Below the pieces are notes generated by a model. That model was not told where the DNA came from. It saw only the letters and a program-made list of their open reading frames with translations, and searched no databases. Both the position numbers and the translations under genes were made by a program. Positions 1-64,000 of a stretch of DNA of 64,000 bases are shown here, piece after piece. Position 1 is the stretch's first letter, and each line of letters begins with the position of its first letter. Source of the stretch: an uncultured virus (IMG/VR IMGVR_UViG_3300007735_000782) (Duplodnaviria > Heunggongvirae > Uroviricota > Caudoviricetes); IMG/VR virus record IMGVR_UViG_3300007735_000782; one strand, 5' to 3'.

Positions 1-66
1 CGCGCTGACGGACGTTGCTTTTTTGCTGCGTGTAAGCCTTGCGGAATGGGTCTTTAGTTGCCATCT

Positions 67-1992
67 CTACGCTACCGATAAATAAATGTAAGAACCGCCA
101 TTAGCGTTGATGGCGGCAGGGGCGGTGGAGCTGATCTGGAATCCAGAACTCAGTGGGTCGATGTAGTCGGTGTTGGTAACTTCTGCAGCCGCGGAATTTA
201 ATAACAAATATGGATCGTTAGCGGAAATGATTCCGCGTGCAGAATCCCAAATATACCAGTCACCAGTGCTGTCGGTGCGCTTGATCAGGACGAACCGTGC
301 GCCGGCTGTGAAGCCGCAGTTGATCTGTTGTGTGGTGCCGGTGCCGGTGTAGCTGCCGACTTTGGAGACGCCGGGGCAGGTGGCGAAGAGGTAGGCGATG
401 TAGTTATCGCCATTCCTATTGCCTTGATTGTATATTCCCAGGGAAAAGACTGAGGCAGTTGGGGAGGTGTTGTTCCAGAGAGAGTAGCCACTAGAAGGCT
501 GTGTTGTGTCTAATAGAAGAGCATTAGAAGGCCCAGTTGGGGCGGTGTAAACGTACCAGGAATCAATAGTGGTTCTACTTTTGATTATCATCAACTCTGG
601 TACGACACCAAGACTATGTGACACTGTTCGGTTTGTGGCATTTCCCGTATAACCCACCACGTCAAAGAAGCCGGGGGCGCGGCGGAAAACCCAGTTAGCG
701 TAGGTACTACTCGATCCATTTAGGCCGTCAGAAGCACCCAAACTGAATCCAGTCATGCTATCCAGTGCAGAAACTACTGTTGTATTTGAGCCTTCTGCAG
801 TTGCAACTGGCGTTCTTAAGTAGGCTGCTGCTCCTCGTAAACGATCCACAGCGATACCGCCATTCAGGCCAATAGCAGTACGTTCTTGACCGAGAATAAA
901 ATCAACGGGAAAAGCAGGTGTTGTGATTGTTGCCGCAGCGCCAGTACCAGATCGCGCAAAAGTGCTAAACACCTTCGTCGCATCGGTGGGCGTCTTCATC
1001 GGCCCGCGTCGGATGGCGATGTAGATGGAAGTATCGAAGCCGTCTGCGTAGAAGCCAGTGGCTAAGGGATGCCCGTATTGTGCGCTTGATTCGGCAGAAG
1101 AAGAATTAGCTTGGAGTTGAGCATCGTTTGAACCATTTGCCCAGCCACGCATGTTGTCGATGATGTACCAGCCGCTTGCTGTGGTGCTTGACTTAATCAA
1201 AACCCACTGCGGCTCCCATCCAAGATCAACAGTGGCTTGGTAGCTCCCGTTTGGCGTAAATGTCCCACACTTGATCACACTGTCATTCCCGCTAGCGCCA
1301 AACCCGCCGGCGTCGTGCGCGAATAGGTAGGCGACGTAGGTGTTCCCGTTAACGTTCGGAGCGTTTCCACCGGAATCCCCCTTAACAGGGAACGTAGTGC
1401 TGGTAACAGTTGCTCCGGAAGAACTGAAATGCTGATCTTCACCAGAGGCAAATGTGTAATTCAGATAGGCGTTCCAATTCGTAGACGGAAACGACCTATG
1501 CCACACAAGCCAATCCGTAGAAGCAGCGGATGTATTTTTAACAATAATGCACCCTGGGACTGAGCCAAGATTGTGTGCAATTGACCGTGATGATGCACCG
1601 TTGCCAACCCAAGTAACCACATCAAAGAACTTCGCGGCCTTGCGGAAGGTCCAGGAGCAATAAGTGGCGGCGTTGGTGTTGTAGTCAGCATCAGCGCCTA
1701 GCGCAAAACCAGTTGAGCTAAAGCTGGTGACGCCGGTTGATTCAGTTGCTTCTGCTGCTGTGCTGTTAGATTCCAGTGACTTCGTGGCGCCACGTGCTGT
1801 ATCCGTAAAGCGGTGTGCAGTCGCGCCACTCCGCCCTTTAATCCAAACCAACCCACCCTTACCGCTCAGATCAATCCCATTCGTGATCGTCTGTGTGCTG
1901 CCGTTGCCGGTATATAAATAGGTAGACATCACGTCTTCAATATATAATTTATCTGCTGCTGCAGTTGCACCCTGTAATGCTTTAGCCAGCAT
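67..1992 (-). CDS. Tail fibre / receptor-binding protein with repeated beta-rich domains
   Basis: Repeated 'YTGNG..I..G..P..V.IK.R' / 'FFDVV.Y.GN' modules typical of aquatic phage fibres; distal end of tail module. Confidence 0.75.
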   Translation of the reverse strand: MLAKALQGATAAADKLYIEDVMSTYLYTGNGSTQTITNGIDLSGKGGLVWIKGRSGATAHRFTDTARGATKSLESNSTAAEATESTGVTSFSSTGFALGADADYNTNAATYCSWTFRKAAKFFDVVTWVGNGASSRSIAHNLGSVPGCIIVKNTSAASTDWLVWHRSFPSTNWNAYLNYTFASGEDQHFSSSGATVTSTTFPVKGDSGGNAPNVNGNTYVAYLFAHDAGGFGASGNDSVIKCGTFTPNGSYQATVDLGWEPQWVLIKSSTTASGWYIIDNMRGWANGSNDAQLQANSSSAESSAQYGHPLATGFYADGFDTSIYIAIRRGPMKTPTDATKVFSTFARSGTGAAATITTPAFPVDFILGQERTAIGLNGGIAVDRLRGAAAYLRTPVATAEGSNTTVVSALDSMTGFSLGASDGLNGSSSTYANWVFRRAPGFFDVVGYTGNATNRTVSHSLGVVPELMIIKSRTTIDSWYVYTAPTGPSNALLLDTTQPSSGYSLWNNTSPTASVFSLGIYNQGNRNGDNYIAYLFATCPGVSKVGSYTGTGTTQQINCGFTAGARFVLIKRTDSTGDWYIWDSARGIISANDPYLLLNSAAAEVTNTDYIDPLSSGFQISSTAPAAINANGGSYIYLSVA

Positions 1993-2608
1993 GACGCACC
2001 TCCTCGGTCAGAGCACGGTCAACGGACCAGCCTCGATTGAGGCGTGCCCAGACTGTTTGAATTTTTAGTCCCATCTCGTCGCTCCACTGCTGCATTGTTT
2101 GCTTCCGCCCCTGAAACTCCAGCACGACATTGCACCGCCGGTTGTTGGCTTGATCCTTGTAAGAAGCCCAGCGCACGTTGTCCGGCGTGTAGGAGCCGTC
2201 GTTGTCCACTCGTTCCAGTGTCATGCCTTTTGGTTTGTCGCCCATGTCAGCGTAGAAGTTTTCAAAGTCGTGCCAACGCTTGCAAACGGCAATCCCACGA
2301 CCGCCATAGTTCTTAAAAGCGCTACTGGTTCGTAGATAGCACCGATCCATCATTGAGCGGTGTATGGACCAAATTTGTGATTTTGACTTGCCATGCTTTT
2401 TGTTGACGTTTCCAATAGCCTCTCTTTGCAAGCAACCACAGGATTGAGTTTGTTCTTGACGCAGCAAGAAACCCAGCACCTCTGTAGTTTCGCCGCAATC
2501 GCAGACGCAGCGCCAGAGCCGTTGGCGGTGCTTGTTGTGGCCCGCCATTTCAATGACAGAGAGTCTGCCGTACCGCTGTCCAGTCATATCAATCGGCTTA
2601 CCCATCAC
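1982..2608 (-). CDS. Free-standing HNH homing endonuclease
   Basis: 'G.RYGRL.V...WRCVCDCG', 'SCGC', 'YGGRGI.VC.RW', 'TLERVDNDG.Y.PDNVRWA...Q.NN' motifs; overlaps both neighbouring fibre genes. Confidence 0.85.
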   Translation of the reverse strand: MMGKPIDMTGQRYGRLSVIEMAGHNKHRQRLWRCVCDCGETTEVLGFLLRQEQTQSCGCLQREAIGNVNKKHGKSKSQIWSIHRSMMDRCYLRTSSAFKNYGGRGIAVCKRWHDFENFYADMGDKPKGMTLERVDNDGSYTPDNVRWASYKDQANNRRCNVVLEFQGRKQTMQQWSDEMGLKIQTVWARLNRGWSVDRALTEEVRHAG

Positions 2609-3900
2609 GCATCACCCACACGAGCGCCATACACCTGAGTGCTGACTTTCCACAGCACGATTACGGTGTAACCAGTGGTGTTAAGCGTCGGCGCACTGCC
2701 GCCGCCTGTTTTCCACACTACACCGCCACTACCCCATGTCGCATCAGTCCATGTAATTGTATAAGCGGTGCCATCGTCAACCATCAACGTGACAGCTTCA
2801 CCAGCAACCATATTGGTGCATTTTGGTGTGCGGTTAGCACCTAGCGTTATTAGTTGAATACTGCCATTACCGGGATCAACTTCAAATGCAGCAGCATCAG
2901 TAATAGTAAATATATCCTCAAGTATCGTGCCGATGATCGCAGGGTCGGTAAGGGTTTTATTGGTTAGTGTGCTGGTTGATGAGATGCTTGGTATAACAAC
3001 GCCTTCAACTGCTAACACACCAGCAGCACTTCTTGAAAGCGTGGTATCACTAGCATCGCCTAGCTCAATGGAGCCAGTAGTGACAATGGTTTGAGAGCCA
3101 AAGTTTGGTGCAATTTTTGTGCCTGCAATGGCTGCAGAGGCATTAATATCGGCGTTAACAATTACAGCAGAGCCAATCGCAGCAGTACCATTGCTAGCAA
3201 TTGTTATATCACCACTTACTTTATTGAAAGCATAATCAGTGATACGTGTTGCAGCAGCTTTTCTGTTAGTACCAGCACCACCATCATCAACAATAAACAA
3301 GTCTGCATCAACTAATGCTGCACCAATATCAGTGCCACCATCAATATCAAGGGCTGCAATTCCTACTTTATTAGCAGTGCTAATAGTGGCTAGTTTTGTG
3401 TCAACAATAGCAGCAGCGGAATTTATATCCTCATTAACAATGGAATCATTAGCAATGGCATTACTAGTAATAACCCCACTGGGCAGGGTAAAAGTGCCGC
3501 TAATTGTTGCATTGATAATTGTGCTGCCACTAATTGTGCCATTATTGATAGTGCCGCTTGTCACTAATGGTTGAATTAAAGTGGTGCCGCTAGTAAAAGT
3601 GTAGTTGCTAACAAAAACACTACCATTCCAAACTTTAGGCGTTGGAGGTGAAGAAGCAGTATCTAACCATTGCTCTCCTTTACTGTTACCAGCAGATCCC
3701 CCTGATGCTGGTGTTGCATTAGGCGCCCCTGTCCCTACAAACACAGGGCTAATTTTAATTAGCGCGTTTGCATCTCCCCTTAAATAAACAGCAGGATCTG
3801 CTTCATTGTAATTAACTGCTACTTGCCCAAAAGCAAGTCCTGAAACAACTGGACGTTTAGTGGCAGTGCCACTACGTAAATTTTGAATGGGAACAGCCAT
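2605..3900 (-). CDS. Tail fibre protein
   Basis: N-terminal 'RSGTATKRP..L..G.VAVN' fibre anchor; Thr/Gly/Ala-rich repeats ('IVNEDINSAAAI..TK' twice). Confidence 0.75.
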   Translation of the reverse strand: MAVPIQNLRSGTATKRPVVSGLAFGQVAVNYNEADPAVYLRGDANALIKISPVFVGTGAPNATPASGGSAGNSKGEQWLDTASSPPTPKVWNGSVFVSNYTFTSGTTLIQPLVTSGTINNGTISGSTIINATISGTFTLPSGVITSNAIANDSIVNEDINSAAAIVDTKLATISTANKVGIAALDIDGGTDIGAALVDADLFIVDDGGAGTNRKAAATRITDYAFNKVSGDITIASNGTAAIGSAVIVNADINASAAIAGTKIAPNFGSQTIVTTGSIELGDASDTTLSRSAAGVLAVEGVVIPSISSTSTLTNKTLTDPAIIGTILEDIFTITDAAAFEVDPGNGSIQLITLGANRTPKCTNMVAGEAVTLMVDDGTAYTITWTDATWGSGGVVWKTGGGSAPTLNTTGYTVIVLWKVSTQVYGARVGDA

Positions 3901-3947
3901 TGGTTAATCCAGATAAAAGCTAAAAAGCTATAAGAAAATAAAAACGC

Positions 3948-5837
3948 TTAGTAAGTGCCAGCGTCAATGGCAGTAGAACCAGTATTTACTATAGCAATAA
4001 GTTGGTCCGCTGTTAAGTCCTCAACGTTACCAGTGCCACCAGCCGCTTGCCTGCCTTTAACGGTAGCTTGCGCAACTTGTGCTAAGCGGTCATTAGTAAC
4101 GCTATTGACGGGAATAGATGCAGCAGAAAATACTGTCCAAGTAAGTGGATCAACGTCTAAAATTGCATTGCTTTCAATTTGTACAAAAGCAATATCAGTA
4201 TTTACGTTGCCTCCAAAAATAAAAGTAAACGCACCAGCCTCTAGCTCTCCTTGAGCATTAGCGTCCAAGGCCCTCGTAACTACTGCAGGAGTGCTTACAC
4301 TGCCAATATCAGTAACTACGTAAATGCCATTTTGGAAAGTAGTAGTTTGATTTTTAAGCAGAATACGATCACCTGCGACCACATTGGTGCTATCTACACT
4401 TAATAGTCCATTACCAGAAGCTTCAATATATTTTGTATGTTCAACAACAATTGTGCCACTACCAGTAGTAGTCAGGTCAATGGCAGTGCCTGCAATAGCA
4501 TTTGCCTTTGTTGTGGCAAGTTTAATTGTATTAACGTCAGTATCAATAATAAAATATTCAGTTAGCGCAGAAAGTCCGCCAGGCAATGTTGCAGTGGTAG
4601 TAATATAAACTCGTTCGCCTACATTGAATGGGTGGTTATTAATGGTGAGAGAATCAGCGCCAGTGGTGACGGCTGATACTGTGCCGGAAGAATTATAATA
4701 AGTGCCAGAAAAATTAGCCGTAGAAGCAAGTCGAGATGCTTCTTTTACGCTTAAACCTTGAGCAACAGCATCTGCATATTCTTTTGTTGCGGCATCAGAA
4801 GCCGCAATGGGAGCAGCAAGATTAGTAAGCCGATAACCATTGAAATTAGGATTAGCTGATGCTCCACTAAGAATATTATTTGCATTTGCTTCTATTGTTA
4901 AATCATTACCAACAGTTGCCACCGCAATTTTAGATGATGCCGCTCTGATGCTTTTTAATTCAACCCTATATTCACCAGCAACAGCGCTTTTACCATTGGA
5001 AATTAAAGATTGACCAGCAGCACCCACATTAACTGCAGTTGATAGACCAGCAAGGTTAAACAAGCTAGTTGCAGCCGTGGAGCCACCACCACCACCTTGC
5101 GCAACGCTCAAGGGAGTTGTAAGGCCAGTGATTTCGGTTATATCAGCATTGGTGCCAAGTTGTGCTGCGCCAAGGCTTGCTCGCGCTCCACTAGCGGTTG
5201 TAGCGTTAGTACCACCTAAGCCCACGCCTAAAGGTGAAGCAACATTCAAAGAGTTGATGTCAATGCCACTAGGCACCACATCGACGGAAATAGTATTTCC
5301 ACCATCGCCTGTAACAACACTAATCTTTCCGCTACCAGCCTTTACTGCCCGGAAATTAAGCTGCTTTGTGCCATCGCCAAGCGTACTAATGCTGGACAAT
5401 GGGCTGATGGGACTACCAGTGCCGGAAAGCGTAACACCAGTGGCAACAGTGGTGGTATTAACCGTTAAGTCAACGCGATTGCTTCCAGGGTTATCAGCGC
5501 CCGTAAGTGTTACGCCTGCACCAGGAATAAAATTAAGTTGTTGACGAGTGCCAATGGCGGTACCAGTATTACTATAAATTGATTTCTGTATAGTCGTATC
5601 ACCACTTACACTTAATGTAATTGTATTGCCAGCATCATTGTAAGAAGCAATAATGCCAGTGCCTTCTACAATGAAAAGATCAATAATATCCTGCAAATCC
5701 TCTTTTAGATTTGCATAAGTAATCTTTTTTGTAGTCGAAAGAGTGGGATCAGTGGTATTGTCAACAATTACCAGCAGATCATTGTTGTTGGGCTGAACAA
5801 GCGCAACTAAATCCGTAATAAGCCTACTTTGAGCCAT
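3948..5837 (-). CDS. Tail fibre / virion structural protein
   Basis: 'GGTNATTASGARASLG', 'ITNL..P..SDAATK.Y.D', 'GDRILLKNQT...NGIYVV' fibre motifs. Confidence 0.75.
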   Translation of the reverse strand: MAQSRLITDLVALVQPNNNDLLVIVDNTTDPTLSTTKKITYANLKEDLQDIIDLFIVEGTGIIASYNDAGNTITLSVSGDTTIQKSIYSNTGTAIGTRQQLNFIPGAGVTLTGADNPGSNRVDLTVNTTTVATGVTLSGTGSPISPLSSISTLGDGTKQLNFRAVKAGSGKISVVTGDGGNTISVDVVPSGIDINSLNVASPLGVGLGGTNATTASGARASLGAAQLGTNADITEITGLTTPLSVAQGGGGGSTAATSLFNLAGLSTAVNVGAAGQSLISNGKSAVAGEYRVELKSIRAASSKIAVATVGNDLTIEANANNILSGASANPNFNGYRLTNLAAPIAASDAATKEYADAVAQGLSVKEASRLASTANFSGTYYNSSGTVSAVTTGADSLTINNHPFNVGERVYITTTATLPGGLSALTEYFIIDTDVNTIKLATTKANAIAGTAIDLTTTGSGTIVVEHTKYIEASGNGLLSVDSTNVVAGDRILLKNQTTTFQNGIYVVTDIGSVSTPAVVTRALDANAQGELEAGAFTFIFGGNVNTDIAFVQIESNAILDVDPLTWTVFSAASIPVNSVTNDRLAQVAQATVKGRQAAGGTGNVEDLTADQLIAIVNTGSTAIDAGTY

Positions 5838-5840
5838 TGC

Positions 5841-6653
5841 TTAGGAAGCCCCGCTAACTTTGATTTCCTTGAATACTGGTATCGTAGCACTAACTGTGCG
5901 CTCCCTAGACCAAAAGAACGGTCTTAATGATGCAAGTGTAGTGGTACTAAAGCTATGAATCACATTGTCATTGCGTGAAATTTGCACTTGCCCTGTTGAT
6001 CCATTGCGAGCAATTTTCCATTTATCATCACTTCTTAAATATACAGGGCCACCACTCACGGTGATGTCAATGCCACTTCCAGCAATTGCAGCAGCATAAC
6101 TTGATGCAAGCAAGAAAGCATTTGCTCCTGATGGAATTACAAAATATTTAGTATTCAATTGCAATGGTGTAGGAGCATTACCACTGTAAATAATTACAGC
6201 ATCACCAGCTCCATAGCCGTGACTGGTGCTTTGGAAAGTATCAAAAGCAATACTCACTCCACTGCCAATGCGCTCTTTAGCTACACTTCCAATGGATACG
6301 CCAGCAGTGGTAATATTTACCAAGCTTCCATTGTTGATATTTTCAGCAAACCCTATAGCGTAAACACCATAAGCACTTCCATTATCTGCAATTTGCTGGG
6401 CAGAAGTCCAAGCAGCAAGCTGCGAAATATTAGCGCTAGTGGCTAAGCCAACAGCAGTAGTGGCAAAAGTATTGCCTGACAATGGAGCCCTAAAAGCATT
6501 AGGCCGCACCTTAAATTCGATTAAACCATTGCGTGGATCAAACGATGGCGTTTGAAGAAGCTGAGTGCCAATGCAAAAAGCATAAGCCCTGTCGGAGGTG
6601 TCATCCGGCAAGCCTTCACTTGCCAAATTCACGATGTCGCTGCCAATAGCCAT
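5841..6653 (-). CDS. Putative virion structural protein
   Basis: Co-oriented in tail module; shares 'H....G..V....P..L..T.YFVI....F.LA.S...AIAG..ID.T' domain with 3948..5837. Confidence 0.55.
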   Translation of the reverse strand: MAIGSDIVNLASEGLPDDTSDRAYAFCIGTQLLQTPSFDPRNGLIEFKVRPNAFRAPLSGNTFATTAVGLATSANISQLAAWTSAQQIADNGSAYGVYAIGFAENINNGSLVNITTAGVSIGSVAKERIGSGVSIAFDTFQSTSHGYGAGDAVIIYSGNAPTPLQLNTKYFVIPSGANAFLLASSYAAAIAGSGIDITVSGGPVYLRSDDKWKIARNGSTGQVQISRNDNVIHSFSTTTLASLRPFFWSRERTVSATIPVFKEIKVSGAS

Positions 6654-6658
6654 TCTTT

Positions 6659-8743
6659 TTACCGCAGGCCGTAGTTGAGGAACGCCCGCACTTCAGGCGC
6701 TGGGGTTATTACATTATAGGAATTAGTCGTGGAACAATTAGATGCCTTCATCCATTCCGCGTTGCTTTCCTCAAGATTAATTATAAGCATAGAATCCACC
6801 ACTCGTCGTGCAGCAAATACCACCACACCTTGTTCGATAGGACGAGCGCGAGAAGCGACTGCGCTATCAATAATCACATCATAAAACCCTCGACCATAAT
6901 TAGAAGCCACAATGCCAGCTCCGGCATAGCCGTTATATAAAGAACCGCCACGAGAAGTTGCAAGAGTGATAGTTGTAACGCCTGGAACTGTTCTAATGTA
7001 AAATGTTGTGTTATTAATTACAAAACGAAAACCAACTTCAAGCGAATGTTTTCTGTCAAGGGTAAGAACGCCATTACCATCAATATTTGTAATTTCATAA
7101 TCTTCGTTAGCTGTAGGAAAGTCAAATTTACTATCGTATTCAGTGGTGATTGATTCTCTAACTAAATCGTAAATTGACGTTAAGTTCACAATTTCTGCTT
7201 TATCTGGCGCAATATAAAAACGCACAAGTTCTTTTCCGCTTACTCTCTGTTTTCCAACAAAATTTCCTTCTAAAGTACCCATATCAGTTGCATCGTAAAG
7301 CCCTTGGAAAGCAAGAGGAAGCCCTTCCGGCTGTTGCGTAAGTAGAAATGTAGCTTCATTGGCCCCGTCGGGAGCAAGTAATAGTGATTCAGCTAAACCG
7401 AAATCACCAGCACTGCTTTCAGGTAATGTCCCATTAAAATGGCCAACTTCATCTAGCGAAGAAAACACAGCATCCCGTAACACTGCTATTTCTGCACCAT
7501 AGTTTCCAAATAAGCTTAAAGTTTTAGGGAGGCCCTGTAAAGTATTAAGAATTTTATTAGGTGCAAAATCTTTGGCGCGGATAGCAAACAATGGGAAAAA
7601 ATGAGAAGCTTCAGTACCACCTATAAGTGGACCAATTTCTCTACCATTTGAAACATCAGCTCCATATACATCAGCTTTTTCTGATTCACCACCATCCACT
7701 TGTACACTCAAGCCATATTTCATTGCAAATTGTGGCTCTACTAAGTAACCAGAATTGCTAATTTCAATGGTAAAAGGAAGTACGGGTGTACCAAGACTTG
7801 GGGCATTAAGGCTATCAGGGATAAGGATTTCATGCATCAACACCCAACGACCACGAGGCACTTTTTTAACACTTGCTGGCAGTGCTGTTTGATCATCTAC
7901 CACAAATGCATAGAATCTGGCGGAGCTAGCGCCATACCAGCCCCATTCCACTAAATACATGCAATTTTTAGTGAAATCAATAGTGGCATTACTAAGACCA
8001 TCGCCATCCATCGTGTCATGATTAAACTGACTCCGAGGAATAATTACTTCCTTGACAAGACCATCACCTGAAGAACGACGATAAACCAAGCGGAAATCAT
8101 CGCCATCGCCACCAGCTCTTATTTGAAAGAAGAAGCCATCTTGACTATCGCCAATCCCCCATAATTTTTCGCAAGCTGGTAGTTCAGCCCTGCTCATTTG
8201 CACACATACGGACATGCGCATAACACGGCCAGTCTGGTAACGAAAACGCTTGCGAGTGCTTAAACGTGCCCTCTGGAAACCGCCAGAAGCTTTAGCTAGT
8301 TCAATGTTAATGCCACGCCTTGCTGCATCATGAGTGAAACTACCAATAGGTAATGGAAAATAATCAACACCTACATTTTCCAATTGACTCCATTTGGCAC
8401 TTTCTAAATTATCCGCTCCTGTTTCATTGATTCCTTGAATTTCGGTGATGTAAATATCATCACGAAGATCATAATCATCCGTGTAATTAAATAAACTTAA
8501 TGCTTCTTCGGCTCTTGAATTGCCAAGTAAATCCTTTTTTATTTCAGTAGGTTTTTCTAAATATTTAGAAATTACAAGAGGTGTTCCTGTTAGTGGCACC
8601 ACAGATGGAATGCCACTTGCCATTACTGTTTGGCCAGCAGGAAAATCACCAGCCTCCTGCAAAACAGTGCCTGCATTAGCACCACTTGCTACAACATAAC
8701 GTTTTTGCCCTACTTCAGGCGGAAGCTGATAAATAGTTGTCAT
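6659..8743 (-). CDS. Putative virion structural protein (paralog of 8753..10303)
   Basis: Shares 'DLLGN.R', 'F.YQTGR', 'GWYG', 'PSLG.P.LP' with neighbour. Confidence 0.6.
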   Translation of the reverse strand: MTTIYQLPPEVGQKRYVVASGANAGTVLQEAGDFPAGQTVMASGIPSVVPLTGTPLVISKYLEKPTEIKKDLLGNSRAEEALSLFNYTDDYDLRDDIYITEIQGINETGADNLESAKWSQLENVGVDYFPLPIGSFTHDAARRGINIELAKASGGFQRARLSTRKRFRYQTGRVMRMSVCVQMSRAELPACEKLWGIGDSQDGFFFQIRAGGDGDDFRLVYRRSSGDGLVKEVIIPRSQFNHDTMDGDGLSNATIDFTKNCMYLVEWGWYGASSARFYAFVVDDQTALPASVKKVPRGRWVLMHEILIPDSLNAPSLGTPVLPFTIEISNSGYLVEPQFAMKYGLSVQVDGGESEKADVYGADVSNGREIGPLIGGTEASHFFPLFAIRAKDFAPNKILNTLQGLPKTLSLFGNYGAEIAVLRDAVFSSLDEVGHFNGTLPESSAGDFGLAESLLLAPDGANEATFLLTQQPEGLPLAFQGLYDATDMGTLEGNFVGKQRVSGKELVRFYIAPDKAEIVNLTSIYDLVRESITTEYDSKFDFPTANEDYEITNIDGNGVLTLDRKHSLEVGFRFVINNTTFYIRTVPGVTTITLATSRGGSLYNGYAGAGIVASNYGRGFYDVIIDSAVASRARPIEQGVVVFAARRVVDSMLIINLEESNAEWMKASNCSTTNSYNVITPAPEVRAFLNYGLR

Positions 8744-8752
8744 AGTTAATAA

Positions 8753-10303
8753 TTAACGTTCACCCCAAGTGAGGGAGCCTGCAACTGTATTACCACTTGC
8801 AGCAAGACTTTCAACCACTACTGATAACACATCACCAGATTCACCTGCCTCATTAGAAATGGGACGAGTTAGAAATTCACGATTGTAACGGAAAATTTCT
8901 TGTAGTTCTAAATTTTGACCATCGTTACTTCCTGTGAAGAAGGTGCCAATAATTTCACCACCAGTAATGCCTGATGCTGTAGTGTTATATTCAATAGCTG
9001 ACAGTTGTGAAGTTGAAGTCCAAGATGAACCAGATATAGTTGGATCTACAACCGCTCCGCTAATTGTCAAGCCACTTGCATTTTTAATTAAAGAAAACTT
9101 TGCAGCACTAACGGAAGAAAGATTGAGCATCAATGGCACCACTCGTAAAATATTTTTTGTTACTGCACCATCAGCATTAACAATATTTTCTTTGCAGCGT
9201 ATAGAAACCAATGGACGAGTGTTGCCAGGATTTACGCTTACAGCAGGAGATGCTTTTGAAAAAATATCATATTTATTTGCATCACCACCATCTATTTCTG
9301 CTTTTGTTCCATAGATTTTCAGGAACACAGCATTAGCTAAATTTCCTGTTTTTGTAATCTTAAACGTAAGAGGAAGATTAGGGTTGCCTAAACTTGGGAA
9401 CGGAATGCGATCACAAGTGTTGATTTGATGAATGGTAACCCATCTAGCATTTTTAGGTTCAGCGCCGCCAGGTAAATTTTCATCAATCGGCACATAAGCC
9501 ATAAGCTTACAAGCTGAACCACCATACCAACCCATCTGAATGCGGAACATTGTCACATTTGACAAGCTCAGCGTGTGATTGCTAGGAGAAACTCCATCAA
9601 GTTTGTCGCCAGTAAACGCACTGCGCGGAACAATTTCTTCCATTACAGAAGCATCTTCGGGCAGCAAACGATAACGATGGTCAAAATAAATAGATCCAGC
9701 ATCCGTCACTGTAAAATCAGTGGAGCCAGCTCCGGCGCCATGATTTTGAGGGCTTTCGCCTGAATTTGTACGGCGAACAAAAAACACATTATCGCCAATT
9801 ATGCGAAGAATATAACCATTTTTGCCATCGAAAATACCAAGTTCATGAGTAGCATTGGTATTACGCAACATGCTCACGCCAAAACTGACATCAGTAATGC
9901 GTCCTGTTTGATAAGGAAATACCAAACGGCTTTGCAATTGCACTAATGTTGCATTAGGAGCATTGGTATTAATTAATAACTGTGCGCCACTTTCTTGAGG
10001 AAGATGTGTAACCGTTGAATAGTCAGGTGTACCAGTTGCATTGGCTGAAATTTGCCATAACTTAGGGTCAATGGCAATGATATTCGTGGAATCCCATAAT
10101 TGCAAACTACTTTGAATGCGTGGATTGCCCAATAAATCATCATGCACCTCTGATGGCGCACTTAAATTATCAAGAATGGGAATTGGCGTTTGATCGCTAG
10201 CAATTGCCACTGGCAGCGAGTTGGCCATAGTGGCCTGCCCAGCAGCGATTGGTTGACTGCGACCAACGGTTACAATCTGTTGACCTTCTTCAATGTCGGG
10301 CAT
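8753..10303 (-). CDS. Putative virion structural protein (paralog of 6659..8743)
   Basis: Same shared motifs; beta-rich; tail module context. Confidence 0.6.
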   Translation of the reverse strand: MPDIEEGQQIVTVGRSQPIAAGQATMANSLPVAIASDQTPIPILDNLSAPSEVHDDLLGNPRIQSSLQLWDSTNIIAIDPKLWQISANATGTPDYSTVTHLPQESGAQLLINTNAPNATLVQLQSRLVFPYQTGRITDVSFGVSMLRNTNATHELGIFDGKNGYILRIIGDNVFFVRRTNSGESPQNHGAGAGSTDFTVTDAGSIYFDHRYRLLPEDASVMEEIVPRSAFTGDKLDGVSPSNHTLSLSNVTMFRIQMGWYGGSACKLMAYVPIDENLPGGAEPKNARWVTIHQINTCDRIPFPSLGNPNLPLTFKITKTGNLANAVFLKIYGTKAEIDGGDANKYDIFSKASPAVSVNPGNTRPLVSIRCKENIVNADGAVTKNILRVVPLMLNLSSVSAAKFSLIKNASGLTISGAVVDPTISGSSWTSTSQLSAIEYNTTASGITGGEIIGTFFTGSNDGQNLELQEIFRYNREFLTRPISNEAGESGDVLSVVVESLAASGNTVAGSLTWGER

Positions 10304-10309
10304 TAGTCG

Positions 10310-10987
10310 TTAGAGCGATGTAATACGGGGCTTCACTTGTAATGTGCCTAGCACAATTGTATCCTCTTTTAACACCTGCAAGGTGCCCCCGGTAGCATTA
10401 CTACTATAAACGGGAAGATTAGCAAAGGGGATGATTTCAAAAACCGTGCTAGATATAATACTAAGTGAATTACTTGCGTAAGTGGCGTTATAGCCACCTA
10501 CTGTTGTGCCATTAATTCTTACTACGTCAGAAGCAGCAAGACCATGAGCTGCGGCAGTAGTAATGCGCAGACGATAAGTGGATAATTCTGCGCTAATTAA
10601 AGTGCCTTGAGTGACAGAAACAATAGCAGGACCATCAACATAAAACAATTCTTTTAAATCCCAAAGAAATACTGCTCCAGCATCACCAGGATCAACGGCT
10701 TGTCTGCTAACGTCATAAGTAAGATTGCGATCAGAATAACCAAGACTAATATTACGAGCTAATGCTTCGGTTTGGTTGGAAGTGAGGCCAAGTTTTAAAT
10801 GTCCTGTTGTGCTTAATTTAACTATGTTCCAAGTATCTAGCACTGTATTAGTGCCAAATGTCTCTTTGATTTGAGCAAGAAGTGTTGAATTAGTGAAGTT
10901 ACGAGCTGTTCCTAGTGGTTTTTCAAATGCGAGAAATAGCTCATCAAAGCTATCCCCTTCACGAACCACTACATTAATGCTTTCCAT
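10310..10987 (-). CDS. Putative baseplate/upper-fibre adaptor protein
   Basis: 'VVREGDSF...QIK...G.LKLGLT..QT..L' resembles BppU-like N-terminal domains; context. Confidence 0.45.
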   Translation of the reverse strand: MESINVVVREGDSFDELFLAFEKPLGTARNFTNSTLLAQIKETFGTNTVLDTWNIVKLSTTGHLKLGLTSNQTEALARNISLGYSDRNLTYDVSRQAVDPGDAGAVFLWDLKELFYVDGPAIVSVTQGTLISAELSTYRLRITTAAAHGLAASDVVRINGTTVGGYNATYASNSLSIISSTVFEIIPFANLPVYSSNATGGTLQVLKEDTIVLGTLQVKPRITSL

Positions 10988-11802
10988 CAGTTTCCTCCAG
11001 CAAGGCGATCTAATTCGGCAATAGCCTCAGTGCGAAATACAGAAGAAGAACGCACTGGATTTTTCAAACCATCAATGCGGGAGTGCAATTGTTGGTTTTC
11101 AACCTTCAGTCTATCAATTTCATTATGAAGAGAGCCAAAGTGTAAAACCAATGACAAGCGATCATCTAGCTGTTCTTTTAATGAAGATGCTGTTTCTTCA
11201 GCTAAAATCCGTTGCTGCCGCTCTTCAGCAAGCCTGATCTTCCATTCATCACCATTGACTTCCACTAAACGCTCCACCACTTGAGTGATGGGAGGCAATG
11301 GAGCAGCAGGTCGTTTAACGTTTTGCAGCTCCCCTTTGATGCTAGCTAGTTGCCCTGTTAAGGCTGCTGTTTGAGCCTCCATGGTAGAAAGTCGGCGCAT
11401 TAATGACTGGCGGCTTTCCTCGGCCTCAGACAGCGCAATGCGCAATTGTTCGCCTTCGTTTTTTAATGTTTCAATTTCTACTAAATTTGCTTTTCCGCCA
11501 TCGCTTCTAATCTGCACTTGTTTTCTATGTGAACGCAATTCATCCAGGCTCACTTCTTCTGCTTGTGGTACTTTCCATCTTTCCGGGAATGACAATTTAC
11601 GCATATCTCCCGTATCTCGCCAATCCACTTCGTAAATAACGCTCCCAGGTGTTGGCGGCAATTCAATATCTACCTCGCCTTCTTTTACGCGAAAAGTGAG
11701 TTCCTTGTCTGGCCCACCAATAAATGGACTGCTAGTGCGAATATAAAGCCTTCCATTCAGCAATCCATTGATGCCTTCTAACTTACCAATAATACGTGTC
11801 AT
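10987..11802 (-). CDS. Hypothetical protein with long C-terminal coiled coil
   Basis: 271-aa ORF coupled to neighbours; heptad-rich charged C-terminal half. Confidence 0.6.
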   Translation of the reverse strand: MTRIIGKLEGINGLLNGRLYIRTSSPFIGGPDKELTFRVKEGEVDIELPPTPGSVIYEVDWRDTGDMRKLSFPERWKVPQAEEVSLDELRSHRKQVQIRSDGGKANLVEIETLKNEGEQLRIALSEAEESRQSLMRRLSTMEAQTAALTGQLASIKGELQNVKRPAAPLPPITQVVERLVEVNGDEWKIRLAEERQQRILAEETASSLKEQLDDRLSLVLHFGSLHNEIDRLKVENQQLHSRIDGLKNPVRSSSVFRTEAIAELDRLAGGN

Positions 11803-12209
11803 ACAGCCACCTCTCGATAAGTGACAAGCACTTGATAACTAATGCCGCTACTAACTACAGTCTGCAAGCCCTCTCCAGCCGCAGTTTCAAAAACCCCTAA
11901 AGTGTTCCCAAAGATTAATTCTCCCGAAGCTGCAATAGCAAATGGGGGTGTAAGTGTAGTACCTGATGCCCCGCTTCTGAATTGAACTGTTCCACCACTA
12001 GCTGCTCTTACAACAGTGTTTAACACTCGAATTTTATTAGAAGCAACACCAGATACCACCACCACTCCACTGGTCGTGGCCACCCAAGCGCTTTTAATTG
12101 TTTTTGGCACTAAATCATTTTGCAGTATATAAGGATTGGAAAGTGTTCCATCTCCAAATGCCTGCACATAAGCAGAATTACCACCAGCATCAAGACCGAA
12201 GAGAGCCAT
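11799..12209 (-). CDS. Putative virion structural protein
   Basis: Beta-rich small ORF within tail operon. Confidence 0.5.
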   Translation of the reverse strand: MALFGLDAGGNSAYVQAFGDGTLSNPYILQNDLVPKTIKSAWVATTSGVVVVSGVASNKIRVLNTVVRAASGGTVQFRSGASGTTLTPPFAIAASGELIFGNTLGVFETAAGEGLQTVVSSGISYQVLVTYREVAV

Positions 12210-12211
12210 AA

Positions 12212-12607
12212 TTAAAACAGCAAAAATAAAAGACGTTGGTTTTGCACTGAACGTCCATCAGGCAGTGTAACCATGTTACTGGTGGTAAAGTCAAAACGCA
12301 ATGGGGAGGCAATTACTCTAGTGCTATACGCCCAAACGGAACGCTCCCTATTAATTCCAATTGTAGCAATACGAACTTGATATGACGAAAATATATCAAA
12401 TTCATCGGTACTAATACCAATATAATTTTTAGTCGTTTCACCTACATTTACCCACCTGTCCTCTTCTTCTCGATACAATTCAACGTCAAATGAGCGAAAG
12501 AAAGGATGTACATAAGGCGCATTCCAGCAGACTGCTGGGTGAACAGCATTCAAAACAGAATAACCACTATATAACGGTTGCTTCCAAGTGATGTCAACAA
12601 AAGCCAT
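12212..12607 (-). CDS. Fibronectin type III-like tail tip protein
   Basis: 'W..P...VE......W......YQVRIATIG.....S.W' FN3 pattern directly after gpJ-like gene. Confidence 0.5.
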   Translation of the reverse strand: MAFVDITWKQPLYSGYSVLNAVHPAVCWNAPYVHPFFRSFDVELYREEEDRWVNVGETTKNYIGISTDEFDIFSSYQVRIATIGINRERSVWAYSTRVIASPLRFDFTTSNMVTLPDGRSVQNQRLLFLLF

Positions 12608-12609
12608 GA

Positions 12610-14574
12610 TTAACGCACTTGTAATTGAATGGAACCAGCAGACACCACTGGTACAATATTAGATCTTGGCACAGAAGTGCGTTGCTCATCAATACGAGCA
12701 GCAGAATCTGCAATTGCAAATTTACTTGCATCATAAGAAATGGCAATAACCGAAACTATGCCATCGTCTTCAGCCAAACCGACCACTCGGTAAGAACGTG
12801 GATTGGCAACACTTTCCCTTAATATCCAAGGCGCTGGTGCGGCAAGGGAGCCGGGAAGCGATGGGGAAACAGATATAACAGTATGTTCGCCTGCGGCAGT
12901 AGTAACACTTCTTTCGATGCTATTACCATTGCCATCATTCAAAATAATTTGATAACTTATACCAGGAGAAAGGACAACAGCGCGATCTAATGTTACCGTG
13001 TCAACAGTTAAAGCTGGTGCAATACCAGCGGAAAGACCAGCATTGCGATTAGGGTCTGCAATATGAATAATTTCTCCTGGCAACAAAAAGAAACCCTCGG
13101 CACCAATTTTAAAAGTTACAGTTTCGGTTTCGTATAAATCACTTAATAATGTCCATTTACCAAGACGCTGAGCTTGCCCTTGAGAAGTGCAGCCAAACCC
13201 ACGTATATCAACTTCCCTGTAACCATAACGTTCAATTCCAGCCCTATCTTCTACGTATTCAATTTTCACTTTGTAACGATCACCAGGATCATTCCATGAC
13301 ACTAATGCTACTGTTTTCCTTGCTTTTCGAGCGGTGCCTTCGTAAACAAACGGCGGGCTAGTAACATTGCCACTATCATCTACTTCATTAATTACATTGC
13401 TAGAAGAAAATAATTGTGTCACTTGTTTTTCTTTATCTTGCGTAACTACAATCTGCCCTTGAGCGTAATACAACATGCCGCGAAAAACAGCAGCTAATGA
13501 ATTTAATACTTCAAATGCTTCAGCTCTATTGTTTATATAGCCATTAAATGTAAATCGTTTTTCTGTGCCACCGCGCCCATCTGGCACCATCTCATCGCAA
13601 TATTTAGCAATGGGAAGCAAACCGTAAATATCAATATCTTGCGTCTCAACAAATAAGCCAGCACCATACCTTGTGTTAGTCAATAAATCATAAAATACCC
13701 ATACTGGATTGTTGTTATATTCCGTCTTAAAGGTGCCATTCCACACCCCTGAGTAAAGGTTGGAGGCACTATTGTAAATAGTTGGCACACGAATCTTAAG
13801 CCCCTTTAATAGGGCTGATACAGTAGGAATGGTTTGAAAATTTTCCGCTGATACCCTTAACCCAACCATCGCTGTATTTGGGTAGCGCAATGTTTGACTT
13901 ACAATGCCTACAATGGCACGAAAATAAAAATCATTATTTAATCTTACACTAGTTGAATCGGGAGAAAGTTTTGTTACAGAAATTGTCCATGGTCCAGTAC
14001 CACCCAAGCCAAAAGCATGTTCTTGATCATAAGCACTACGAGTTTTGCCAACAATTGCCAATGCTGCGTTTTGAATTTGGCTTCCCAGGCTATCCGTAAT
14101 GGTTACCAAAAAGAAAACAAAACTTCCTCTGGTGTCACCTCTATCGGATATTTGAAATAACGAAGAGACCCCAACCCTTACTATCACTTGATTTAATAGT
14201 GAACTGGTGGTTGTGGCTACAATTGGTCCGTTGGTATTCTTAACCTGCAGCCCTACAGATTGCTCTATTCTTATATCATCGAATCCTGGTAGTGATTGTT
14301 GATTTTGAGTGCCACCATTGAAAACAGTGCTGACACTCGGAAAGCGATTCAATGGGGTGTCATCTAAAAAAATAGAACTTCCGGCATCACGAGCAAAACC
14401 TTCAATTTCGCCTTCTGCAAATACAGCTAAAATACTGGCCGAAGATTTGCTTCTTAATGTATCTGGATCCTCAACAGGCACATAAGGTTTTTTGCCGCCA
14501 CCTCCGCCACCTCCAGCGCCAATAATCTCCACCTGGTCTAATATTTTTTTAAACGAAGAAGAGTCTAATGTCAT
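12610..14574 (-). CDS. Central tail tip protein, lambda gpJ-like (short form)
   Basis: 'EGEIEG', 'YPNTA..GL', 'W.GTFK..Y.NNP.W..YDLLTN.RYG', 'YCDEMVPDGRGG.E.RFT', 'GCTSQGQA.R.GKW'. Confidence 0.92.
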   Translation of the reverse strand: MTLDSSSFKKILDQVEIIGAGGGGGGGKKPYVPVEDPDTLRSKSSASILAVFAEGEIEGFARDAGSSIFLDDTPLNRFPSVSTVFNGGTQNQQSLPGFDDIRIEQSVGLQVKNTNGPIVATTTSSLLNQVIVRVGVSSLFQISDRGDTRGSFVFFLVTITDSLGSQIQNAALAIVGKTRSAYDQEHAFGLGGTGPWTISVTKLSPDSTSVRLNNDFYFRAIVGIVSQTLRYPNTAMVGLRVSAENFQTIPTVSALLKGLKIRVPTIYNSASNLYSGVWNGTFKTEYNNNPVWVFYDLLTNTRYGAGLFVETQDIDIYGLLPIAKYCDEMVPDGRGGTEKRFTFNGYINNRAEAFEVLNSLAAVFRGMLYYAQGQIVVTQDKEKQVTQLFSSSNVINEVDDSGNVTSPPFVYEGTARKARKTVALVSWNDPGDRYKVKIEYVEDRAGIERYGYREVDIRGFGCTSQGQAQRLGKWTLLSDLYETETVTFKIGAEGFFLLPGEIIHIADPNRNAGLSAGIAPALTVDTVTLDRAVVLSPGISYQIILNDGNGNSIERSVTTAAGEHTVISVSPSLPGSLAAPAPWILRESVANPRSYRVVGLAEDDGIVSVIAISYDASKFAIADSAARIDEQRTSVPRSNIVPVVSAGSIQLQVR

Positions 14575-15218
14575 TAGAAGAATGCTGCTTCTGTGCTAAT
14601 AGCGGAACTTACAACTAAAGGAGAAGTGGCTAAAAATTCTCCATATAACAATGGAATTGGCATTCCTTGAGTGGTAAGTTCTGCCGCTCGATCAAACAAA
14701 TAGCTACTTCGAGTTTCATTATCTTTTGGCTTCTTAGGTGTAGGAGTGAGTAAATCTGCAATACCTCCGAGCACTAAAGAAGCACCAAGGCTAAACAAAA
14801 TACTGCCTACACTTATCCCTGCTGCAGCACCCATTTTTAGACCAAATGTACCAATCATTGCTGTTCCTATGCCTGGCACAAAAGCCAAGCCAATTAAAGC
14901 CACTCCTATCAAGATTTTACCTAATGTTGAGCCTCCTGAACCACCGGCTCCAGTGATCACTGGCGCAATAACTAAATTATCACAAGGCATCATGCATTCA
15001 TTGTAATCAATGCCGTCAGGTGCTGCAGTAATTAGCTTGAAAAAAATGCCATTGGAATGTGCATTGCTTAAATATTCTTTAAAACCTTCTAATTGATTTG
15101 AAAGGGCTGAAATAACCTCCTTGGGGTTTAAGGCCATAAATTCATAAGATCGCCCAAATTTACGCCCAAGTTCTCCCAGCAACTTCACTCGCACACAACG
15201 TCGTTCGATTTTGATCAT
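14574..15218 (-). CDS. Tail assembly protein, lambda gpI-like
   Basis: 'L.GELG.KFG', 'PVI.GAG', 'QG.PIPLLYGE'. Confidence 0.9.
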   Translation of the reverse strand: MIKIERRCVRVKLLGELGRKFGRSYEFMALNPKEVISALSNQLEGFKEYLSNAHSNGIFFKLITAAPDGIDYNECMMPCDNLVIAPVITGAGGSGGSTLGKILIGVALIGLAFVPGIGTAMIGTFGLKMGAAAGISVGSILFSLGASLVLGGIADLLTPTPKKPKDNETRSSYLFDRAAELTTQGMPIPLLYGEFLATSPLVVSSAISTEAAFF

Positions 15219-15925
15219 AATAATTCCTTGTGCCTCAATATTTTTGTTGTAATTTTAGCCCAATAGCCACCATAAACTGTACGCTCTGAGCGCCTTCCCA
15301 ATAAATGATGGTAAAACGACCATCCATCTTCCGCTAATACACCAGCATGATTTGGGGATGGTGCTCCAACTTGCATTAATAAAAAATCGCCTTTTTGGCT
15401 TGGCTTCTCAATTTCAATAAAACCTTGATTTGCATAATTACGCTCAAACATACGCCATTCATCATGCTCCCATTCAAGTTCATCACCTCGCGTGAAGTCG
15501 TCAAGCTTAATATTAAATTCACGATCATAAAAATCACGCAAAATAGCATAGCAATCATGAATACCATAAATCCATTGACGGCCTTCATATGGCGCATCAC
15601 CACGCGGATTTGCATAAAAGAAATTATTTGTTTTGCTATTAAAAAGAATCCAAGGTATATTAATTTGCTTGCATGCTTCTACGTCGCAAGGAGAAAAACC
15701 ATCTGGACCATCGGGGTGTGAATGATAAACAGCTTCTATATTCCCCATGGCTTCTGCTTTTGTATAATCAAAAGCTGAAATAGAAAAATTTGACGATGGT
15801 AAAGAATGATTGTTTTCACATTTAATAACAACTCCATTTACAACAAAACCACAAGCTTCATTTGGCCAGACTTCTTTTGCGTGATTTACAATAGCTTGCT
15901 TTATGTTTAGTGAAATGTCGGTCAT
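15215..15925 (-). CDS. Tail assembly protein, lambda gpK-like (JAB/MPN + NlpC/P60)
   Basis: 'PNEACG', 'YHSHP...S..D', 'DCY....D', 'PNHAG'. Confidence 0.92.
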   Translation of the reverse strand: MTDISLNIKQAIVNHAKEVWPNEACGFVVNGVVIKCENNHSLPSSNFSISAFDYTKAEAMGNIEAVYHSHPDGPDGFSPCDVEACKQINIPWILFNSKTNNFFYANPRGDAPYEGRQWIYGIHDCYAILRDFYDREFNIKLDDFTRGDELEWEHDEWRMFERNYANQGFIEIEKPSQKGDFLLMQVGAPSPNHAGVLAEDGWSFYHHLLGRRSERTVYGGYWAKITTKILRHKELL

Positions 15926-17343
15926 CGTGATAAATTAGCCCCAGGGAAAGCTCCGTAAGGAAGTTGAGTGCCGAAACGTAAGCGACAACTATTTAAGCGT
16001 TTACCGCATACGTCTTGATTGAATATTGTACTGCCCGAAGGTAAAGCGGCAAGTGCAGCATTATATGTGGCTTGGGCACTTTGCAATTGACTGTTGGCGG
16101 AATTAAGGGTTGCTTCGCCTGCTGTCACAGCAGCTTGAGCATCAGCGCAAGATGTGCCAGTGGTATCTATTAAGCCAATAGCATATAGCCCCTTCAAAGA
16201 AGCATTGCGCTGCGGCCCCCTTTGATAGCCAACTCCTGAACTCACCAAAGCAACAGTTTGACCGCTAACTACCGCAAGAAGTGGTAAATTACTAAAACTA
16301 CCAGGGGCACTTGGATCTACCGTAGGGAACGCAAAAGAAACTGGATAGTTTTCTGAATAAAACGATTCAACAACTACTAATGGCGTTTGACCACTAGCTA
16401 CTGGTGTTCCCGATGCAACTAAATCTATTTGATACAGAGGTCCAATTGCATTGTCATCAGGGGGAGAAAACATTTGATCAGTGGATACAGAGATGCCTTC
16501 CCTATAACTAGCTGTAGTGCCTTGTAGATCAACAACATTACTTTCTACAATGCCAAATAATGGCTGCCCACTAACAACTAGTGCAAAACTGTAATCTGGC
16601 CCTATTAAATTTGCATAGCTTGTAAGAAGTGGTAAGTTTGCATTATTACAATTAGAAACCACCTGACCTCTAGCTAGATTCAATGAATATTGAGCATTTC
16701 TTTGATACGAGCGAGCAGCTTGAAGAGCATTACTTGCATTGACAAAAGCTTGAGTTGATCCATCAACGCCCGTCAGTGGTTGATCGCGTTCATTCGCAAT
16801 GGGAGGTCCGGTATAACCACATTCGCTACCTCTGTATTTCCATAAACAATAATTTTGAGTGATAACGCGACGCGGCAATTGCAATCCCTCCAAATCAATT
16901 TTATTGGATAATTGCCATGTAATAGATAAGCTTGTCTCGCTAGTCTTACGTTCAATGTAAAAAATATCTACAGGAAATTCTTCTGCCGCATTAGGAGATG
17001 TGCCGTTATCTAGGTATTTGCCTAATGTCCTTCTTCTAATAATTTTGGCTCCTATTAAGTCATCAAAAGCAGTGGTAACTGGCGCTAATGTGCCCAGTAT
17101 ATTTGCAACTGTTAATTCTGGCTGCGGAATTGTTCCCTTGGTCGTTGTTTCAAATCCTGTAGCTGAAATTGGAAATGGTTCGTAAGTTTGTCCTTGCCAA
17201 ATAATTTTTGTACCATCAGGAAAAATATCACTAGTAAAGTAAAATTTATCAGCGTTATTATTGGTTATATCAGAAAGATCAAGTTCAAATAGTTGCACAA
17301 TAGCATCATGCCAACTACTGCGAACATCTTGTTCAATTGTCAT
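15922..17343 (-). CDS. Minor tail protein, lambda gpL-like, with large insertion
   Basis: 'WQGQ.Y.PFPI...GFE', 'C.WKYR..ECGY.G', C-terminal 'DVCGKRL.SC.LRFG...YGAFPG'. Confidence 0.9.
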   Translation of the reverse strand: MTIEQDVRSSWHDAIVQLFELDLSDITNNNADKFYFTSDIFPDGTKIIWQGQTYEPFPISATGFETTTKGTIPQPELTVANILGTLAPVTTAFDDLIGAKIIRRRTLGKYLDNGTSPNAAEEFPVDIFYIERKTSETSLSITWQLSNKIDLEGLQLPRRVITQNYCLWKYRGSECGYTGPPIANERDQPLTGVDGSTQAFVNASNALQAARSYQRNAQYSLNLARGQVVSNCNNANLPLLTSYANLIGPDYSFALVVSGQPLFGIVESNVVDLQGTTASYREGISVSTDQMFSPPDDNAIGPLYQIDLVASGTPVASGQTPLVVVESFYSENYPVSFAFPTVDPSAPGSFSNLPLLAVVSGQTVALVSSGVGYQRGPQRNASLKGLYAIGLIDTTGTSCADAQAAVTAGEATLNSANSQLQSAQATYNAALAALPSGSTIFNQDVCGKRLNSCRLRFGTQLPYGAFPGANLSR

Positions 17344-17345
17344 TG

Positions 17346-17699
17346 CTAACTCCTGAAATCATAATGACGTTTAACTGCAAAAGAAATAACATTTGAATTG
17401 GGACCCAGGCATTGCCAGCTCCATTCATTAGGGTCAAGGCGATACTTATATGCTTGATCATCTTGCTTGAATTGAGAATAAAAGAAATCCCCTTGAAGAT
17501 CGGCTAGGTCTTCGTCTAAGGCAGCAGCTTGTGCATCGGTGATTGGTATGGTCTGTATATCATACTTGCGAATATCACTATTCAGCCCATCCGGTACCAC
17601 CTGTTCATAACCATCACCAAAACTAACTCGTCGCAATCTAGTGCCACGTCGTGCTGTTAAGCCGTATGCAACATTAATGGTAAAAGTGGGTTGGGCCAT
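17346..17699 (-). CDS. Distal tail protein, lambda gpM-like
   Basis: 'V.FGDGYEQ...DGLN'. Confidence 0.88.
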   Translation of the reverse strand: MAQPTFTINVAYGLTARRGTRLRRVSFGDGYEQVVPDGLNSDIRKYDIQTIPITDAQAAALDEDLADLQGDFFYSQFKQDDQAYKYRLDPNEWSWQCLGPNSNVISFAVKRHYDFRS

Positions 17700-17710
17700 G
17701 GTAAAAAAAA

Positions 17711-20700
17711 TTAACGAGAGCTGTAAATAATACCGCCTGGACGGATTTCTTTTAAGATCACCTGCCGAACGGCTCCTTCAATCTCACGACCAAGTTGATT
17801 GCCTTGATTGCCAGTGACTTGACTATCGGACTGTCCATTTTTAACGTTAACAACAATGTTAGTGTTGATGGGGGCTGATGTGCCTTCTGAGCCTCCAGCG
17901 AGCTGCACTGGAACGCTTTTACCGTCAGGCAATGGAATGATGGCTTCGTTATAGCGGCCCTCGCCTACGAGGCCCAGCGTAGGGCCTTGTACGATGCCAC
18001 CGGAAGCAAAGGCAGCGAAACCACCTTGCCATACAGCACCATTGGCTGCGGTTGCCATTCCTGTACTGATCACGCCAGGAAGGCTAAAGTCGGCACCGGG
18101 CTGCAAATTAGATGGCGCGGGCGCAACTCCAGAAACCCCACCAGCGGAAACACCAGGAGTAAACATCTTGAATATATTCATAAGCCCTTGTATTGCTTGC
18201 ATTTCAATATATTTAGTAATTATTCGACTAGCCATATCCAGGAAATAATCCCCAACACTTTGAAACAAAGAAGCAAAAGATTGCTGAACAGTTGCGCTGC
18301 CGCTGATCATGGATTTAAATGAATTGCCAAATGCTTCTCCAATAGATTTAGCACTGCCAATTGCGATTGAAGATGCACTGCCTATTTCTATTAATTCTTT
18401 TTTGGTTTCATTTAATTGTTTTGCTAATTTAACCATTGGCGATTCAACAGCTAGCGCAGCGGTTCTTTCTAGCTGTTCATTAAATAATCTTTGCTGCTCT
18501 GGAATGCCAGCAATAGCAATATTATACTCTGCGGTTTGTTTTGTTAAGAATTTTATTTGCTCTTTTTCTTCTTCCGTCGTAATTTTTTTGTCTTTTAATT
18601 TTGTTAATTCCTCGTTATTTTTAGCTATTTTTTCGTTTAACATTTGCAAGTTATGTGCATTTTCTTTAACTGCTTTGTATTTTTGTACTTCCATATCAAT
18701 AATTTCTTTGGAGGCGCCTTTTAGCTCCAGATTATTGCGCATTTCAAGCAGATCGTTTTCTAGTTGTTGCTCTTTTACTGGGAAGATAGAATCTATATTT
18801 TGCTTTACTAAGGTGATGGTTTGCTCAAGTGCAAGATTGTTTGCTCTTCTGATTGTTTCTAATTTTTCTAAGGCTTTATTTTGCGCATCCTGTTGCTCTA
18901 CTGCTAGTTGACCTTCAAGCTTGTCTTCACGACGCCCCATCGCAAAAGCGCCTGACTTGGTAGTAAGGCCGACCGAGCTAGATTTTGAGCCAGGATCCAA
19001 ATGCATAAGCTGGCTACCTCCCGGCATTGTGCCAGTAACACCAGCAGCACCGCCTAAATTGCCAACATTTGACAATGGCACGGGGACAGAAGTACCTTTA
19101 GGGACAAAAATATCTATAGCACCAGCGCCGCTAGCATATTGCTTATGAGCAGCAATGCCTCGTCCTACTAAATCAGCAATTTGAGCATCTGACATGGAAC
19201 GGCTAAATTGCGCCCCATAGCCCAACTCTGGCGTCACTCCTTGCTGTAACAATGATTTAACAAGAGAAGTTGCATCACCCTTAAGTGCTCCTCGATCCAT
19301 GTTCTGAACATGACCATGCACGAAGCCTGGGGCATTAAATGTTCGTCCAGTATCCCCAAACTTGGCAGCTCCTGGGGTGCCTCCAGTTACGGCTGCTGCT
19401 TTTATACTTGCTGACCTTAAATCTTGAACAGCTTTAACTGCATCTAATTCTGCTTTTCTAATGCTATCAATACGACGGTTTTCAATGGCTTGTAAATCTT
19501 GTTGGAACTTCTTTTGACGAGCTTCAATGGAGTCAAGCCCTGACATTTCACGCTCGAAATAGCTATCTTGCAGTGCTCTCTTGTAATCATATTCAGCATC
19601 ACTCATTCTTAAGCGACTATCAAAAGTGCTTTGATCAAGAGCTACTTGACGGTTCGCTGCTTCTAGTGCTAATTGATCCTGCCTGTTCGCAAGTTTATCT
19701 TGTAGTTTTGCTTGTTTCTCTGCCTCCCTCTCAGCAGTTTTACCATCCTCACCGCCTTCAGGCTTGATTTTTTCAAGCTTCTTTTCTTCTTCTGCTTGTT
19801 TAGTTTTTGCTACATTTAATGCTTCTTGACTTTGTATGATTTTTGTTTGTCCTTCAAGGTAACCTTGTTGAGCGGCTTGAATATTTGCATCAAGTACACC
19901 AAACATTGAAACTTGCACTGTCAAATTTTTAGATAAATTCTTGGGCCCACCTTCTTGAAAGAAGGCCATGTTTGAGGTAAGCCCAAGAGCTTTTAGTTCT
20001 TGTGCTTGTTGCTCGCTAATACTTTTCTTTCCTTCTTTTATTTTTTCTAATAACGCTTTTGCATTTTGCATTCTTTTTGCCATCCCTTTCTCTTCTGCCA
20101 ACGTGGTTACCAGCCCTGCCACGTCACCAGCTTTACCTGCTTGCTTAACAGAATCAGCAAATTGCAACATTTTTTGCTTTGCTTCATCCGCTTTGAATCC
20201 AGCCATCATTAATTTTTCAATCAACATTCCAATCCCCAACAAAGCCACTCCTATAACAGTGGTAGCAAATGCAGTTTTAATAATTCCAGAAAGAAGTCTG
20301 ATTTTCACTCCCGTCGCAGCAGCCGTTAAACCCAACCCATACGTTGCGGCTTTAAATGATCCCAGCGTACTCATTCCTCGGAGTTGCGATGCTGTGAATG
20401 CTACAAAAGCAGGAACTGCCGCAAGTAAATTTCTTACTAGTGGGATAAGTGCGCTGAGATTAAGTGCTTGAATAGCAATGGTAAGGGGAAGTACGGCTAA
20501 ATACACACGAGCCAAGTATCCAACAAATGGATTGCCTGCAATTTGTAATAAAATCGAACCCAACGACAATGCAGTCTTTCCAAAACTTTGCAACAATGGT
20601 AAGATTTGTGCAATATTATTTCGTATTCCATCAAAAGCCGGACGTAATTGTTCCAACTGTTGAGCCAAGGCGTTGCCGCCTGCTGTCTGAGCTGCTTGCC

Positions 20701-22969
20701 CCGTAAAGAAAGCATTAAAACCATCAGTAAGAGTTTTGATGCCGCTTGTCATAGGCATAACAACAGCGTTCAAGAAACCAACAGCTACAGGTTCAAAAGT
20801 TTCATAAAACAGTTTTAAAGAATTTTGCATTCTATTAATTGAACCTTGGAAGGTTTTTGCAGCACCTTCAGCTCCAGGTCCAAATTCTTTTCTCATAACT
20901 ATGCCCACATTTGTGAGCAAGGTTTTCATTGCGCCGCCTTTATAGACTCCATCTTCTAGCGCTTTGGAAAACTTAGTAATTGCTTGTGGTCCTTTGAAAC
21001 CAGCGGCTTCAGCAAAAAGCGCCATAGAGCCAGGTAAAACATCACCTAATTGCCCTTTAAGCTCTTCGCTCATTACCTGGCCTTTACTGGCCATTTGAGC
21101 AAATGCATAATTAACGCGATCAACCTTGTCAGCACTCATGCCAAAAGTGGCTGCTGCTTGGCTAATACCTAAAAACAAATCACGAATTTCATTGCCGCCA
21201 AAACCAGCGGGTTGCATTGAAGCATAAAGCTTAGTAAAACCATCACGAGCCGATTGCAAAGGAACATTATATTTATCTACAACATCAAGAATAAACTGAG
21301 AAGACTGTGCTGCTTCTTGTGCAGATGGTGAAACAGCATTTAAAGTATTTCTAAAACTTTGCAGTTGTCCTACTGCTGACCCCACTTGAGAAGGGAAATC
21401 TGTAAGAAAGGCTAATGCTTTATAAGCAGTTCCAAATAATAAAACTTGTTTCGCAGCAAACGCAAACTCAGTGCCTAGACCTTGAACTATTCCAGCACCA
21501 GGCAGTTTAGGCATATTGAATTGCATACCACCAAAAAAACCGCCGCCTCTACCGCCGCCAGAAGGAGGTGCAGGAGGATTGCCTCCACCACCACCACCAG
21601 GAAGCGGTCCACCGCCGCTCTTTGGAGGTATGCGACCACCGCCATATCCGCCGTCGTATCTGCCTTCACCAGATATAAAATCGCCCACATCCCGTAAAGC
21701 TCTGCTAGCTTTGCTTTTGATTTGACTTGCCGCACCAGCAGCTTTTCCCCCTAGGTCATTAATAGCAGACATTAAAGATTTAATATTGCCAACTGTTGCA
21801 GACGTGTCAATACTTGCAGGAAGAGCACTGCCGCCACCTCCTACTCCTTGCTGAATTTGGGCAGCTCTTTGAGAAAATCCCAAGAAACTACTAGGAGTCC
21901 TACTTGGAGCCTGACTAGTTGCTTGAGCATAGCCTCCTGTACCTCTTGAAAAACCAAGAAAACTATTTGGCGCAGCAGGATAAGCTCGCCCTGCTGGGCT
22001 GGAAACCATCCTTGGCTCATATCCTGAAGATCCAAATTGACCTCTATCTCCCCGCGCATATGGAGCTTCAGAACCTACAGGTAGCGGACCGATAGGAGAA
22101 GTATAGGCTCGTCGGCCAACAAGTTGTCTACGCAATGAGCCCATTGAAGGGCCACCAGGTCCACTAATATCCGAAACTTTTGCTAGTTCAAAGCGCAATA
22201 ATGCAACAATCTTTTTAACTTCAGCAACTGACTTGCGTTTGAAATCTTTTAAACCATTCAAAAAACCAAGTTCAAGACCATCAACACTAAATTCACCAAT
22301 TTGCTTAAATACTTTTGAAGGAGATGCAATGCCAAGAGCATTTTTAATGCCACGTACTCCTTCTTCTCCTACTTTCGCGGCTATTGCTCCAATCTTAGAT
22401 GAAGCATCTTTTAATCCAGCCGCAAAACCATTAATTGCTTCTTGTCCGCTATTAGTAAAACCTTGAACAATAGATTTTCTGTATTCCTCGCTTGTTGCTT
22501 TTGCAAGATTGCCCATTTGACCAACAGCCATTCCGGCTGTGACCATCATCTTGCGAGTGTTTTGTAATTGTTGCTTACTAAAACCTTCTATTGCCTGTGA
22601 TCCTCTAACACCTCCCGAAACAGCACGTCCTATTTCTGCTGTTCCTCCTGCTGGGGGCTTCCCTACTTCTACATATTTAACTTTAATTTCAATGGGAGTA
22701 GCAGTAGCTCTCCTCAATGTTGCCAAGCTTTTATTTAAGGTGCCTATTCGTGTTCTCGCTGCAATTAGCTGATTATCATTAATATCTATAACAGGCTTAA
22801 TTCTTCCTAATGCTTTTAATTGAGCCTCAAAGTTTTTTTTATCAATAATTAAATTGACGGGATAATAATATGCTGCTGCTGTCTGAGCAAGCTTCCCTAG
22901 CTGACTGCGAAAGCTAGCTAGGTCCAGCGTTACATTAAGTCTTAACTCAGGAGCAGCCATATCCGACAA
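17711..22969 (-). CDS. Tape measure protein
   Basis: 1752 aa; 'LGIASPSKVF', 'QMASKGQVMSEELKGQLGD.LPG', C-terminal 'FASGG.V.GPT...GE...EAIIPL'. Confidence 0.95.
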   Translation of the reverse strand: MSDMAAPELRLNVTLDLASFRSQLGKLAQTAAAYYYPVNLIIDKKNFEAQLKALGRIKPVIDINDNQLIAARTRIGTLNKSLATLRRATATPIEIKVKYVEVGKPPAGGTAEIGRAVSGGVRGSQAIEGFSKQQLQNTRKMMVTAGMAVGQMGNLAKATSEEYRKSIVQGFTNSGQEAINGFAAGLKDASSKIGAIAAKVGEEGVRGIKNALGIASPSKVFKQIGEFSVDGLELGFLNGLKDFKRKSVAEVKKIVALLRFELAKVSDISGPGGPSMGSLRRQLVGRRAYTSPIGPLPVGSEAPYARGDRGQFGSSGYEPRMVSSPAGRAYPAAPNSFLGFSRGTGGYAQATSQAPSRTPSSFLGFSQRAAQIQQGVGGGGSALPASIDTSATVGNIKSLMSAINDLGGKAAGAASQIKSKASRALRDVGDFISGEGRYDGGYGGGRIPPKSGGGPLPGGGGGGNPPAPPSGGGRGGGFFGGMQFNMPKLPGAGIVQGLGTEFAFAAKQVLLFGTAYKALAFLTDFPSQVGSAVGQLQSFRNTLNAVSPSAQEAAQSSQFILDVVDKYNVPLQSARDGFTKLYASMQPAGFGGNEIRDLFLGISQAAATFGMSADKVDRVNYAFAQMASKGQVMSEELKGQLGDVLPGSMALFAEAAGFKGPQAITKFSKALEDGVYKGGAMKTLLTNVGIVMRKEFGPGAEGAAKTFQGSINRMQNSLKLFYETFEPVAVGFLNAVVMPMTSGIKTLTDGFNAFFTGQAAQTAGGNALAQQLEQLRPAFDGIRNNIAQILPLLQSFGKTALSLGSILLQIAGNPFVGYLARVYLAVLPLTIAIQALNLSALIPLVRNLLAAVPAFVAFTASQLRGMSTLGSFKAATYGLGLTAAATGVKIRLLSGIIKTAFATTVIGVALLGIGMLIEKLMMAGFKADEAKQKMLQFADSVKQAGKAGDVAGLVTTLAEEKGMAKRMQNAKALLEKIKEGKKSISEQQAQELKALGLTSNMAFFQEGGPKNLSKNLTVQVSMFGVLDANIQAAQQGYLEGQTKIIQSQEALNVAKTKQAEEEKKLEKIKPEGGEDGKTAEREAEKQAKLQDKLANRQDQLALEAANRQVALDQSTFDSRLRMSDAEYDYKRALQDSYFEREMSGLDSIEARQKKFQQDLQAIENRRIDSIRKAELDAVKAVQDLRSASIKAAAVTGGTPGAAKFGDTGRTFNAPGFVHGHVQNMDRGALKGDATSLVKSLLQQGVTPELGYGAQFSRSMSDAQIADLVGRGIAAHKQYASGAGAIDIFVPKGTSVPVPLSNVGNLGGAAGVTGTMPGGSQLMHLDPGSKSSSVGLTTKSGAFAMGRREDKLEGQLAVEQQDAQNKALEKLETIRRANNLALEQTITLVKQNIDSIFPVKEQQLENDLLEMRNNLELKGASKEIIDMEVQKYKAVKENAHNLQMLNEKIAKNNEELTKLKDKKITTEEEKEQIKFLTKQTAEYNIAIAGIPEQQRLFNEQLERTAALAVESPMVKLAKQLNETKKELIEIGSASSIAIGSAKSIGEAFGNSFKSMISGSATVQQSFASLFQSVGDYFLDMASRIITKYIEMQAIQGLMNIFKMFTPGVSAGGVSGVAPAPSNLQPGADFSLPGVISTGMATAANGAVWQGGFAAFASGGIVQGPTLGLVGEGRYNEAIIPLPDGKSVPVQLAGGSEGTSAPINTNIVVNVKNGQSDSQVTGNQGNQLGREIEGAVRQVILKEIRPGGIIYSSR

Positions 22970-22992
22970 TAAGCCTATTGTTAATAGTGTAG

Positions 22993-23469
22993 CTAATCAC
23001 TGCCTTGTTCACGGGTGGAGGCAATTTTTAAGTCTTCAGATAACAAAGCAATTACCCGTCCATCCATTTTTCTTGTTCTCATTAGTTTTTGTAACACACC
23101 AATGGTTTCATCTGAAATTCCGCTATCTTGTTTGATTCGTTTGGTACTAAATGGAAGGAAATCATCCACTGATACTTTTGCCTTCTTCCCGCCTAATGCT
23201 CCTACCACTACGGTGCCAAGTTTGGCCGTAGCAACGCTATTAATATTATATTGTGTAACATCATATTGTTCTAACCATTTCAATGCTTTTATTACATCTT
23301 TCATTTTTTGCTTACCAAAACTATCTGCATCCCATCGGCAATCATTAAAATCTGACGCATTAAGGCGAAAATAAATATCATCCCATTTGGTTAAGTTTTT
23401 TAAAAATTGCCGGGCTTGTTTTTCTAAACGTTCGGCAATGCTTCCTTTGTCCGGCGTGGTGCTTTTTTT
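22993..23469 (-). CDS. Tail assembly chaperone, frameshift extension (gpT-like)
   Basis: -1 frame is open from A AAA AAA (23469-23463) through the ORF listed as 22993..23304. Confidence 0.8.
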   Translation of the reverse strand, partial: KKSTTPDKGSIAERLEKQARQFLKNLTKWDDIYFRLNASDFNDCRWDADSFGKQKMKDVIKALKWLEQYDVTQYNINSVATAKLGTVVVGALGGKKAKVSVDDFLPFSTKRIKQDSGISDETIGVLQKLMRTRKMDGRVIALLSEDLKIASTREQGSD

Positions 23470-23969
23470 GCTTGTCCTGCTTCTTGCGCCTCAGCTTCTT
23501 GCTCGCTAGCAATAAATTCCATACCTTTTACAATCACGCGCCGTCCCATGGCTTTAGTGTCTTCAATGGACCAATCATCAAGGGGCAACCATTCCTCTTT
23601 AATTAGACCTTCGCCTCTGCAACGGATGAATGCAGTTACCATGCGAGCATTACCAGTTTCAACACTACCGCTGCTATTGATCATACCAAGTGTTTCTTCA
23701 GTGAAATCACTTAGTAGTTCCATCTCTGTCATATCAGCACCACCTTGCAACAAGGCAAATGCTTCATCCAATGGAATGTCTTTTGTAGTGGCAATACGTT
23801 TTGCTAATTGCACAGCACGAATAGTTGCCTGGCTTTGAACTTTGCTTAGTTCTTCCTGCTCAATGCCTTCAGCTACCAACCATCCACCATGCTTACGCAA
23901 GCGGATCTTAGGCGTGAGCTCAAAAAACTCAGGCTCTTCGCTTTGGAGAAGAAAACTATACTTGCTCAT
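23424..23969 (-). CDS. Tail assembly chaperone (gpG-like)
   Basis: Position upstream of tape measure; slippery heptamer near 3' end. Confidence 0.8.
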   Translation of the reverse strand: MSKYSFLLQSEEPEFFELTPKIRLRKHGGWLVAEGIEQEELSKVQSQATIRAVQLAKRIATTKDIPLDEAFALLQGGADMTEMELLSDFTEETLGMINSSGSVETGNARMVTAFIRCRGEGLIKEEWLPLDDWSIEDTKAMGRRVIVKGMEFIASEQEAEAQEAGQAKKAPRRTKEALPNV

Positions 23970-24213
23970 GATTTAGCACTGTCAGTACGATGTTGAATCC
24001 CTTCACTCTTTCGCCACCAGAGCGAAATTCTTCAGGGATGTCCACCAAAAAAGAATGATGTTCGTTAGTAATTCTAAGGGTAGTTTCACGAAGCGCAATG
24101 CTGCATAGCACTCCCACTTCAATCTCGTCTCCTTTAATTTTGCAATTGATAGCATGGACTTTTTGGCATTCGCTCCATAAATAATCAATAACCATATAAA
24201 CGCGCAAATTCAA
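23956..24213 (-). CDS. Hypothetical protein
   Basis: Fills gap in tail operon with overlaps; exact start uncertain. Confidence 0.55.
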   Translation of the reverse strand: MNLRVYMVIDYLWSECQKVHAINCKIKGDEIEVGVLCSIALRETTLRITNEHHSFLVDIPEEFRSGGERVKGFNIVLTVLNHEQV

Positions 24214-24640
24214 TGCTTATTCTGGCACTTAAATCAAGCTTTGCTTCGGATTGCTCAAAAAGCAATGGTATCACTAAATCATCTGTCCACTTGCGTGGCA
24301 CACGAGAATGTGGACCTTTGCCTTCGTGAACATAAAAAGCATATTCTTCTCCGCTTGAATTTCTTGCATTCCAATGCCATTTTGCCGATGCGCCAGCAAC
24401 ACTATTTGTTAAAGTAAAGCTATTTTGACCACTTTTAAAAAGAGCCCCAGTGTCGTAAATATCACGAGGATTTCCTGCTGGTGACCTTGCTTTCCTGATA
24501 GTAATAGGTCCTGGATATGGCCATTGCCTATCAATAAATTGCTCACTAAAAAACTTATCATTTAAATCTTCTTCCGCCCAATTATTAAACGCTCTAACAA
24601 GAGCCGCTTCTATAAGTGCTTGGTTTATTAATCTTGCCAT
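24185..24640 (-). CDS. Putative tail completion / neck protein
   Basis: 'RDIYDTG.L..S', 'YA.YVHEG' (HK97 gp10-like pattern). Confidence 0.65.
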   Translation of the reverse strand: MARLINQALIEAALVRAFNNWAEEDLNDKFFSEQFIDRQWPYPGPITIRKARSPAGNPRDIYDTGALFKSGQNSFTLTNSVAGASAKWHWNARNSSGEEYAFYVHEGKGPHSRVPRKWTDDLVIPLLFEQSEAKLDLSARISIEFARLYGY

Positions 24641-24642
24641 TG

Positions 24643-25047
24643 CTATACAGCGTGTTGATACTGAAATACAATGTCAACATCTGGAATTACAATTCGAGCA
24701 TATTGATATTCTCTGTCGCTAGATGGAAAATTACGAACAGTAGCATCAGGGAAATGCCTAATAATGCGATCAATAGCTTCTTCAAGATTTTCGCTAGCTG
24801 GAGCATATTGCGATAACATCACTTCCCATAATTTTGCTTTCCGTACAGTGCCAACCATTGGCCGAGAAGAAATCTCAGGGAACTGGCGTATTACTACTTC
24901 TAATCCTGTTACCTTCCAATCTTTTGGCACACCATATTTACCTTCAACATAAAAAGCTGGCTGTTGCGTATTATTTGGCAGTATGTATGCCCCAATTAAA
25001 TTGTTGACGAGGGCATTAATGGTTTGTCTGAGTTGTAAAATGTTCAT
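24643..25047 (-). CDS. Putative tail terminator
   Basis: Size and position next to tail tube and neck genes. Confidence 0.45.
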   Translation of the reverse strand: MNILQLRQTINALVNNLIGAYILPNNTQQPAFYVEGKYGVPKDWKVTGLEVVIRQFPEISSRPMVGTVRKAKLWEVMLSQYAPASENLEEAIDRIIRHFPDATVRNFPSSDREYQYARIVIPDVDIVFQYQHAV

Positions 25048-25066
25048 GCTCTTATCTTAGCGGAAT

Positions 25067-25091
25067 AAAAAAGCCCCCCTTCCGGGAGGCT
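25067..25091 (-). terminator. Rho-independent terminator after tail tube gene
   Basis: GCCTCCCGGAAGGGGGCTTTTTT on minus strand. Confidence 0.75.
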
Positions 25092-25110
25092 AGAAAATAT
25101 AAAGAAGGGC

Positions 25111-25683
25111 TTAGTTGGGGCCAGTAGGCAGTTTGCTGCTGCCGCTGATTGTGATTTGACCGGCAGCCACAGGGCCACGGCTCATTAAATCAAACGTAAC
25201 TTGTACGAGATTATCAGCAGGATAAGCCTCGCTGTAATTCATTACACAAGCGGCAAACATTGTAGTGTCATAAGTGAAACTACCACCAATAGCCTTGAAC
25301 ACTTGAACAAATACTTCGTAGTTTTTGTCATAACGACTGCGCAGGATAACATCCATGGCTTCATCAAAACCAGTGGATTGAATGGCAGTACCATCCAAGT
25401 CACGTTGGAAGTAAGAAGTAATAGAAGCTTGTGCGCGAGTGGTAACGATCACGCTATCTGCAAAACCGCCACCACCAAGCAGATAGTATTCCTGCTCGGC
25501 GTCATTAATAGCCACAGTAGCGTCAGTAACACCTGCCAGGTAGAACATGGTGGGCGCACCAGAAGCGACAACGGCGCCGCCAACGCTAGATACTGTGGGA
25601 CGTGCGGCTCCTGAAACGGAACCAACGTAGATAATGGTATCTTGGCTCTTGATGAGCTGAGTGGGATGCTGAATGTAGGACAT
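25111..25683 (-). CDS. Major tail tube protein
   Basis: 190 aa, beta-rich, followed by terminator, between neck and chaperone genes. Confidence 0.7.
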   Translation of the reverse strand: MSYIQHPTQLIKSQDTIIYVGSVSGAARPTVSSVGGAVVASGAPTMFYLAGVTDATVAINDAEQEYYLLGGGGFADSVIVTTRAQASITSYFQRDLDGTAIQSTGFDEAMDVILRSRYDKNYEVFVQVFKAIGGSFTYDTTMFAACVMNYSEAYPADNLVQVTFDLMSRGPVAAGQITISGSSKLPTGPN

Positions 25684-25707
25684 TGAAACAAAAGCGAGGG
25701 GAGCGTA

Positions 25708-26097
25708 TTAAGTGTTTAGAACGCTTCCGGCACCAATGGCACGGAAGTAACCATGGATGGGAGCGCCTAAAAGTTGTCTGTAATGAACAGCCATTTCAGT
25801 TGTAGGGAGCAGCTCAAAACGCCCCTCCTGGTTTTCAATGGTGGCTTGCGCCACTTCTCCAGGGGGCACTCCCGAAAACGCTAATGGACCAACTAATCTG
25901 CCCTTCATGTAAATGGCAGTTTCATCAGCACCAAGGCGTTGCTCATAACGCGGATTACGGCTTTGTTTCAATGTGGCGTAGTAAACTCCACTTGTTGTGA
26001 GAGCTACGAGATTGCCAGTATTTGCATCTACGGCGTACCCGCTAGTCACGGCAAAAACCAAAGTGGCATTTGCTAGTGGTGGTGCGGGATTAGTCAT
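25708..26097 (-). CDS. Putative head closure protein
   Basis: Position after adaptor; size. Confidence 0.45.
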   Translation of the reverse strand: MTNPAPPLANATLVFAVTSGYAVDANTGNLVALTTSGVYYATLKQSRNPRYEQRLGADETAIYMKGRLVGPLAFSGVPPGEVAQATIENQEGRFELLPTTEMAVHYRQLLGAPIHGYFRAIGAGSVLNT

Positions 26098-26414
26098 TAG
26101 ACCACAAAGCCGATTAAAGATCCATTGTTAGAAGCTGTTTCGGAGAGTCGCTTGAATTCCTGTCCGTAAAGTGTGGCATCTAAACCATTTCCGTAAACTT
26201 TCCCATCGGTGGCTCCAATTTGAACCCCCATCTGAGCAAGTTGAATAGAAATAATGTGAGCAGCAAGGAAACGAACAGCACGATCTGTTTGATCTCCAAA
26301 AATGTCTGCTCCAACATCAGCACTAGCACTTTCAATGGCTCCATTCACAATCCCCGATGGATGAGGCGTGAATTCAGGAAACCGTTGAATAAAATCAACA
26401 GTAGTAACAGCCAT
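26097..26414 (-). CDS. Head-tail adaptor (DUF4054-like)
   Basis: 'F..RFPEF', 'LAAH', 'T.YGQEF..L'. Confidence 0.8.
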   Translation of the reverse strand: MAVTTVDFIQRFPEFTPHPSGIVNGAIESASADVGADIFGDQTDRAVRFLAAHIISIQLAQMGVQIGATDGKVYGNGLDATLYGQEFKRLSETASNNGSLIGFVV

Positions 26415-26416
26415 GA

Positions 26417-26803
26417 TTAGGCAGCTCCTCTTTTGAGTAAATCCAAGCGTTTGCTGATGGCATTACGAATTCGTATCCGACCTTCCACTTTTTTCCAATC
26501 AGCAAGCTGAGTTTCATCGTGAATAAGTTCAGTGATACGAAGAGCCTCAAGTAGAGGTACGTTTGTAAGAGTTTCAACATCTTGTGGAATTTTTTCCACA
26601 GTCACCTGTTCTCTCACTTCCTCGATAGCGCCAATAGACATAAGCCGTTTAACCACGCGGTTTTCACAAGCTTGTTTCCATTGATTATCAGGAACATCCT
26701 GATTGAGGCCAGGGGTAAGTTGAATCATGCCCCCTTCTGTAATGATGCCGAAGCCACCTTCACGGGGTGGGTTTTCAAGCTCAGGGCGATAAGCAATTAG
26801 CAT
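26417..26803 (-). CDS. Hypothetical head-associated protein
   Basis: Follows capsid gene; 'L.PG.N.....W' and C-terminal 'E.R..IR.AI..RL' helix. Confidence 0.55.
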   Translation of the reverse strand: MLIAYRPELENPPREGGFGIITEGGMIQLTPGLNQDVPDNQWKQACENRVVKRLMSIGAIEEVREQVTVEKIPQDVETLTNVPLLEALRITELIHDETQLADWKKVEGRIRIRNAISKRLDLLKRGAA

Positions 26804-26857
26804 TTTGAAATGTTCGGTAGAACTGCTGATAGCATAACGCCCCTCCCTTGTTTATGA

Positions 26858-27772
26858 TCAAGCAGAAGCTTGAACGTAAATGGCACTCTTGGGGAAGTAC
26901 AAAGCCACACCACCCACGCGAGCATGAGCAGGAACAATGAACTCAAGTCCACGCTGTTGAGGTGGGAACAACTCAAGAGGTTGTGGAATGTGCAGTTGCA
27001 CTTTCTCAGGATCGCGCTTATAAACAACCATGCGATTGGTGGTTAATACGCTATTGCCTTCATCCAACTGGTTGATAGGTTCAACATTGCGGATGTAAGG
27101 ATTGGTGCGAAGGAAATACTCAAGCACAGTAACGTCCGAAGAGTCGGAATTACGAGTGGTGCTTACTACGTTGTAGTCTTCGTAAGCCATCAAGATGGTA
27201 TCGGGCTGCTCCTTCATCTTGGAAGCGTTGATGATGGCAGTAACGCCATAGTTCAACAATTCCAGCATGTCTTGAGCAGTACCACTAGCAGTAGTGCCAG
27301 TAAACCACTTGTTCGCAGTAACAACATCAACAGTTGCATTATTAAAGAAGCCAGCGAGACCAACAGAAGGTTCGCCGAACATGGCAACAGCTTCTACTTT
27401 CTCTTCATAAGCACGACGCACTGCTTGGGCGCGGCGTTGCTCAAGAGCAATATTAGCCATTTGAGCAGCACGGAGTTCCTGCACGGTATAACCGAAGCTA
27501 CCACCGAAAGAACGAATGTTGATGCTCTTTTCCACTTGGCTAACGTCTGCACGGGGCAAATCATCAGCAGCATCTGCAATCAGTTTGAACTCACCAGTGG
27601 AGTCCATGATGCGGAAAGTGAAAGTTTGTGCGCCAGGACCAGCTTCGCTAGTTACAGGAAGAATGGTTGAATATTTGATGTCGGCATAAACCGTTTCAAA
27701 TACTTGGGGGCGGATAAATTCAAGTTGGCGCTCAAGAAAGAGGCCAGCTTCGTCCATACGAAATTCAGACAT
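26858..27772 (-). CDS. Major capsid protein (DUF2184-like, HK97 fold)
   Basis: 'FLERQLE.I', 'ADDLP', 'Y...EL.AA', 'G.FNN', 'GGV..Y.P'; start taken at MSEF after GGAGG. Confidence 0.9.
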   Translation of the reverse strand: MSEFRMDEAGLFLERQLEFIRPQVFETVYADIKYSTILPVTSEAGPGAQTFTFRIMDSTGEFKLIADAADDLPRADVSQVEKSINIRSFGGSFGYTVQELRAAQMANIALEQRRAQAVRRAYEEKVEAVAMFGEPSVGLAGFFNNATVDVVTANKWFTGTTASGTAQDMLELLNYGVTAIINASKMKEQPDTILMAYEDYNVVSTTRNSDSSDVTVLEYFLRTNPYIRNVEPINQLDEGNSVLTTNRMVVYKRDPEKVQLHIPQPLELFPPQQRGLEFIVPAHARVGGVALYFPKSAIYVQASA

Positions 27773-27786
27773 TGGAGGGCCTCCTA

Positions 27787-28344
27787 TCAAGAGTCAGCGG
27801 TAAGGGTGAACGAAGGACCGTTCAATTCAACAATCGCCAGGCCGGAGCCGGTAACAGAAGAAAGGTAACGAGCATTCGCCAGTAAAGCAGTTTTGCCACT
27901 AAGGGCAGCAGAGCGGAATTGACCAGCGTATTGAACACCAGTTGCAGTATGGATAACGCGCACAGCAGTGGCAGGAGTCACTGAACCATGAACATAAACA
28001 GCAACGGCGCCTGCGTTGGCAACATTCATCACTTGCTCGTCTTTCACGCCAGGACGACTGTTGGTATCAAGAGCAGTTTCGTCCACATAAGTGAGAACGT
28101 TTACGCCTTGAACAATATCAGTTGCAGCGGAAATAATTTTAGCGGAATTAGCAACAGTACCACCAGAGTTGTATACAACAACTTTACCGAAAGCCAAAAC
28201 GGCATTGGTTTCATTGATATAAGTGCCAATGGTGTTGTCGCGGATGTCGGACAGTTGGCCTTCCAGCAATGCGGTGTGCTGCAGAGCATAAGTCTGTTGC
28301 ACTCCACCTGCGGAACCACTAGCCCCGGAAAAAGTAACGGCCAT
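27787..28344 (-). CDS. Head decoration / cement protein
   Basis: Between scaffold/protease and capsid; 'FG..V', 'V...G.V.V' pattern. Confidence 0.75.
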   Translation of the reverse strand: MAVTFSGASGSAGGVQQTYALQHTALLEGQLSDIRDNTIGTYINETNAVLAFGKVVVYNSGGTVANSAKIISAATDIVQGVNVLTYVDETALDTNSRPGVKDEQVMNVANAGAVAVYVHGSVTPATAVRVIHTATGVQYAGQFRSAALSGKTALLANARYLSSVTGSGLAIVELNGPSFTLTADS

Positions 28345-28347
28345 GGA

Positions 28348-29544
28348 TCAGCGCTCCTTAGAGACAGAGAGAGGGGATTTCCAAGCATTCTGCAATCTGT
28401 CCATATAGGAAGAAGGTGCAGACATTGGAGACGCAATAGAAGCAACAGCTTTACGCAGTTCTTCTGTAGCAGCAGAATCACCACGAGGGGATTCTGTCAA
28501 AGTGTCGAACATAGCAGTGATATAATCATCAGAACGAGCTGATAAATCAACATCACCACGAACGGCTTTGATGGAGGTTTCCATTATTTCACGAGCTGAA
28601 AGGCCAGTAAAATCAAAAGCACTATCAAGGGAAGGACGTGCTTTGTCGATGAGCGCAACACGCTCTTCAACAAGACCATCGACGTTCACTTTTTGTGCTT
28701 CGGAAAGCTCAGCCTTAAGACTTTCTACTTCCTCTGCAAGTGCATCGGCCCGCCCTTCAGCAGAGTCGGTTTTACCTTTCATCTCCTTTTGCATGGCATC
28801 CATTTCTTCCTTCATTTTGGAAGCTTCAGCCATCATGCCATCGTATTTTTTCTTCATGTCCTCGTAGGACATCTTGGCGTCTTCCCGTTCTTTAGTGATT
28901 GCTAGAGCTACGCTCTCGGTCACCTCAAACTCGGCGCCATCAAAATTGACTTTTGCAGTCATTGATGAATCCTCAGTAAAAGTAAATAAAGAAGGATCGG
29001 CAGCATCTAGACGATCTAGATGAAGCTTCACTTGCGGGCCAGCGCGGCCCCGACGAACAACAGCAATGTGATTTCCGCTGATTTCCTTTTGGATGCCATC
29101 GTAATTTTCACCGCTATCAGTTACACCAGGAATCGCCTCATAATTGACGCGATAGCCAGCGCTGACTTCTTTTGCATCACCACGCATAATACGTTCAATG
29201 GCATCTTTATCAGTGATTGTCATAACGGCACGAACGAAACCGTTGTCATAAACCACTTCAGTGCCACTAAATCCAATTTGATAATCCTTTGTATTAGAAC
29301 TATCTAAGAGGACAGATGGATGTTCAAGAGTGATCGCTTTGCCCGCAAACGAGGCCAAGCTAACAGGAGATGCCACTTCTGATTCCGGGCGATATTCGCG
29401 ACGAATAGAACCATCCGCATCGGTGTACTGTTGCACACCAGTGCGAGCGATGGTTGCCCAAGCACGAAGATAACCTTCAGGGGTCAGTTCATACTTGTCA
29501 ATCGGCGCTACATCGTAACGGAAGCAAGTGTCACTCATACCCAT
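28348..29544 (-). CDS. Prohead protease/scaffold (DUF2213 family)
   Basis: 'TPEGYL....IARTG.Q.Y', 'ITLEHP', 'EVSAGY', 'NHIAVV..GRAG'; coiled-coil C-terminal scaffold. Confidence 0.9.
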   Translation of the reverse strand: MGMSDTCFRYDVAPIDKYELTPEGYLRAWATIARTGVQQYTDADGSIRREYRPESEVASPVSLASFAGKAITLEHPSVLLDSSNTKDYQIGFSGTEVVYDNGFVRAVMTITDKDAIERIMRGDAKEVSAGYRVNYEAIPGVTDSGENYDGIQKEISGNHIAVVRRGRAGPQVKLHLDRLDAADPSLFTFTEDSSMTAKVNFDGAEFEVTESVALAITKEREDAKMSYEDMKKKYDGMMAEASKMKEEMDAMQKEMKGKTDSAEGRADALAEEVESLKAELSEAQKVNVDGLVEERVALIDKARPSLDSAFDFTGLSAREIMETSIKAVRGDVDLSARSDDYITAMFDTLTESPRGDSAATEELRKAVASIASPMSAPSSYMDRLQNAWKSPLSVSKER

Positions 29545-29599
29545 ACTCTATCAAATAATTTAACGCAAGATAGACTAACTTAGGATATATTGCCTAAGA

Positions 29600-29896
29600 A
29601 TGCAGCACATTCAACTTCATCGCCTCACCACTCGCTTTAAGGCTCCAAACGTCACTATTCAAGAAAGCAGGCAAGTTATTGGTCAACGCATGAAAGAAGC
29701 AAGATTGAATTGCGGTTTGTCGCAACAGGATATAGCGCAGATTTTGCACTGCGATCAAACTACTGTTTCACGAATGGAACGCGGAGCAATATCTCCTGAT
29801 TGCGCTCAAATTCGCACACTTAGCTCAGTGTTTCAACTTTCTATTTTGTATCTACTTGGCTATCCCACTTTCGTGGTATCTGCTGTTAGCAATTAA
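29600..29896 (+). CDS. XRE-family helix-turn-helix regulator
   Basis: 'IGQRMKEARL..GLSQ.DIA..L......VSRMERG...P'. Confidence 0.85.
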   Translation: MQHIQLHRLTTRFKAPNVTIQESRQVIGQRMKEARLNCGLSQQDIAQILHCDQTTVSRMERGAISPDCAQIRTLSSVFQLSILYLLGYPTFVVSAVSN

Positions 29897-30201
29897 TCAT
29901 CATCTTCGTCGTCACGCAAATCCGCTAGTTGATTCTCAATGCCTTCCATTACATATGCCTTGGCTATTGCTTCAGCTTCAAAAACCAAAAACTTAGTTTC
30001 TTCAAACTGCTCATCAGGCTTGTCGTAAGAATTCTTAACGAAAATATGCGTTTCATCAAAACGACCATTTCTGAAATGCTGTTCCTCGACCAACCGCCAA
30101 TGAGAGGTATTGCGGTGTTCATTGCATGAAAGAATAGCCAGCGCCTTCATGGTGCCAATGCCTTCATCTTCTTCCTCGATGACGCGGACAAATTCGCTCA
30201 T
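29893..30201 (-). CDS. Hypothetical acidic protein
   Basis: ATGA-coupled to upstream ORF. Confidence 0.65.
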   Translation of the reverse strand: MSEFVRVIEEEDEGIGTMKALAILSCNEHRNTSHWRLVEEQHFRNGRFDETHIFVKNSYDKPDEQFEETKFLVFEAEAIAKAYVMEGIENQLADLRDDEDDD

Positions 30202-30557
30202 GATTTTGGTTGACGACTTTCCACCATTTTAATCACACGATTTGCCCATGACCTGCCAGCATCGCCGCCCCATAATTGCCAGGCTATGTAACCAGCATCA
30301 TCTTCACCACCACTTTTATTTTTTTCATGACGCGAAAAAAATGCTGCCATTCGTTTGATAGTAGCAAAACTTATGCCACCACCACCAGCTAGATCACCAG
30401 CCCTCGCCACTCCACTGCCAATGCCTTCTTTCCCGGCCTCCTGCGTGGTTAATCCGCCTTTGCCATACTTCTTGCGTAGTTCTAAGCCACGACGCGCTGC
30501 GGCCCTTACGGACGATGGTGGGGAGAAGCTTTCGGCATCTCCCCTTAATCCTTTCCC
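30198..30557 (-). CDS. Frameshift-accessed C-terminal domain of the 30545..30775 product
   Basis: -1 frame open from G GGA AAG: GLRGDAESFSPPSSVRAAARRGLELRKKYGKGG...VARAGDLA...RMAAFFSRH...WQLWGGDAG. Confidence 0.75.
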   Translation of the reverse strand, partial: GKGLRGDAESFSPPSSVRAAARRGLELRKKYGKGGLTTQEAGKEGIGSGVARAGDLAGGGGISFATIKRMAAFFSRHEKNKSGGEDDAGYIAWQLWGGDAGRSWANRVIKMVESRQPKS

Positions 30558-30775
30558 TCTTCTTCTTCCTCTCCTGCTATTTCTTTAAAAAAGCCCATGT
30601 AATATTCATCACTCATATCTTTCTTGGGCTTGCGAGTCATGCCAGCTTCAGAGAGAGCAATGGCAAGCGCTTGCTGAGGACTCTTAACTGGCTCACCAGT
30701 ACTGCTTTTTAATTTGCCACTCTTAAATTCACGCATCACCAGGGCGACTTTAGCTTGCTTTTCTTTTTTAGTCAT
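30545..30775 (-). CDS. Small basic protein (DUF6496-like)
   Basis: 'KV..VM.EFK.GKL.SS.G..VK...QA.AIALSEAG'. Confidence 0.8.
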   Translation of the reverse strand: MTKKEKQAKVALVMREFKSGKLKSSTGEPVKSPQQALAIALSEAGMTRKPKKDMSDEYYMGFFKEIAGEEEEEGKD

Positions 30776-31428
30776 TACTGTAGATTTCTTTCTATAACTA
30801 ACATTAAATCATCCCACCGCCCGTTGACGTGTCTTCGGTCAATTCTCTCAGAAGTGTACCCTGGAGGAAGCGCATCTTCCAACACTTTAAACCAGCTTAA
30901 CTCTTGAATATCTTCAATAACTGCAACGCCTGTTTTGGAAAGCAATGGTAAATACAGATTAAGAAAACTACATTGGCTTTCCAGGGAGTGAGGGCCATCG
31001 TCAATTATCAAATCAATACCATCAAGGACAAGGGTTTTTATTTTATTTATTGTTTGCGCGGAATAGGCATCCTGTATAAGAAATGCATGACGATCTTGTT
31101 TCAAATTGTTCTTAATTTTATCATGCACACAATCCATTACATCTATACCGATAACAAAAGCATTGGGACAAAAATCATGCCACAACAACATTGATCCACC
31201 ATGCTGCACTCCAATTTCCAATATGCAACTTTTTTGTTTTGTTTTTATTCTCGAAAGCAAAAATTCGTAAATAGGGCCATATGAATGGCTGTCACTAGGG
31301 GAGCCAATATTTTCACATTTTTGCTTATCAGTGCCACCTGGATTTTGCCAATAACCAATTTGGTGTTTTTTAAAAATTTGCTCAACATTAGGACACAGCG
31401 AAAGATCTTCTAAAATAGTTTGTTGCAT
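30775..31428 (-). CDS. Class I SAM-dependent methyltransferase (Methyltransf_24-like)
   Basis: 'TDK', 'HSY...YE', 'LEIGV..GGS', 'DLIIDDG.H', 'IEDI'. Confidence 0.85.
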   Translation of the reverse strand: MQQTILEDLSLCPNVEQIFKKHQIGYWQNPGGTDKQKCENIGSPSDSHSYGPIYEFLLSRIKTKQKSCILEIGVQHGGSMLLWHDFCPNAFVIGIDVMDCVHDKIKNNLKQDRHAFLIQDAYSAQTINKIKTLVLDGIDLIIDDGPHSLESQCSFLNLYLPLLSKTGVAVIEDIQELSWFKVLEDALPPGYTSERIDRRHVNGRWDDLMLVIERNLQ

Positions 31429-31455
31429 GATTTTAGGAATAAAAATAAGATGAAA

Positions 31456-32103
31456 TTAATGACGCAATTGATTTACTTGCGCCTCCAGTAAGTGCAAATA
31501 AGATGGCCCCTTGGAACTTTGGAAAAGATGAAATACTCTACCATTGCCGTATGTTGTGCCAATTCCAAAAGTTCCTAGATCAGCCAGCGGCCAAGAAGGT
31601 CCATCTGTTGAATGTCTTTCAGGAAATAATAGTCCAACATCCAACCCTTCGTTCAAGCATGCCATGGTAATGCTTTGAGCTGTATCCATCTCACCATTAG
31701 CTATTAAACTTGGCCTGCCAATTTCATTCCATAACGAACGATTAGCCACCATAAATGCAGGAGCTGCATAGGGAATATTACGCAATGGCAAATGATTAGC
31801 GCATTGCGCCACCCCTAAAACAGTGCCGTTTTTCTTGACTGCTGCTTGTGCAAAATCAATAATAGACAAACACAAAACAATGCAATCAATATCAATAAAG
31901 CCAATTAAATCTTCTTTACGATCATCAAATAATTGCTCCATCCATCGCCCATGAGCAGCATGAGGACTAATCCCTTCGCTATTTAATCCTGCAATAGAAA
32001 CGGAATGATAGCAGACATTTAAACCAACTAAGTTACATGCTTCTTGATGAAGATCGATGATGCGAGAATCAATATTGTCGCAGTAAAAAGAATGGAAAAG
32101 CAT
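31456..32103 (-). CDS. Putative GT-A fold glycosyltransferase
   Basis: 'FIDIDC' DxD motif; glycosylation cluster. Confidence 0.6.
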   Translation of the reverse strand: MLFHSFYCDNIDSRIIDLHQEACNLVGLNVCYHSVSIAGLNSEGISPHAAHGRWMEQLFDDRKEDLIGFIDIDCIVLCLSIIDFAQAAVKKNGTVLGVAQCANHLPLRNIPYAAPAFMVANRSLWNEIGRPSLIANGEMDTAQSITMACLNEGLDVGLLFPERHSTDGPSWPLADLGTFGIGTTYGNGRVFHLFQSSKGPSYLHLLEAQVNQLRH

Positions 32104-32711
32104 TAGCGAATTCGAGAGAAAAAATTACCATGAAAAGTCAAAGGTGGCGCTGTGTAACTACGTAACATAGGCTTATCCTTTTGAAACCATTCAATTAGAT
32201 GATGTTGACATTGATGCATGCTTTCCATTTGCACTAACATTTGCAGATCAAGAGGCATGAAAATAGTTTCAAAGATATCCAGCAACTTTTCCATGCCTTC
32301 TTTGGTCACCAAATAACCGTCTGTGCCGCATACACCTCCCCATGTAAGCCCATTGTGATTACGAAAACTTCTATTGTTAAAAAATACTAAATCAGCGTCA
32401 TCCGGTACTGGCATAGCAATAGTTGATCTCAAAGTGGTGTCATCTTCAAGAACAGCAATTTGTTTAAACCCTTGAGCTAAAGCATGTTTCCATAGTTCAA
32501 TGGAGGAAAGCGTAAGTGCTAATTCACCAGTCAACTTCAATGCATCACTACCACCACGCTCGTCCCAAATCACACGGCGTTCTGTTTTAGCTTCCATGTC
32601 TTCTCTGCTCACCTTTCTTCCGTCAATGGCATTCCACCATACAAATTGTTGACCTATTTCCATTAAGCGTCTCTTGAAGGTTTCTCTTCTTTCGTCTCCT
32701 TCTATGCTCAT
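32103..32711 (-). CDS. Glycosyltransferase family 25 domain (probably reached by -1 frameshift from upstream GT4)
   Basis: 'RR..F', 'AIDG', 'GE.AL.LS...LW', 'VLEDD', 'T.GY.V...G..KLL', 'P.D'. Confidence 0.8.
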   Translation of the reverse strand: MSIEGDERRETFKRRLMEIGQQFVWWNAIDGRKVSREDMEAKTERRVIWDERGGSDALKLTGELALTLSSIELWKHALAQGFKQIAVLEDDTTLRSTIAMPVPDDADLVFFNNRSFRNHNGLTWGGVCGTDGYLVTKEGMEKLLDIFETIFMPLDLQMLVQMESMHQCQHHLIEWFQKDKPMLRSYTAPPLTFHGNFFSRIR

Positions 32712-32788
32712 GCAATAAACAGGCCCTTCAGATAAATCAATAACAGTTGATGAAACGCGAGGGAATAGTGCATTTACACTATCCCCTT

Positions 32789-33994
32789 CTACTTTTTTCC
32801 AAAACCTTCTCCAGCCTTTGGCTTTTCAGTCAGAGTGCGACTAATGATGCTTTCAAGTTGCTCAACAATGGTGGTCCATTTGTATTTATCTTGAACTAAT
32901 TGATCTCGGCACCATTGTCCAGCCTTGATTAGTTCGCCTCGATTGTGGTAGTAATGATCAAGATGTTTTGCTAAATCGTGAGGAGATATTTGACCTCGCT
33001 CTAGCCCGTAATTCCTATCAGTTTCCCAGCTTTCAACATTAATGCGTGGTAAATCATAAAAAATTTCACGCAAGCTTGTGTGATCAGGAACTAATTGTGC
33101 AACGCCAGCAGCAGCATGCTCAAAACTTACCAATCCCCAGCCCTCTCCTGAACAAGTGTTAATGCCAATATCACAAGCATTCATCACTTCATTAAGTTTT
33201 TCAATGGGCAAGCAACGCATTGTATCAAAATCTTTACTGGTAAGAATTAACTTGCCAGTGGCATCATATCCATAGTCACGAGCCACACGTTTAAACAATG
33301 GAACAAGATCCCATCCTTGATCTTTGGTTCCCATGTTGAGCCATAAACGAGCATCAGGTTTGTCTAATGCAAATTCAATAAAACCTTTAATAGTTAAATC
33401 AATACGTTTACGCGGTTGATTTCTATTGCCATTAAATACTACAAATAAATTATCTTCAATCCCTAAAGATTTACGGCACTCAGCTTTATCCATGGGAAAG
33501 AAATGCGAGTGGTTGATGCCATGGGGAATAATGTCACAAGGCAACTCGCATCCAGCCTTACGAATTTCTTCTAAGCCAAATTCCGTATAAGTACCCATTC
33601 CATCCCACTCGTGGCATTGATCAAATACTTCAGGGTAAAAACCATAGCTATCCACAGGGAAATAACCATACCATTTAAAACCAAATTGTTCTTTGTAGGG
33701 GCCAGCTTTCGCCCACAAAGTTTTCAACACCCAAATATCATTGATAGCAAAAACAAGATCAGGCTTAATAGTGGCAATTAGTTCAGGAAGGCGATGGCTT
33801 CCAAATGGATCATGACCTCCTGCCATTGCTGGATACATTTTGCAATATTGTTGCATTTCCGTGGGATCACCAAACCAATTGGTGGCCATCACATGAATCT
33901 CATGCTTTTTAGCTAGCTCAGGAAGCAGACTTTCAGCCACTCGGCCAAATCCAGTTTGAACGGATGCATCACCACAGTAGAGAATACGAGCCAC
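32789..33994 (-). CDS. Glycosyltransferase family 4 (GT-B)
   Basis: 'TGFGRV', 'IPHG', 'NRNQPRKRID', 'GEGWGL..FE.AA.G'. Confidence 0.9.
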   Translation of the reverse strand: MARILYCGDASVQTGFGRVAESLLPELAKKHEIHVMATNWFGDPTEMQQYCKMYPAMAGGHDPFGSHRLPELIATIKPDLVFAINDIWVLKTLWAKAGPYKEQFGFKWYGYFPVDSYGFYPEVFDQCHEWDGMGTYTEFGLEEIRKAGCELPCDIIPHGINHSHFFPMDKAECRKSLGIEDNLFVVFNGNRNQPRKRIDLTIKGFIEFALDKPDARLWLNMGTKDQGWDLVPLFKRVARDYGYDATGKLILTSKDFDTMRCLPIEKLNEVMNACDIGINTCSGEGWGLVSFEHAAAGVAQLVPDHTSLREIFYDLPRINVESWETDRNYGLERGQISPHDLAKHLDHYYHNRGELIKAGQWCRDQLVQDKYKWTTIVEQLESIISRTLTEKPKAGEGFGKK

Positions 33995-34030
33995 GGAAAA
34001 AACAAATCTTGCTTGATGATAATGGCAAAA

Positions 34031-34708
34031 TCAAACTGGGACAACTGGAGCCTGCCGCCTGAAATACTCAACACTACACCTGCATCTAGCTCCACATTCG
34101 CAACGCACACCAGGCATAGGAACGCTGCCAATAGAAACCATGCCACGCGCTGCATAACGAAGGCAATCTTGACAATGCACGGCTTGATCATCAAGGATGC
34201 GACGCATCATAGAAAAACCTCGCTGCTGTTCCCGCATTTCAGCGCCTTGCCAGTATGAGCCACGAATGCTTTGTGCATACAAACCAATACGTGCCATTGC
34301 CATGGGAACTGAAATACGACCATCAATCAAATCACGAACAAAACCTTGTAAATATGTATATTCGGCGCGAAGGCGTTGGCCAATGCGGCCATATTCAGCA
34401 CTTCCCATTTCACTGCGTCCGCCATAACCAATAGTGGCAGCTTGAATGTGACCAGCTTTTATTGCTTCACGAACACTGCCTTGCCATTGATCAAGCGTGA
34501 TGGAGCCGTCAGCTAGCATCTTGGTAAAACGTTTTAATTGCTCTTCAAGCTTGTCGATGCGACCGTCAATAATATTACCAACTGCTTTTTTACTTAAGAA
34601 TCGACCCTTAGCATCACGATAACGTCCAGTAGTACGGTCATAAGACCACTCAGCGTCCATCCTGCTGGACATTATGGTATTACTAAAAGCAGCTAAATCA
34701 TTCAACAT
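34031..34708 (-). CDS. Head morphogenesis protein (Mu gpF / SPP1 gp7-like)
   Basis: Follows portal; 'HCQDC', 'PMPG..CEC..RCRC'; start taken at MLNDL. Confidence 0.75.
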   Translation of the reverse strand: MLNDLAAFSNTIMSSRMDAEWSYDRTTGRYRDAKGRFLSKKAVGNIIDGRIDKLEEQLKRFTKMLADGSITLDQWQGSVREAIKAGHIQAATIGYGGRSEMGSAEYGRIGQRLRAEYTYLQGFVRDLIDGRISVPMAMARIGLYAQSIRGSYWQGAEMREQQRGFSMMRRILDDQAVHCQDCLRYAARGMVSIGSVPMPGVRCECGARCRCSVEYFRRQAPVVPV

Positions 34709-36773
34709 TATCAGCTTCCAATAGTTCTTTAAATTTAGTTGGTGCTTCTTCTTTCCATTGCTGCATTGCCTTTTCAATGTCTTCATCGGAAATAAAAGCA
34801 GCCTCATCAATATCAGCCAACATCACCCCTTCAATTGTCATTGGCACAATTGCATCTACCTTACTGCTAACGAGCTTGGCTGGTCCCCGTCGATCAGGAT
34901 CAGGATCCGCTTTACGCTTGCGGGCAACAATTGTTTGACGCTCTTCCTTGGATAGGGCTTGTGCTTTTGCTTTAGGTAGGCATTTTGGCTTACCTTCTTT
35001 TTCTCCACGTCCTCCGCACGGTCCCATTATTTCGCCATTAGCACCAATCCTTACCCAACCTTCTTTAAACCATTGCCCAAGATCATCCTCGGTGATTTCA
35101 CCATCATCACCTTTGAATGCACCACTGGTGGAGCCATGCTTTTCTTTATACATGCGCTTGTACTGTTGCACTACATAACCACTGGCGTAAGCTGATGGCC
35201 ACACCTTGAACTTGCTTTTAGCTGCTGCTACAGCACGGCTATGAAGAGCTGCGTCAGTGAATTTCACATCACCACGCACTTCTTCTAAATCACCAGGAAG
35301 AAATAAACCAGCAGCAGTATCTTCCACTTCACGGCTACCATCCATCGGCAAAGTGCCATTTTCTTCATCCAGGGGATCACGGCCACCAACAGGAACGGCA
35401 GGTTTGCCACCCCCTTCTTGAGTGGCGCTACCCCCTAACTGGGGCAACTCACGAGGAAGCGATGGGTCAAGAGTAAGTTCCATTGACCATTCGGAACCGC
35501 CATAACGCGCATCTGCCACTTCTTTCGGGTGGAGCACTCCTAGCTGTATGTAACGACCATCAACAGCAGCCACACGCGCCCGCACGTCTGCTTTTTCTCT
35601 TTCATTTAGTTCAAATAAATCATTGAATTTAATCCGCCACGATTCAGGCAGTCTTCCTTTTGTAGGACCATCTTTACTAAGCATGATAATTTTCATTAAA
35701 TGCTGTAGTGATCGCTTGTAATGCGTGGATTGATAATCGCCAAGATGCTTGGCAAAATCACGCTCTTCGCTTCGGCCAGTGGAACCTAAGCCACCAGGGC
35801 TTTCACCGAATAAAATCGTATGAGGAATTTGCGAAGCACCAATAATATCAATGCGAAGTTTCTCTAAGATTTCACCAATGCCACCAAAGTTTCTGCTAAT
35901 AAATTCAAGTTCTTCTTTTTCTGCATCAATTGCATAACCACGATAAATGCTTTTACTCATATCATTTAACACCAAACGATCCCTTACATCTTTCTCTTTA
36001 CCAGCGGCCAACATAGAGGAAAGGCCACGTAGTTTATGCACAAAAATATCAAATTCCGTTAATAATGTTGCAGCAGAACTAATGCCAGTGGAGTAAAAAC
36101 GAAAGCTGTCATACACACTCTGCAAAGTGCTCATTCCCCAGCCATAATTTCTTTGCCTGATACGATAAGGCAACCACTCGCCATCAAAACGCAAAACTCT
36201 ATCTTTATGAATTTTTACTAATTGTGGTTGTCTAATAAGATCACCAGAAATGATTTGATAATAAGTGGCTTTGGAATAATCATACAAACTATCTTCGTTG
36301 ATCATTGGTGCAATTTGCCAACGATCCAACACTTCCATGCCTTCTACTGAACGAATATTGCGGAAATCAACGGGCTGATCTGCTGAACGACCATCGTCGA
36401 TATAAAGCAAAATGACGGAGCCGCCAAACAACCTTGCATTCTTGGAGGCTAAGCCCAGATTTTCGAGGATGTATAAATCTTCCACCACTTGCTCAATGCC
36501 CGCCACTTCTTCTGCTGCCGCCCCTTCACCACCAAACAAAACCTTAAAACCTTTCCTCGTGGATTGTTCCGCCACAATATCTACAATACGCTTAGGAATC
36601 CATTCGCTATAAAGATTCTCCAGTTCCTCTTGAGTTAAGAAAACGATGGGATTGGAATTAGTGTATTGGCTTTTATCGCGGCTTGTTCCCATGCCAGTAA
36701 GAGCATTGACCAATCCATCGGCTCGCATAATGCCATCACCATTGTGGCCCAAATCAACAAAATCTTCTGCCAT
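34698..36773 (-). CDS. Portal protein (DUF1073-like) with C-terminal extra domains
   Basis: 'DGL.N..TG.G', 'ARL.GG', 'IH.DR...F.G', 'IP.T.LFG.SP.GL..TG'. Confidence 0.9.
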   Translation of the reverse strand: MAEDFVDLGHNGDGIMRADGLVNALTGMGTSRDKSQYTNSNPIVFLTQEELENLYSEWIPKRIVDIVAEQSTRKGFKVLFGGEGAAAEEVAGIEQVVEDLYILENLGLASKNARLFGGSVILLYIDDGRSADQPVDFRNIRSVEGMEVLDRWQIAPMINEDSLYDYSKATYYQIISGDLIRQPQLVKIHKDRVLRFDGEWLPYRIRQRNYGWGMSTLQSVYDSFRFYSTGISSAATLLTEFDIFVHKLRGLSSMLAAGKEKDVRDRLVLNDMSKSIYRGYAIDAEKEELEFISRNFGGIGEILEKLRIDIIGASQIPHTILFGESPGGLGSTGRSEERDFAKHLGDYQSTHYKRSLQHLMKIIMLSKDGPTKGRLPESWRIKFNDLFELNEREKADVRARVAAVDGRYIQLGVLHPKEVADARYGGSEWSMELTLDPSLPRELPQLGGSATQEGGGKPAVPVGGRDPLDEENGTLPMDGSREVEDTAAGLFLPGDLEEVRGDVKFTDAALHSRAVAAAKSKFKVWPSAYASGYVVQQYKRMYKEKHGSTSGAFKGDDGEITEDDLGQWFKEGWVRIGANGEIMGPCGGRGEKEGKPKCLPKAKAQALSKEERQTIVARKRKADPDPDRRGPAKLVSSKVDAIVPMTIEGVMLADIDEAAFISDEDIEKAMQQWKEEAPTKFKELLEADNVE

Positions 36774-36838
36774 TGGTACGTTTAATGTGTTGCATTCATC
36801 CTAACAATGGCTAAGATAATTGTGATCTTGTTTTCTTT

Positions 36839-37321
36839 ATGCCCACTCCTGTTCAATTTATTTTTTCTGACGAAGAAAGAAGGCTTGCAATGGCAGAAGG
36901 CATGAGGCGACAGGGCACTAATGAAAACCAAGGGCTTCGCGGTCGTAATGGTGGTGCATGGCGAGGCACCAAAGCGTTAGATATTCATTTGCTTGGTGCT
37001 GCAGGAGAAATGGCAGTTGCTTCGCATTTAGGTTTAAAATCATTTTTGTATCAAGAAACACAAGCAAAGCGTGGTAGTGACGACCTTCCCGGTATAGACG
37101 TCAAAACACGCTCCAAACATAAATATGATTTAATTGTTCAAAAAAACGAAGATCCTCGGAAAAAATTCGTTTTAGTCACCATTGAAGATCAAACGACGCT
37201 TCTTCATGGCTGGTGCTATGGGGAAGAAGCAATGAAAGACGAGTATTGGGCTGACCCTGCTCGCGGGCGACCTGCTTATTTTGTTCCTAAAGATGTACTA
37301 AGATCTATGAACACGCTATAG
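36839..37321 (+). CDS. Hypothetical protein, possible PD-(D/E)XK nuclease fold
   Basis: 'G..GE.AV', 'D...IDVKT' pattern. Confidence 0.5.
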   Translation: MPTPVQFIFSDEERRLAMAEGMRRQGTNENQGLRGRNGGAWRGTKALDIHLLGAAGEMAVASHLGLKSFLYQETQAKRGSDDLPGIDVKTRSKHKYDLIVQKNEDPRKKFVLVTIEDQTTLLHGWCYGEEAMKDEYWADPARGRPAYFVPKDVLRSMNTL

Positions 37322-37326
37322 CAATA

Positions 37327-38016
37327 ATGATCAAAGATCCAAATCGCTTTTATGTCTACGCTTATTTGAGAAGTAAAGACTCGGAAAACGGCAAGAAAAA
37401 TACGCCCTATTACATAGGCAAAGGATGTGGAGATCGTGCCACTTCTAAATTGCGAACGATTCCAAAGCCTTCAGACCCTGCTCTTATTATTTACGTTGAA
37501 GAAGGATTAACAGAAGAAGAAGCGTTTTCTTTGGAAAAATACTACATTGCTCTCTACGGACGCATTGACAATGGCACTGGCAGCTTGCGCAATTTAAGTG
37601 ACGGGGGTGACGGGCCATCTGGGGCTATTCACTCAGAAGAGACCAAGAGAAAAAGAGCAGAAGCTGGGCGGGGGCGAAGACACAGCAAGGAATCCGCTCT
37701 AAAAATTTCCGAGGCTCAGTTGGCTGAGAAAAATCACATGTGGGGTAAAGTTGTGTCCGAGGAAACTCGGCTTAAATTATCTAAGGCGAATAAGGGTCTT
37801 AAAAGGTCCAAGGAAACCCGTCAAAGAATTGCAGCAGGAAAATGCCGCTATTTGTGCGAATTAATTGACCCTGCCGGTCTAGTGCATGTAGTTCAAAATT
37901 TATATCAATTTTGTTTGAAAAATGGATTGCATCGCAAATTAATGAGTAACTTGGTTAACGGCAAAAGAAGTTCCTATAAAGGATGGACTGTTCGAAAAAT
38001 TGAGTTTTTGCGCTGA
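37327..38016 (+). CDS. GIY-YIG-like homing endonuclease with NUMOD3 repeats
   Basis: 'YVYAY...YYIGKG...R', 'LRN..DGG.G', repeats 'HSEETKRK', 'SEETRLKLS'; coupled to terminase. Confidence 0.85.
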   Translation: MIKDPNRFYVYAYLRSKDSENGKKNTPYYIGKGCGDRATSKLRTIPKPSDPALIIYVEEGLTEEEAFSLEKYYIALYGRIDNGTGSLRNLSDGGDGPSGAIHSEETKRKRAEAGRGRRHSKESALKISEAQLAEKNHMWGKVVSEETRLKLSKANKGLKRSKETRQRIAAGKCRYLCELIDPAGLVHVVQNLYQFCLKNGLHRKLMSNLVNGKRSSYKGWTVRKIEFLR

Positions 38017-39395
38017 TGGCACGACTGTCTTGCGGCGATTTTGCCAAGCACGTATTAAATACTCCGCTGTGGCCTAAACAACAAGAAATATTAAATGAAT
38101 ATTTTGGTGGTGGTAAAAGCCATGCAGTATGGGCGCTTGGCCGAAGAGCAGGAAAAACACTCATGGCTTCTATTGCAGCAGCATATGCTTGCTTTATCCT
38201 AGAAAGCTATTACAAGAATAAAGTACGGAAAAATGAAAAGTGGTATATTGTTACTATTGCAAATGATCAGCAGCAATCAAAGATTTCTTTAAATAACATT
38301 CGTCAATTAATACTAGATAGCCCTCTTGGTGATGAAATCACAAGAGAAACTGCAACAGAAATTCAAATCAGTAATGGTTGTGTATTCCAAGCAATTCCAG
38401 CTTCTGCTCGTGCTTCTCGCGGTAAAGCTGTAGTAATGTGTATATTCGATGAGCTAGCCTTCCAGTTGGAAGGAGATGCCAATAGAGGCGCAAAAGCAAT
38501 ATACGACGCGCTGTCACCTTCTATCGCTCAATTTGGCAGCCATGGCCGAATACTAGAGCTATCTTCACCTTGGCTCACCGATGGATTATTTTATTCCCAT
38601 TTTAGAGAAGCTGAAAGTGGTGAATTTCCATTCATGCAAGCTAAAAATATTCCCACCTGGGAAATAAATCCTAATTTACCATGGGGATGTCCTTTTTTAG
38701 TTGCAGAGCAAAAAAGAGATGAAGATAAATTTTGGACAGAATATGGCGCTAAATTCAGAGGAAATAAATCAGCACTATTAGCTTCTGAAATTGTAGATGC
38801 TGCAATTAATAAAAATAGAAACGTATTGTTGCCAATAAGGGAAGTGATGGGCAAATACGTGCTAGCACTTGACCCTGCTCGTGGTGGTGTGGGACGAGAT
38901 GAATACATTGCTTGTATTGTGCATTTTGAACGTGCCACGTTAGTGGTGGATAAGTTCCATACGTTTATGGCTGATTTTGAAATCAATGGTAAAAAAGAAG
39001 TTAGTATTCAAGCAGTTGAAGATTGGATACGGGAACATCATAAGATTTATCAATTTGAAAGTATTGTACTTGACCAATTTAATAGTTCAGCTACCATTCA
39101 AAGCTTGTCGGGTGATTTCCCTATTAGAGAACTTACTTGGTCTGTTAGCACCAAAATGAAAGCATTTAGTAAAATGAAAGAATTGTTTAATGCTGGTTTA
39201 GTAGACATCTATCCGCATGAGCAAGCTATTAGACAGCTTAAAAATTTAAATGTTGTTTACAGACAAAGTGGTCAATGGTCAGTAACTGGTGGTAAAGAAG
39301 TAGGAGTGGATGACTTTTGTTTTGCTTTAGCTGCTGCAATCCTAGAAGCATCAAAAGAAGACGATTTAAATTGGATGGAAGGTTTACTTCGCTGA
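38016..39395 (+). CDS. terL: Terminase large subunit
   Basis: Walker A 'GRRAGKT', Walker B 'CIFDE', 'LSSP', RNase H-like 'ALDPA', 'DD...ALA'. Confidence 0.92.
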   Translation: MARLSCGDFAKHVLNTPLWPKQQEILNEYFGGGKSHAVWALGRRAGKTLMASIAAAYACFILESYYKNKVRKNEKWYIVTIANDQQQSKISLNNIRQLILDSPLGDEITRETATEIQISNGCVFQAIPASARASRGKAVVMCIFDELAFQLEGDANRGAKAIYDALSPSIAQFGSHGRILELSSPWLTDGLFYSHFREAESGEFPFMQAKNIPTWEINPNLPWGCPFLVAEQKRDEDKFWTEYGAKFRGNKSALLASEIVDAAINKNRNVLLPIREVMGKYVLALDPARGGVGRDEYIACIVHFERATLVVDKFHTFMADFEINGKKEVSIQAVEDWIREHHKIYQFESIVLDQFNSSATIQSLSGDFPIRELTWSVSTKMKAFSKMKELFNAGLVDIYPHEQAIRQLKNLNVVYRQSGQWSVTGGKEVGVDDFCFALAAAILEASKEDDLNWMEGLLR

Positions 39396-39443
39396 TTGCC
39401 ATTAGAATTTTCAAGAATTTACTTTTATGCCATTTCATGAAAA

Positions 39444-39626
39444 ATGACAAATTTTGAACTTTCCCTTAAAGAAGCATCATATTTGGTTGCTGTTCTTGAA
39501 GCAAATAGACAAACTGCTCTCCAACTTCTTGCTGCTGATCATTTCTATCAGCCTTCTTTATTGCCTCGCCTCAAAAAATTTCAACAAATGCTGAAAAACG
39601 AACATCTAATGAAACAGACGGAATAG
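39444..39626 (+). CDS. Hypothetical protein
   Basis: Short ORF co-oriented with terL. Confidence 0.5.
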   Translation: MTNFELSLKEASYLVAVLEANRQTALQLLAADHFYQPSLLPRLKKFQQMLKNEHLMKQTE

Positions 39627-39650
39627 AATACCTATTCATGCAAACTTACG

Positions 39651-39836
39651 ATGGCCCTTTCACAGGCGATGGAAGAAGCGTTTGATGCTGCAATAGAAGC
39701 TGCCTATGCAGTGGAAGAAGCAGGAAAGCGATGGGCAAGAAATAGCGAGGAAGTGTCGTTAGTTAGTAAGCTTTATAATTGGCGCATTGAAGAATATGAT
39801 TTGCTGAGCAAAAAACAATGTTTGCACCATGCCTGA
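39651..39836 (+). CDS. Hypothetical protein
   Basis: Short ORF co-oriented with terL. Confidence 0.5.
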   Translation: MALSQAMEEAFDAAIEAAYAVEEAGKRWARNSEEVSLVSKLYNWRIEEYDLLSKKQCLHHA

Positions 39837-39838
39837 CT

Positions 39839-39967
39839 ATGATCCGCTTGTTGTATTCATTAAATGGCAAGTGTTATGAGGAAATTGTGCCATTTCATTT
39901 AGCTCGCTTAAGAAATAAGCAATTGTTCCTACAAGGTGCAGCCGTATATTGGAGTGGACGCTGCTAA
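39839..39967 (+). CDS. Small hypothetical protein (42 aa, not in ORF track)
   Basis: MIRLLYSLNGKCYEEIVPFHLARLRNKQLFLQGAAVYWSGRC; starts 2 nt after previous stop. Confidence 0.45.
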   Translation: MIRLLYSLNGKCYEEIVPFHLARLRNKQLFLQGAAVYWSGRC

Positions 39968-40241
39968 GCTTTATTTGCTTCTGCAGAGCCCGTTGGCCAA
40001 CGGTTTATTAAGAATGATAGGGAATTGAAGGCCCCTATCTATTCTTGCAAGTGGGATGCCCGCCGCACGGGCTAAAGAGCTATTGCGTTCTAATCCTGCT
40101 TCACAATTTTGTATAATTTTCTTGCAGCAACTCTCCTATGGTGAGAATAATGGCATTTTTTTGTATGGGGAATAACGAAAACTGCCTTCGTCTCTTCTAA
40201 GCTATCTGCCTAGCGCTGCTCAGCTTCCCCTGAATACCATA

Positions 40242-40982
40242 TCATGCCGCACCATAGCTTGGAAGATTTACGTTAGAACTTTCAAAAAAACTAATCATCC
40301 TGGAACGACGAGAATCCGCCATATCAGGAGCCTTGCCTTCCCAAAACAAACGCCTTGAACGTTCCATCCATGCATCCTTATCTAACCATTTGTCTTCACT
40401 AGCGCCTAAATCATCAAATAACCATGCCACTGTTGCTTTACGTAATTTATCAAGGCTTGCAGAATCTTTTTCGTTTAATTCTTTAGCAATAAGGCCATGC
40501 ACTCCACAATGCACTTGCTCATCTCTTGATATATCGGCTGATACTGTTCTCATGCCAATATTACCATTAAAACGAAAAAATGGTAATGCAACAAAGAAAA
40601 TAGAACGTTCAACAATTGCCACTTTATGGATGGGGTGGGCAGGATGCTCCATCCACACTTTAAGAATGTTCTTCACTTCACTTTCAGCTTTTGCATTAGT
40701 GCCATAAGCATCAGCTACATAATTTAAAGCCTCATCATGACGTTCTTCGTCTTTTTGATTAGAACGTAAAGCTTCGATGATGCCAGGCGTAGAGGGCAGA
40801 TCACGCTGTAAGCCTTGCTCCAGCAAATCCTTTACAGGCAGTTCAATATGCCTTAAAGCAAGTGCTTTGAATAAAGTGGCTTCTGCTCCTTCTTTAACTG
40901 GTGAATTATCAACGGGCGTAGCTTGCCATGCACGTTTCTTTGAAAGCATTTGCAGATAGGGACTGCGAACAGTGGTAGTCAT
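40242..40982 (-). CDS. nrdB: Ribonucleotide reductase small (ferritin-like) subunit, cyanophage type
   Basis: Two E-x-x-H motifs ('DEERH', 'DEQVH'); adjacent to RNR large subunit. Confidence 0.8.
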   Translation of the reverse strand: MTTTVRSPYLQMLSKKRAWQATPVDNSPVKEGAEATLFKALALRHIELPVKDLLEQGLQRDLPSTPGIIEALRSNQKDEERHDEALNYVADAYGTNAKAESEVKNILKVWMEHPAHPIHKVAIVERSIFFVALPFFRFNGNIGMRTVSADISRDEQVHCGVHGLIAKELNEKDSASLDKLRKATVAWLFDDLGASEDKWLDKDAWMERSRRLFWEGKAPDMADSRRSRMISFFESSNVNLPSYGAA

Positions 40983-41025
40983 TTGTTTCTTGCGAAAGAA
41001 TAGTAATTAACAATGGAAAAGAAAA

Positions 41026-42483
41026 TTATTCGGCGCAACTACTACAAACATTAGTAGTCAATTCGCAAACAACAGTTTCCTCATTATCTTCATCGTTGGC
41101 TTCATCATTTAAACCAAACATATCTTTAAACGACTCATCTAGCGCAGCATAAGCATCATCTTTCCGCTGTGTGTCCGAAAGGACTTGCAGGGAATAATAG
41201 AGGCTTGTCTGAGATGATTCTAGCCAATCATTCAAGAAGGCACGATCATAAACAACCATATCACTCCAACTATTAAAGCTATAACCATGAAATAATCCTG
41301 ATGATTGGTACAAACTAACAATGCCATTCATTGCTTTGCAATACGCTTCCCAGCCCACTGTTTCTGCAATTTCTACATCACCATAATCAAAACTTTCCAC
41401 GCCAAATGTACCACTATCTCTATCAACAAGACGAGCGATGGGAGGAGCAATTTCAGGCGTAGCAGTAAAACCTTTCTTATCTAAATAACGATAAGAGCAA
41501 GAAGCAGTAGGAGCAATGGCAAAAGCACGTTCCATGCCATGCTTAAATGCAACATCAGCAGCTTGAATAATTGCACTGGATAAAGTGATTACAATTGCTC
41601 CCGCTTTGGTTTCTTTCCATTGATCACACCATGGCAATGAATCTTTATCTAGCCATGCTTCAAGGGCATCACCAAAATCTTTATACGATACTTCTTCTGC
41701 AGCTAAGAAATTAGCAAGGCCAAGCATACCTAGACCCACCTGCCTATCAACAATAGGAGGAAGGTACTCGCCAGTAGCACCAACTTTAGTAATTCCATGT
41801 AATTGACATAATTGTTCCATGCCATCGACAAATGCTTTTTCAATATCATTAATACCACAAGCCCCCATATTTACATGCTGTAGCAAACAAGTGCCACGAT
41901 GGGGCAAATATACTTCTAGGCAAACATTAGCATAAATGCGTTCACCATTTTCGTTATAACGAATTTTATTTAACCAAATATCTCCAGAGCTAATGCCTTT
42001 AAGCGTGGCATCAATTAGTTCAGGCGATGCAAGGTCCAAAAACAAAGGATCTACATTTAAACAACGTTTAACCCATGGCAATTCTTTTCTGGATGCAGTA
42101 ACAAAATCAATGGCATCAGGGTGAGTGTAATCAAGATGAAGAACAACAGCACCATTTTTATAAATACCACCACGACGTAATATTTCATTAAGTGTGGAAT
42201 AAATTTTACCAAAGCTAAGAGGACCACTAGCTACCAAGCCTTTGCCATTTTCATGACCTTTAGCTCGTAAATTAGAAAGATGAATGGCAACACCAGCACC
42301 ATTTCGCAGCCCATGGGATACAAACCTCCAAGACTGCTCAATGCCCTCAGGGCCTTCCATAGCATCTTCCACTACAAATACTGTGCAGCTAACTGCGAGG
42401 CGCCCCTCGGGGTCATCCAGCCAGCTTTGCACCCTGCCAGTGCGGGCAACTTTGGTGCATTGAGCGTTTTCTTTGAAATTCAT
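41026..42483 (-). CDS. nrdA: Ribonucleotide reductase large subunit, minimal cyano-sipho/podovirus type
   Basis: 'VSCTV', 'NVCLE', 'GTCLL', 'IAPTASCS', C-terminal 'CSSCAE'. Confidence 0.9.
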   Translation of the reverse strand: MNFKENAQCTKVARTGRVQSWLDDPEGRLAVSCTVFVVEDAMEGPEGIEQSWRFVSHGLRNGAGVAIHLSNLRAKGHENGKGLVASGPLSFGKIYSTLNEILRRGGIYKNGAVVLHLDYTHPDAIDFVTASRKELPWVKRCLNVDPLFLDLASPELIDATLKGISSGDIWLNKIRYNENGERIYANVCLEVYLPHRGTCLLQHVNMGACGINDIEKAFVDGMEQLCQLHGITKVGATGEYLPPIVDRQVGLGMLGLANFLAAEEVSYKDFGDALEAWLDKDSLPWCDQWKETKAGAIVITLSSAIIQAADVAFKHGMERAFAIAPTASCSYRYLDKKGFTATPEIAPPIARLVDRDSGTFGVESFDYGDVEIAETVGWEAYCKAMNGIVSLYQSSGLFHGYSFNSWSDMVVYDRAFLNDWLESSQTSLYYSLQVLSDTQRKDDAYAALDESFKDMFGLNDEANDEDNEETVVCELTTNVCSSCAE

Positions 42484-43037
42484 TTGAAACTCTTAGGGTA
42501 AAGATGGTGACCGTGGTCTTGTAAATAATCGGCCCGACTTGACTGAGCTTTGGCTAAAGCCTCTTCGGGAGTGGCAAATCCGCCTAGCGAGACATCTTTG
42601 CCGTTGATACTTATGCGAGCATAGTATCTGTTGCCGACTTTCTTAACACCTCTGCCATAAAGGGATTCACGGTTTTTCGTGTTAAGTAGTTGACCTGAGT
42701 AAGTAGCCAGTCGCAGGTTTTCGGGGTCATTATTTGACGGATTCCTGTCGATGTGATCAATGGTGTAACAACCAGGATCTTGCTGGTGATGAAGTGCCCA
42801 AACAATGCGGTGAGCGTGAAAGCGTTTCCCGTAAAAGTTCACAATGCAATGCCCCGTGTCTTTCAAGGAGCCCGCTACATCGCCTGCTTTCATTTTCCAG
42901 TGATCTACTTTCCACCTGAGTCCAGTGGGGCTGGATGGGTCAATAGATAATCTGCCGCTTAACTTGTCTAGGTCTAGTGGTAGGTACATGAGAATAGAAA
43001 GACAAACTCCGTGACGACTCACTGGAAAATCTAGCAC
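42480..43037 (-). CDS. HNH homing endonuclease with AP2-like domain
   Basis: 'HRIVW', 'IDHIDRNPSNN..ENLR', 'YYARI......LG.F.T.EEA'; ATGA-coupled to RNR. Confidence 0.88.
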   Translation of the reverse strand: MLDFPVSRHGVCLSILMYLPLDLDKLSGRLSIDPSSPTGLRWKVDHWKMKAGDVAGSLKDTGHCIVNFYGKRFHAHRIVWALHHQQDPGCYTIDHIDRNPSNNDPENLRLATYSGQLLNTKNRESLYGRGVKKVGNRYYARISINGKDVSLGGFATPEEALAKAQSSRADYLQDHGHHLYPKSFK

Positions 43038-43062
43038 TGCTTTGGGGCGGATTCATAAGACC

Positions 43063-43086
43063 AAAAAAGCCCGCGCTGGGCGGGCT
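43063..43086 (-). terminator. Rho-independent terminator
   Basis: GCCCGCCAGCGCGGGCTTTTTT on minus strand. Confidence 0.75.
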
Positions 43087-43115
43087 GCAACAACACTGCT
43101 TATCTTAGCCTGTTT

Positions 43116-43298
43116 TCAAAGCCCTTCAGGATCATTTCCGCTTTGAACGTCTTTTGCAAACAAAACCGCCTGTTCTTTACTACGAAAATAATACGGTTTT
43201 CCATTATGAGCAATAAACCACGGGAAACCAGGACGGCTATGGGCAGGCCATAACTTTATGGCGCCAATCATAAAAGGCGATGGTAAATCATCAAACAT
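43116..43298 (-). CDS. Hypothetical protein
   Basis: MFDDLPSPF... start preferred; followed by terminator. Confidence 0.55.
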   Translation of the reverse strand: MFDDLPSPFMIGAIKLWPAHSRPGFPWFIAHNGKPYYFRSKEQAVLFAKDVQSGNDPEGL

Positions 43299-43379
43299 AA
43301 GAAAACCCCTAGTGTTATTAATACTAGGGGCGATGGTGGTAAAAAATAGTAGCAAAAATTACAAAACTATTGAACCCAG

Positions 43380-43796
43380 TTACAAGTCTGTCAGAAAAAT
43401 ACTTTCAGGCAACCATTGCGCAAATAAATTATATAAAGTGCCACGAGTGCGAGAATCATCGTCAAAACCAGCTTCTTCAAACGAATTGTCCAACCACTTG
43501 TACATTGCTTGGATTATTGCATCAGTGGTGTTCGTTGAATCAGCAGTGTAAACAGAACCTTCCGTATTGCTTTCTACTAAATTAAAAATGGTTTCCCAAA
43601 TATCTTTATTAAGCCGTGCTTCGTCTTTACCAATTAAATAACCAATGGCTGCAGCTCCTGCTTTGCTTTTGGCATGTTCACAAGCAATAAAACGTTCCTT
43701 CAATTCATTGAATTTTTTAGGATCGTCCATCACATATTTTGTTGCCAGCCTCAAGAAATCATCAATTGAATTCATGGTCAAAGGAAGAACTACCAA
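43380..43796 (-). CDS. Hypothetical protein
   Basis: 138-aa ORF. Confidence 0.6.
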   Translation of the reverse strand: MVVLPLTMNSIDDFLRLATKYVMDDPKKFNELKERFIACEHAKSKAGAAAIGYLIGKDEARLNKDIWETIFNLVESNTEGSVYTADSTNTTDAIIQAMYKWLDNSFEEAGFDDDSRTRGTLYNLFAQWLPESIFLTDL

Positions 43797-44032
43797 TCAG
43801 GATAGACCACACCTGGCACAAAGTCAAGAACAGGCTCAATGGTGAAATCAATTAAATCTGCTTGGTAACCATTGTATTTATCCCTAGAAGCTTTCCATAA
43901 GCATTTATTTTGCGGGATTAAACGTTCCTTCAGTTCAATAATAACTTTACTGAAATACCGCCTTGCTGCAACACGCAAATGCCAACGTTGCGTAACGATA
44001 ATGACTGTTTCTTGTGGTTCGTAATAAACCAT
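43790..44032 (-). CDS. Hypothetical protein
   Basis: 80-aa ORF overlapping next gene. Confidence 0.5.
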   Translation of the reverse strand: MVYYEPQETVIIVTQRWHLRVAARRYFSKVIIELKERLIPQNKCLWKASRDKYNGYQADLIDFTIEPVLDFVPGVVYPDW

Positions 44033-44595
44033 TTACTTTTCTCTGACCATGGCAAAACTATAGGGCATTGCCGGAAATAACGCAAAACCTAAGAGAAATC
44101 TTAAAAAAATATAAGAGTTTTTAGCCTATTCATTGCTATCACTGGAGTCTCATTTGAGTCTCATTCGCGTCTCATGAGATTTCAATATACGATAGGTAAA
44201 GGAGATGCACATGCTTACGAGCAGTTCATTCACCTTCGCGAGCCGCTACGCGCAGGAGCCCCCAAGGCGTCCTTTCCAAGCGGCTCTGCTCCACCATCAT
44301 CCTTTCAATTACTTTTAATTAAGTAACCTCTGCTAAGGAGCCCTTACGAGCAGAGCCCCAAGCGCCTATTTTCCTAGGGCTCCTTTTTAATTATCTTTTC
44401 AATACTTTCGCGAGAGCATCAGAAGCCGCTAAAGTTGTGATCGCACAGCACTAAACTATAAAAAGATAAAAAAATCAATAAAAAGAAGAAGAAAGGACGC
44501 AATGATTGACGCTCTTTGGGAGCTACCTTCGCGATGCGTCCTAAGAGGCAAAAGGAATTCCATTGGAATTCCGCCGGAACACTTAGAGCAATGCC

Positions 44596-44609
44596 AGTAC
44601 AAGTGTTCC
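44596..44609. promoter_or_regulatory. Cyanobacterial LexA box
   Basis: AGTAC-AAGT-GTTCC matches RGTACNNNDGTWCB. Confidence 0.5.
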
Positions 44610-45085
44610 TTTGGTAAAGAAAGTGCAATTATCGAACTTTGGTGACCTCACAATGCTCGTATGGGCGCGATTGTTCGGTCAGTCGCCATTGATTTTACGC
44701 TGATGCGAGTATTTTACGAAGGTGCGAGTAAATAGTCGTAAAATTAATAAATACTTGCATTACTAATAAATGACCGTTATTAAAATTCCTGATAATTGGA
44801 ATTTTCGATGGAAAAATTGGTCGCATTTGGAAGGGGTAACCCCGACACAGACAAATTAATACAGGCGTACTACTGCTCTGTGTTAAGCTTTGCGACTGAT
44901 AAGAATTCCTAATAGATTAAAGTTATTAATATAACAGAAGGGTTGTTGTTACTTAGTGGCGTAGGGTTAGTGTTATTTTAGGGCCCTAAAATAGTGGATT
45001 TTCTCATTACCTAACCAAACTAAAGCTCTAGACGGTTAAGCCTAGAGCTGATATATATACAACCTAGGGCTCTTGGCCTAGGCTC

Positions 45086-45982
45086 CTAGGCTCCCATGCG
45101 ATCCGCTGAAAGGCAGAATGCATCCCGTTCTGCTGGCGTCCACTTGATGCCATGGGGGAGCTTAAACCTTAAGCCAATGATTTTGTAGCCGTTAGGATCG
45201 GCTGGCCGATAATCCGTTAGGTCTCCATCTTCTACGCTGAGGCTACGGTTCCCAAAATAGGCTTTACCGGGAAGCGATTTGCCTTTCTTGATGTTAAATG
45301 CTGCGGCAATGTTAACACCAGCGCTTAAGGCTTCGGTGGCAAGCTTGAAATTAGACCTATTGTTGTATCCATCAAAGCTAAAAGTTAAGTGATAACCTAA
45401 GCGCTTACATTCGGCCCAATTATGCTTTACTTTCGTATAATCATAGAAAATTACATCTTCTCCCGTATTGTCACGCATAAAGTTAAATATTTCAAAAATG
45501 TTACGCTTGCCGAGTGGTAATATGGCGCCGAACTTAATTCGGCAGAATTGAGCAAAATCAGCAGTTATTTCAAAATCTATATCTTCCCAAACTATATCAC
45601 TAGTGCCATTAAGCCTAAAGGCTAAGGGTTCGCTTGATTTTGTAAGCTTGCCTAGGATTGCCATAATTACTAGGCGGACAAACAGCTTGGGATTGGCGGC
45701 GTAGGCAAGGGTTCGCCTAACTCGGGCCTTCGCTTTGCCATTCATATAAACAGGATTACCGGCAAAGTGTAAACAGATCTTTTTACAATTACCGGCGCCA
45801 TGGCAAACATTAACCCCCGATGTATCAGCGGGAGCGAGATGTAAAATGTAGGTTTGAACTAGGCTCTTTTCAGTTTTAGGGTTGGTACTGAGTAGGGTCC
45901 GGTAAGATAGGTCGAATTCAGAGCAAAGGGCCGCCATATCAGCGGGAAGGGTTGCGCGGGAGTTAAGAACTGAGAAGGTCAT
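45086..45982 (-). CDS. Gp88-like Cys-motif (radical-SAM-like) phage protein
   Basis: 'N.KT.K', 'L.LAPA..SG.NVC....C...CL', 'RLNGTSD..W', 'FYDYTK', 'Y.LTFS', 'DGD..D.R'; start taken at MTFSV. Confidence 0.75.
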   Translation of the reverse strand: MTFSVLNSRATLPADMAALCSEFDLSYRTLLSTNPKTEKSLVQTYILHLAPADTSGVNVCHGAGNCKKICLHFAGNPVYMNGKAKARVRRTLAYAANPKLFVRLVIMAILGKLTKSSEPLAFRLNGTSDIVWEDIDFEITADFAQFCRIKFGAILPLGKRNIFEIFNFMRDNTGEDVIFYDYTKVKHNWAECKRLGYHLTFSFDGYNNRSNFKLATEALSAGVNIAAAFNIKKGKSLPGKAYFGNRSLSVEDGDLTDYRPADPNGYKIIGLRFKLPHGIKWTPAERDAFCLSADRMGA

Positions 45983-46035
45983 GATTAAGAGGGGAGGGGG
46001 GGGAAGGGGAAGGGAAGGGAGGGGAGGGGAGAGAG

Positions 46036-46191
46036 TCAGCGCCCCCAATGGACCACGCGGCAATAGTCAACCGCATGGGAAGCTTGGCAACGCTTAAACC
46101 GGGCGGCGGCGTCGCGATCGCTCCAAACCAAAGCCACAACAAAGGCGAAGCAATAAACGGGAATAGCTATGCGATGCATTAATGGGTGCAT
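46036..46191 (-). CDS. Small membrane protein with CQxxHxxxYCR motif (51 aa, not in ORF track)
   Basis: MHPLMHRIAIPVYCFAFVVALVWSDRDAAARFKRCQASHAVDYCRVVHWGR. Confidence 0.6.
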   Translation of the reverse strand: MHPLMHRIAIPVYCFAFVVALVWSDRDAAARFKRCQASHAVDYCRVVHWGR

Positions 46192-46408
46192 GATTAAACA
46201 AGCAAAGGTCGGCAGCGGATCGATTCACTGCTTGCGCCTATTGTTGCGCCTATTCTGCCAACGTCTAAAGAAAGTGGCCAGTTGCGCAACTGTCCACCGT
46301 AACGCTGCTTTGCATTGACAAAATAGCCAATGCATCATAGGGGAGCCCACAGGGGGCGAATTGTAGCTAACTATAACGGCGGAAAGTATCACCTAACGTA
46401 ATGCTAAG

Positions 46409-46546
46409 TAACATTATTAAGAAATGTTAAATAACATTATTAAGAAATATTAAGTAACATTATGAAAAAATATTAAGTAACATTATTAAGAAATGTTAAA
46501 TAACATTATTAAGAAATGTTAAATAACATTATTAAGAAATGTTAAA
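46409..46546. repeat. Six tandem 23-bp repeats TAACATTATTAAGAAATGTTAAA
   Basis: Copies at 46409, 46432, 46455, 46478, 46501, 46524; four exact, two variants. Confidence 0.95.
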
Positions 46547-46568
46547 TAATAACAACGGAAGCGTTATA

Positions 46569-46789
46569 TTAAGAAAAGGTTAAGAAAAGGTTAAGAAAAG
46601 GTTAAGTTAAGGCAAGGTTAAGAAGAGGTTAAGGTTAGGTTAAGTTAAGAAAAGGTTAAGGGAAGGTTAAGATTAGGTTAAGTTAAGGTTTGGTTAAGAA
46701 AAGGTTAAGATTAGGTTAAGAATAGTACATTTGTACTAGGTTAAGAAAAAGTTAAGGGAAGGTTAAGAAAAGGTTAAGAGAAGGTTAAG
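46569..46789 (-). repeat. Array of CTTAACCT-N3 repeats (cyanobacterial Pho-box half-sites)
   Basis: 15 exact AGGTTAAG on + strand plus variants, 11-bp period with variable 3-nt spacers. Confidence 0.85.
46723..46738. promoter_or_regulatory. Cyanobacterial LexA box inside the array
   Basis: TAGTAC-ATTT-GTACTA, symmetric match to RGTACNNNDGTWCB. Confidence 0.7.
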
Positions 46790-46805
46790 GAAAAACCAGG
46801 GCCTT

Positions 46806-46890
46806 TATACAACCCTAGCCGGACCCTATACAACCCTAGCCGGATCCAATTTATTTTCCAGCCGGACCCTATACATTCCCAGCCGGACCT
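46806..46890. repeat. Four ~21-bp repeats TATACAACCCTAGCCGGACCC
   Basis: Units at 46806, 46827, 46848, 46870 with invariant AGCCGGA core. Confidence 0.85.
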
Positions 46891-47045
46891 CACCAACCAT
46901 TTTCTGCTTGAGCCGCTTCAATGGCGGCTTCTTCATTGTCATATGGCCCGCCAATGTTTTCACCATCATCTTCATGCCAATACCAGCCTTCTATTAATTC
47001 AGTGCCCCTGCAGCATTCTGCAGTGAAATAATCAATAAGAATCAT
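46890..47045 (-). CDS. Small acidic protein (51 aa, not in ORF track)
   Basis: MILIDYFTAECCRGTELIEGWYWHEDDGENIGGPYDNEEAAIEAAQAENGW. Confidence 0.6.
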   Translation of the reverse strand: MILIDYFTAECCRGTELIEGWYWHEDDGENIGGPYDNEEAAIEAAQAENGW

Positions 47046-47175
47046 TAGTTCCTCTCAGCGGCGGACAGGGCAGAAGACGATGGGTCGAAATCATCGTCAT
47101 TATCATTTTCAAAATCATCGTCATTATCATCATAATCATCGGGATTAATGCCCCAATGGTCTAGGAAATAATCGT

Positions 47176-47484
47176 TCATGCTGCCCCTTGTAGTTTTGCT
47201 ACGGCCAGTGCAAAGGCTTTGGGAGAACGCCCACCAGGGCGCTTTAGCTCATAACCATCACTGTCAACAATGGTGGTGCCAGCACTATCTACGTGCCCTT
47301 CCAGCTCTCGCTCCCACATGCCAACGCAGCGATCATCATGAAACACTGCGATAGTGTCATCGCCATCTTCCATTGCAATGCGAGTGTGAAAGAGAATGTC
47401 TTTTAGGCGAGCAGCTTGATAACTCATTACTGTGGCCCCAAAATAAGGGCCATTATCTTGATAAGTGCGAATGGTGCAGGTCAT
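47176..47484 (-). CDS. Hypothetical early protein
   Basis: MTCTIRTYQDNGP... start preferred. Confidence 0.6.
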   Translation of the reverse strand: MTCTIRTYQDNGPYFGATVMSYQAARLKDILFHTRIAMEDGDDTIAVFHDDRCVGMWERELEGHVDSAGTTIVDSDGYELKRPGGRSPKAFALAVAKLQGAA

Positions 47485-47512
47485 GGTTTTAAAGCGATGG
47501 TAGTAAAAAAAA

Positions 47513-47710
47513 TTAATCTTGATCAATAATACGAAAATCAGGATCATTATCCTTTTTAATCCAGCGGCATTGGTTGACTTCACCATTGTCGCCTCTGATC
47601 ACAACAAATAGTTTATCGTGATGATTTTGCTCCACTATTACAGTGGTAAGCTTTTTGCCGATGCGGCTTTTGCCTTTAGGGCTAATTGCGATGATGTTGA
47701 TGGTGTCCAT
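47513..47710 (-). CDS. Hypothetical early protein
   Basis: 65-aa ORF in early-gene run. Confidence 0.6.
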   Translation of the reverse strand: MDTINIIAISPKGKSRIGKKLTTVIVEQNHHDKLFVVIRGDNGEVNQCRWIKKDNDPDFRIIDQD

Positions 47711-47821
47711 GATTAAGAGAACGAAGGAGTGCTGATCGACGGGCCTTGGCGGCCCTTAATGCTTGGGGCTTGAGCCTCCGTTTAGGAGGCTTGCCGCTGT
47801 TGTGCTGGTGGTTGGGAACAT

Positions 47822-48103
47822 TCATGCTGCTGGAGCCTCCCATTGTGCTTCCATCCAACGCTGGCGATCATCGCCATTTTCAAATAGTGCTAGGGGCTCT
47901 TCGCTGTTGGGCTTAGTGCAGAAAACCTTGCTGGTGATGATCTGGCCAGACTGTGCATTGCGGAAGCTTGCGGTCCAGAGGAAGAAGCCCATGCAGGAAG
48001 CCTCAAGGCTTACGCGACGCTCAATGCAAGCGTTGCGGTGGTCAGACCACCATTGCCCTTGCGTGGGGGTGAAGCTGGTCATGTCGAAGATAAGGCTGTT
48101 CAT
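47822..48103 (-). CDS. Hypothetical early protein
   Basis: Start MNSLIF follows the promoter-hairpin cassette at 48122. Confidence 0.6.
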   Translation of the reverse strand: MNSLIFDMTSFTPTQGQWWSDHRNACIERRVSLEASCMGFFLWTASFRNAQSGQIITSKVFCTKPNSEEPLALFENGDDRQRWMEAQWEAPAA

Positions 48104-48214
48104 GGTTTTGAAGCAATGGTGGAGAGCCTCTCGGCTCGTTGAACTAACAATAAGCTGAAAAGGCCCGGAACGGAAGCCTTTGATCAATCATTGTTGCTTA
48201 TGTTTACAAAAGGC

Positions 48215-48475
48215 TCAGCGCTGCTGGTCGCAAATGCCTGCGAGCATCTCACCAACGTATTGGTGGGCATCACGAAGCGCGTCAAGTGCTGCCTGACGCT
48301 CGGCACGAGCTTGGTGATAGGCACCGTCGGCTTGTGGGTAATAGTCGCGGCCATTCAGCGTGGCGGCAGCCAGAGCGTCGATGGCTTTATCAATGGCATC
48401 GTACGCATTGGCGTACTCATCACGCAGGGTGATAAAGCCGGTGCCGTTGAGGTGGATGGTGGGGATGGTTGCCAT
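48215..48475 (-). CDS. Hypothetical early protein
   Basis: 'PTIHLNGT', 'NGRDYYPQ'; follows promoter-hairpin cassette. Confidence 0.7.
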   Translation of the reverse strand: MATIPTIHLNGTGFITLRDEYANAYDAIDKAIDALAAATLNGRDYYPQADGAYHQARAERQAALDALRDAHQYVGEMLAGICDQQR

Positions 48476-48550
48476 GGTGAGAAAAGAAGGAGAAGCTCGC
48501 GCTTCGTTGAAACCAATATATGCGCAAAAGGTGCTTTGATACCCTTTTGT

Positions 48551-48829
48551 TTATTTTTCTTTACAAACGGCTTCCATCAGTTGCTTTTGGCTAATTCGCT
48601 TGCCATTAACGTTCCATGATGTATTTCGGCTTAATTTACCATTTATGCAACGATTGGAAATAGTGCAATTAATTTCTTTACCATTGAATTTTCCTATAGC
48701 CTGGCCATAGCCTTCATTGCGGTGGGCAACATAAGCTTGATCATAAAGTTTACCAGTAAAAACATAAGCTTCAGCGTGAAGTTGAGAGGCTCCCACTGCT
48801 AACAATTGATCTTTAGAAAGGTAATGCAT
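48551..48829 (-). CDS. Hypothetical early protein
   Basis: 92-aa ORF. Confidence 0.6.
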   Translation of the reverse strand: MHYLSKDQLLAVGASQLHAEAYVFTGKLYDQAYVAHRNEGYGQAIGKFNGKEINCTISNRCINGKLSRNTSWNVNGKRISQKQLMEAVCKEK

Positions 48830-48831
48830 GA

Positions 48832-49011
48832 TTAACGAGCGTTGATGATGTTGTAGAAATACTGTTCAGCTTCCCACTTGTTATTAAAGATGCCGCAGGA
48901 AGTATATTTACGGTGAGGGATTTGCCCTTGCCAGTAATATGCTTCCCATTTGTAGCAACCATTGGCAAGCATGATGCTTCTAACGTCGTAACCCAATTCT
49001 GATGTTTTCAT
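48832..49011 (-). CDS. Hypothetical early protein (59 aa, not in ORF track)
   Basis: MKTSELGYDVRSIMLANGCYKWEAYYW...; tiles between neighbours with 2-nt gaps. Confidence 0.55.
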   Translation of the reverse strand: MKTSELGYDVRSIMLANGCYKWEAYYWQGQIPHRKYTSCGIFNNKWEAEQYFYNIINAR

Positions 49012-49013
49012 GA

Positions 49014-49220
49014 TCAGTTAATAACGATGTGGTGGCTGGTGTTGTTGATGCGTAAATGGTTCAAATAATCGTCGTATTTTTGTTGCCATTCGGCAGCAGT
49101 GTTAAAGAGCTTGATGAAATAGTCGGGATCAGGGCAGCCAGCAGCTAAATACTTGTTGACTGTTTCCAGCCAGAACTGCTGCTGCCTGGCTACTTCGTCG
49201 CCATAAGAAGAGAATGGCAT
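49014..49220 (-). CDS. Hypothetical early protein
   Basis: Start MPFSSY follows promoter-hairpin cassette. Confidence 0.6.
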   Translation of the reverse strand: MPFSSYGDEVARQQQFWLETVNKYLAAGCPDPDYFIKLFNTAAEWQQKYDDYLNHLRINNTSHHIVIN

Positions 49221-49304
49221 GGGAGAAACTAAAGGTGAGAGCTCTCGCTCGTTGAAAGAACAATAGAACGAAAAGGGGGCTTTTGGCCCCCTCTGTAACA
49301 AAAC

Positions 49305-49685
49305 TTAACAAAAATCAGTGCGGCCATTGGAATAGGCAAACCATTCCCTTTTGCCTGTGCTGGCTGCTTTTTGCCATGCAGCCCATTGCTCAGGTAATTC
49401 TGCGCTCTCGATGCGAGTGCCAGCAGGCACATTTATCGCGCCTGCCAGTGTGGAGATCGTCCACTGATCATTGACAGGGCCATTGATGTACCACGTTTTG
49501 CAAACATGCAGCAGGCCAACCATTTCGAGCTGGCGAGGGTTAGCAGCACCCATCCGCACGTTAATCGGGAACGGTTCGTGCCAATCGGGCACTGTTACCA
49601 CAATGCTGATGCGCTCTAAACCATCAAATTTGGTGTAGTGGCCAGCAGTGGTGAGCTGGTCAACTGTGTGATTAAGGCTAATCAT
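49305..49685 (-). CDS. Hypothetical early protein
   Basis: 126-aa ORF after promoter-hairpin cassette. Confidence 0.65.
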   Translation of the reverse strand: MISLNHTVDQLTTAGHYTKFDGLERISIVVTVPDWHEPFPINVRMGAANPRQLEMVGLLHVCKTWYINGPVNDQWTISTLAGAINVPAGTRIESAELPEQWAAWQKAASTGKREWFAYSNGRTDFC

Positions 49686-49792
49686 GATTGTGAATGCAAT
49701 GGTGGTGGAAGCTCTCGCCTCCGTCCCTAAATTATTGCACTAAAAAAGCCAGAAGGCACCCCCTGGCTGATTAGCTTTACTTATTGAAACAA

Positions 49793-49984
49793 TTAATGCT
49801 TGGGAGGGCTAATGCCTTCCACCACTTTAAATTTACGGTTAGTGAACAGGAAACGCAGGCCCTGCGCTTTTAGCTCCAGGGCATCACGATCGGGGCTGCT
49901 GCCGAAATGGTGCCATATTCCTGCAGGATCACGAGCCCATAACGAAAAGCCGGGCTCGCGCCGATTAGCAACTGCTGCGGTCAT
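49793..49984 (-). CDS. Hypothetical early protein
   Basis: MTAAVAN start is ATGA-coupled to upstream gene. Confidence 0.55.
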   Translation of the reverse strand: MTAAVANRREPGFSLWARDPAGIWHHFGSSPDRDALELKAQGLRFLFTNRKFKVVEGISPPKH

Positions 49985-50265
49985 GGCTGTAGCTCCAAAA
50001 TTTTGCCTTTGGCCTTGATGCTGATCACGCGATTGCAATCGAACGAACGCCAGGCCCCACCACCATGGGTGCGGGCGATGGTGAAATCACGGCAGCGGAT
50101 GATTGCAGGATTAGTCAATTTGTAGCCAGTGCCCTTAATTTCTTGCGTGTCGCGAGGATTAAATTGCAGCGAGCGCTTTTCGCCATTGGTTTTAATAAAA
50201 TTAACGGAGATGATGCTGCTGCCAGCATCGCGAATAAAGCTTTTGATGAGAGTGGTTTTGTCCAT
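49981..50265 (-). CDS. SH3-like beta-barrel protein (DUF2693-like)
   Basis: 'V.F.K.NGE.R', 'D.....WRSF'; start MDKTT after cassette. Confidence 0.6.
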   Translation of the reverse strand: MDKTTLIKSFIRDAGSSIISVNFIKTNGEKRSLQFNPRDTQEIKGTGYKLTNPAIIRCRDFTIARTHGGGAWRSFDCNRVISIKAKGKILELQP

Positions 50266-50357
50266 GGATTGGGAGGGATGGGGAGCCTCTCGGCTCGTTG
50301 ACAGAATAGTAAACGATGGAGGAGCCATTAGGCCCCTTTGTTGCTTTTCTTAATAAT

Positions 50358-50534
50358 TCATTCCGCGATGGTGGAGGGAGCGTAGGTTAGGCGGCAGTAG
50401 CGTTCGGGGTGGAGCAATTGACACGCAGCCAGACCCTTGAGATCATCCTGAGGCTGGGGCGACAGGCTGATGGCTAGTCCCAGAATGGTGGCGCTAGCCG
50501 CTAGGAGAGCAGCGCTATGGACGGAGGTGATCAT
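50358..50534 (-). CDS. Small membrane protein with CQxxHxxxYCR motif
   Basis: Hydrophobic N-terminus then 'CQLLHPERYCR'. Confidence 0.6.
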   Translation of the reverse strand: MITSVHSAALLAASATILGLAISLSPQPQDDLKGLAACQLLHPERYCRLTYAPSTIAE

Positions 50535-50623
50535 GGCTAACGGAAGGAACATGCGCATATTACAAAGCTGGCTGGATCTTCCGAGGGGATTGTAATTTCT
50601 CTTTACAAAGCTGGCCGGAGCAT

Positions 50624-50646
50624 AAAAAAAGCGGGCCTAAGCCCGC
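50624..50646 (-). terminator. Rho-independent terminator after rlpA-like gene
   Basis: GCGGGCTTAGGCCCGCTTTTTTT on minus strand. Confidence 0.8.
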
Positions 50647-50669
50647 CATTTCCTCACAACCCTCAGCCA

Positions 50670-51032
50670 TTATGCCCTAGACCAGCACACCTTTGCAACC
50701 CCCTGCTCAGGGCTGGCAATTCTGCTGAATGCGCCATAACTCAGATCTAGATCACGGCCTGCAATAAAAGGGCCTCGGTCGGTAACTGTTACGGCCACGG
50801 CCCTGCCATTATTTGGATTGCTAACTAGGAGCCTGGTGCCAAATGGCAGGTAACGATGGGCAGTAGTCAAGCCATGAGCATTGAAGCGGCTACCATCAGC
50901 GGCCTGGCGGCCATGAAAACCATCACCGAGGCCATAGAAACTAGCGTGGGAGCATGCGGATGAGGCCCCCATTGCAGCAGGCGCAAAAGCACCAATGGCA
51001 ATGGAAGCAGAAAGGAAAAATGATTTAAGCAC
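50670..51032 (-). CDS. rlpA: RlpA-family lytic transglycosylase (DPBB) with signal peptide
   Basis: 'ASFYG..FHGR..A.G..FN....T.AHR.LPFGT', 'V.DRGPF..GR.LDLS'. Confidence 0.92.
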   Translation of the reverse strand: MLKSFFLSASIAIGAFAPAAMGASSACSHASFYGLGDGFHGRQAADGSRFNAHGLTTAHRYLPFGTRLLVSNPNNGRAVAVTVTDRGPFIAGRDLDLSYGAFSRIASPEQGVAKVCWSRA

Positions 51033-51140
51033 TGTTTTAGGAAGAAAGTTAGCAAGAACCCGCCAGGTCTCCCTGCGGTAACGCTCAGTTTATCACAAAT
51101 CAAAAGCTTGTGGTTTGACGGTCTTGGTGTTATGATTCTT

Positions 51141-51277
51141 TTGTTGGTCGGTCCTCCCCGCAAGGCTGGACGGTTTTGATAGGAAGGGCTATCCCGTAAG
51201 GGACGCCGGGCGCTCATGGTTAGCCTGCAAGGCTTCCTATCCCTGTGTTCAGGAGCGAAGCTATCGGAGGCCAACAA
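51141..51277 (+). ncRNA. Candidate structured ncRNA
   Basis: Extended -10 TGTTATGAT upstream, closing helix TTGTTGGTC/GGCCAACAA, internal helix GATAGGAAG/CTTCCTATC, GNRA-type hairpins, terminator downstream. Confidence 0.7.
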
Positions 51278-51282
51278 ACAAT

Positions 51283-51314
51283 AAAAAAGGGGGCCTTTTG
51301 GCCCCTTTTCTTTT
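51283..51314. terminator. Bidirectional terminator
   Basis: AAAAAAGGGGGCC-TTTT-GGCCCCTTTTCTTTT. Confidence 0.8.
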
Positions 51315-51492
51315 AGCTTTGTTCGTCTTCAAAGCTGAAAAACTTATCAATCTCCAGCCATATACGATCTTCAATGGCCTCGAAGATTAGTTCGTCATGA
51401 GGTTTATCTACGTGCTTAAAGGCACGTTTATAACCGTCTCGAATGCCAGTGATGATAGCTTCTTCGAGCACTGGTCTAAATAGTGCCTTCAT
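51313..51492 (-). CDS. Hypothetical protein (59 aa, not in ORF track)
   Basis: MKALFRPVLEEAIITGIRDGYKRAFKHVDKP...; ATGA-coupled. Confidence 0.65.
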   Translation of the reverse strand: MKALFRPVLEEAIITGIRDGYKRAFKHVDKPHDELIFEAIEDRIWLEIDKFFSFEDEQS

Positions 51493-51815
51493 GCCACTTC
51501 TCCAATGGCAGCAGCATAAGCCACTAAATAAGCCATTTGATCATCAGCAGTGGGTGCTGCAGTGACAATTTCATTGTGCTCCTCGATGTGACGAGCATGA
51601 ACAACTTTTAAAGTGATTAGCAGTTCCACTAATGATGATTGATGGCAATTATCTACGCCTGGCAGTAATTGCTCCAGTGTGGTAATGCTGTTTTCAAGTT
51701 GCTTCACTCGTAACCAACAAGCCACCACTGGGTTATCAAAATTCATCACCAGCCTTGAGCCTAAAAAGGCGCTGGTAGAACCGTTGTATTCTGTTTGGAC
51801 AATGGCAACAGTCAT
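51489..51815 (-). CDS. Hypothetical protein
   Basis: 108-aa ORF. Confidence 0.6.
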   Translation of the reverse strand: MTVAIVQTEYNGSTSAFLGSRLVMNFDNPVVACWLRVKQLENSITTLEQLLPGVDNCHQSSLVELLITLKVVHARHIEEHNEIVTAAPTADDQMAYLVAYAAAIGEVA

Positions 51816-51879
51816 GGGCTTTGTTTGAAGGCTCCACCATCATGATCACCATTGTTTTTTTTGTCAATACATTTCGCTA

Positions 51880-52230
51880 TTAGCTTTGCTTATCGTTTAT
51901 TGGTTTCCAGCCTTCTGCAAGAAGGCGATGTTTACCAATGGTATTAAAATATACATGCCTATTTGTACGTTCAATTACTGTTTGGAATGCTTGTCTCATC
52001 CTTCTATTTAATGGTTCTTCAGGTTCTGATAACCAGCTTTTAGCCCAGTCAGCCACTTCTTCAATGTCTTTTAAATCATTAGTATGAACAATAAAAAATT
52101 TACCACATTGCTTAAACTTACGCCACACTGGATGCACTAAAGGCTCTTGCGCTGCTATTTCTCTAACATGTGCTGTTAATGTTGGCGGCATATAAAGAGC
52201 CACTGTTGGTAAAAATGGAGAGCTAGACAT
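51880..52230 (-). CDS. Hypothetical protein
   Basis: MSSSPF start preceded by GGGAGGA. Confidence 0.6.
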   Translation of the reverse strand: MSSSPFLPTVALYMPPTLTAHVREIAAQEPLVHPVWRKFKQCGKFFIVHTNDLKDIEEVADWAKSWLSEPEEPLNRRMRQAFQTVIERTNRHVYFNTIGKHRLLAEGWKPINDKQS

Positions 52231-52383
52231 ATTCCTCCCGCAATTGAAAAGCATCAACAATTGCTTGGCCTGCACTAAGTTCCTGCGCTAACAAAAAGGC
52301 CATTTGCTCATCTCTAGCAATTAAAGCAAAGCTGTCGCCATTATCAAGAACAATGGTAAAAACGTCCATCATATTACCGCGAA

Positions 52384-52839
52384 TCATTGCTCCCCTCCAA
52401 AAAATGTTTCGGGAGCTATATCTCGCTCTTCCATATCTTTAAGGATGGCTTTGCTGATTGTACTTTTTAACATTTTTTTCCATTGTTCATCACCGCCAAA
52501 GCTACCAGTTTGTTCTATTAATTGAAGGATTGTACAAATACGACTTAAATCGCTCATTGTAGCCAACCCTTCGTTTGTATTATTTTGTTCTATATGCTGT
52601 TGTAAAACACTACTATGAAGAGCATGCCATTTACCAATGCAAAATAAACTAATTTGTCTAAATGCTTCATCACCAAAAGCTTCAAATAAATTTTCAAATG
52701 GTGCTACTAAATCAGGCGGAATACCAACCATAGACGGATCTTCCAGGATTGGTTCTAAATTGTCATCAATTACATCACGGCTATTTTGTTTGGCGGCTTG
52801 GGCTTGACGAAGGAAATCGTCCACTGAAGAAAAATCCAT
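52384..52839 (-). CDS. Hypothetical protein
   Basis: 151-aa ORF. Confidence 0.65.
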   Translation of the reverse strand: MDFSSVDDFLRQAQAAKQNSRDVIDDNLEPILEDPSMVGIPPDLVAPFENLFEAFGDEAFRQISLFCIGKWHALHSSVLQQHIEQNNTNEGLATMSDLSRICTILQLIEQTGSFGGDEQWKKMLKSTISKAILKDMEERDIAPETFFGGEQ

Positions 52840-52907
52840 GGAGCAGCAAGAAACGCAATACCAGCATGATGGAGATTAGCGCAAATGTCAATGGCATTGT
52901 AATTTCT

Positions 52908-53606
52908 TTAGACATCTACTGCCTGCAGGGCTAATGGTGGTTCAATGGGAGTGTCATCATCTGCTACTACGAAATCAGCATCAATGGCAAGTGATTGCTG
53001 TTCTTTTTCTTTTACATCACCAATTGTTTTAGCTAGATCATCTAGGAAATTCTTATAGCTTTTCTTTTCTTCTGCTTGTGGTTTAATTTCATATAATCCC
53101 AACACTTTAGCTTGTTGTTCTAAACAACTTCTAGCAACAGTAAGGAATGAACTTTCACCTGCTCCTTCAGTAACAGTAACTGTTTCACCACGATCAGTAG
53201 ATGTGGTAACAGTGCGTCGTTTACTTGCTTCAAACTGAGAAAGGGCTTGTTCTTTTAATTGCATTGCTTCGTTTAATATACGAGCGCGATGACAATCTTG
53301 ACTTTTAAGAATGCTTTCTGTCCATAAGCTTCTATTTTGTTGCCGGTCTTGGTTAACAGTTTCTTTGCTTAATTTTAACACCCTTGATATTTGTGAATTA
53401 CTAAGGTTTGATGCTAATAATTCTTGCACCATAAAACGCCTTAAACCAATGCTTTCTTTGGTATATGGAATCTTGCCAGGCCCATTGCCTACTTTATCGC
53501 GTATCTTATCCACTTGCTCTGGTGTTAAACCAGCTTCCACTAATACACGCAAGCCATAACGTAGCTCGGCTTGTTCATCAGGAAAGTTAACAATGGGGAG
53601 AGGCAT
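52908..53606 (-). CDS. HTH protein, possible terminase small subunit
   Basis: HTH 'LSNSQISRVLKLSKETVNQD', then helices ending 'KVLGLY'. Confidence 0.5.
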   Translation of the reverse strand: MPLPIVNFPDEQAELRYGLRVLVEAGLTPEQVDKIRDKVGNGPGKIPYTKESIGLRRFMVQELLASNLSNSQISRVLKLSKETVNQDRQQNRSLWTESILKSQDCHRARILNEAMQLKEQALSQFEASKRRTVTTSTDRGETVTVTEGAGESSFLTVARSCLEQQAKVLGLYEIKPQAEEKKSYKNFLDDLAKTIGDVKEKEQQSLAIDADFVVADDDTPIEPPLALQAVDV

Positions 53607-53687
53607 TGCAAAAGCTTGGTTTTTCTTACAGCCTATTGTACTGCAGGAAAGCGGCCCAATGGCCGCTGTTGATTTTAATTTCTATGG

Positions 53688-54038
53688 TTAAAACAATTCT
53701 TCTTCTTTTGCGAATAAATAAACCAAACTTTCTTTATAACCAATAATTTCAAAATCTCCTAAATCATCAGCTAACTTCTTGGCTTCCTTTAGGGAAGCTT
53801 CTAATTCTTTTATGTCACTATTATATTTTTTATCTGCACGTTTTTGTAATCTTACAGTGCCGTGTTTTGTTGATTCTTTTTCTAAACCAATACTTTGCAT
53901 TAATTCTTGAATTTCAGCTTTACATAAAGTTTCCTTTTCAACTAATGCCTTTTGTCTAGTTTTGATGCTTTCTAATTCTTGAATCAAACCATCCAAGTCT
54001 TTAAGATCATTATCAATTGTGGATGTGTTATCAATCAT
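53688..54038 (-). CDS. Hypothetical coiled-coil protein
   Basis: MIDNTST start; heptad pattern. Confidence 0.55.
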   Translation of the reverse strand: MIDNTSTIDNDLKDLDGLIQELESIKTRQKALVEKETLCKAEIQELMQSIGLEKESTKHGTVRLQKRADKKYNSDIKELEASLKEAKKLADDLGDFEIIGYKESLVYLFAKEEELF

Positions 54039-54273
54039 GATTGGAGGATAATGGTGAAGGAGCAAAATTACGATCAATGAGAAGAATAATTTCTTCTAAA
54101 CTAGAGCGCCAATGGCGCTCATTTCTTTTATCACGAGCACCATAAAGCATGCGATCTTTAGGCAATGCACCACGATCTGGCCTTGAATAACCATGATGAT
54201 TGATCACAGTAATTTCTAAACCATTGTGTTCCAGGGATGGAAGCACATCAGGAGCGATAGGACGAAAAGGCAT
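54031..54273 (-). CDS. Hypothetical protein
   Basis: 80-aa ORF. Confidence 0.55.
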   Translation of the reverse strand: MPFRPIAPDVLPSLEHNGLEITVINHHGYSRPDRGALPKDRMLYGARDKRNERHWRSSLEEIILLIDRNFAPSPLSSNHD

Positions 54274-54559
54274 AAGTGGCCTGAAGACTTCACTATCGTA
54301 CCACTAAGAAAATTAAAAGCAAGAAGCGATAGAGAATTAAAGCACCTTATGAAGGACGACCTTGGGGGTCTACCTGCTCGTACGGTGCAGAGCGAAGGGA
54401 ACTTATGGCTTTACCATCGTTTCCTTCTAAGCGGAAGCGCTGCAGGGTAGGAATGTTCAGGAAACCCTAGGCGCGTAGATAAGAAGGAAAACCTTCGGGA
54501 CGATTCTACGCACCCCCTCCAAATCAAAATGTGCCAGTTAGCTAATTGGCATAAAACAA

Positions 54560-54760
54560 TTAGCCAAATCCTTTCGGTGAGTGGCGAGCAATATTTATTT
54601 CTTCAACAATCAATTCGGCTTCATCGTCTCCTTCGACAATATCCTCCAATGCTTCAAACAAAACTTCCTCGAAAGCAGCTTGCGAATTTATGATTTCCGC
54701 GCTGGTATCACTAATTATTGAATGCAATGCATGGAAATTGGCATTAGTTGGAATTGTCAT
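54560..54760 (-). CDS. Hypothetical acidic protein
   Basis: MTIPTNAN start; E/D-rich. Confidence 0.5.
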   Translation of the reverse strand: MTIPTNANFHALHSIISDTSAEIINSQAAFEEVLFEALEDIVEGDDEAELIVEEINIARHSPKGFG

Positions 54761-54841
54761 AATTAGAGATAAGCTAACTGTAATTATAAAGCCATTCATT
54801 AAAAAAGGCCCCAAGGGCCTTTGTAATTCTATTTTTTTGTT

Positions 54842-56767
54842 TCAAAAGAAATCTTCCGTCTCCTCCTCTTCTGGCTTGTAATCCCACGAATGGTAAAGCC
54901 TAGTTTTTTCTCCGTTAGGGCCATTCTGGAAGCTGCTAGTAATCAAGCCCTGCCGCCGTGCCACTTCCAGCATCTTGGCTGTAGATGAAATTTCCAGTGA
55001 TCCACTTAAAGCCGTCACTTGTTGTTTCGTGAGTCGTTCCTTCTTACGCATTTGCACTACATTCACGCATTGATCTAATTCAGCCAGTGAACCACCCAGA
55101 GGCCCTGCATAATGCCAGCCATAATTCAATGGATCACGCTGCAACATGTGTTTACCAGTAAGGCCACTCCTGCTCTTCATCCATTCAAAATGGAATTGGC
55201 TAGGGTCACCATTGTTTTCTGGTTTGGTAAGTTTCACCACTTCACTAACATTATCTACAAAGCTAGTGGAATCCCTTAAGCCACCACTTTTATTTAAATG
55301 GTGAAGAATAATAAAACTAACATTATATTTATTGGCAATATCACGTAGATCATAAATTACATCACCAGCATTACTTCTAACCAAATCAACATCCATGCCA
55401 GCAAGGCATGCAGTGAGAGAATCAATGGCAATAAACACAGGGCGATGTTTTCTCACGTAATCTTCTAATTGCTTGATATGACCAAAACGCCAATTCTCCC
55501 AAAATGTAATATCACCTTCTTCAAGCCCTGCATCCTTATAACCAATAACACCAAGCTTTTCACTGGTATCAACTAATGGTTCATCACTTTGAATGATCAA
55601 GCATTTGCCTTTGAGGCATCGCCTGCCGCTCCATGATTGACCAAGGGCAATATTAAGAGCCCAGTTATAGATAAGTGTTGATTTACCGGTGCCGCCTGAT
55701 GCAGCTAAAAGCATGACGGTTCCTAGTGGCATGATTCCTGCAATCAACCATTCTCTACATTGTTCAGACCTAGCAATGGTAAGGGCATCAATGTTTTCAA
55801 TTTCGTCTTTGCCATAAATACGAGCTTTGGCATCTTCAATAGTTTTATCAATGTTTTGCTGCGTCATCTTCACAGAATGCTGTTCTAACCATGAACTGGT
55901 TTCATATAGAACACGAGAATCACTGGTATAAAGACCAACAAAATTTTCAATGGTAGACATAATTTCATCATATGAAGGCTTACCATCTTTTCCTTTATGA
56001 AGATTTGCAGTAATAGAAGCTAATAAGTCATCCTTTGTAACGCCTTCTTCTATGTAATCAGCTAAATCCAAACCATTGCCATGAGGTAGATTTTTCCATT
56101 CCCATGATTTGGGATCGGCATAAAGCCACTGTGCCCCTGGATTATCGGCTTCAATTTCACGCATAAATGCAACGCCTTGTTCATCACGATCAGGCGCCAA
56201 CACAATATTATGCTGTTTAAACAATTGCGAATAATCGCCATTAGTTCGATATTGTTTACTGCCGCCCAAGAAAGTAACAGCAGGTAGGCCAAGAGACCAT
56301 ACTGCTTCACAAGTTAATTCACCTTCAACAATGATAATAGGCAAGCCAGTTTTCTTGCTTTCTTCAACTGCTTCTTTATATTTATATGGAAGAATATTTG
56401 CTTTAATATCTTTTAATTGAAGTTGATGATTAGACAATGAACGATCAATGGTAGGAAATTCTTGCCATATACGCTTACTGCCATTTGCATCATTGCGATG
56501 CACTATTACTACTTCACTGCCAGAGGTATCGGCATACGGGAACACATGAGAGCCAGTGGGACGGGCAGGCTTCTCCCATCTCTCCTTCGGGGCCAACGCC
56601 TCTCTGATTTCAGCTCGATGAGCGGGGTCTGTATTTGCCCAACAGTTATATGCACCTGTCTGTTTATTGACTGTAAAATCATTGCCGTTGCAAGCAGGAC
56701 AGAAGAATTTGCCTTTATCTGGCGCGGGCTTTAGCTGATCAATAAATTCCAGGATCGAAAAAGTCAT
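54842..56767 (-). CDS. DNA primase-helicase (Zn finger + TOPRIM + RecA-like AAA_25)
   Basis: 'CPAC', 'IVEGE', 'PDRD..G', 'GGTGKST', 'IAIDSL', 'LHHLNK'. Confidence 0.9.
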   Translation of the reverse strand: MTFSILEFIDQLKPAPDKGKFFCPACNGNDFTVNKQTGAYNCWANTDPAHRAEIREALAPKERWEKPARPTGSHVFPYADTSGSEVVIVHRNDANGSKRIWQEFPTIDRSLSNHQLQLKDIKANILPYKYKEAVEESKKTGLPIIIVEGELTCEAVWSLGLPAVTFLGGSKQYRTNGDYSQLFKQHNIVLAPDRDEQGVAFMREIEADNPGAQWLYADPKSWEWKNLPHGNGLDLADYIEEGVTKDDLLASITANLHKGKDGKPSYDEIMSTIENFVGLYTSDSRVLYETSSWLEQHSVKMTQQNIDKTIEDAKARIYGKDEIENIDALTIARSEQCREWLIAGIMPLGTVMLLAASGGTGKSTLIYNWALNIALGQSWSGRRCLKGKCLIIQSDEPLVDTSEKLGVIGYKDAGLEEGDITFWENWRFGHIKQLEDYVRKHRPVFIAIDSLTACLAGMDVDLVRSNAGDVIYDLRDIANKYNVSFIILHHLNKSGGLRDSTSFVDNVSEVVKLTKPENNGDPSQFHFEWMKSRSGLTGKHMLQRDPLNYGWHYAGPLGGSLAELDQCVNVVQMRKKERLTKQQVTALSGSLEISSTAKMLEVARRQGLITSSFQNGPNGEKTRLYHSWDYKPEEEETEDFF

Positions 56768-56906
56768 GCTGCAAGGAATAGCACTCACCATCATGCCAGC
56801 CATGGCTGCATTGCGCAAGGTAAATGGGCATAAGCAATTCTTATGGAAACAATGCTTGCCATTACAAGCTTCTAGGCTATTGTGGGCATGAACTTTGCGG
56901 CCTTCT

Positions 56907-57143
56907 ATGCCAAAAAGAATTTATGAAGGTGGCAAACGCCGTCATCATTTCACCATTTCTGATCAAGCATTTGCCCATTTGTCAGCAATTGCTGCAGATG
57001 GCACATTGTCTCGTTCGGAAGCGTTAGAGCGTCTCATACGTTCCACGCCATTATTTGAAGGCAGTGCCACGCTTGCTGATGGTGCCTGGCCTTTTGTTAT
57101 TGATCACTCATCCCCTTTGCCATTATCCCATGAACCTAGCTGA
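56907..57143 (+). CDS. Ribbon-helix-helix DNA-binding protein
   Basis: 'RHHFTISD.A...L..IA....LSRSEALERLIR'; divergent from primase. Confidence 0.7.
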   Translation: MPKRIYEGGKRRHHFTISDQAFAHLSAIAADGTLSRSEALERLIRSTPLFEGSATLADGAWPFVIDHSSPLPLSHEPS

Positions 57144-57381
57144 ATTAATTCAAGCCTTACAGCAAGCCGTTGCATTAGTGCCTGCTGATTCGGAGGTGGT
57201 CACTAGCTTTGAACAGGCCACGCTGGAAGAGGGCTTTTCGTGGGAACACACGGAAGGAATTTCCGATGTTCGCATTTGTAATGATTGGCCCCTGCCAGGT
57301 GACAGCATGCTGGTAGCTGAACATGAAAAGCCATTTAAGGTGATAATTTTCTATGACATCCATAGCAATTTAAATCCATGA
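57130..57381 (+). CDS. Hypothetical protein
   Basis: MNLAELIQAL start; coupled to next gene. Confidence 0.55.
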   Translation: MNLAELIQALQQAVALVPADSEVVTSFEQATLEEGFSWEHTEGISDVRICNDWPLPGDSMLVAEHEKPFKVIIFYDIHSNLNP

Positions 57382-58346
57382 CCTCTTCTTATTTTCTTTA
57401 CGATCCTAAATTTATGCAATCCCCCGCTGCTTTTGCTATGGCCGAACGTATGAATGGCATCTTCTCTCCCTTAGAGATTTTGCCTGAAGCTTTCACTAAA
57501 GCTTATGAACTTCCCATTGGTGAACATGTAGAGAAAAACTACAAAGGGCTTTCTTATCTTTCATGGCCTTTTGCTTTTCGCTACCTCAAAGAACAATTCC
57601 CTACATTATTTGTAGCTTTTGAAGAAAGCACTGTGGGGTGGCCAGTATTTGGTCAAACTGGATGTTGGCTATTGCGTCCATACTTAACTGATGGATGTCG
57701 TCGCACACCAGCTTTAGTGTTTCCCATTATGGACAACAAACATAATGCAGTGAAAGAACTTGATGCTCGTCAAGTAAGCGACAACATTCAAAGGGCTAGC
57801 GTTAAATGTATTGCTACTTTCACTGGTTTAGGGCTCAAGCTGTATTCCGGTGAAGATATTCCTATTAATGATGAAAAAGAACCATCCAAACATGAAAAAG
57901 AACCATCTAAACTCCCGCTCCAACAGGAAGCAACGAAGCCTGCTGCGAGGGCAGGCACGAAAGCAGCGCCAGTTGCGGAGCATGTTACTGCTCCTGGAGC
58001 AACAGGGCTTTCTGCGGCCAGTAGCACCAGTGAGTTCAATGGCAAAGAAGCGCTTCTTAGCTTCTGTCGAGCCAATCCCCTCGGCTATGGGGAGGAGCGC
58101 AGGAGCATGATTGCTGGTAAAACAGCGCTGGAAGCCCTTGGCCTTTCTAAAGGCGATGATATTAAAGATGCGGCAATGTTTGCCAATGTAGTAACCACCA
58201 TGGTCACTGCATGGATCAAGGAAGAAGGGCTAAAGCTTACCAAAGCTCAAATGACTAGTGAATTGGACATTTTAAGAAAAGCTTGTGAAGTGTCAACGGA
58301 ACAAGCAATCAAGGAGGTGGAGGTTTTTGTGCAGGGAAAGAAATAA
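57378..58346 (+). CDS. Single-strand annealing protein (DUF1071/Sak3-like)
   Basis: 'LSYLSW..A', 'PIMD...NA', 'IQR..VK.IA...GLGL.LY.GEDIP'. Confidence 0.85.
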   Translation: MTSSYFLYDPKFMQSPAAFAMAERMNGIFSPLEILPEAFTKAYELPIGEHVEKNYKGLSYLSWPFAFRYLKEQFPTLFVAFEESTVGWPVFGQTGCWLLRPYLTDGCRRTPALVFPIMDNKHNAVKELDARQVSDNIQRASVKCIATFTGLGLKLYSGEDIPINDEKEPSKHEKEPSKLPLQQEATKPAARAGTKAAPVAEHVTAPGATGLSAASSTSEFNGKEALLSFCRANPLGYGEERRSMIAGKTALEALGLSKGDDIKDAAMFANVVTTMVTAWIKEEGLKLTKAQMTSELDILRKACEVSTEQAIKEVEVFVQGKK

Positions 58347-58428
58347 ATCTAGTGGTGGCTCGCTTTGCGCGAGCCTTTGCTGGCACTTATTCTCTTAATG
58401 AAAATGGTTCTTTATTTAATGAGGCATT

Positions 58429-58686
58429 ATGACAAGGGCTGAAATTCAACGACTAATTAAAGTGCTGCGGAATGCTTATGTTTGTTGTCACCAATGTGGC
58501 GATAAGTATGGTGTTTACAGTGTTGGTTGTTCGTCAATGTGGGAAGGAAAATGTGATGTTTGTGGTCAAACTAAAACCATCACTGAAACTAGGGACTGGG
58601 CTTATTTTATCACTGGCTTGCGTAAGCTTGATTTACAATTAGCGGACATTCCTAAAGGTAAACAAAAGAAAATATATAGCGAATGA
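58429..58686 (+). CDS. Small Zn-finger protein
   Basis: CxxC...CxxC ('CHQC', 'CDVC'). Confidence 0.65.
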   Translation: MTRAEIQRLIKVLRNAYVCCHQCGDKYGVYSVGCSSMWEGKCDVCGQTKTITETRDWAYFITGLRKLDLQLADIPKGKQKKIYSE

Positions 58687-59453
58687 AAAATCATCAACTT
58701 GTTCGCTATGAACCAAACCGAGTATCGCTAAATAATCGTCGCCACTACCAGTGTAGCCAGTTCCCAAATGTTCCAGAAGGTATGCTGCTGCCTTCTGTTA
58801 CCACTGTGTTGTCTTCTATGGCACCAGTTGGCAAGATCATGGCTTTGATCAATTGGCGGAAGCGAGTAGGAAACGATGAAGCAAATCGCCGCACAAGGCT
58901 TGCTGCTGATCGTGGCACTTGGATGCATGGCGTAATAGAAGATTTATTCAATGGTGAAGACATAGAAAATCATCTTGAACAAAATAAACAATGGCTGCCA
59001 TATTACACTGCTGTTGAACCCTTCCTTGAATTAATTGATAAGCCATTATTAGCTGAAAGCGCAGTGGCATGGTGGGGAGGAGACAGTGGCATTGGTTATT
59101 CAGGGACGTTAGATCAATTAGCACTTATGGCTGATGGCGCCATTGCGCTAATGGATTGGAAAACCAGCTATAAGGTGAAGCCTGATTATCAACTGGCTGA
59201 CTACAAGAAACAACTTGGTGCTTATTCAATGGCAGCAGAGCAAATGTATGGCATTGATATTGAAGCTGCATATTGCGTGATCAGCGTATATGACCCTGAA
59301 GAACCAGATCGTGAAGCAGAGCTACAAATATTACAAATGGATGGCTTTGAGCTGGTGCAACAGCAAACCATCATGCAGGACACTATTAAGAGATATTTCA
59401 ACCAGTTCTACCCAGGCGCAAAAGCATTTGCATTAACCATGGATAAGGGGTAA
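58683..59453 (+). CDS. PD-(D/E)XK exonuclease (Cas4-like phage type)
   Basis: 'PSVTTVL', 'RGT..H', 'G..D', 'DWKTS', 'QL.AY'. Confidence 0.88.
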   Translation: MKNHQLVRYEPNRVSLNNRRHYQCSQFPNVPEGMLLPSVTTVLSSMAPVGKIMALINWRKRVGNDEANRRTRLAADRGTWMHGVIEDLFNGEDIENHLEQNKQWLPYYTAVEPFLELIDKPLLAESAVAWWGGDSGIGYSGTLDQLALMADGAIALMDWKTSYKVKPDYQLADYKKQLGAYSMAAEQMYGIDIEAAYCVISVYDPEEPDREAELQILQMDGFELVQQQTIMQDTIKRYFNQFYPGAKAFALTMDKG

Positions 59454-59502
59454 TATATGGGAGCCCAACCGGGCACCACCAACACTCCCAAGGAGAAACA
59501 CC

Positions 59503-59751
59503 ATGGCCAACAGGCCCCCAATCACCGCTGCAATCGACCTCACCCCTGATGTGCTTAATGCATTGAAGAAGGCTGGTCCTAATGAACGCGGTAACTATTC
59601 GCTTGATATGGCCGTATGGGTGAATGAAAAGCGCACTTCCGACAAGGCGCCCAATATGACGGGCTCTGTCAAGGTGAAAGGCGATAAGGATGGCCCTAAG
59701 GGCTATGCTTCCGTTTGGCAGAATGACGTTGAAACTAACGACGTTTTTTAA
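59503..59751 (+). CDS. Putative single-stranded DNA-binding protein
   Basis: 'KAP..TG.V' motif and acidic-aromatic tail 'NDVF'; AAGGAG RBS. Confidence 0.6.
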   Translation: MANRPPITAAIDLTPDVLNALKKAGPNERGNYSLDMAVWVNEKRTSDKAPNMTGSVKVKGDKDGPKGYASVWQNDVETNDVF

Positions 59752-59930
59752 GCCATGAAAACTACTGCCATTGTCTTGCTTGTTGTTGTTGCTGCTGGCT
59801 TGAGTTTGGCAGTAGCTTGTTTGGCCGCTTGGGCATTGACTGCCATATGGCCGTCTTTGCCCTTTTGGCCTGTTGCTTTTTTAAGCTGGATCGTAATTAG
59901 TGTTTTTAGTCGTTCCTCTGCACCATCGTC

Positions 59931-60530
59931 ATGACCTTGCTTAATGACAAACAAATCAGCAAATTAGCTGAAAATGACATTTTCTTGCCTTTCGTTGGCG
60001 AAAAACGAAGAGAGCTTGATAATGGCACAAAGGCTATTTCTTATGGCCTTTCACAATCAGGCTATGACATTCGATTGTCGTCTGTTGAATTTTTAATTTA
60101 CGACTCTAATTTAACTTTAGAGAATTTCTTCGATGGGCCAGTAATTGACCCGAAAGCTTATAATGGCAATCTTGAGGCAGCCCCATTAGTAGAAGAACCA
60201 AATGGTTCTTGTTATTTTGTTCTTCCTGCCAATACATTTGCGCTTGGAACTAGCCTTGAGCTAATATCAATGCCAAATGATGTATTTGCAATTTGTCAAG
60301 GAAAATCTACTTATGGCAGGTGTGGGCTTATTGCTAACATCCTTCCCATTGAACCCGGATGGACAGGCCATTTAACAATGTGCTTGGTAAATCCAACGGA
60401 AACTGCCATGCGCATTTATGCAAATGAAGGCATTGCACAATTAGTGCTATTTGGCATCGATGAAACCAGTAAGCCTTATGAAGGCATCTATCAAAATCAA
60501 TCGGCTAGAGTTCACCTAGCTGCAGTTTAA
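59931..60530 (+). CDS. dcd: dCTP deaminase
   Basis: 'ISYGLS..GYDIRL', 'GKSTYGRCG', 'EPGW.G.LT', 'YANEGIAQ', 'YQNQ'. Confidence 0.92.
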   Translation: MTLLNDKQISKLAENDIFLPFVGEKRRELDNGTKAISYGLSQSGYDIRLSSVEFLIYDSNLTLENFFDGPVIDPKAYNGNLEAAPLVEEPNGSCYFVLPANTFALGTSLELISMPNDVFAICQGKSTYGRCGLIANILPIEPGWTGHLTMCLVNPTETAMRIYANEGIAQLVLFGIDETSKPYEGIYQNQSARVHLAAV

Positions 60531-60533
60531 CCA

Positions 60534-60899
60534 TTGAGCGCTCTTGAAGATCAATTCCTTAAGCTTTGGCAAGCACGATTTCCTAAGTTAATTCTTGAAA
60601 GAGAATTTTCTGATATTCCTGCATGGGAACAAGATTATCAAGAGCGCTATACCAAAAGTAAACGTTCAAAAAGGTATCGTCTTGACTTTGCTCACACCAA
60701 CAGTTGCACTGGCATCGAAATCCAGGGTGGCGTTTACATTCGTGGCCGTCATGTCACTGGCAGCGGTTATGAGCGTGATTGCCGCAAATACAATCTTGCG
60801 TATACGAGCAAATGGACAATCTTCCTTTTAACTAGCCAAATGGCCAAGGACGCCGCTTGGCTTTCAATAATTGCCGCTCACATTGCATCTGCTCAATAG
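60534..60899 (+). CDS. Vsr/DUF559-like endonuclease
   Basis: 'LE..F', 'YRLDFA', 'IEIQGG', 'D..KYN.A...W'. Confidence 0.75.
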   Translation: MSALEDQFLKLWQARFPKLILEREFSDIPAWEQDYQERYTKSKRSKRYRLDFAHTNSCTGIEIQGGVYIRGRHVTGSGYERDCRKYNLAYTSKWTIFLLTSQMAKDAAWLSIIAAHIASAQ

Positions 60900-61203
60900 T
60901 ATCGCTTGCTTGAGTCATTATTTCTTCTGCTGCTTTTAAATCAGCAGCTTGTATTGATAAAGCTTGACGCAATTGTAAATTTTCTAACACTAATTTCTGC
61001 AATGCAGTTTGTAATGCGGACCAGCCTTGTAATAAGTTTAATGTTACTGGCTTAAGTTGAGACAGGTCTGAACATTCATTAATTGCCCTGGTATTAACCG
61101 TAAGGGCAAATTCACGTTCTGCTGAATGCTCAAATGGTCCCATAGCAACAATTCGTTTCCGACCATTGTAGATCATTTCCACCGGTAGGCAATACTCAGC
61201 CAT
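60832..61203 (-). CDS. Hypothetical coiled-coil protein
   Basis: MAEYCL start; coiled-coil C-terminus. Confidence 0.55.
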   Translation of the reverse strand: MAEYCLPVEMIYNGRKRIVAMGPFEHSAEREFALTVNTRAINECSDLSQLKPVTLNLLQGWSALQTALQKLVLENLQLRQALSIQAADLKAAEEIMTQASDTIEQMQCERQLLKAKRRPWPFG

Positions 61204-61555
61204 GCCAAAAAGATTTTTATTTGTTACTAGGCTACAACTAACCGATGGTCGCAAGCGGTTTGTACAGCCAGTGGACAATGGTGAAAATGCCGAAATTGCA
61301 CGTCCGGTTTCCCGCCGCTACTCCATTGAAAAGCTTCCAAAAGGCTATGAATGGACTATGGGAGAGCCTGTGGTATTGATGGCTTGCACTAGCTTTGGCT
61401 ATGTTCCCACGTCAATTTACGGTTTATTCATGGGCTTCACGCAAGGATGCAATGGAAGAAAAGCTGCAATCGTCCAATGGGAAAAGAAAAATGCTTTGAT
61501 TTCTGATATAGTCGCCATACAACGCATTCGCCCAACAGCGTTTCTCCCCAAATGA
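61202..61555 (+). CDS. Hypothetical protein
   Basis: Coupled to downstream ORF; start uncertain. Confidence 0.5.
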   Translation: MPKRFLFVTRLQLTDGRKRFVQPVDNGENAEIARPVSRRYSIEKLPKGYEWTMGEPVVLMACTSFGYVPTSIYGLFMGFTQGCNGRKAAIVQWEKKNALISDIVAIQRIRPTAFLPK

Positions 61556-61803
61556 CAAGCTCTCCTGCTGAACAGGTGCCTTACACTCTTTCTCAGTTGT
61601 TAGATGAATGTGCTTTGAGCAGCATGATGGCATTGGTAAATGCTTATGCTCCTGAAGAATGGCCAATAGAGCGAGAAAAAGCAGATCAATGGTGTGATTT
61701 TATAGCGAAAACGTCATATCACATGGCTGCATCAATGATGGATGCACGATCCACTTTTTATGATGCACTGGCTGCAGTAGCAGAGAAAACAAATGATTGC
61801 TGA
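61552..61803 (+). CDS. Hypothetical protein
   Basis: 83-aa ORF overlapping thyX. Confidence 0.55.
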   Translation: MTSSPAEQVPYTLSQLLDECALSSMMALVNAYAPEEWPIEREKADQWCDFIAKTSYHMAASMMDARSTFYDALAAVAEKTNDC

Positions 61804-62494
61804 TCCATTGGGCGATGGTAAAAGCTCTTTGCAATTGATTGATTCAATGGGAAATAGTCTCTCAGTAGTAAATGATGCTCGTCAATCTTTTGATTCTGAA
61901 AGTGCTGAATGGTCAGATCGCGATGGCAAGCTTCTTCGTTACCTAGCAAAACACCACCACACTTCCCCTTTTCGAGGGGTGGTATTTAAATGGGCAGTGA
62001 AGGCTCCTTTGTTTGTGGCAAGGCAATGGTGGAAACATACAATTGCTTCCACTTATGTTGATGATCAATTGGGCTGGAACGAAAAAAGTTTTCGTTATTG
62101 TGCTGCTGATGAATCTGAATTTTACATTCCCATGGAATTCATGCAGCAAAGCACAAATAACAGGCAGGCGTCAGCAGGGCCTCTTGATACCACTAACCAG
62201 CTTCTGGCTCTTATTCAGTATTCACAGGCGGTGGAGGCTTGCAGGCAGGCTTATGAGGGCCTTTTACTGACAGGCGTAAGCAAAGAGCAGGCCAGGGCTA
62301 TCCTGCCCTCAGCTCTTTATACAAGCTTTGTTTGGACCTGTTCCTTACAAGCTTTATTTCATTTCATTTCCTTGCGCATCGGCCATGGTGCTCAAGGAGA
62401 AATCACGGCTTATGCTAAATCATTGCTTGAACTAGGCCATTCAGTAGCTCCTGAAGCATTTGATGCCTTTGCTGAAAACAACTATCAATTTTAA
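61793..62494 (+). CDS. thyX: FAD-dependent thymidylate synthase
   Basis: 'VNDARQSF', 'H.SPF', 'PLFVARQW..H', 'NEKS.RY', 'EQAR.ILP', 'AQ.EI'. Confidence 0.93.
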   Translation: MIADPLGDGKSSLQLIDSMGNSLSVVNDARQSFDSESAEWSDRDGKLLRYLAKHHHTSPFRGVVFKWAVKAPLFVARQWWKHTIASTYVDDQLGWNEKSFRYCAADESEFYIPMEFMQQSTNNRQASAGPLDTTNQLLALIQYSQAVEACRQAYEGLLLTGVSKEQARAILPSALYTSFVWTCSLQALFHFISLRIGHGAQGEITAYAKSLLELGHSVAPEAFDAFAENNYQF

Positions 62495-62496
62495 TC

Positions 62497-62820
62497 ATGA
62501 ACGATCCCGTTAATTCACCATTGCATTACACTGCTGGTCGAATCGAATGTATAGATACAATTGAAGCTTCTATGACTCCACAAGGATTCAAAGGATTCCT
62601 TAAAGGTAATTGCATTAAATATTTACATCGTTATGAAAATAAAAATGGTAAAGAAGATTTATTAAAATGCCAATGGTACTTAGCGCAATTATTGGCTTAT
62701 CTTGATCGTGAAGATAGTTTTAGAAAATCAATTGAAGAAGCCGCTAGTAGTGTTTTAAATACTGCCGCTAATCCTGATGATTACATGGTACGCCATGGCC
62801 CTTCAGAACGCTTGCGATAA
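62497..62820 (+). CDS. DUF3310 family protein
   Basis: 'VNSP.HY..G.IECID', 'GN.IKYL.RY..KNG.EDL.K..WYL'. Confidence 0.9.
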   Translation: MNDPVNSPLHYTAGRIECIDTIEASMTPQGFKGFLKGNCIKYLHRYENKNGKEDLLKCQWYLAQLLAYLDREDSFRKSIEEAASSVLNTAANPDDYMVRHGPSERLR

Positions 62821-63300
62821 TTAAACAACACACCATTGAGTTGAAGGAAAAGGAGTAATTACTATTCCTTGTTCATGCAATGGTAATGCACGTTGAGTGG
62901 CTTCACACCAAGCTTCCCAATCAGATAAATCAGTGTGAGCCGAAACATAACTATTGTTATATATCCAACTCATTAATACTTTCTCGCGAGAAAGTGACCA
63001 AAATCTTTGAGGACGCCACCATTCAAATAATGGTAAATTACCTTTGCTTGCATTGCAATCCAAACAAGACGGTGCATTATTCCATTTTGCAAAGTGTGGC
63101 CCTCCTTTGCTCTTAGGAATGATATGATCAATTGTTAATTTTTCAGTCCACTTGCCGCAATAAGCGCAAGCGCAATGGCCTAATGGTCCTTTCGTTGGGA
63201 AGTCTTCAAAAATACTTTTTCTATATCGACGCTTAGCATCACCGGGGCGTAATTCAGTAAGCGAATGGAGAAGTTCTTCAGGCCCATTGCTTATCCCCAT
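62821..63300 (-). CDS. HNH endonuclease
   Basis: 'CAYCG....LTIDHIIPKSKGG.....N....C..CN..K'. Confidence 0.9.
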   Translation of the reverse strand: MGISNGPEELLHSLTELRPGDAKRRYRKSIFEDFPTKGPLGHCACAYCGKWTEKLTIDHIIPKSKGGPHFAKWNNAPSCLDCNASKGNLPLFEWWRPQRFWSLSREKVLMSWIYNNSYVSAHTDLSDWEAWCEATQRALPLHEQGIVITPFPSTQWCVV

Positions 63301-63384
63301 GGTGATATTTGATTGGCTTGTTTTAAGCTTAAAGCCAAATTTTCATGATGGTGAGAGTGATAGAATAGATAAAAGAATTGATTT

Positions 63385-63600
63385 ATGATCATGAACCCTT
63401 GGCAAGCAAAGCTCGCAGATTTTGCAGTGGTGCTAACTGCAGGCATGCTTCTAGCCACTGGAGGCATGATGATGAGCGTTGGTCATCAGCAAGTAAAGAT
63501 CACCACGCAAATTGAAATGATAATTGAAAAGCTAGACATGCTAACGGAAAACATGAAAGTAATGGAAGAGCGTGTTCGCTCTTTGGAAATTAAACGCTAA
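63385..63600 (+). CDS. Membrane-anchored coiled-coil protein (lysis accessory candidate)
   Basis: One TM segment then coiled coil 'EERVRSLE'; precedes holin/endolysin. Confidence 0.55.
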   Translation: MIMNPWQAKLADFAVVLTAGMLLATGGMMMSVGHQQVKITTQIEMIIEKLDMLTENMKVMEERVRSLEIKR

Positions 63601-63625
63601 GCTAGATCTAAACGCTTTACTTCCC

Positions 63626-63769
63626 ATGGAACCTCTTCAGTGGTTTGTTATTGGTGGCATCATCGTTGCTGCTGCAGATCAAATTCTTGATAATTCCCCT
63701 TGGAAAAGCAACAACATTTTGCAATTGATCATGGACACCCTTAAGACTTTCTTCCGCGCTAGCAAGTGA
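63626..63769 (+). CDS. Putative holin
   Basis: 47 aa, hydrophobic, 'SPWKSN.ILQL'; GTGA overlap with endolysin. Confidence 0.55.
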   Translation: MEPLQWFVIGGIIVAAADQILDNSPWKSNNILQLIMDTLKTFFRASK

Positions 63770-64000
63770 CCATTGTTGCTAATACTTGGCAAGGCGTTAG
63801 CCTCTATGCTCGTAGCGTAGGGGCTAAATTTCCTGAACTTGTTGCGGCTCAATGGGCCGTAGAAAGTGGTTTTGGTAAGCATTTTTCTGGCAAATGGAAT
63901 GCTTTTGGCCTTAAAGGCGTTGGTAGTCAACGTACCACTCAAGAATGGTACGATGGTCAATGGGTGACAATTAATGATGGTTTCATTGATTTTCCTAATC
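63766..64000 (+). CDS. Endolysin, glucosaminidase (GH73/FlgJ-like) domain, truncated by window end (not in ORF track)
   Basis: GTG start; ...PELVAAQWAVESGFGKHFSGKWNAFGLKG...TQEWYDGQWVTINDGFIDF. Confidence 0.85.
   Translation, partial: MTIVANTWQGVSLYARSVGAKFPELVAAQWAVESGFGKHFSGKWNAFGLKGVGSQRTTQEWYDGQWVTINDGFIDFPN

Follow-up and report, generated by a model that had tools for sequence, protein, structure and literature searches.

What does the plus-strand stretch at 51141-51277, beside the divergent gene of a secreted protein, encode? The first-pass annotation of the window (the whole 64-kb stretch of DNA analysed here; 64,000 nt) had proposed a stand-alone structured non-coding RNA with twister-sister-like segments, leaving room for a permuted variant of that ribozyme or a new RNA class. 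The stand-alone RNA is borne out by covariation, a conserved -10 and a terminator: the core of the small RNA gene occupies 51141-51277 (+), flanked by a conserved extended -10 and an intrinsic terminator (Table 1). The extended -10 that had been proposed at 51128-51136 is present. Among 51 distinct relatives with full flanks, a TAnnnT hexamer lies 3-6 nt upstream of the core in 50, and the extended TG precedes the -10 in 49. The TTGTG of the -35-like element is also kept in the relatives L123/L133. The promoter call rests on this conservation, since a promoter scan listed no plus-strand promoter at the 51141-51277 RNA. The terminator, also part of the original proposal, was recovered by a terminator scan as a hairpin plus U-tract at 51286-51309. 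By a crude test, a terminator-like hairpin followed by a U-run lies downstream in 47 of the 51 distinct relatives, and the terminator stem covaries among them. This terminator is bidirectional, as convergent minus-strand genes end there too. Host RNA polymerase would start a few bases past TGTTATGAT and the terminator would end the transcript, so that the gene product would be an independent small RNA of ~170 nt, belonging to an S-CBS4-like cyanosiphovirus. ARAGORN found no tRNA or tmRNA gene across the whole 64-kb window.

Table 1. Positions in the window of the small RNA gene, its structural elements and its divergent neighbour.
Feature	Positions	Strand	Basis
-35-like hexamer TTGTGG, 17 nt upstream of the -10	51108-51113	+	weak, 3/6 match; inferred
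Extended -10 TGTTATGAT (TG-T-TATGAT)	51128-51136	+	seen in the sequence, conserved in relatives
Structured core of the small RNA, P1 5' strand to P1 3' strand	51141-51277	+	cmsearch, model R1
P1 5' strand UUGUUGGUC, pairs with 51269-51277 (GGCCAACAA)	51141-51149	+	covariation
Domain A: P2 (GUCC/GGAC) around the CC-GCAA-GG GNRA hairpin	51151-51171	+	covariation
P3 5' strand GGUUUU, pairs with 51257-51262 (GAAGCU)	51172-51177	+	covariation
P4 5' strand GAUAGGAAG, pairs with 51233-51241 (CUUCCUAUC)	51178-51186	+	covariation
P4a hairpin GGC-UA-UCCC-GUAA-GGGA-C-GCC	51187-51207	+	covariation
P4b hairpin GGGC-GCUCAUGGUUA-GCCU, loop with conserved (G/U)CAU(G/U)	51208-51226	+	covariation
Junction strand GCAAGG (GNRA-like plus GG), from P4b to the P4 3' strand	51227-51232	+	folds, conservation
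P5 hairpin CCUG-UGUU-CAGG	51242-51253	+	covariation
J3/1 single-stranded junction AUCGGA, adjoins the P1 3' strand	51263-51268	+	invariant
Intrinsic terminator AAAGGGGGCC-UUUU-GGCCCCUUUU plus U-tract	about 51286-51318	+	terminator scan, both strands
Secreted DPBB/RlpA-like protein gene, divergent neighbour, outside the RNA	50670-51032	-	Pfam DPBB_1, E 3.6e-21

Sequencing runs of two studies give a weak hint that the RNA is expressed. On a 1001-nt stretch around the gene, an RNA-type run (X19) yielded one contig of 168 nt, covering 51138-51292 plus 13 loose letters, and a run that was only guessed to be RNA (X20) yielded one of 172 nt, covering 51150-51321. Neither yielded a contig on the flanking genes, whereas the DNA runs X3 and X12 covered the whole 1001-nt stretch. 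These are assembled contigs instead of reads, which show neither strand nor ends, and DNA can contaminate RNA libraries.

The gene has many relatives. Two homologs were found by a DNA pattern and further ones upstream of DPBB homologs. A covariance model built from such homologs (R1), a check that the first-pass annotation had proposed, matches exactly 51141-51277 (92.5 bits, E 2.2e-28, model positions 1-183) and nothing else in the window. The window copy is among the 29 seed sequences of R1, so that this match is partly by construction, but a non-seed copy in the cultured Synechococcus phage S-CBS4 (strain CB0101 as host), located in an unannotated 417-nt gap, scores 139 bits. The transcript of that copy, at about 200 nt, would run from ~64735 to ~64503 on the minus strand of the record and begin 5-9 nt after TACTAT. 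The model finds 74 matches, 53 of them distinct sequences, in 100 viral and related sources. A pattern scan of metagenomes gave at least 120 loci among the matches listed; all of the 100 tested (79 distinct) matched at 77-169 bits, although some of the 100 may duplicate seed contigs. Altogether, well over a hundred related phage sequences share the fold. The core pattern occurs at 86 viral loci; longer flanks were then obtained for 80 of these and for the contig L261, and nhmmer detected the RNA in 62 of the 81, the other 19 being rejected as homologs. In one search by DNA pattern, 9 of 11 matching loci were not homologs; L161, L162, L166, L168, L169, L173 and L174 were likewise rejected, as none had a model match. 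A blastn search of plasmids and GenBank phages with the 1.3-kb region gave no match; the S-CBS4 RNA as query returned S-CBS4 only, and the L192 RNA returned nothing. A scan of 185,579 species genomes gave a single match, on a 20.5-kb MAG contig that is equal in length to a viral contig and is likely a phage contig itself. Within the collections scanned, the family is phage-specific. Metagenome runs from rivers, lakes, drinking water and wastewater contain DNA that is near-identical to the window.

The other check that had been proposed, an Infernal scan against Rfam, showed that the family is absent from that catalogue: none of the 4227 families of Rfam 15 matched the window at gathering, twister-sister being the best but sub-threshold match, and the same scan of 20 other family members likewise gave none at gathering. 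The sub-threshold matches to His_leader, sraA, SraG, ctRNA_p42d and PrrB_RsmZ were set aside, as they lie on the terminator or far below the cut-offs. The fallback reading of a new RNA class also holds. What is new is the class, in the sense of a family of sequence and structure, and it may already be among the unnamed entries of a published catalogue of viral structured-RNA candidates. In one such set, 1241 of 8495 structured-RNA candidates from IMG/VR were predicted with a Rho-independent terminator (Fremin et al. 2023, PMC10690425). These candidates were likewise predicted by covariation from viral contigs, and the cyanophage family could be one of the unnamed ones. The core motif of the family, in DNA or RNA letters, and two contig ids are absent from the searched part of the supplementary text of that paper, and none of its passages found by term search describes the present RNA. 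We consider it very probable that the RNA is a conserved, stand-alone structured small RNA of an uncatalogued family.

We then turned to the evidence for strand and fold. Single-sequence thermodynamics is uninformative as structure evidence; the z-score of the minimum free energy is -0.89 on the plus and -2.08 on the minus strand, thus favouring the wrong one. The alignments carry the case. In the MAFFT-based alignment A2, 87.6% of the modelled pairs are formed compared with 71.4% after shuffling, and 43 of 57 pairs show changes on both sides. The model alignments A3 and A4 reach 93.9% and 93.5% paired, with compensatory changes in 46 and 45 of 56 pairs; these counts lean towards the model because the alignments were fitted to it, and A2 is the less biased figure. 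For A2, A3 and A4, none of 500 shuffles reached the observed values, and slid controls were 40-52% paired. Among 2816 paired cells, 346 were G-U or U-G and 35 were A-C or C-A, which identifies the plus strand as the RNA strand; GNRA and UUCG loops likewise appear on that strand only. Gene boundaries, strand and the covariation-based fold are established by observation, as are family membership and the linkage to the DPBB/RlpA-like gene.

In the resulting architecture, P1 closes a three-way junction, one arm of which is domain A (P2 with the CC-GNRA-GG hairpin). The other arm is P3, beyond which P4 and P5 meet in a second three-way junction; a third junction, at the far end of P4, holds P4a and P4b. 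P1 (TTGTTGGTC/GGCCAACAA) is supported by covariation across relatives, its six junction-proximal pairs being 99.7-100% paired and taking as many as 4-5 pair types at a given position; its second pair is U-G in 40 of 51 and 63 of 79 sequences. In P2, which is 99.5-100% paired, one pair covaries between C-G and U-A, and in the enclosed hairpin CC/GG is invariant and the loop varies as GNRA (GCAA, GUAA, GUGA, GCGA). P3 has compensatory changes in all six pairs (96-97% paired), and P4 (GATAGGAAG/CTTCCTATC) in eight of its nine (99.2-99.6% paired); in L123, a U-A pair of P4 is replaced by C-G and a G-C pair of P5 by U-G. P5 differs in length between members, and its pairing reaches only 74-86% in the model alignments, although all five of its modelled pairs show compensatory changes. 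In P4a the outer and loop-proximal pairs covary, and the helix is 81-85% paired overall because its middle is irregular; the contig from run X19 carries U51192C plus A51203G, a U-A to C-G change in this helix. The P4b helix is read as GGGC/GCCU, GGAG/CUCC, GAGG/CCUC, UCGC/GCGA or CCCG/CGGG in different members. The GCAAGG strand that follows is unpaired in nearly all individual folds, and its GG is near-invariant. When threaded on the window copy, the consensus fold has a free energy of -50.4 kcal/mol, compared with -53.2 for the minimum.

All six complementary segment pairs listed in the first-pass annotation exist in the sequence, and covariation backs five of them: P1, P2 with CC-GCAA-GG, P4, TCCC-GTAA-GGGA (the inner part of P4a) and P5. 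The sixth, an AGCC-TGCAA-GGCT hairpin, is paired at 66.5% compared with 64.1% in shuffles, and its outer AGCC/GGCT pairs fail to form in 26 of 51 and 34 of 50 sequences. It is replaced by P4b, in which GCCT pairs with GGGC at 51208-51211, and by GCAAGG as a junction strand. The helices P3 (51172-51177/51257-51262), outer P4a (GGC/GCC) and P4b had been absent from that list. A scan of all unpaired column pairs of A3 for pseudoknots gave no run of adjacent pairs; the top column pairs are variable N/R positions of GNRA loops and have the look of shared ancestry.

Invariant nucleotides are concentrated around the central junction, in UCGGUYCU, CCGNRAGGGUGRAC and AUCGGA, the last being invariant in alignments A1 and A2 and at least 90% conserved in the A3 consensus. 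The window copy holds all three elements (UCGGUCCU, CCGCAAGGCUGGAC and AUCGGA), with a C in place of the G that most members carry in GGGUG (core pattern CCGNRAGGNUGRAC). It lacks two hairpins, P2a (loop UUAAUUG) and P2b, which are also absent from L125, L123/L133 and L172 and are found in all other members. We read the window copy as a natural minimal form of the family, which would have shed two peripheral hairpins and kept the junction core.

The resemblance to twister-sister ribozymes is literal at the level of strings. Both CCGCAAGGC and GGCGCUCAUGG are identical to the L1 core strands of the Rfam consensus (RF02681), with a spacing in the natural range, and the pattern CCGCAAGGC-N25-55-GGCGCTCATGG has one match in the window and none in 100 shuffles. 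This pattern finds mostly true twister-sisters in viral contigs (18 of 20 loci scanned), and a phage or viral metagenome habitat is typical of the class. The remaining evidence is nevertheless very hard to reconcile with a twister-sister ribozyme, be it standard, circularly permuted or rearranged, in which self-cleavage would fall on the C-A step of GCUCAU (between C51215 and A51216). In that ribozyme, L1 is flanked by P1 and P2 with its two conserved strands facing each other, the conserved loop of P4-SL4 docks on L1 through contacts T1 and T2, and the conserved L1 nucleotides are G5, C6, A8 and G9 on one strand and G59, C60, U61 and A63 on the other, as described in passages of PMC5660989. 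The RNA scores only 14.2 bits against a gathering threshold of 34 (E 4.3 on 501 nt, 1.4 on 166 nt), whereas true twister-sisters score 56-91 bits full-length with the same tool, and one cut-off match 42.8 bits. In the Rfam alignment the SL4 hairpin is deleted and P1 has only 2 bp; the first-pass annotation had remarked that P1 and L4 do not map cleanly. The 20 other family members have no twister-sister match at E<=0.1.

Pairing and conservation tests point the same way. The five pairs of the would-be P1/P2 are 41.0% paired over 53 distinct relatives, compared with 40.8% after shuffling, and of the would-be P2 pairs, the first two are each present in 7 of 52 sequences and the third in 46. In L123, the nearest divergent relative (85% identity), GGCU has become GGAU and GCAA has become GUAA, so that P2 is already broken. 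The would-be 5' strand of L1 is, across the family, a GNRA tetraloop closed by CC/GG. The other string, GCGCUCAUGG, is confined to one sub-clade, and elsewhere only the (G/U)CAU(G/U) loop is found; GCGCUCAU is kept only in the sub-clade of the window, and since most members read UGCAUGG or GUCAUU, the equivalent of U61 is G or absent. The sole SL4 look-alike, CCUGCAAGG, is found 3' to the two strands and consists of the P4b 3' strand and the junction strand. Compared with RF02681, the RNA therefore has a score below gathering, no L1 between P1 and P2, no P4-SL4 hairpin and no conservation of the L1 nucleotides. Both strings are accounted for by covarying elements of another fold, one in the GNRA hairpin of domain A and the other in a hairpin loop of domain B, and chance matches to the pattern exist elsewhere (L054, L073). 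The tests refute membership of the family, and any twister-sister relationship, permuted or otherwise, is unsupported. A striking 20-letter resemblance to this ribozyme can thus be coincidental.

The gene neighbourhood raises the question of a role in cis. The RNA is linked to the DPBB/RlpA-like gene, which lies upstream and divergent (back-to-back) in 58 of 62 RNA-bearing loci. This near-absolute linkage could mean a cis or local role instead of one in trans, such as a riboswitch or attenuator of terminator read-through, or a regulator or insulator of the back-to-back DPBB promoter. An aptamer-like fold with a terminator directly after it, and a co-directional next gene in L133, would suit such an element. 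However, the window and most loci have convergent genes downstream, among them a homolog of orf108 on the opposite strand in 36 loci, and orf59 has opposite orientations in the window and in L133. No antiterminator could be built from the P1 3' strand, which does not overlap the terminator stem, and the RNA does not have the layout of a riboswitch or attenuator, a 5' leader of a co-directional gene with competing terminator and antiterminator. It also lies on the strand opposite to DPBB; the contig L261/L310 carries the RNA without DPBB, and 22 loci with more distant DPBB genes are without the RNA. A cis element is therefore quite improbable.

We favour a stand-alone, uncatalogued small RNA that acts through its fold as a binder, and give this combined reading a probability of roughly 0.55. 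Such an RNA would act in trans through its three-dimensional structure, most likely as a decoy or scaffold for a host or phage protein or as a binder of a small ligand, and would work without long antisense pairing. The fold-dependent function is suggested by conservation that resides in junction strands while helices covary freely, by conserved unpaired stretches of at most 7 nt, and by a minimal variant (window, L125, L123, L172) that drops P2a/P2b and keeps the junction core. Taken by itself, the step to a trans-acting protein or ligand binder is tentative, at somewhat less than an even chance.

A regulatory small RNA of the base-pairing kind, in which the structure would serve as a scaffold for stability and a short exposed stretch would pair with host or phage mRNAs or the 16S 3' end, is in our view unlikely. 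The stand-alone gene with its terminator hairpin resembles those of many small RNAs, the unpaired AUCGGA and the (G/U)CAU(G/U) loop are conserved, and the RNA is apparently abundant in RNA-type libraries. A base-pairing role keeps some plausibility because J3/1 plus P1 gives the Shine-Dalgarno-like AUCGGAGG and the P4b loop holds CAUG. On the other hand, the conserved unpaired stretches are short, the P4b loop varies (GCUCAUGGUUA, UUUUUGCAUGGU, CUAGUCAUU), and a search for its complement (at least 10 of 11) in the 64-kb window found only its own locus. In addition, 56 conserved base pairs and the invariant junctions far exceed the needs of a scaffold. A small peptide from the AUG in the P4b loop (a 22-codon frame) was rejected, since L175-type members have no AUG there and the helices change in compensatory, non-synonymous-like patterns.

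Known self-cleaving classes usually lie inside longer transcripts without a promoter and terminator of their own. This counts against a new class of ribozyme, with self-cleaving or other activity and the invariant central junction as its active site, as do the absence of likeness to any Rfam ribozyme model and, as weak evidence, contigs from RNA runs that span the whole RNA unbroken. What speaks for it are the invariant junction nucleotides amid freely covarying helices in a compact multi-junction fold, several GNRA elements of a kind that suits tertiary docking, and the abundance of small ribozymes in phages; we give it low odds. A hammerhead was considered for the L192 type, which reads CUGAUGA, and was rejected: only UGA/GA is conserved, as the base of P4, and no Rfam hammerhead model matches. 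In a bolder version, which we regard as decidedly speculative, the RNA would be a phage weapon acting purely as folded RNA. As an 'RNA sponge', a free-standing aptamer would, early in infection, sequester a nucleotide that serves host signalling or immunity; as a ribozyme of a new class, it would have the invariant UCGGUYCU / CCGNRAGGGUGRAC / AUCGGA junction at its centre. The binding or active site would be made up of the two multi-helix domains, each of which a GNRA-GG strand closes.

Stand-alone RNAs with at least 50 covarying pairs and invariant junction cores are rare. To our knowledge, once their function was solved, such RNAs have been ribozymes, aptamers or ribonucleoprotein cores. The cultured S-CBS4, which grows on Synechococcus CB0101, makes the RNA testable, and the 137-nt window copy would be a natural minimal construct for structural work. 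If the RNA manipulates its picocyanobacterial host, it would add a layer at the RNA level to cyanophage-host biology. Orphan complex bacterial non-coding RNAs, such as the raiA motif RNA, are comparable in kind: like the cyanophage RNA, they come from stand-alone genes of ~200 nt with a promoter and terminator of their own, and have several junctions, invariant junction nucleotides and heavy covariation. In contrast to them, the cyanophage family lies on phage contigs with a fixed protein-gene neighbour, and no such Rfam model matches it, the comparison having been made through Rfam scans only. PhotoRC motifs are known RNA elements of cyanophages. The CfrI antisense RNA of S-PM2 is mentioned in PMC10690425. 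These share with the present family that they are non-coding RNAs encoded by cyanophages, and no Rfam model matches it. They are psbA-linked antisense or cis elements of myoviruses, whereas the RNA described here is a free-standing, multi-junction RNA of siphoviruses.

Folding of the lone 137-nt core of the small RNA says little, with an MFE of -53.2 kcal/mol and a z of -0.89 on the plus strand and -2.08 on the minus strand. The individual MFE folds of 29 representatives share one architecture. When this architecture was imposed on a plain MAFFT alignment of the 29 sequences and pairs were counted, 87.6% of cells were paired, compared with 71.4% in shuffles and 41-47% in slid controls; both sides had changed in 43 of 57 pairs, and none of 500 shuffles reached the observed value on any measure. 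A covariance model from homologues, the check proposed in the first-pass annotation, likewise supports the fold. This model, R1 (183 positions, 56 pairs), gave 74 matches in 100 sources, a single match in the window at exactly 51141-51277 (92.5 bits, E 2.2e-28), and matches in all 100 metagenome loci searched, out of at least 120 (77-169 bits). Among 53 distinct viral and genome rows aligned to R1, 93.9% of cells were paired and 46 of 56 pairs were compensatory; the values for 79 distinct metagenome rows were 93.5% and 45 of 56. Both alignments are fitted to R1 and hence lean towards it, the MAFFT alignment giving the less biased figure.

Among 2816 paired cells, G-U and U-G outnumber A-C and C-A (346 versus 35), and GNRA and UUCG loops are legible only on the plus strand, which is therefore the strand of the RNA. 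Because covariation supports an RNA on this strand, a 136-aa minus-strand ORF (50867-51277) that runs through the RNA gene into the beginning of the DPBB gene is almost certainly spurious. Positions with at least 90% conservation are concentrated at the central junction (UCGGU.CU, CCG..AGGGUG.AC and AUCGGAG), and a scan of unpaired column pairs in the family alignment yielded no pseudoknot. The six complementary segment pairs read earlier from the sequence are all present in the window. One of them, the AGCC-UGCAA-GGCU hairpin, fails across the aligned family, being 66.5% paired versus 64.1% in shuffles, and its outer pairs do not form in 26 of 51 and 34 of 50 sequences.

Threaded on the window copy, the consensus fold has an energy of -50.4 kcal/mol. 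Most relatives carry two extra hairpins, P2a (loop UUAAUUG) and P2b, between GGUCCU and CCGNRAGG. Both are missing from the window copy, L125, L123/L133 and L172, and the window copy is therefore a natural minimal form that retains the whole junction core.

Features of the small RNA and its flanks, in window coordinates unless stated, with changes in the homologous locus L123
Feature	Position	Strand	Sequence or remark
66-aa protein gene	50358-50558	-	after DPBB gene; conserved QLHPERYCR-like motif
Secreted DPBB/RlpA-like protein ORF	50670-51032	-	Pfam DPBB_1, E 3.6e-21; flanks RNA region
Extended -10	51128-51136	+	TGTTATGAT; read from sequence
P1	51141-51149 with 51269-51277	+	UUGUUGGUC / GGCCAACAA; 3' strand GGCCAAUAG in L123, new G-U pairs (plus strand)
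J1/2	51150	+	G
P2	51151-51154 with 51168-51171	+	GUCC / GGAC
P2c hairpin, inside P2	51158-51165	+	CC-GCAA-GG; loop GUAA in L123, GNRA in both
P3	51172-51177 with 51257-51262	+	GGUUUU / GAAGCU
P4	51178-51186 with 51233-51241	+	GAUAGGAAG / CUUCCUAUC; GACAGGAAG / CUUCCUGUC in L123, compensatory
P4a	51187-51207	+	GGC-UA-UCCC-GUAA-GGGA-C-GCC
P4b	51208-51226	+	GGGC-[GCUCAUGGUUA]-GCCU
Junction strand	51227-51232	+	GCAAGG
P5	51242-51253	+	CCUG-UGUU-CAGG; CCUU/GAGG in L123, G-C to U-G
J3/1	51263-51268	+	AUCGGA
G+C-rich terminator hairpin with U-runs	51286-51309	both	terminator scan
59-aa ORF (orf59)	51313-51492	-	other flank, beside terminator; no family
orf59 counterpart in L133	L133 1030-1200	-	47% identity to orf59

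The claim that the gene has its own extended -10 and terminator is borne out by the relatives. In the 51 distinct members whose flanks are complete, a TAnnnT hexamer lies 3-6 nt 5' of the modelled core in 50, with TG two bases upstream in 49, and a crude test finds a hairpin-plus-U-run downstream in 47. The plus-strand promoter is absent from the promoter-scan output because its -35-like TTGTGG fits only three of six positions. ARAGORN found no tRNA or tmRNA in the window.

Two segments of the core had been likened to twister-sister ribozymes, with a new RNA class as the alternative. The proposed Rfam 15 scan gave no match at the gathering score anywhere in the window. At permissive thresholds the sole core match was twister-sister (RF02681, 51153-51226), which scored 14.2 bits where the gathering score is 34, with an E of 4.3 or 1.4 according to the segment used; the remaining sub-threshold matches fall on the terminator. 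The RF02681 alignment puts CCGCAAGGC and GGCGCUCAUGG on the two L1 strands, deletes the entire SL4 hairpin and reduces P1 to 2 bp, and on the family alignment twister-sister P1/P2 pairs are no better than shuffles (41.0% versus 40.8% paired). A 20-letter twister-sister pattern matches the window once and none of 100 shuffles. It also retrieves at least 118 loci from viral contigs, mainly true twister-sisters: 18 of 20 scanned loci score above the cut-off (56-91 bits at full length; one match clipped by the locus end, 42.8 bits), and the other two, L054 and L073, are G+C-rich, coding-like chance matches. The resemblance is thus real at the letter level, the pattern being rare yet having chance matches, and identity with the twister-sister ribozyme ranks last among the readings, as highly improbable. 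Several of these viral contigs (L009, L016, L049, L053 and others) carry two to three twister-sisters within ~1 kb, spaced ~270-570 nt, and a type II hammerhead (L001) and RAGATH-5 (L020) were seen near others.

The genome in the window is that of a siphophage, with PHROGs assignments for tail, portal, protease, terminase, RNR, primase/helicase, Sak, exonuclease and ThyX; its portal protein shares 63% identity with the S-CBS4 portal (a Synechococcus phage). A core pattern retrieved 86 viral loci, from which nhmmer left 55 distinct sequences. The RNA is present in 62 of 81 loci with long flanks (80 core-pattern loci plus L261), the other 19 being chance pattern matches. A second DNA pattern gave 11 loci with two homologues, L125 (near-identical) and L123 (85% identical). 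A stricter two-gap pattern had at least 120 matches in metagenome contigs and one in 185,579 species genomes, L261 (NYTN01000042.1), from a MAG labelled Rhodobiaceae. Its 20,518 nt are exactly the length of viral contig IMGVR_UViG_2786546945_000009 (L223/L310), so it is probably phage sequence that binning placed in a bacterial MAG; its RNA, at 94.2 bits, is the most divergent full-length copy among the viral and genome sequences.

Among 50,697 GenBank phage records, blastn found the RNA in S-CBS4 only, with no annotated feature beneath the match. It lies at ~64503-64735 of that record, on the minus strand, in an unannotated gap between gp092 and gp093 (138.6 bits by nhmmer, 139.1 by the covariance model), and the class therefore has a cultured, testable representative. 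In the literature mentioning S-CBS4, titles and abstract openings present no paper on an RNA. A catalogue of 8,495 structured-RNA candidates from IMG/VR exists (PMC10690425); its abstract and term-matched passages do not describe the RNA, and neither a family core motif nor either of two contig ids occurs in the supplementary files searched. Twenty other members likewise have no Rfam 15 match, and on this evidence the small RNA is a new class, which may figure unnamed in that catalogue.

The DPBB gene is upstream and divergent in 58 of the 62 RNA-bearing loci. Two of the four exceptions are at contig ends and two are the single contig L261/L310, where the neighbour is a DUF2786/DUF7168 protein. 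A DPBB protein search gave 31 viral loci; in the closest eight the RNA lies upstream, on the other strand (in one, L137, clipped by the contig end to the first 40 model positions), and it was not found in 22 loci whose DPBB genes are less closely related or in the first 50 kb of S-CBS4. The S-CBS4 gene gp093, annotated only 'lipoprotein precursor', is DPBB_1 (E 8.3e-23). The 66-aa protein gene accompanies the RNA in 46 of 62 loci. Downstream of the RNA the neighbour is not constant: an orf108 homologue, on the strand opposite to the RNA, occupies this place in 36 of the 62, and the orf59 homologue differs in orientation between loci (below), which speaks against the RNA being a leader or riboswitch. 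A cis role at the DPBB promoter or terminator, which the constant DPBB neighbour might bring to mind, ranks fourth and is improbable. The spacer at 51066-51098 has conserved blocks, GGTCTCCC and, on the minus strand, an extended -10 resembling TGTGATAAAC, which by eye look like a putative DPBB promoter and leader; if so, this would be a compact bidirectional promoter region. The orf59 homologue is convergent in the window and L130 and co-directional in L133/L123, which amounts to a local inversion immediately beside the bidirectional terminator.

An RNA acting through its fold would be in keeping with four features: junction strands that are invariant, helices that covary freely, the presence of several GNRA elements, and peripheral hairpins that are dispensable. 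The unpaired conserved stretches of the small RNA are at most 7 nt long, the P4b loop is variable except for (G/U)CAU(G/U), and the 64-kb window has no site complementary to this loop elsewhere. From these features we rank first, at a probability of roughly 0.4, a fold-dependent trans-acting binder, which may be a protein decoy or scaffold or may bind a ligand. A base-pairing sRNA comes second and is doubtful, followed by a ribozyme of a new class, which we consider unlikely.

DNA near-identical to the window region occurs in river, lake, drinking-water, wastewater and other aquatic metagenome runs, four of which were compared over 50600-51600 (1001 nt). The DNA runs X3 and X12 cover the entire stretch. 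Run X19 (metatranscriptome, study P14) has one 168-nt contig, 51138-51292 plus 13 loose letters, and X20 (marked 'RNA?', study P15; it may be DNA) one 172-nt contig, 51150-51321. Being assembled contigs, these report presence only, not strand, ends or level, and are a weak hint of greater abundance or stability of the small RNA relative to its neighbours. The 13 loose letters match the L125 terminator-loop variant, and the X19 contig carries U51192C and A51203G, which together turn a U-A pair of P4a into C-G.
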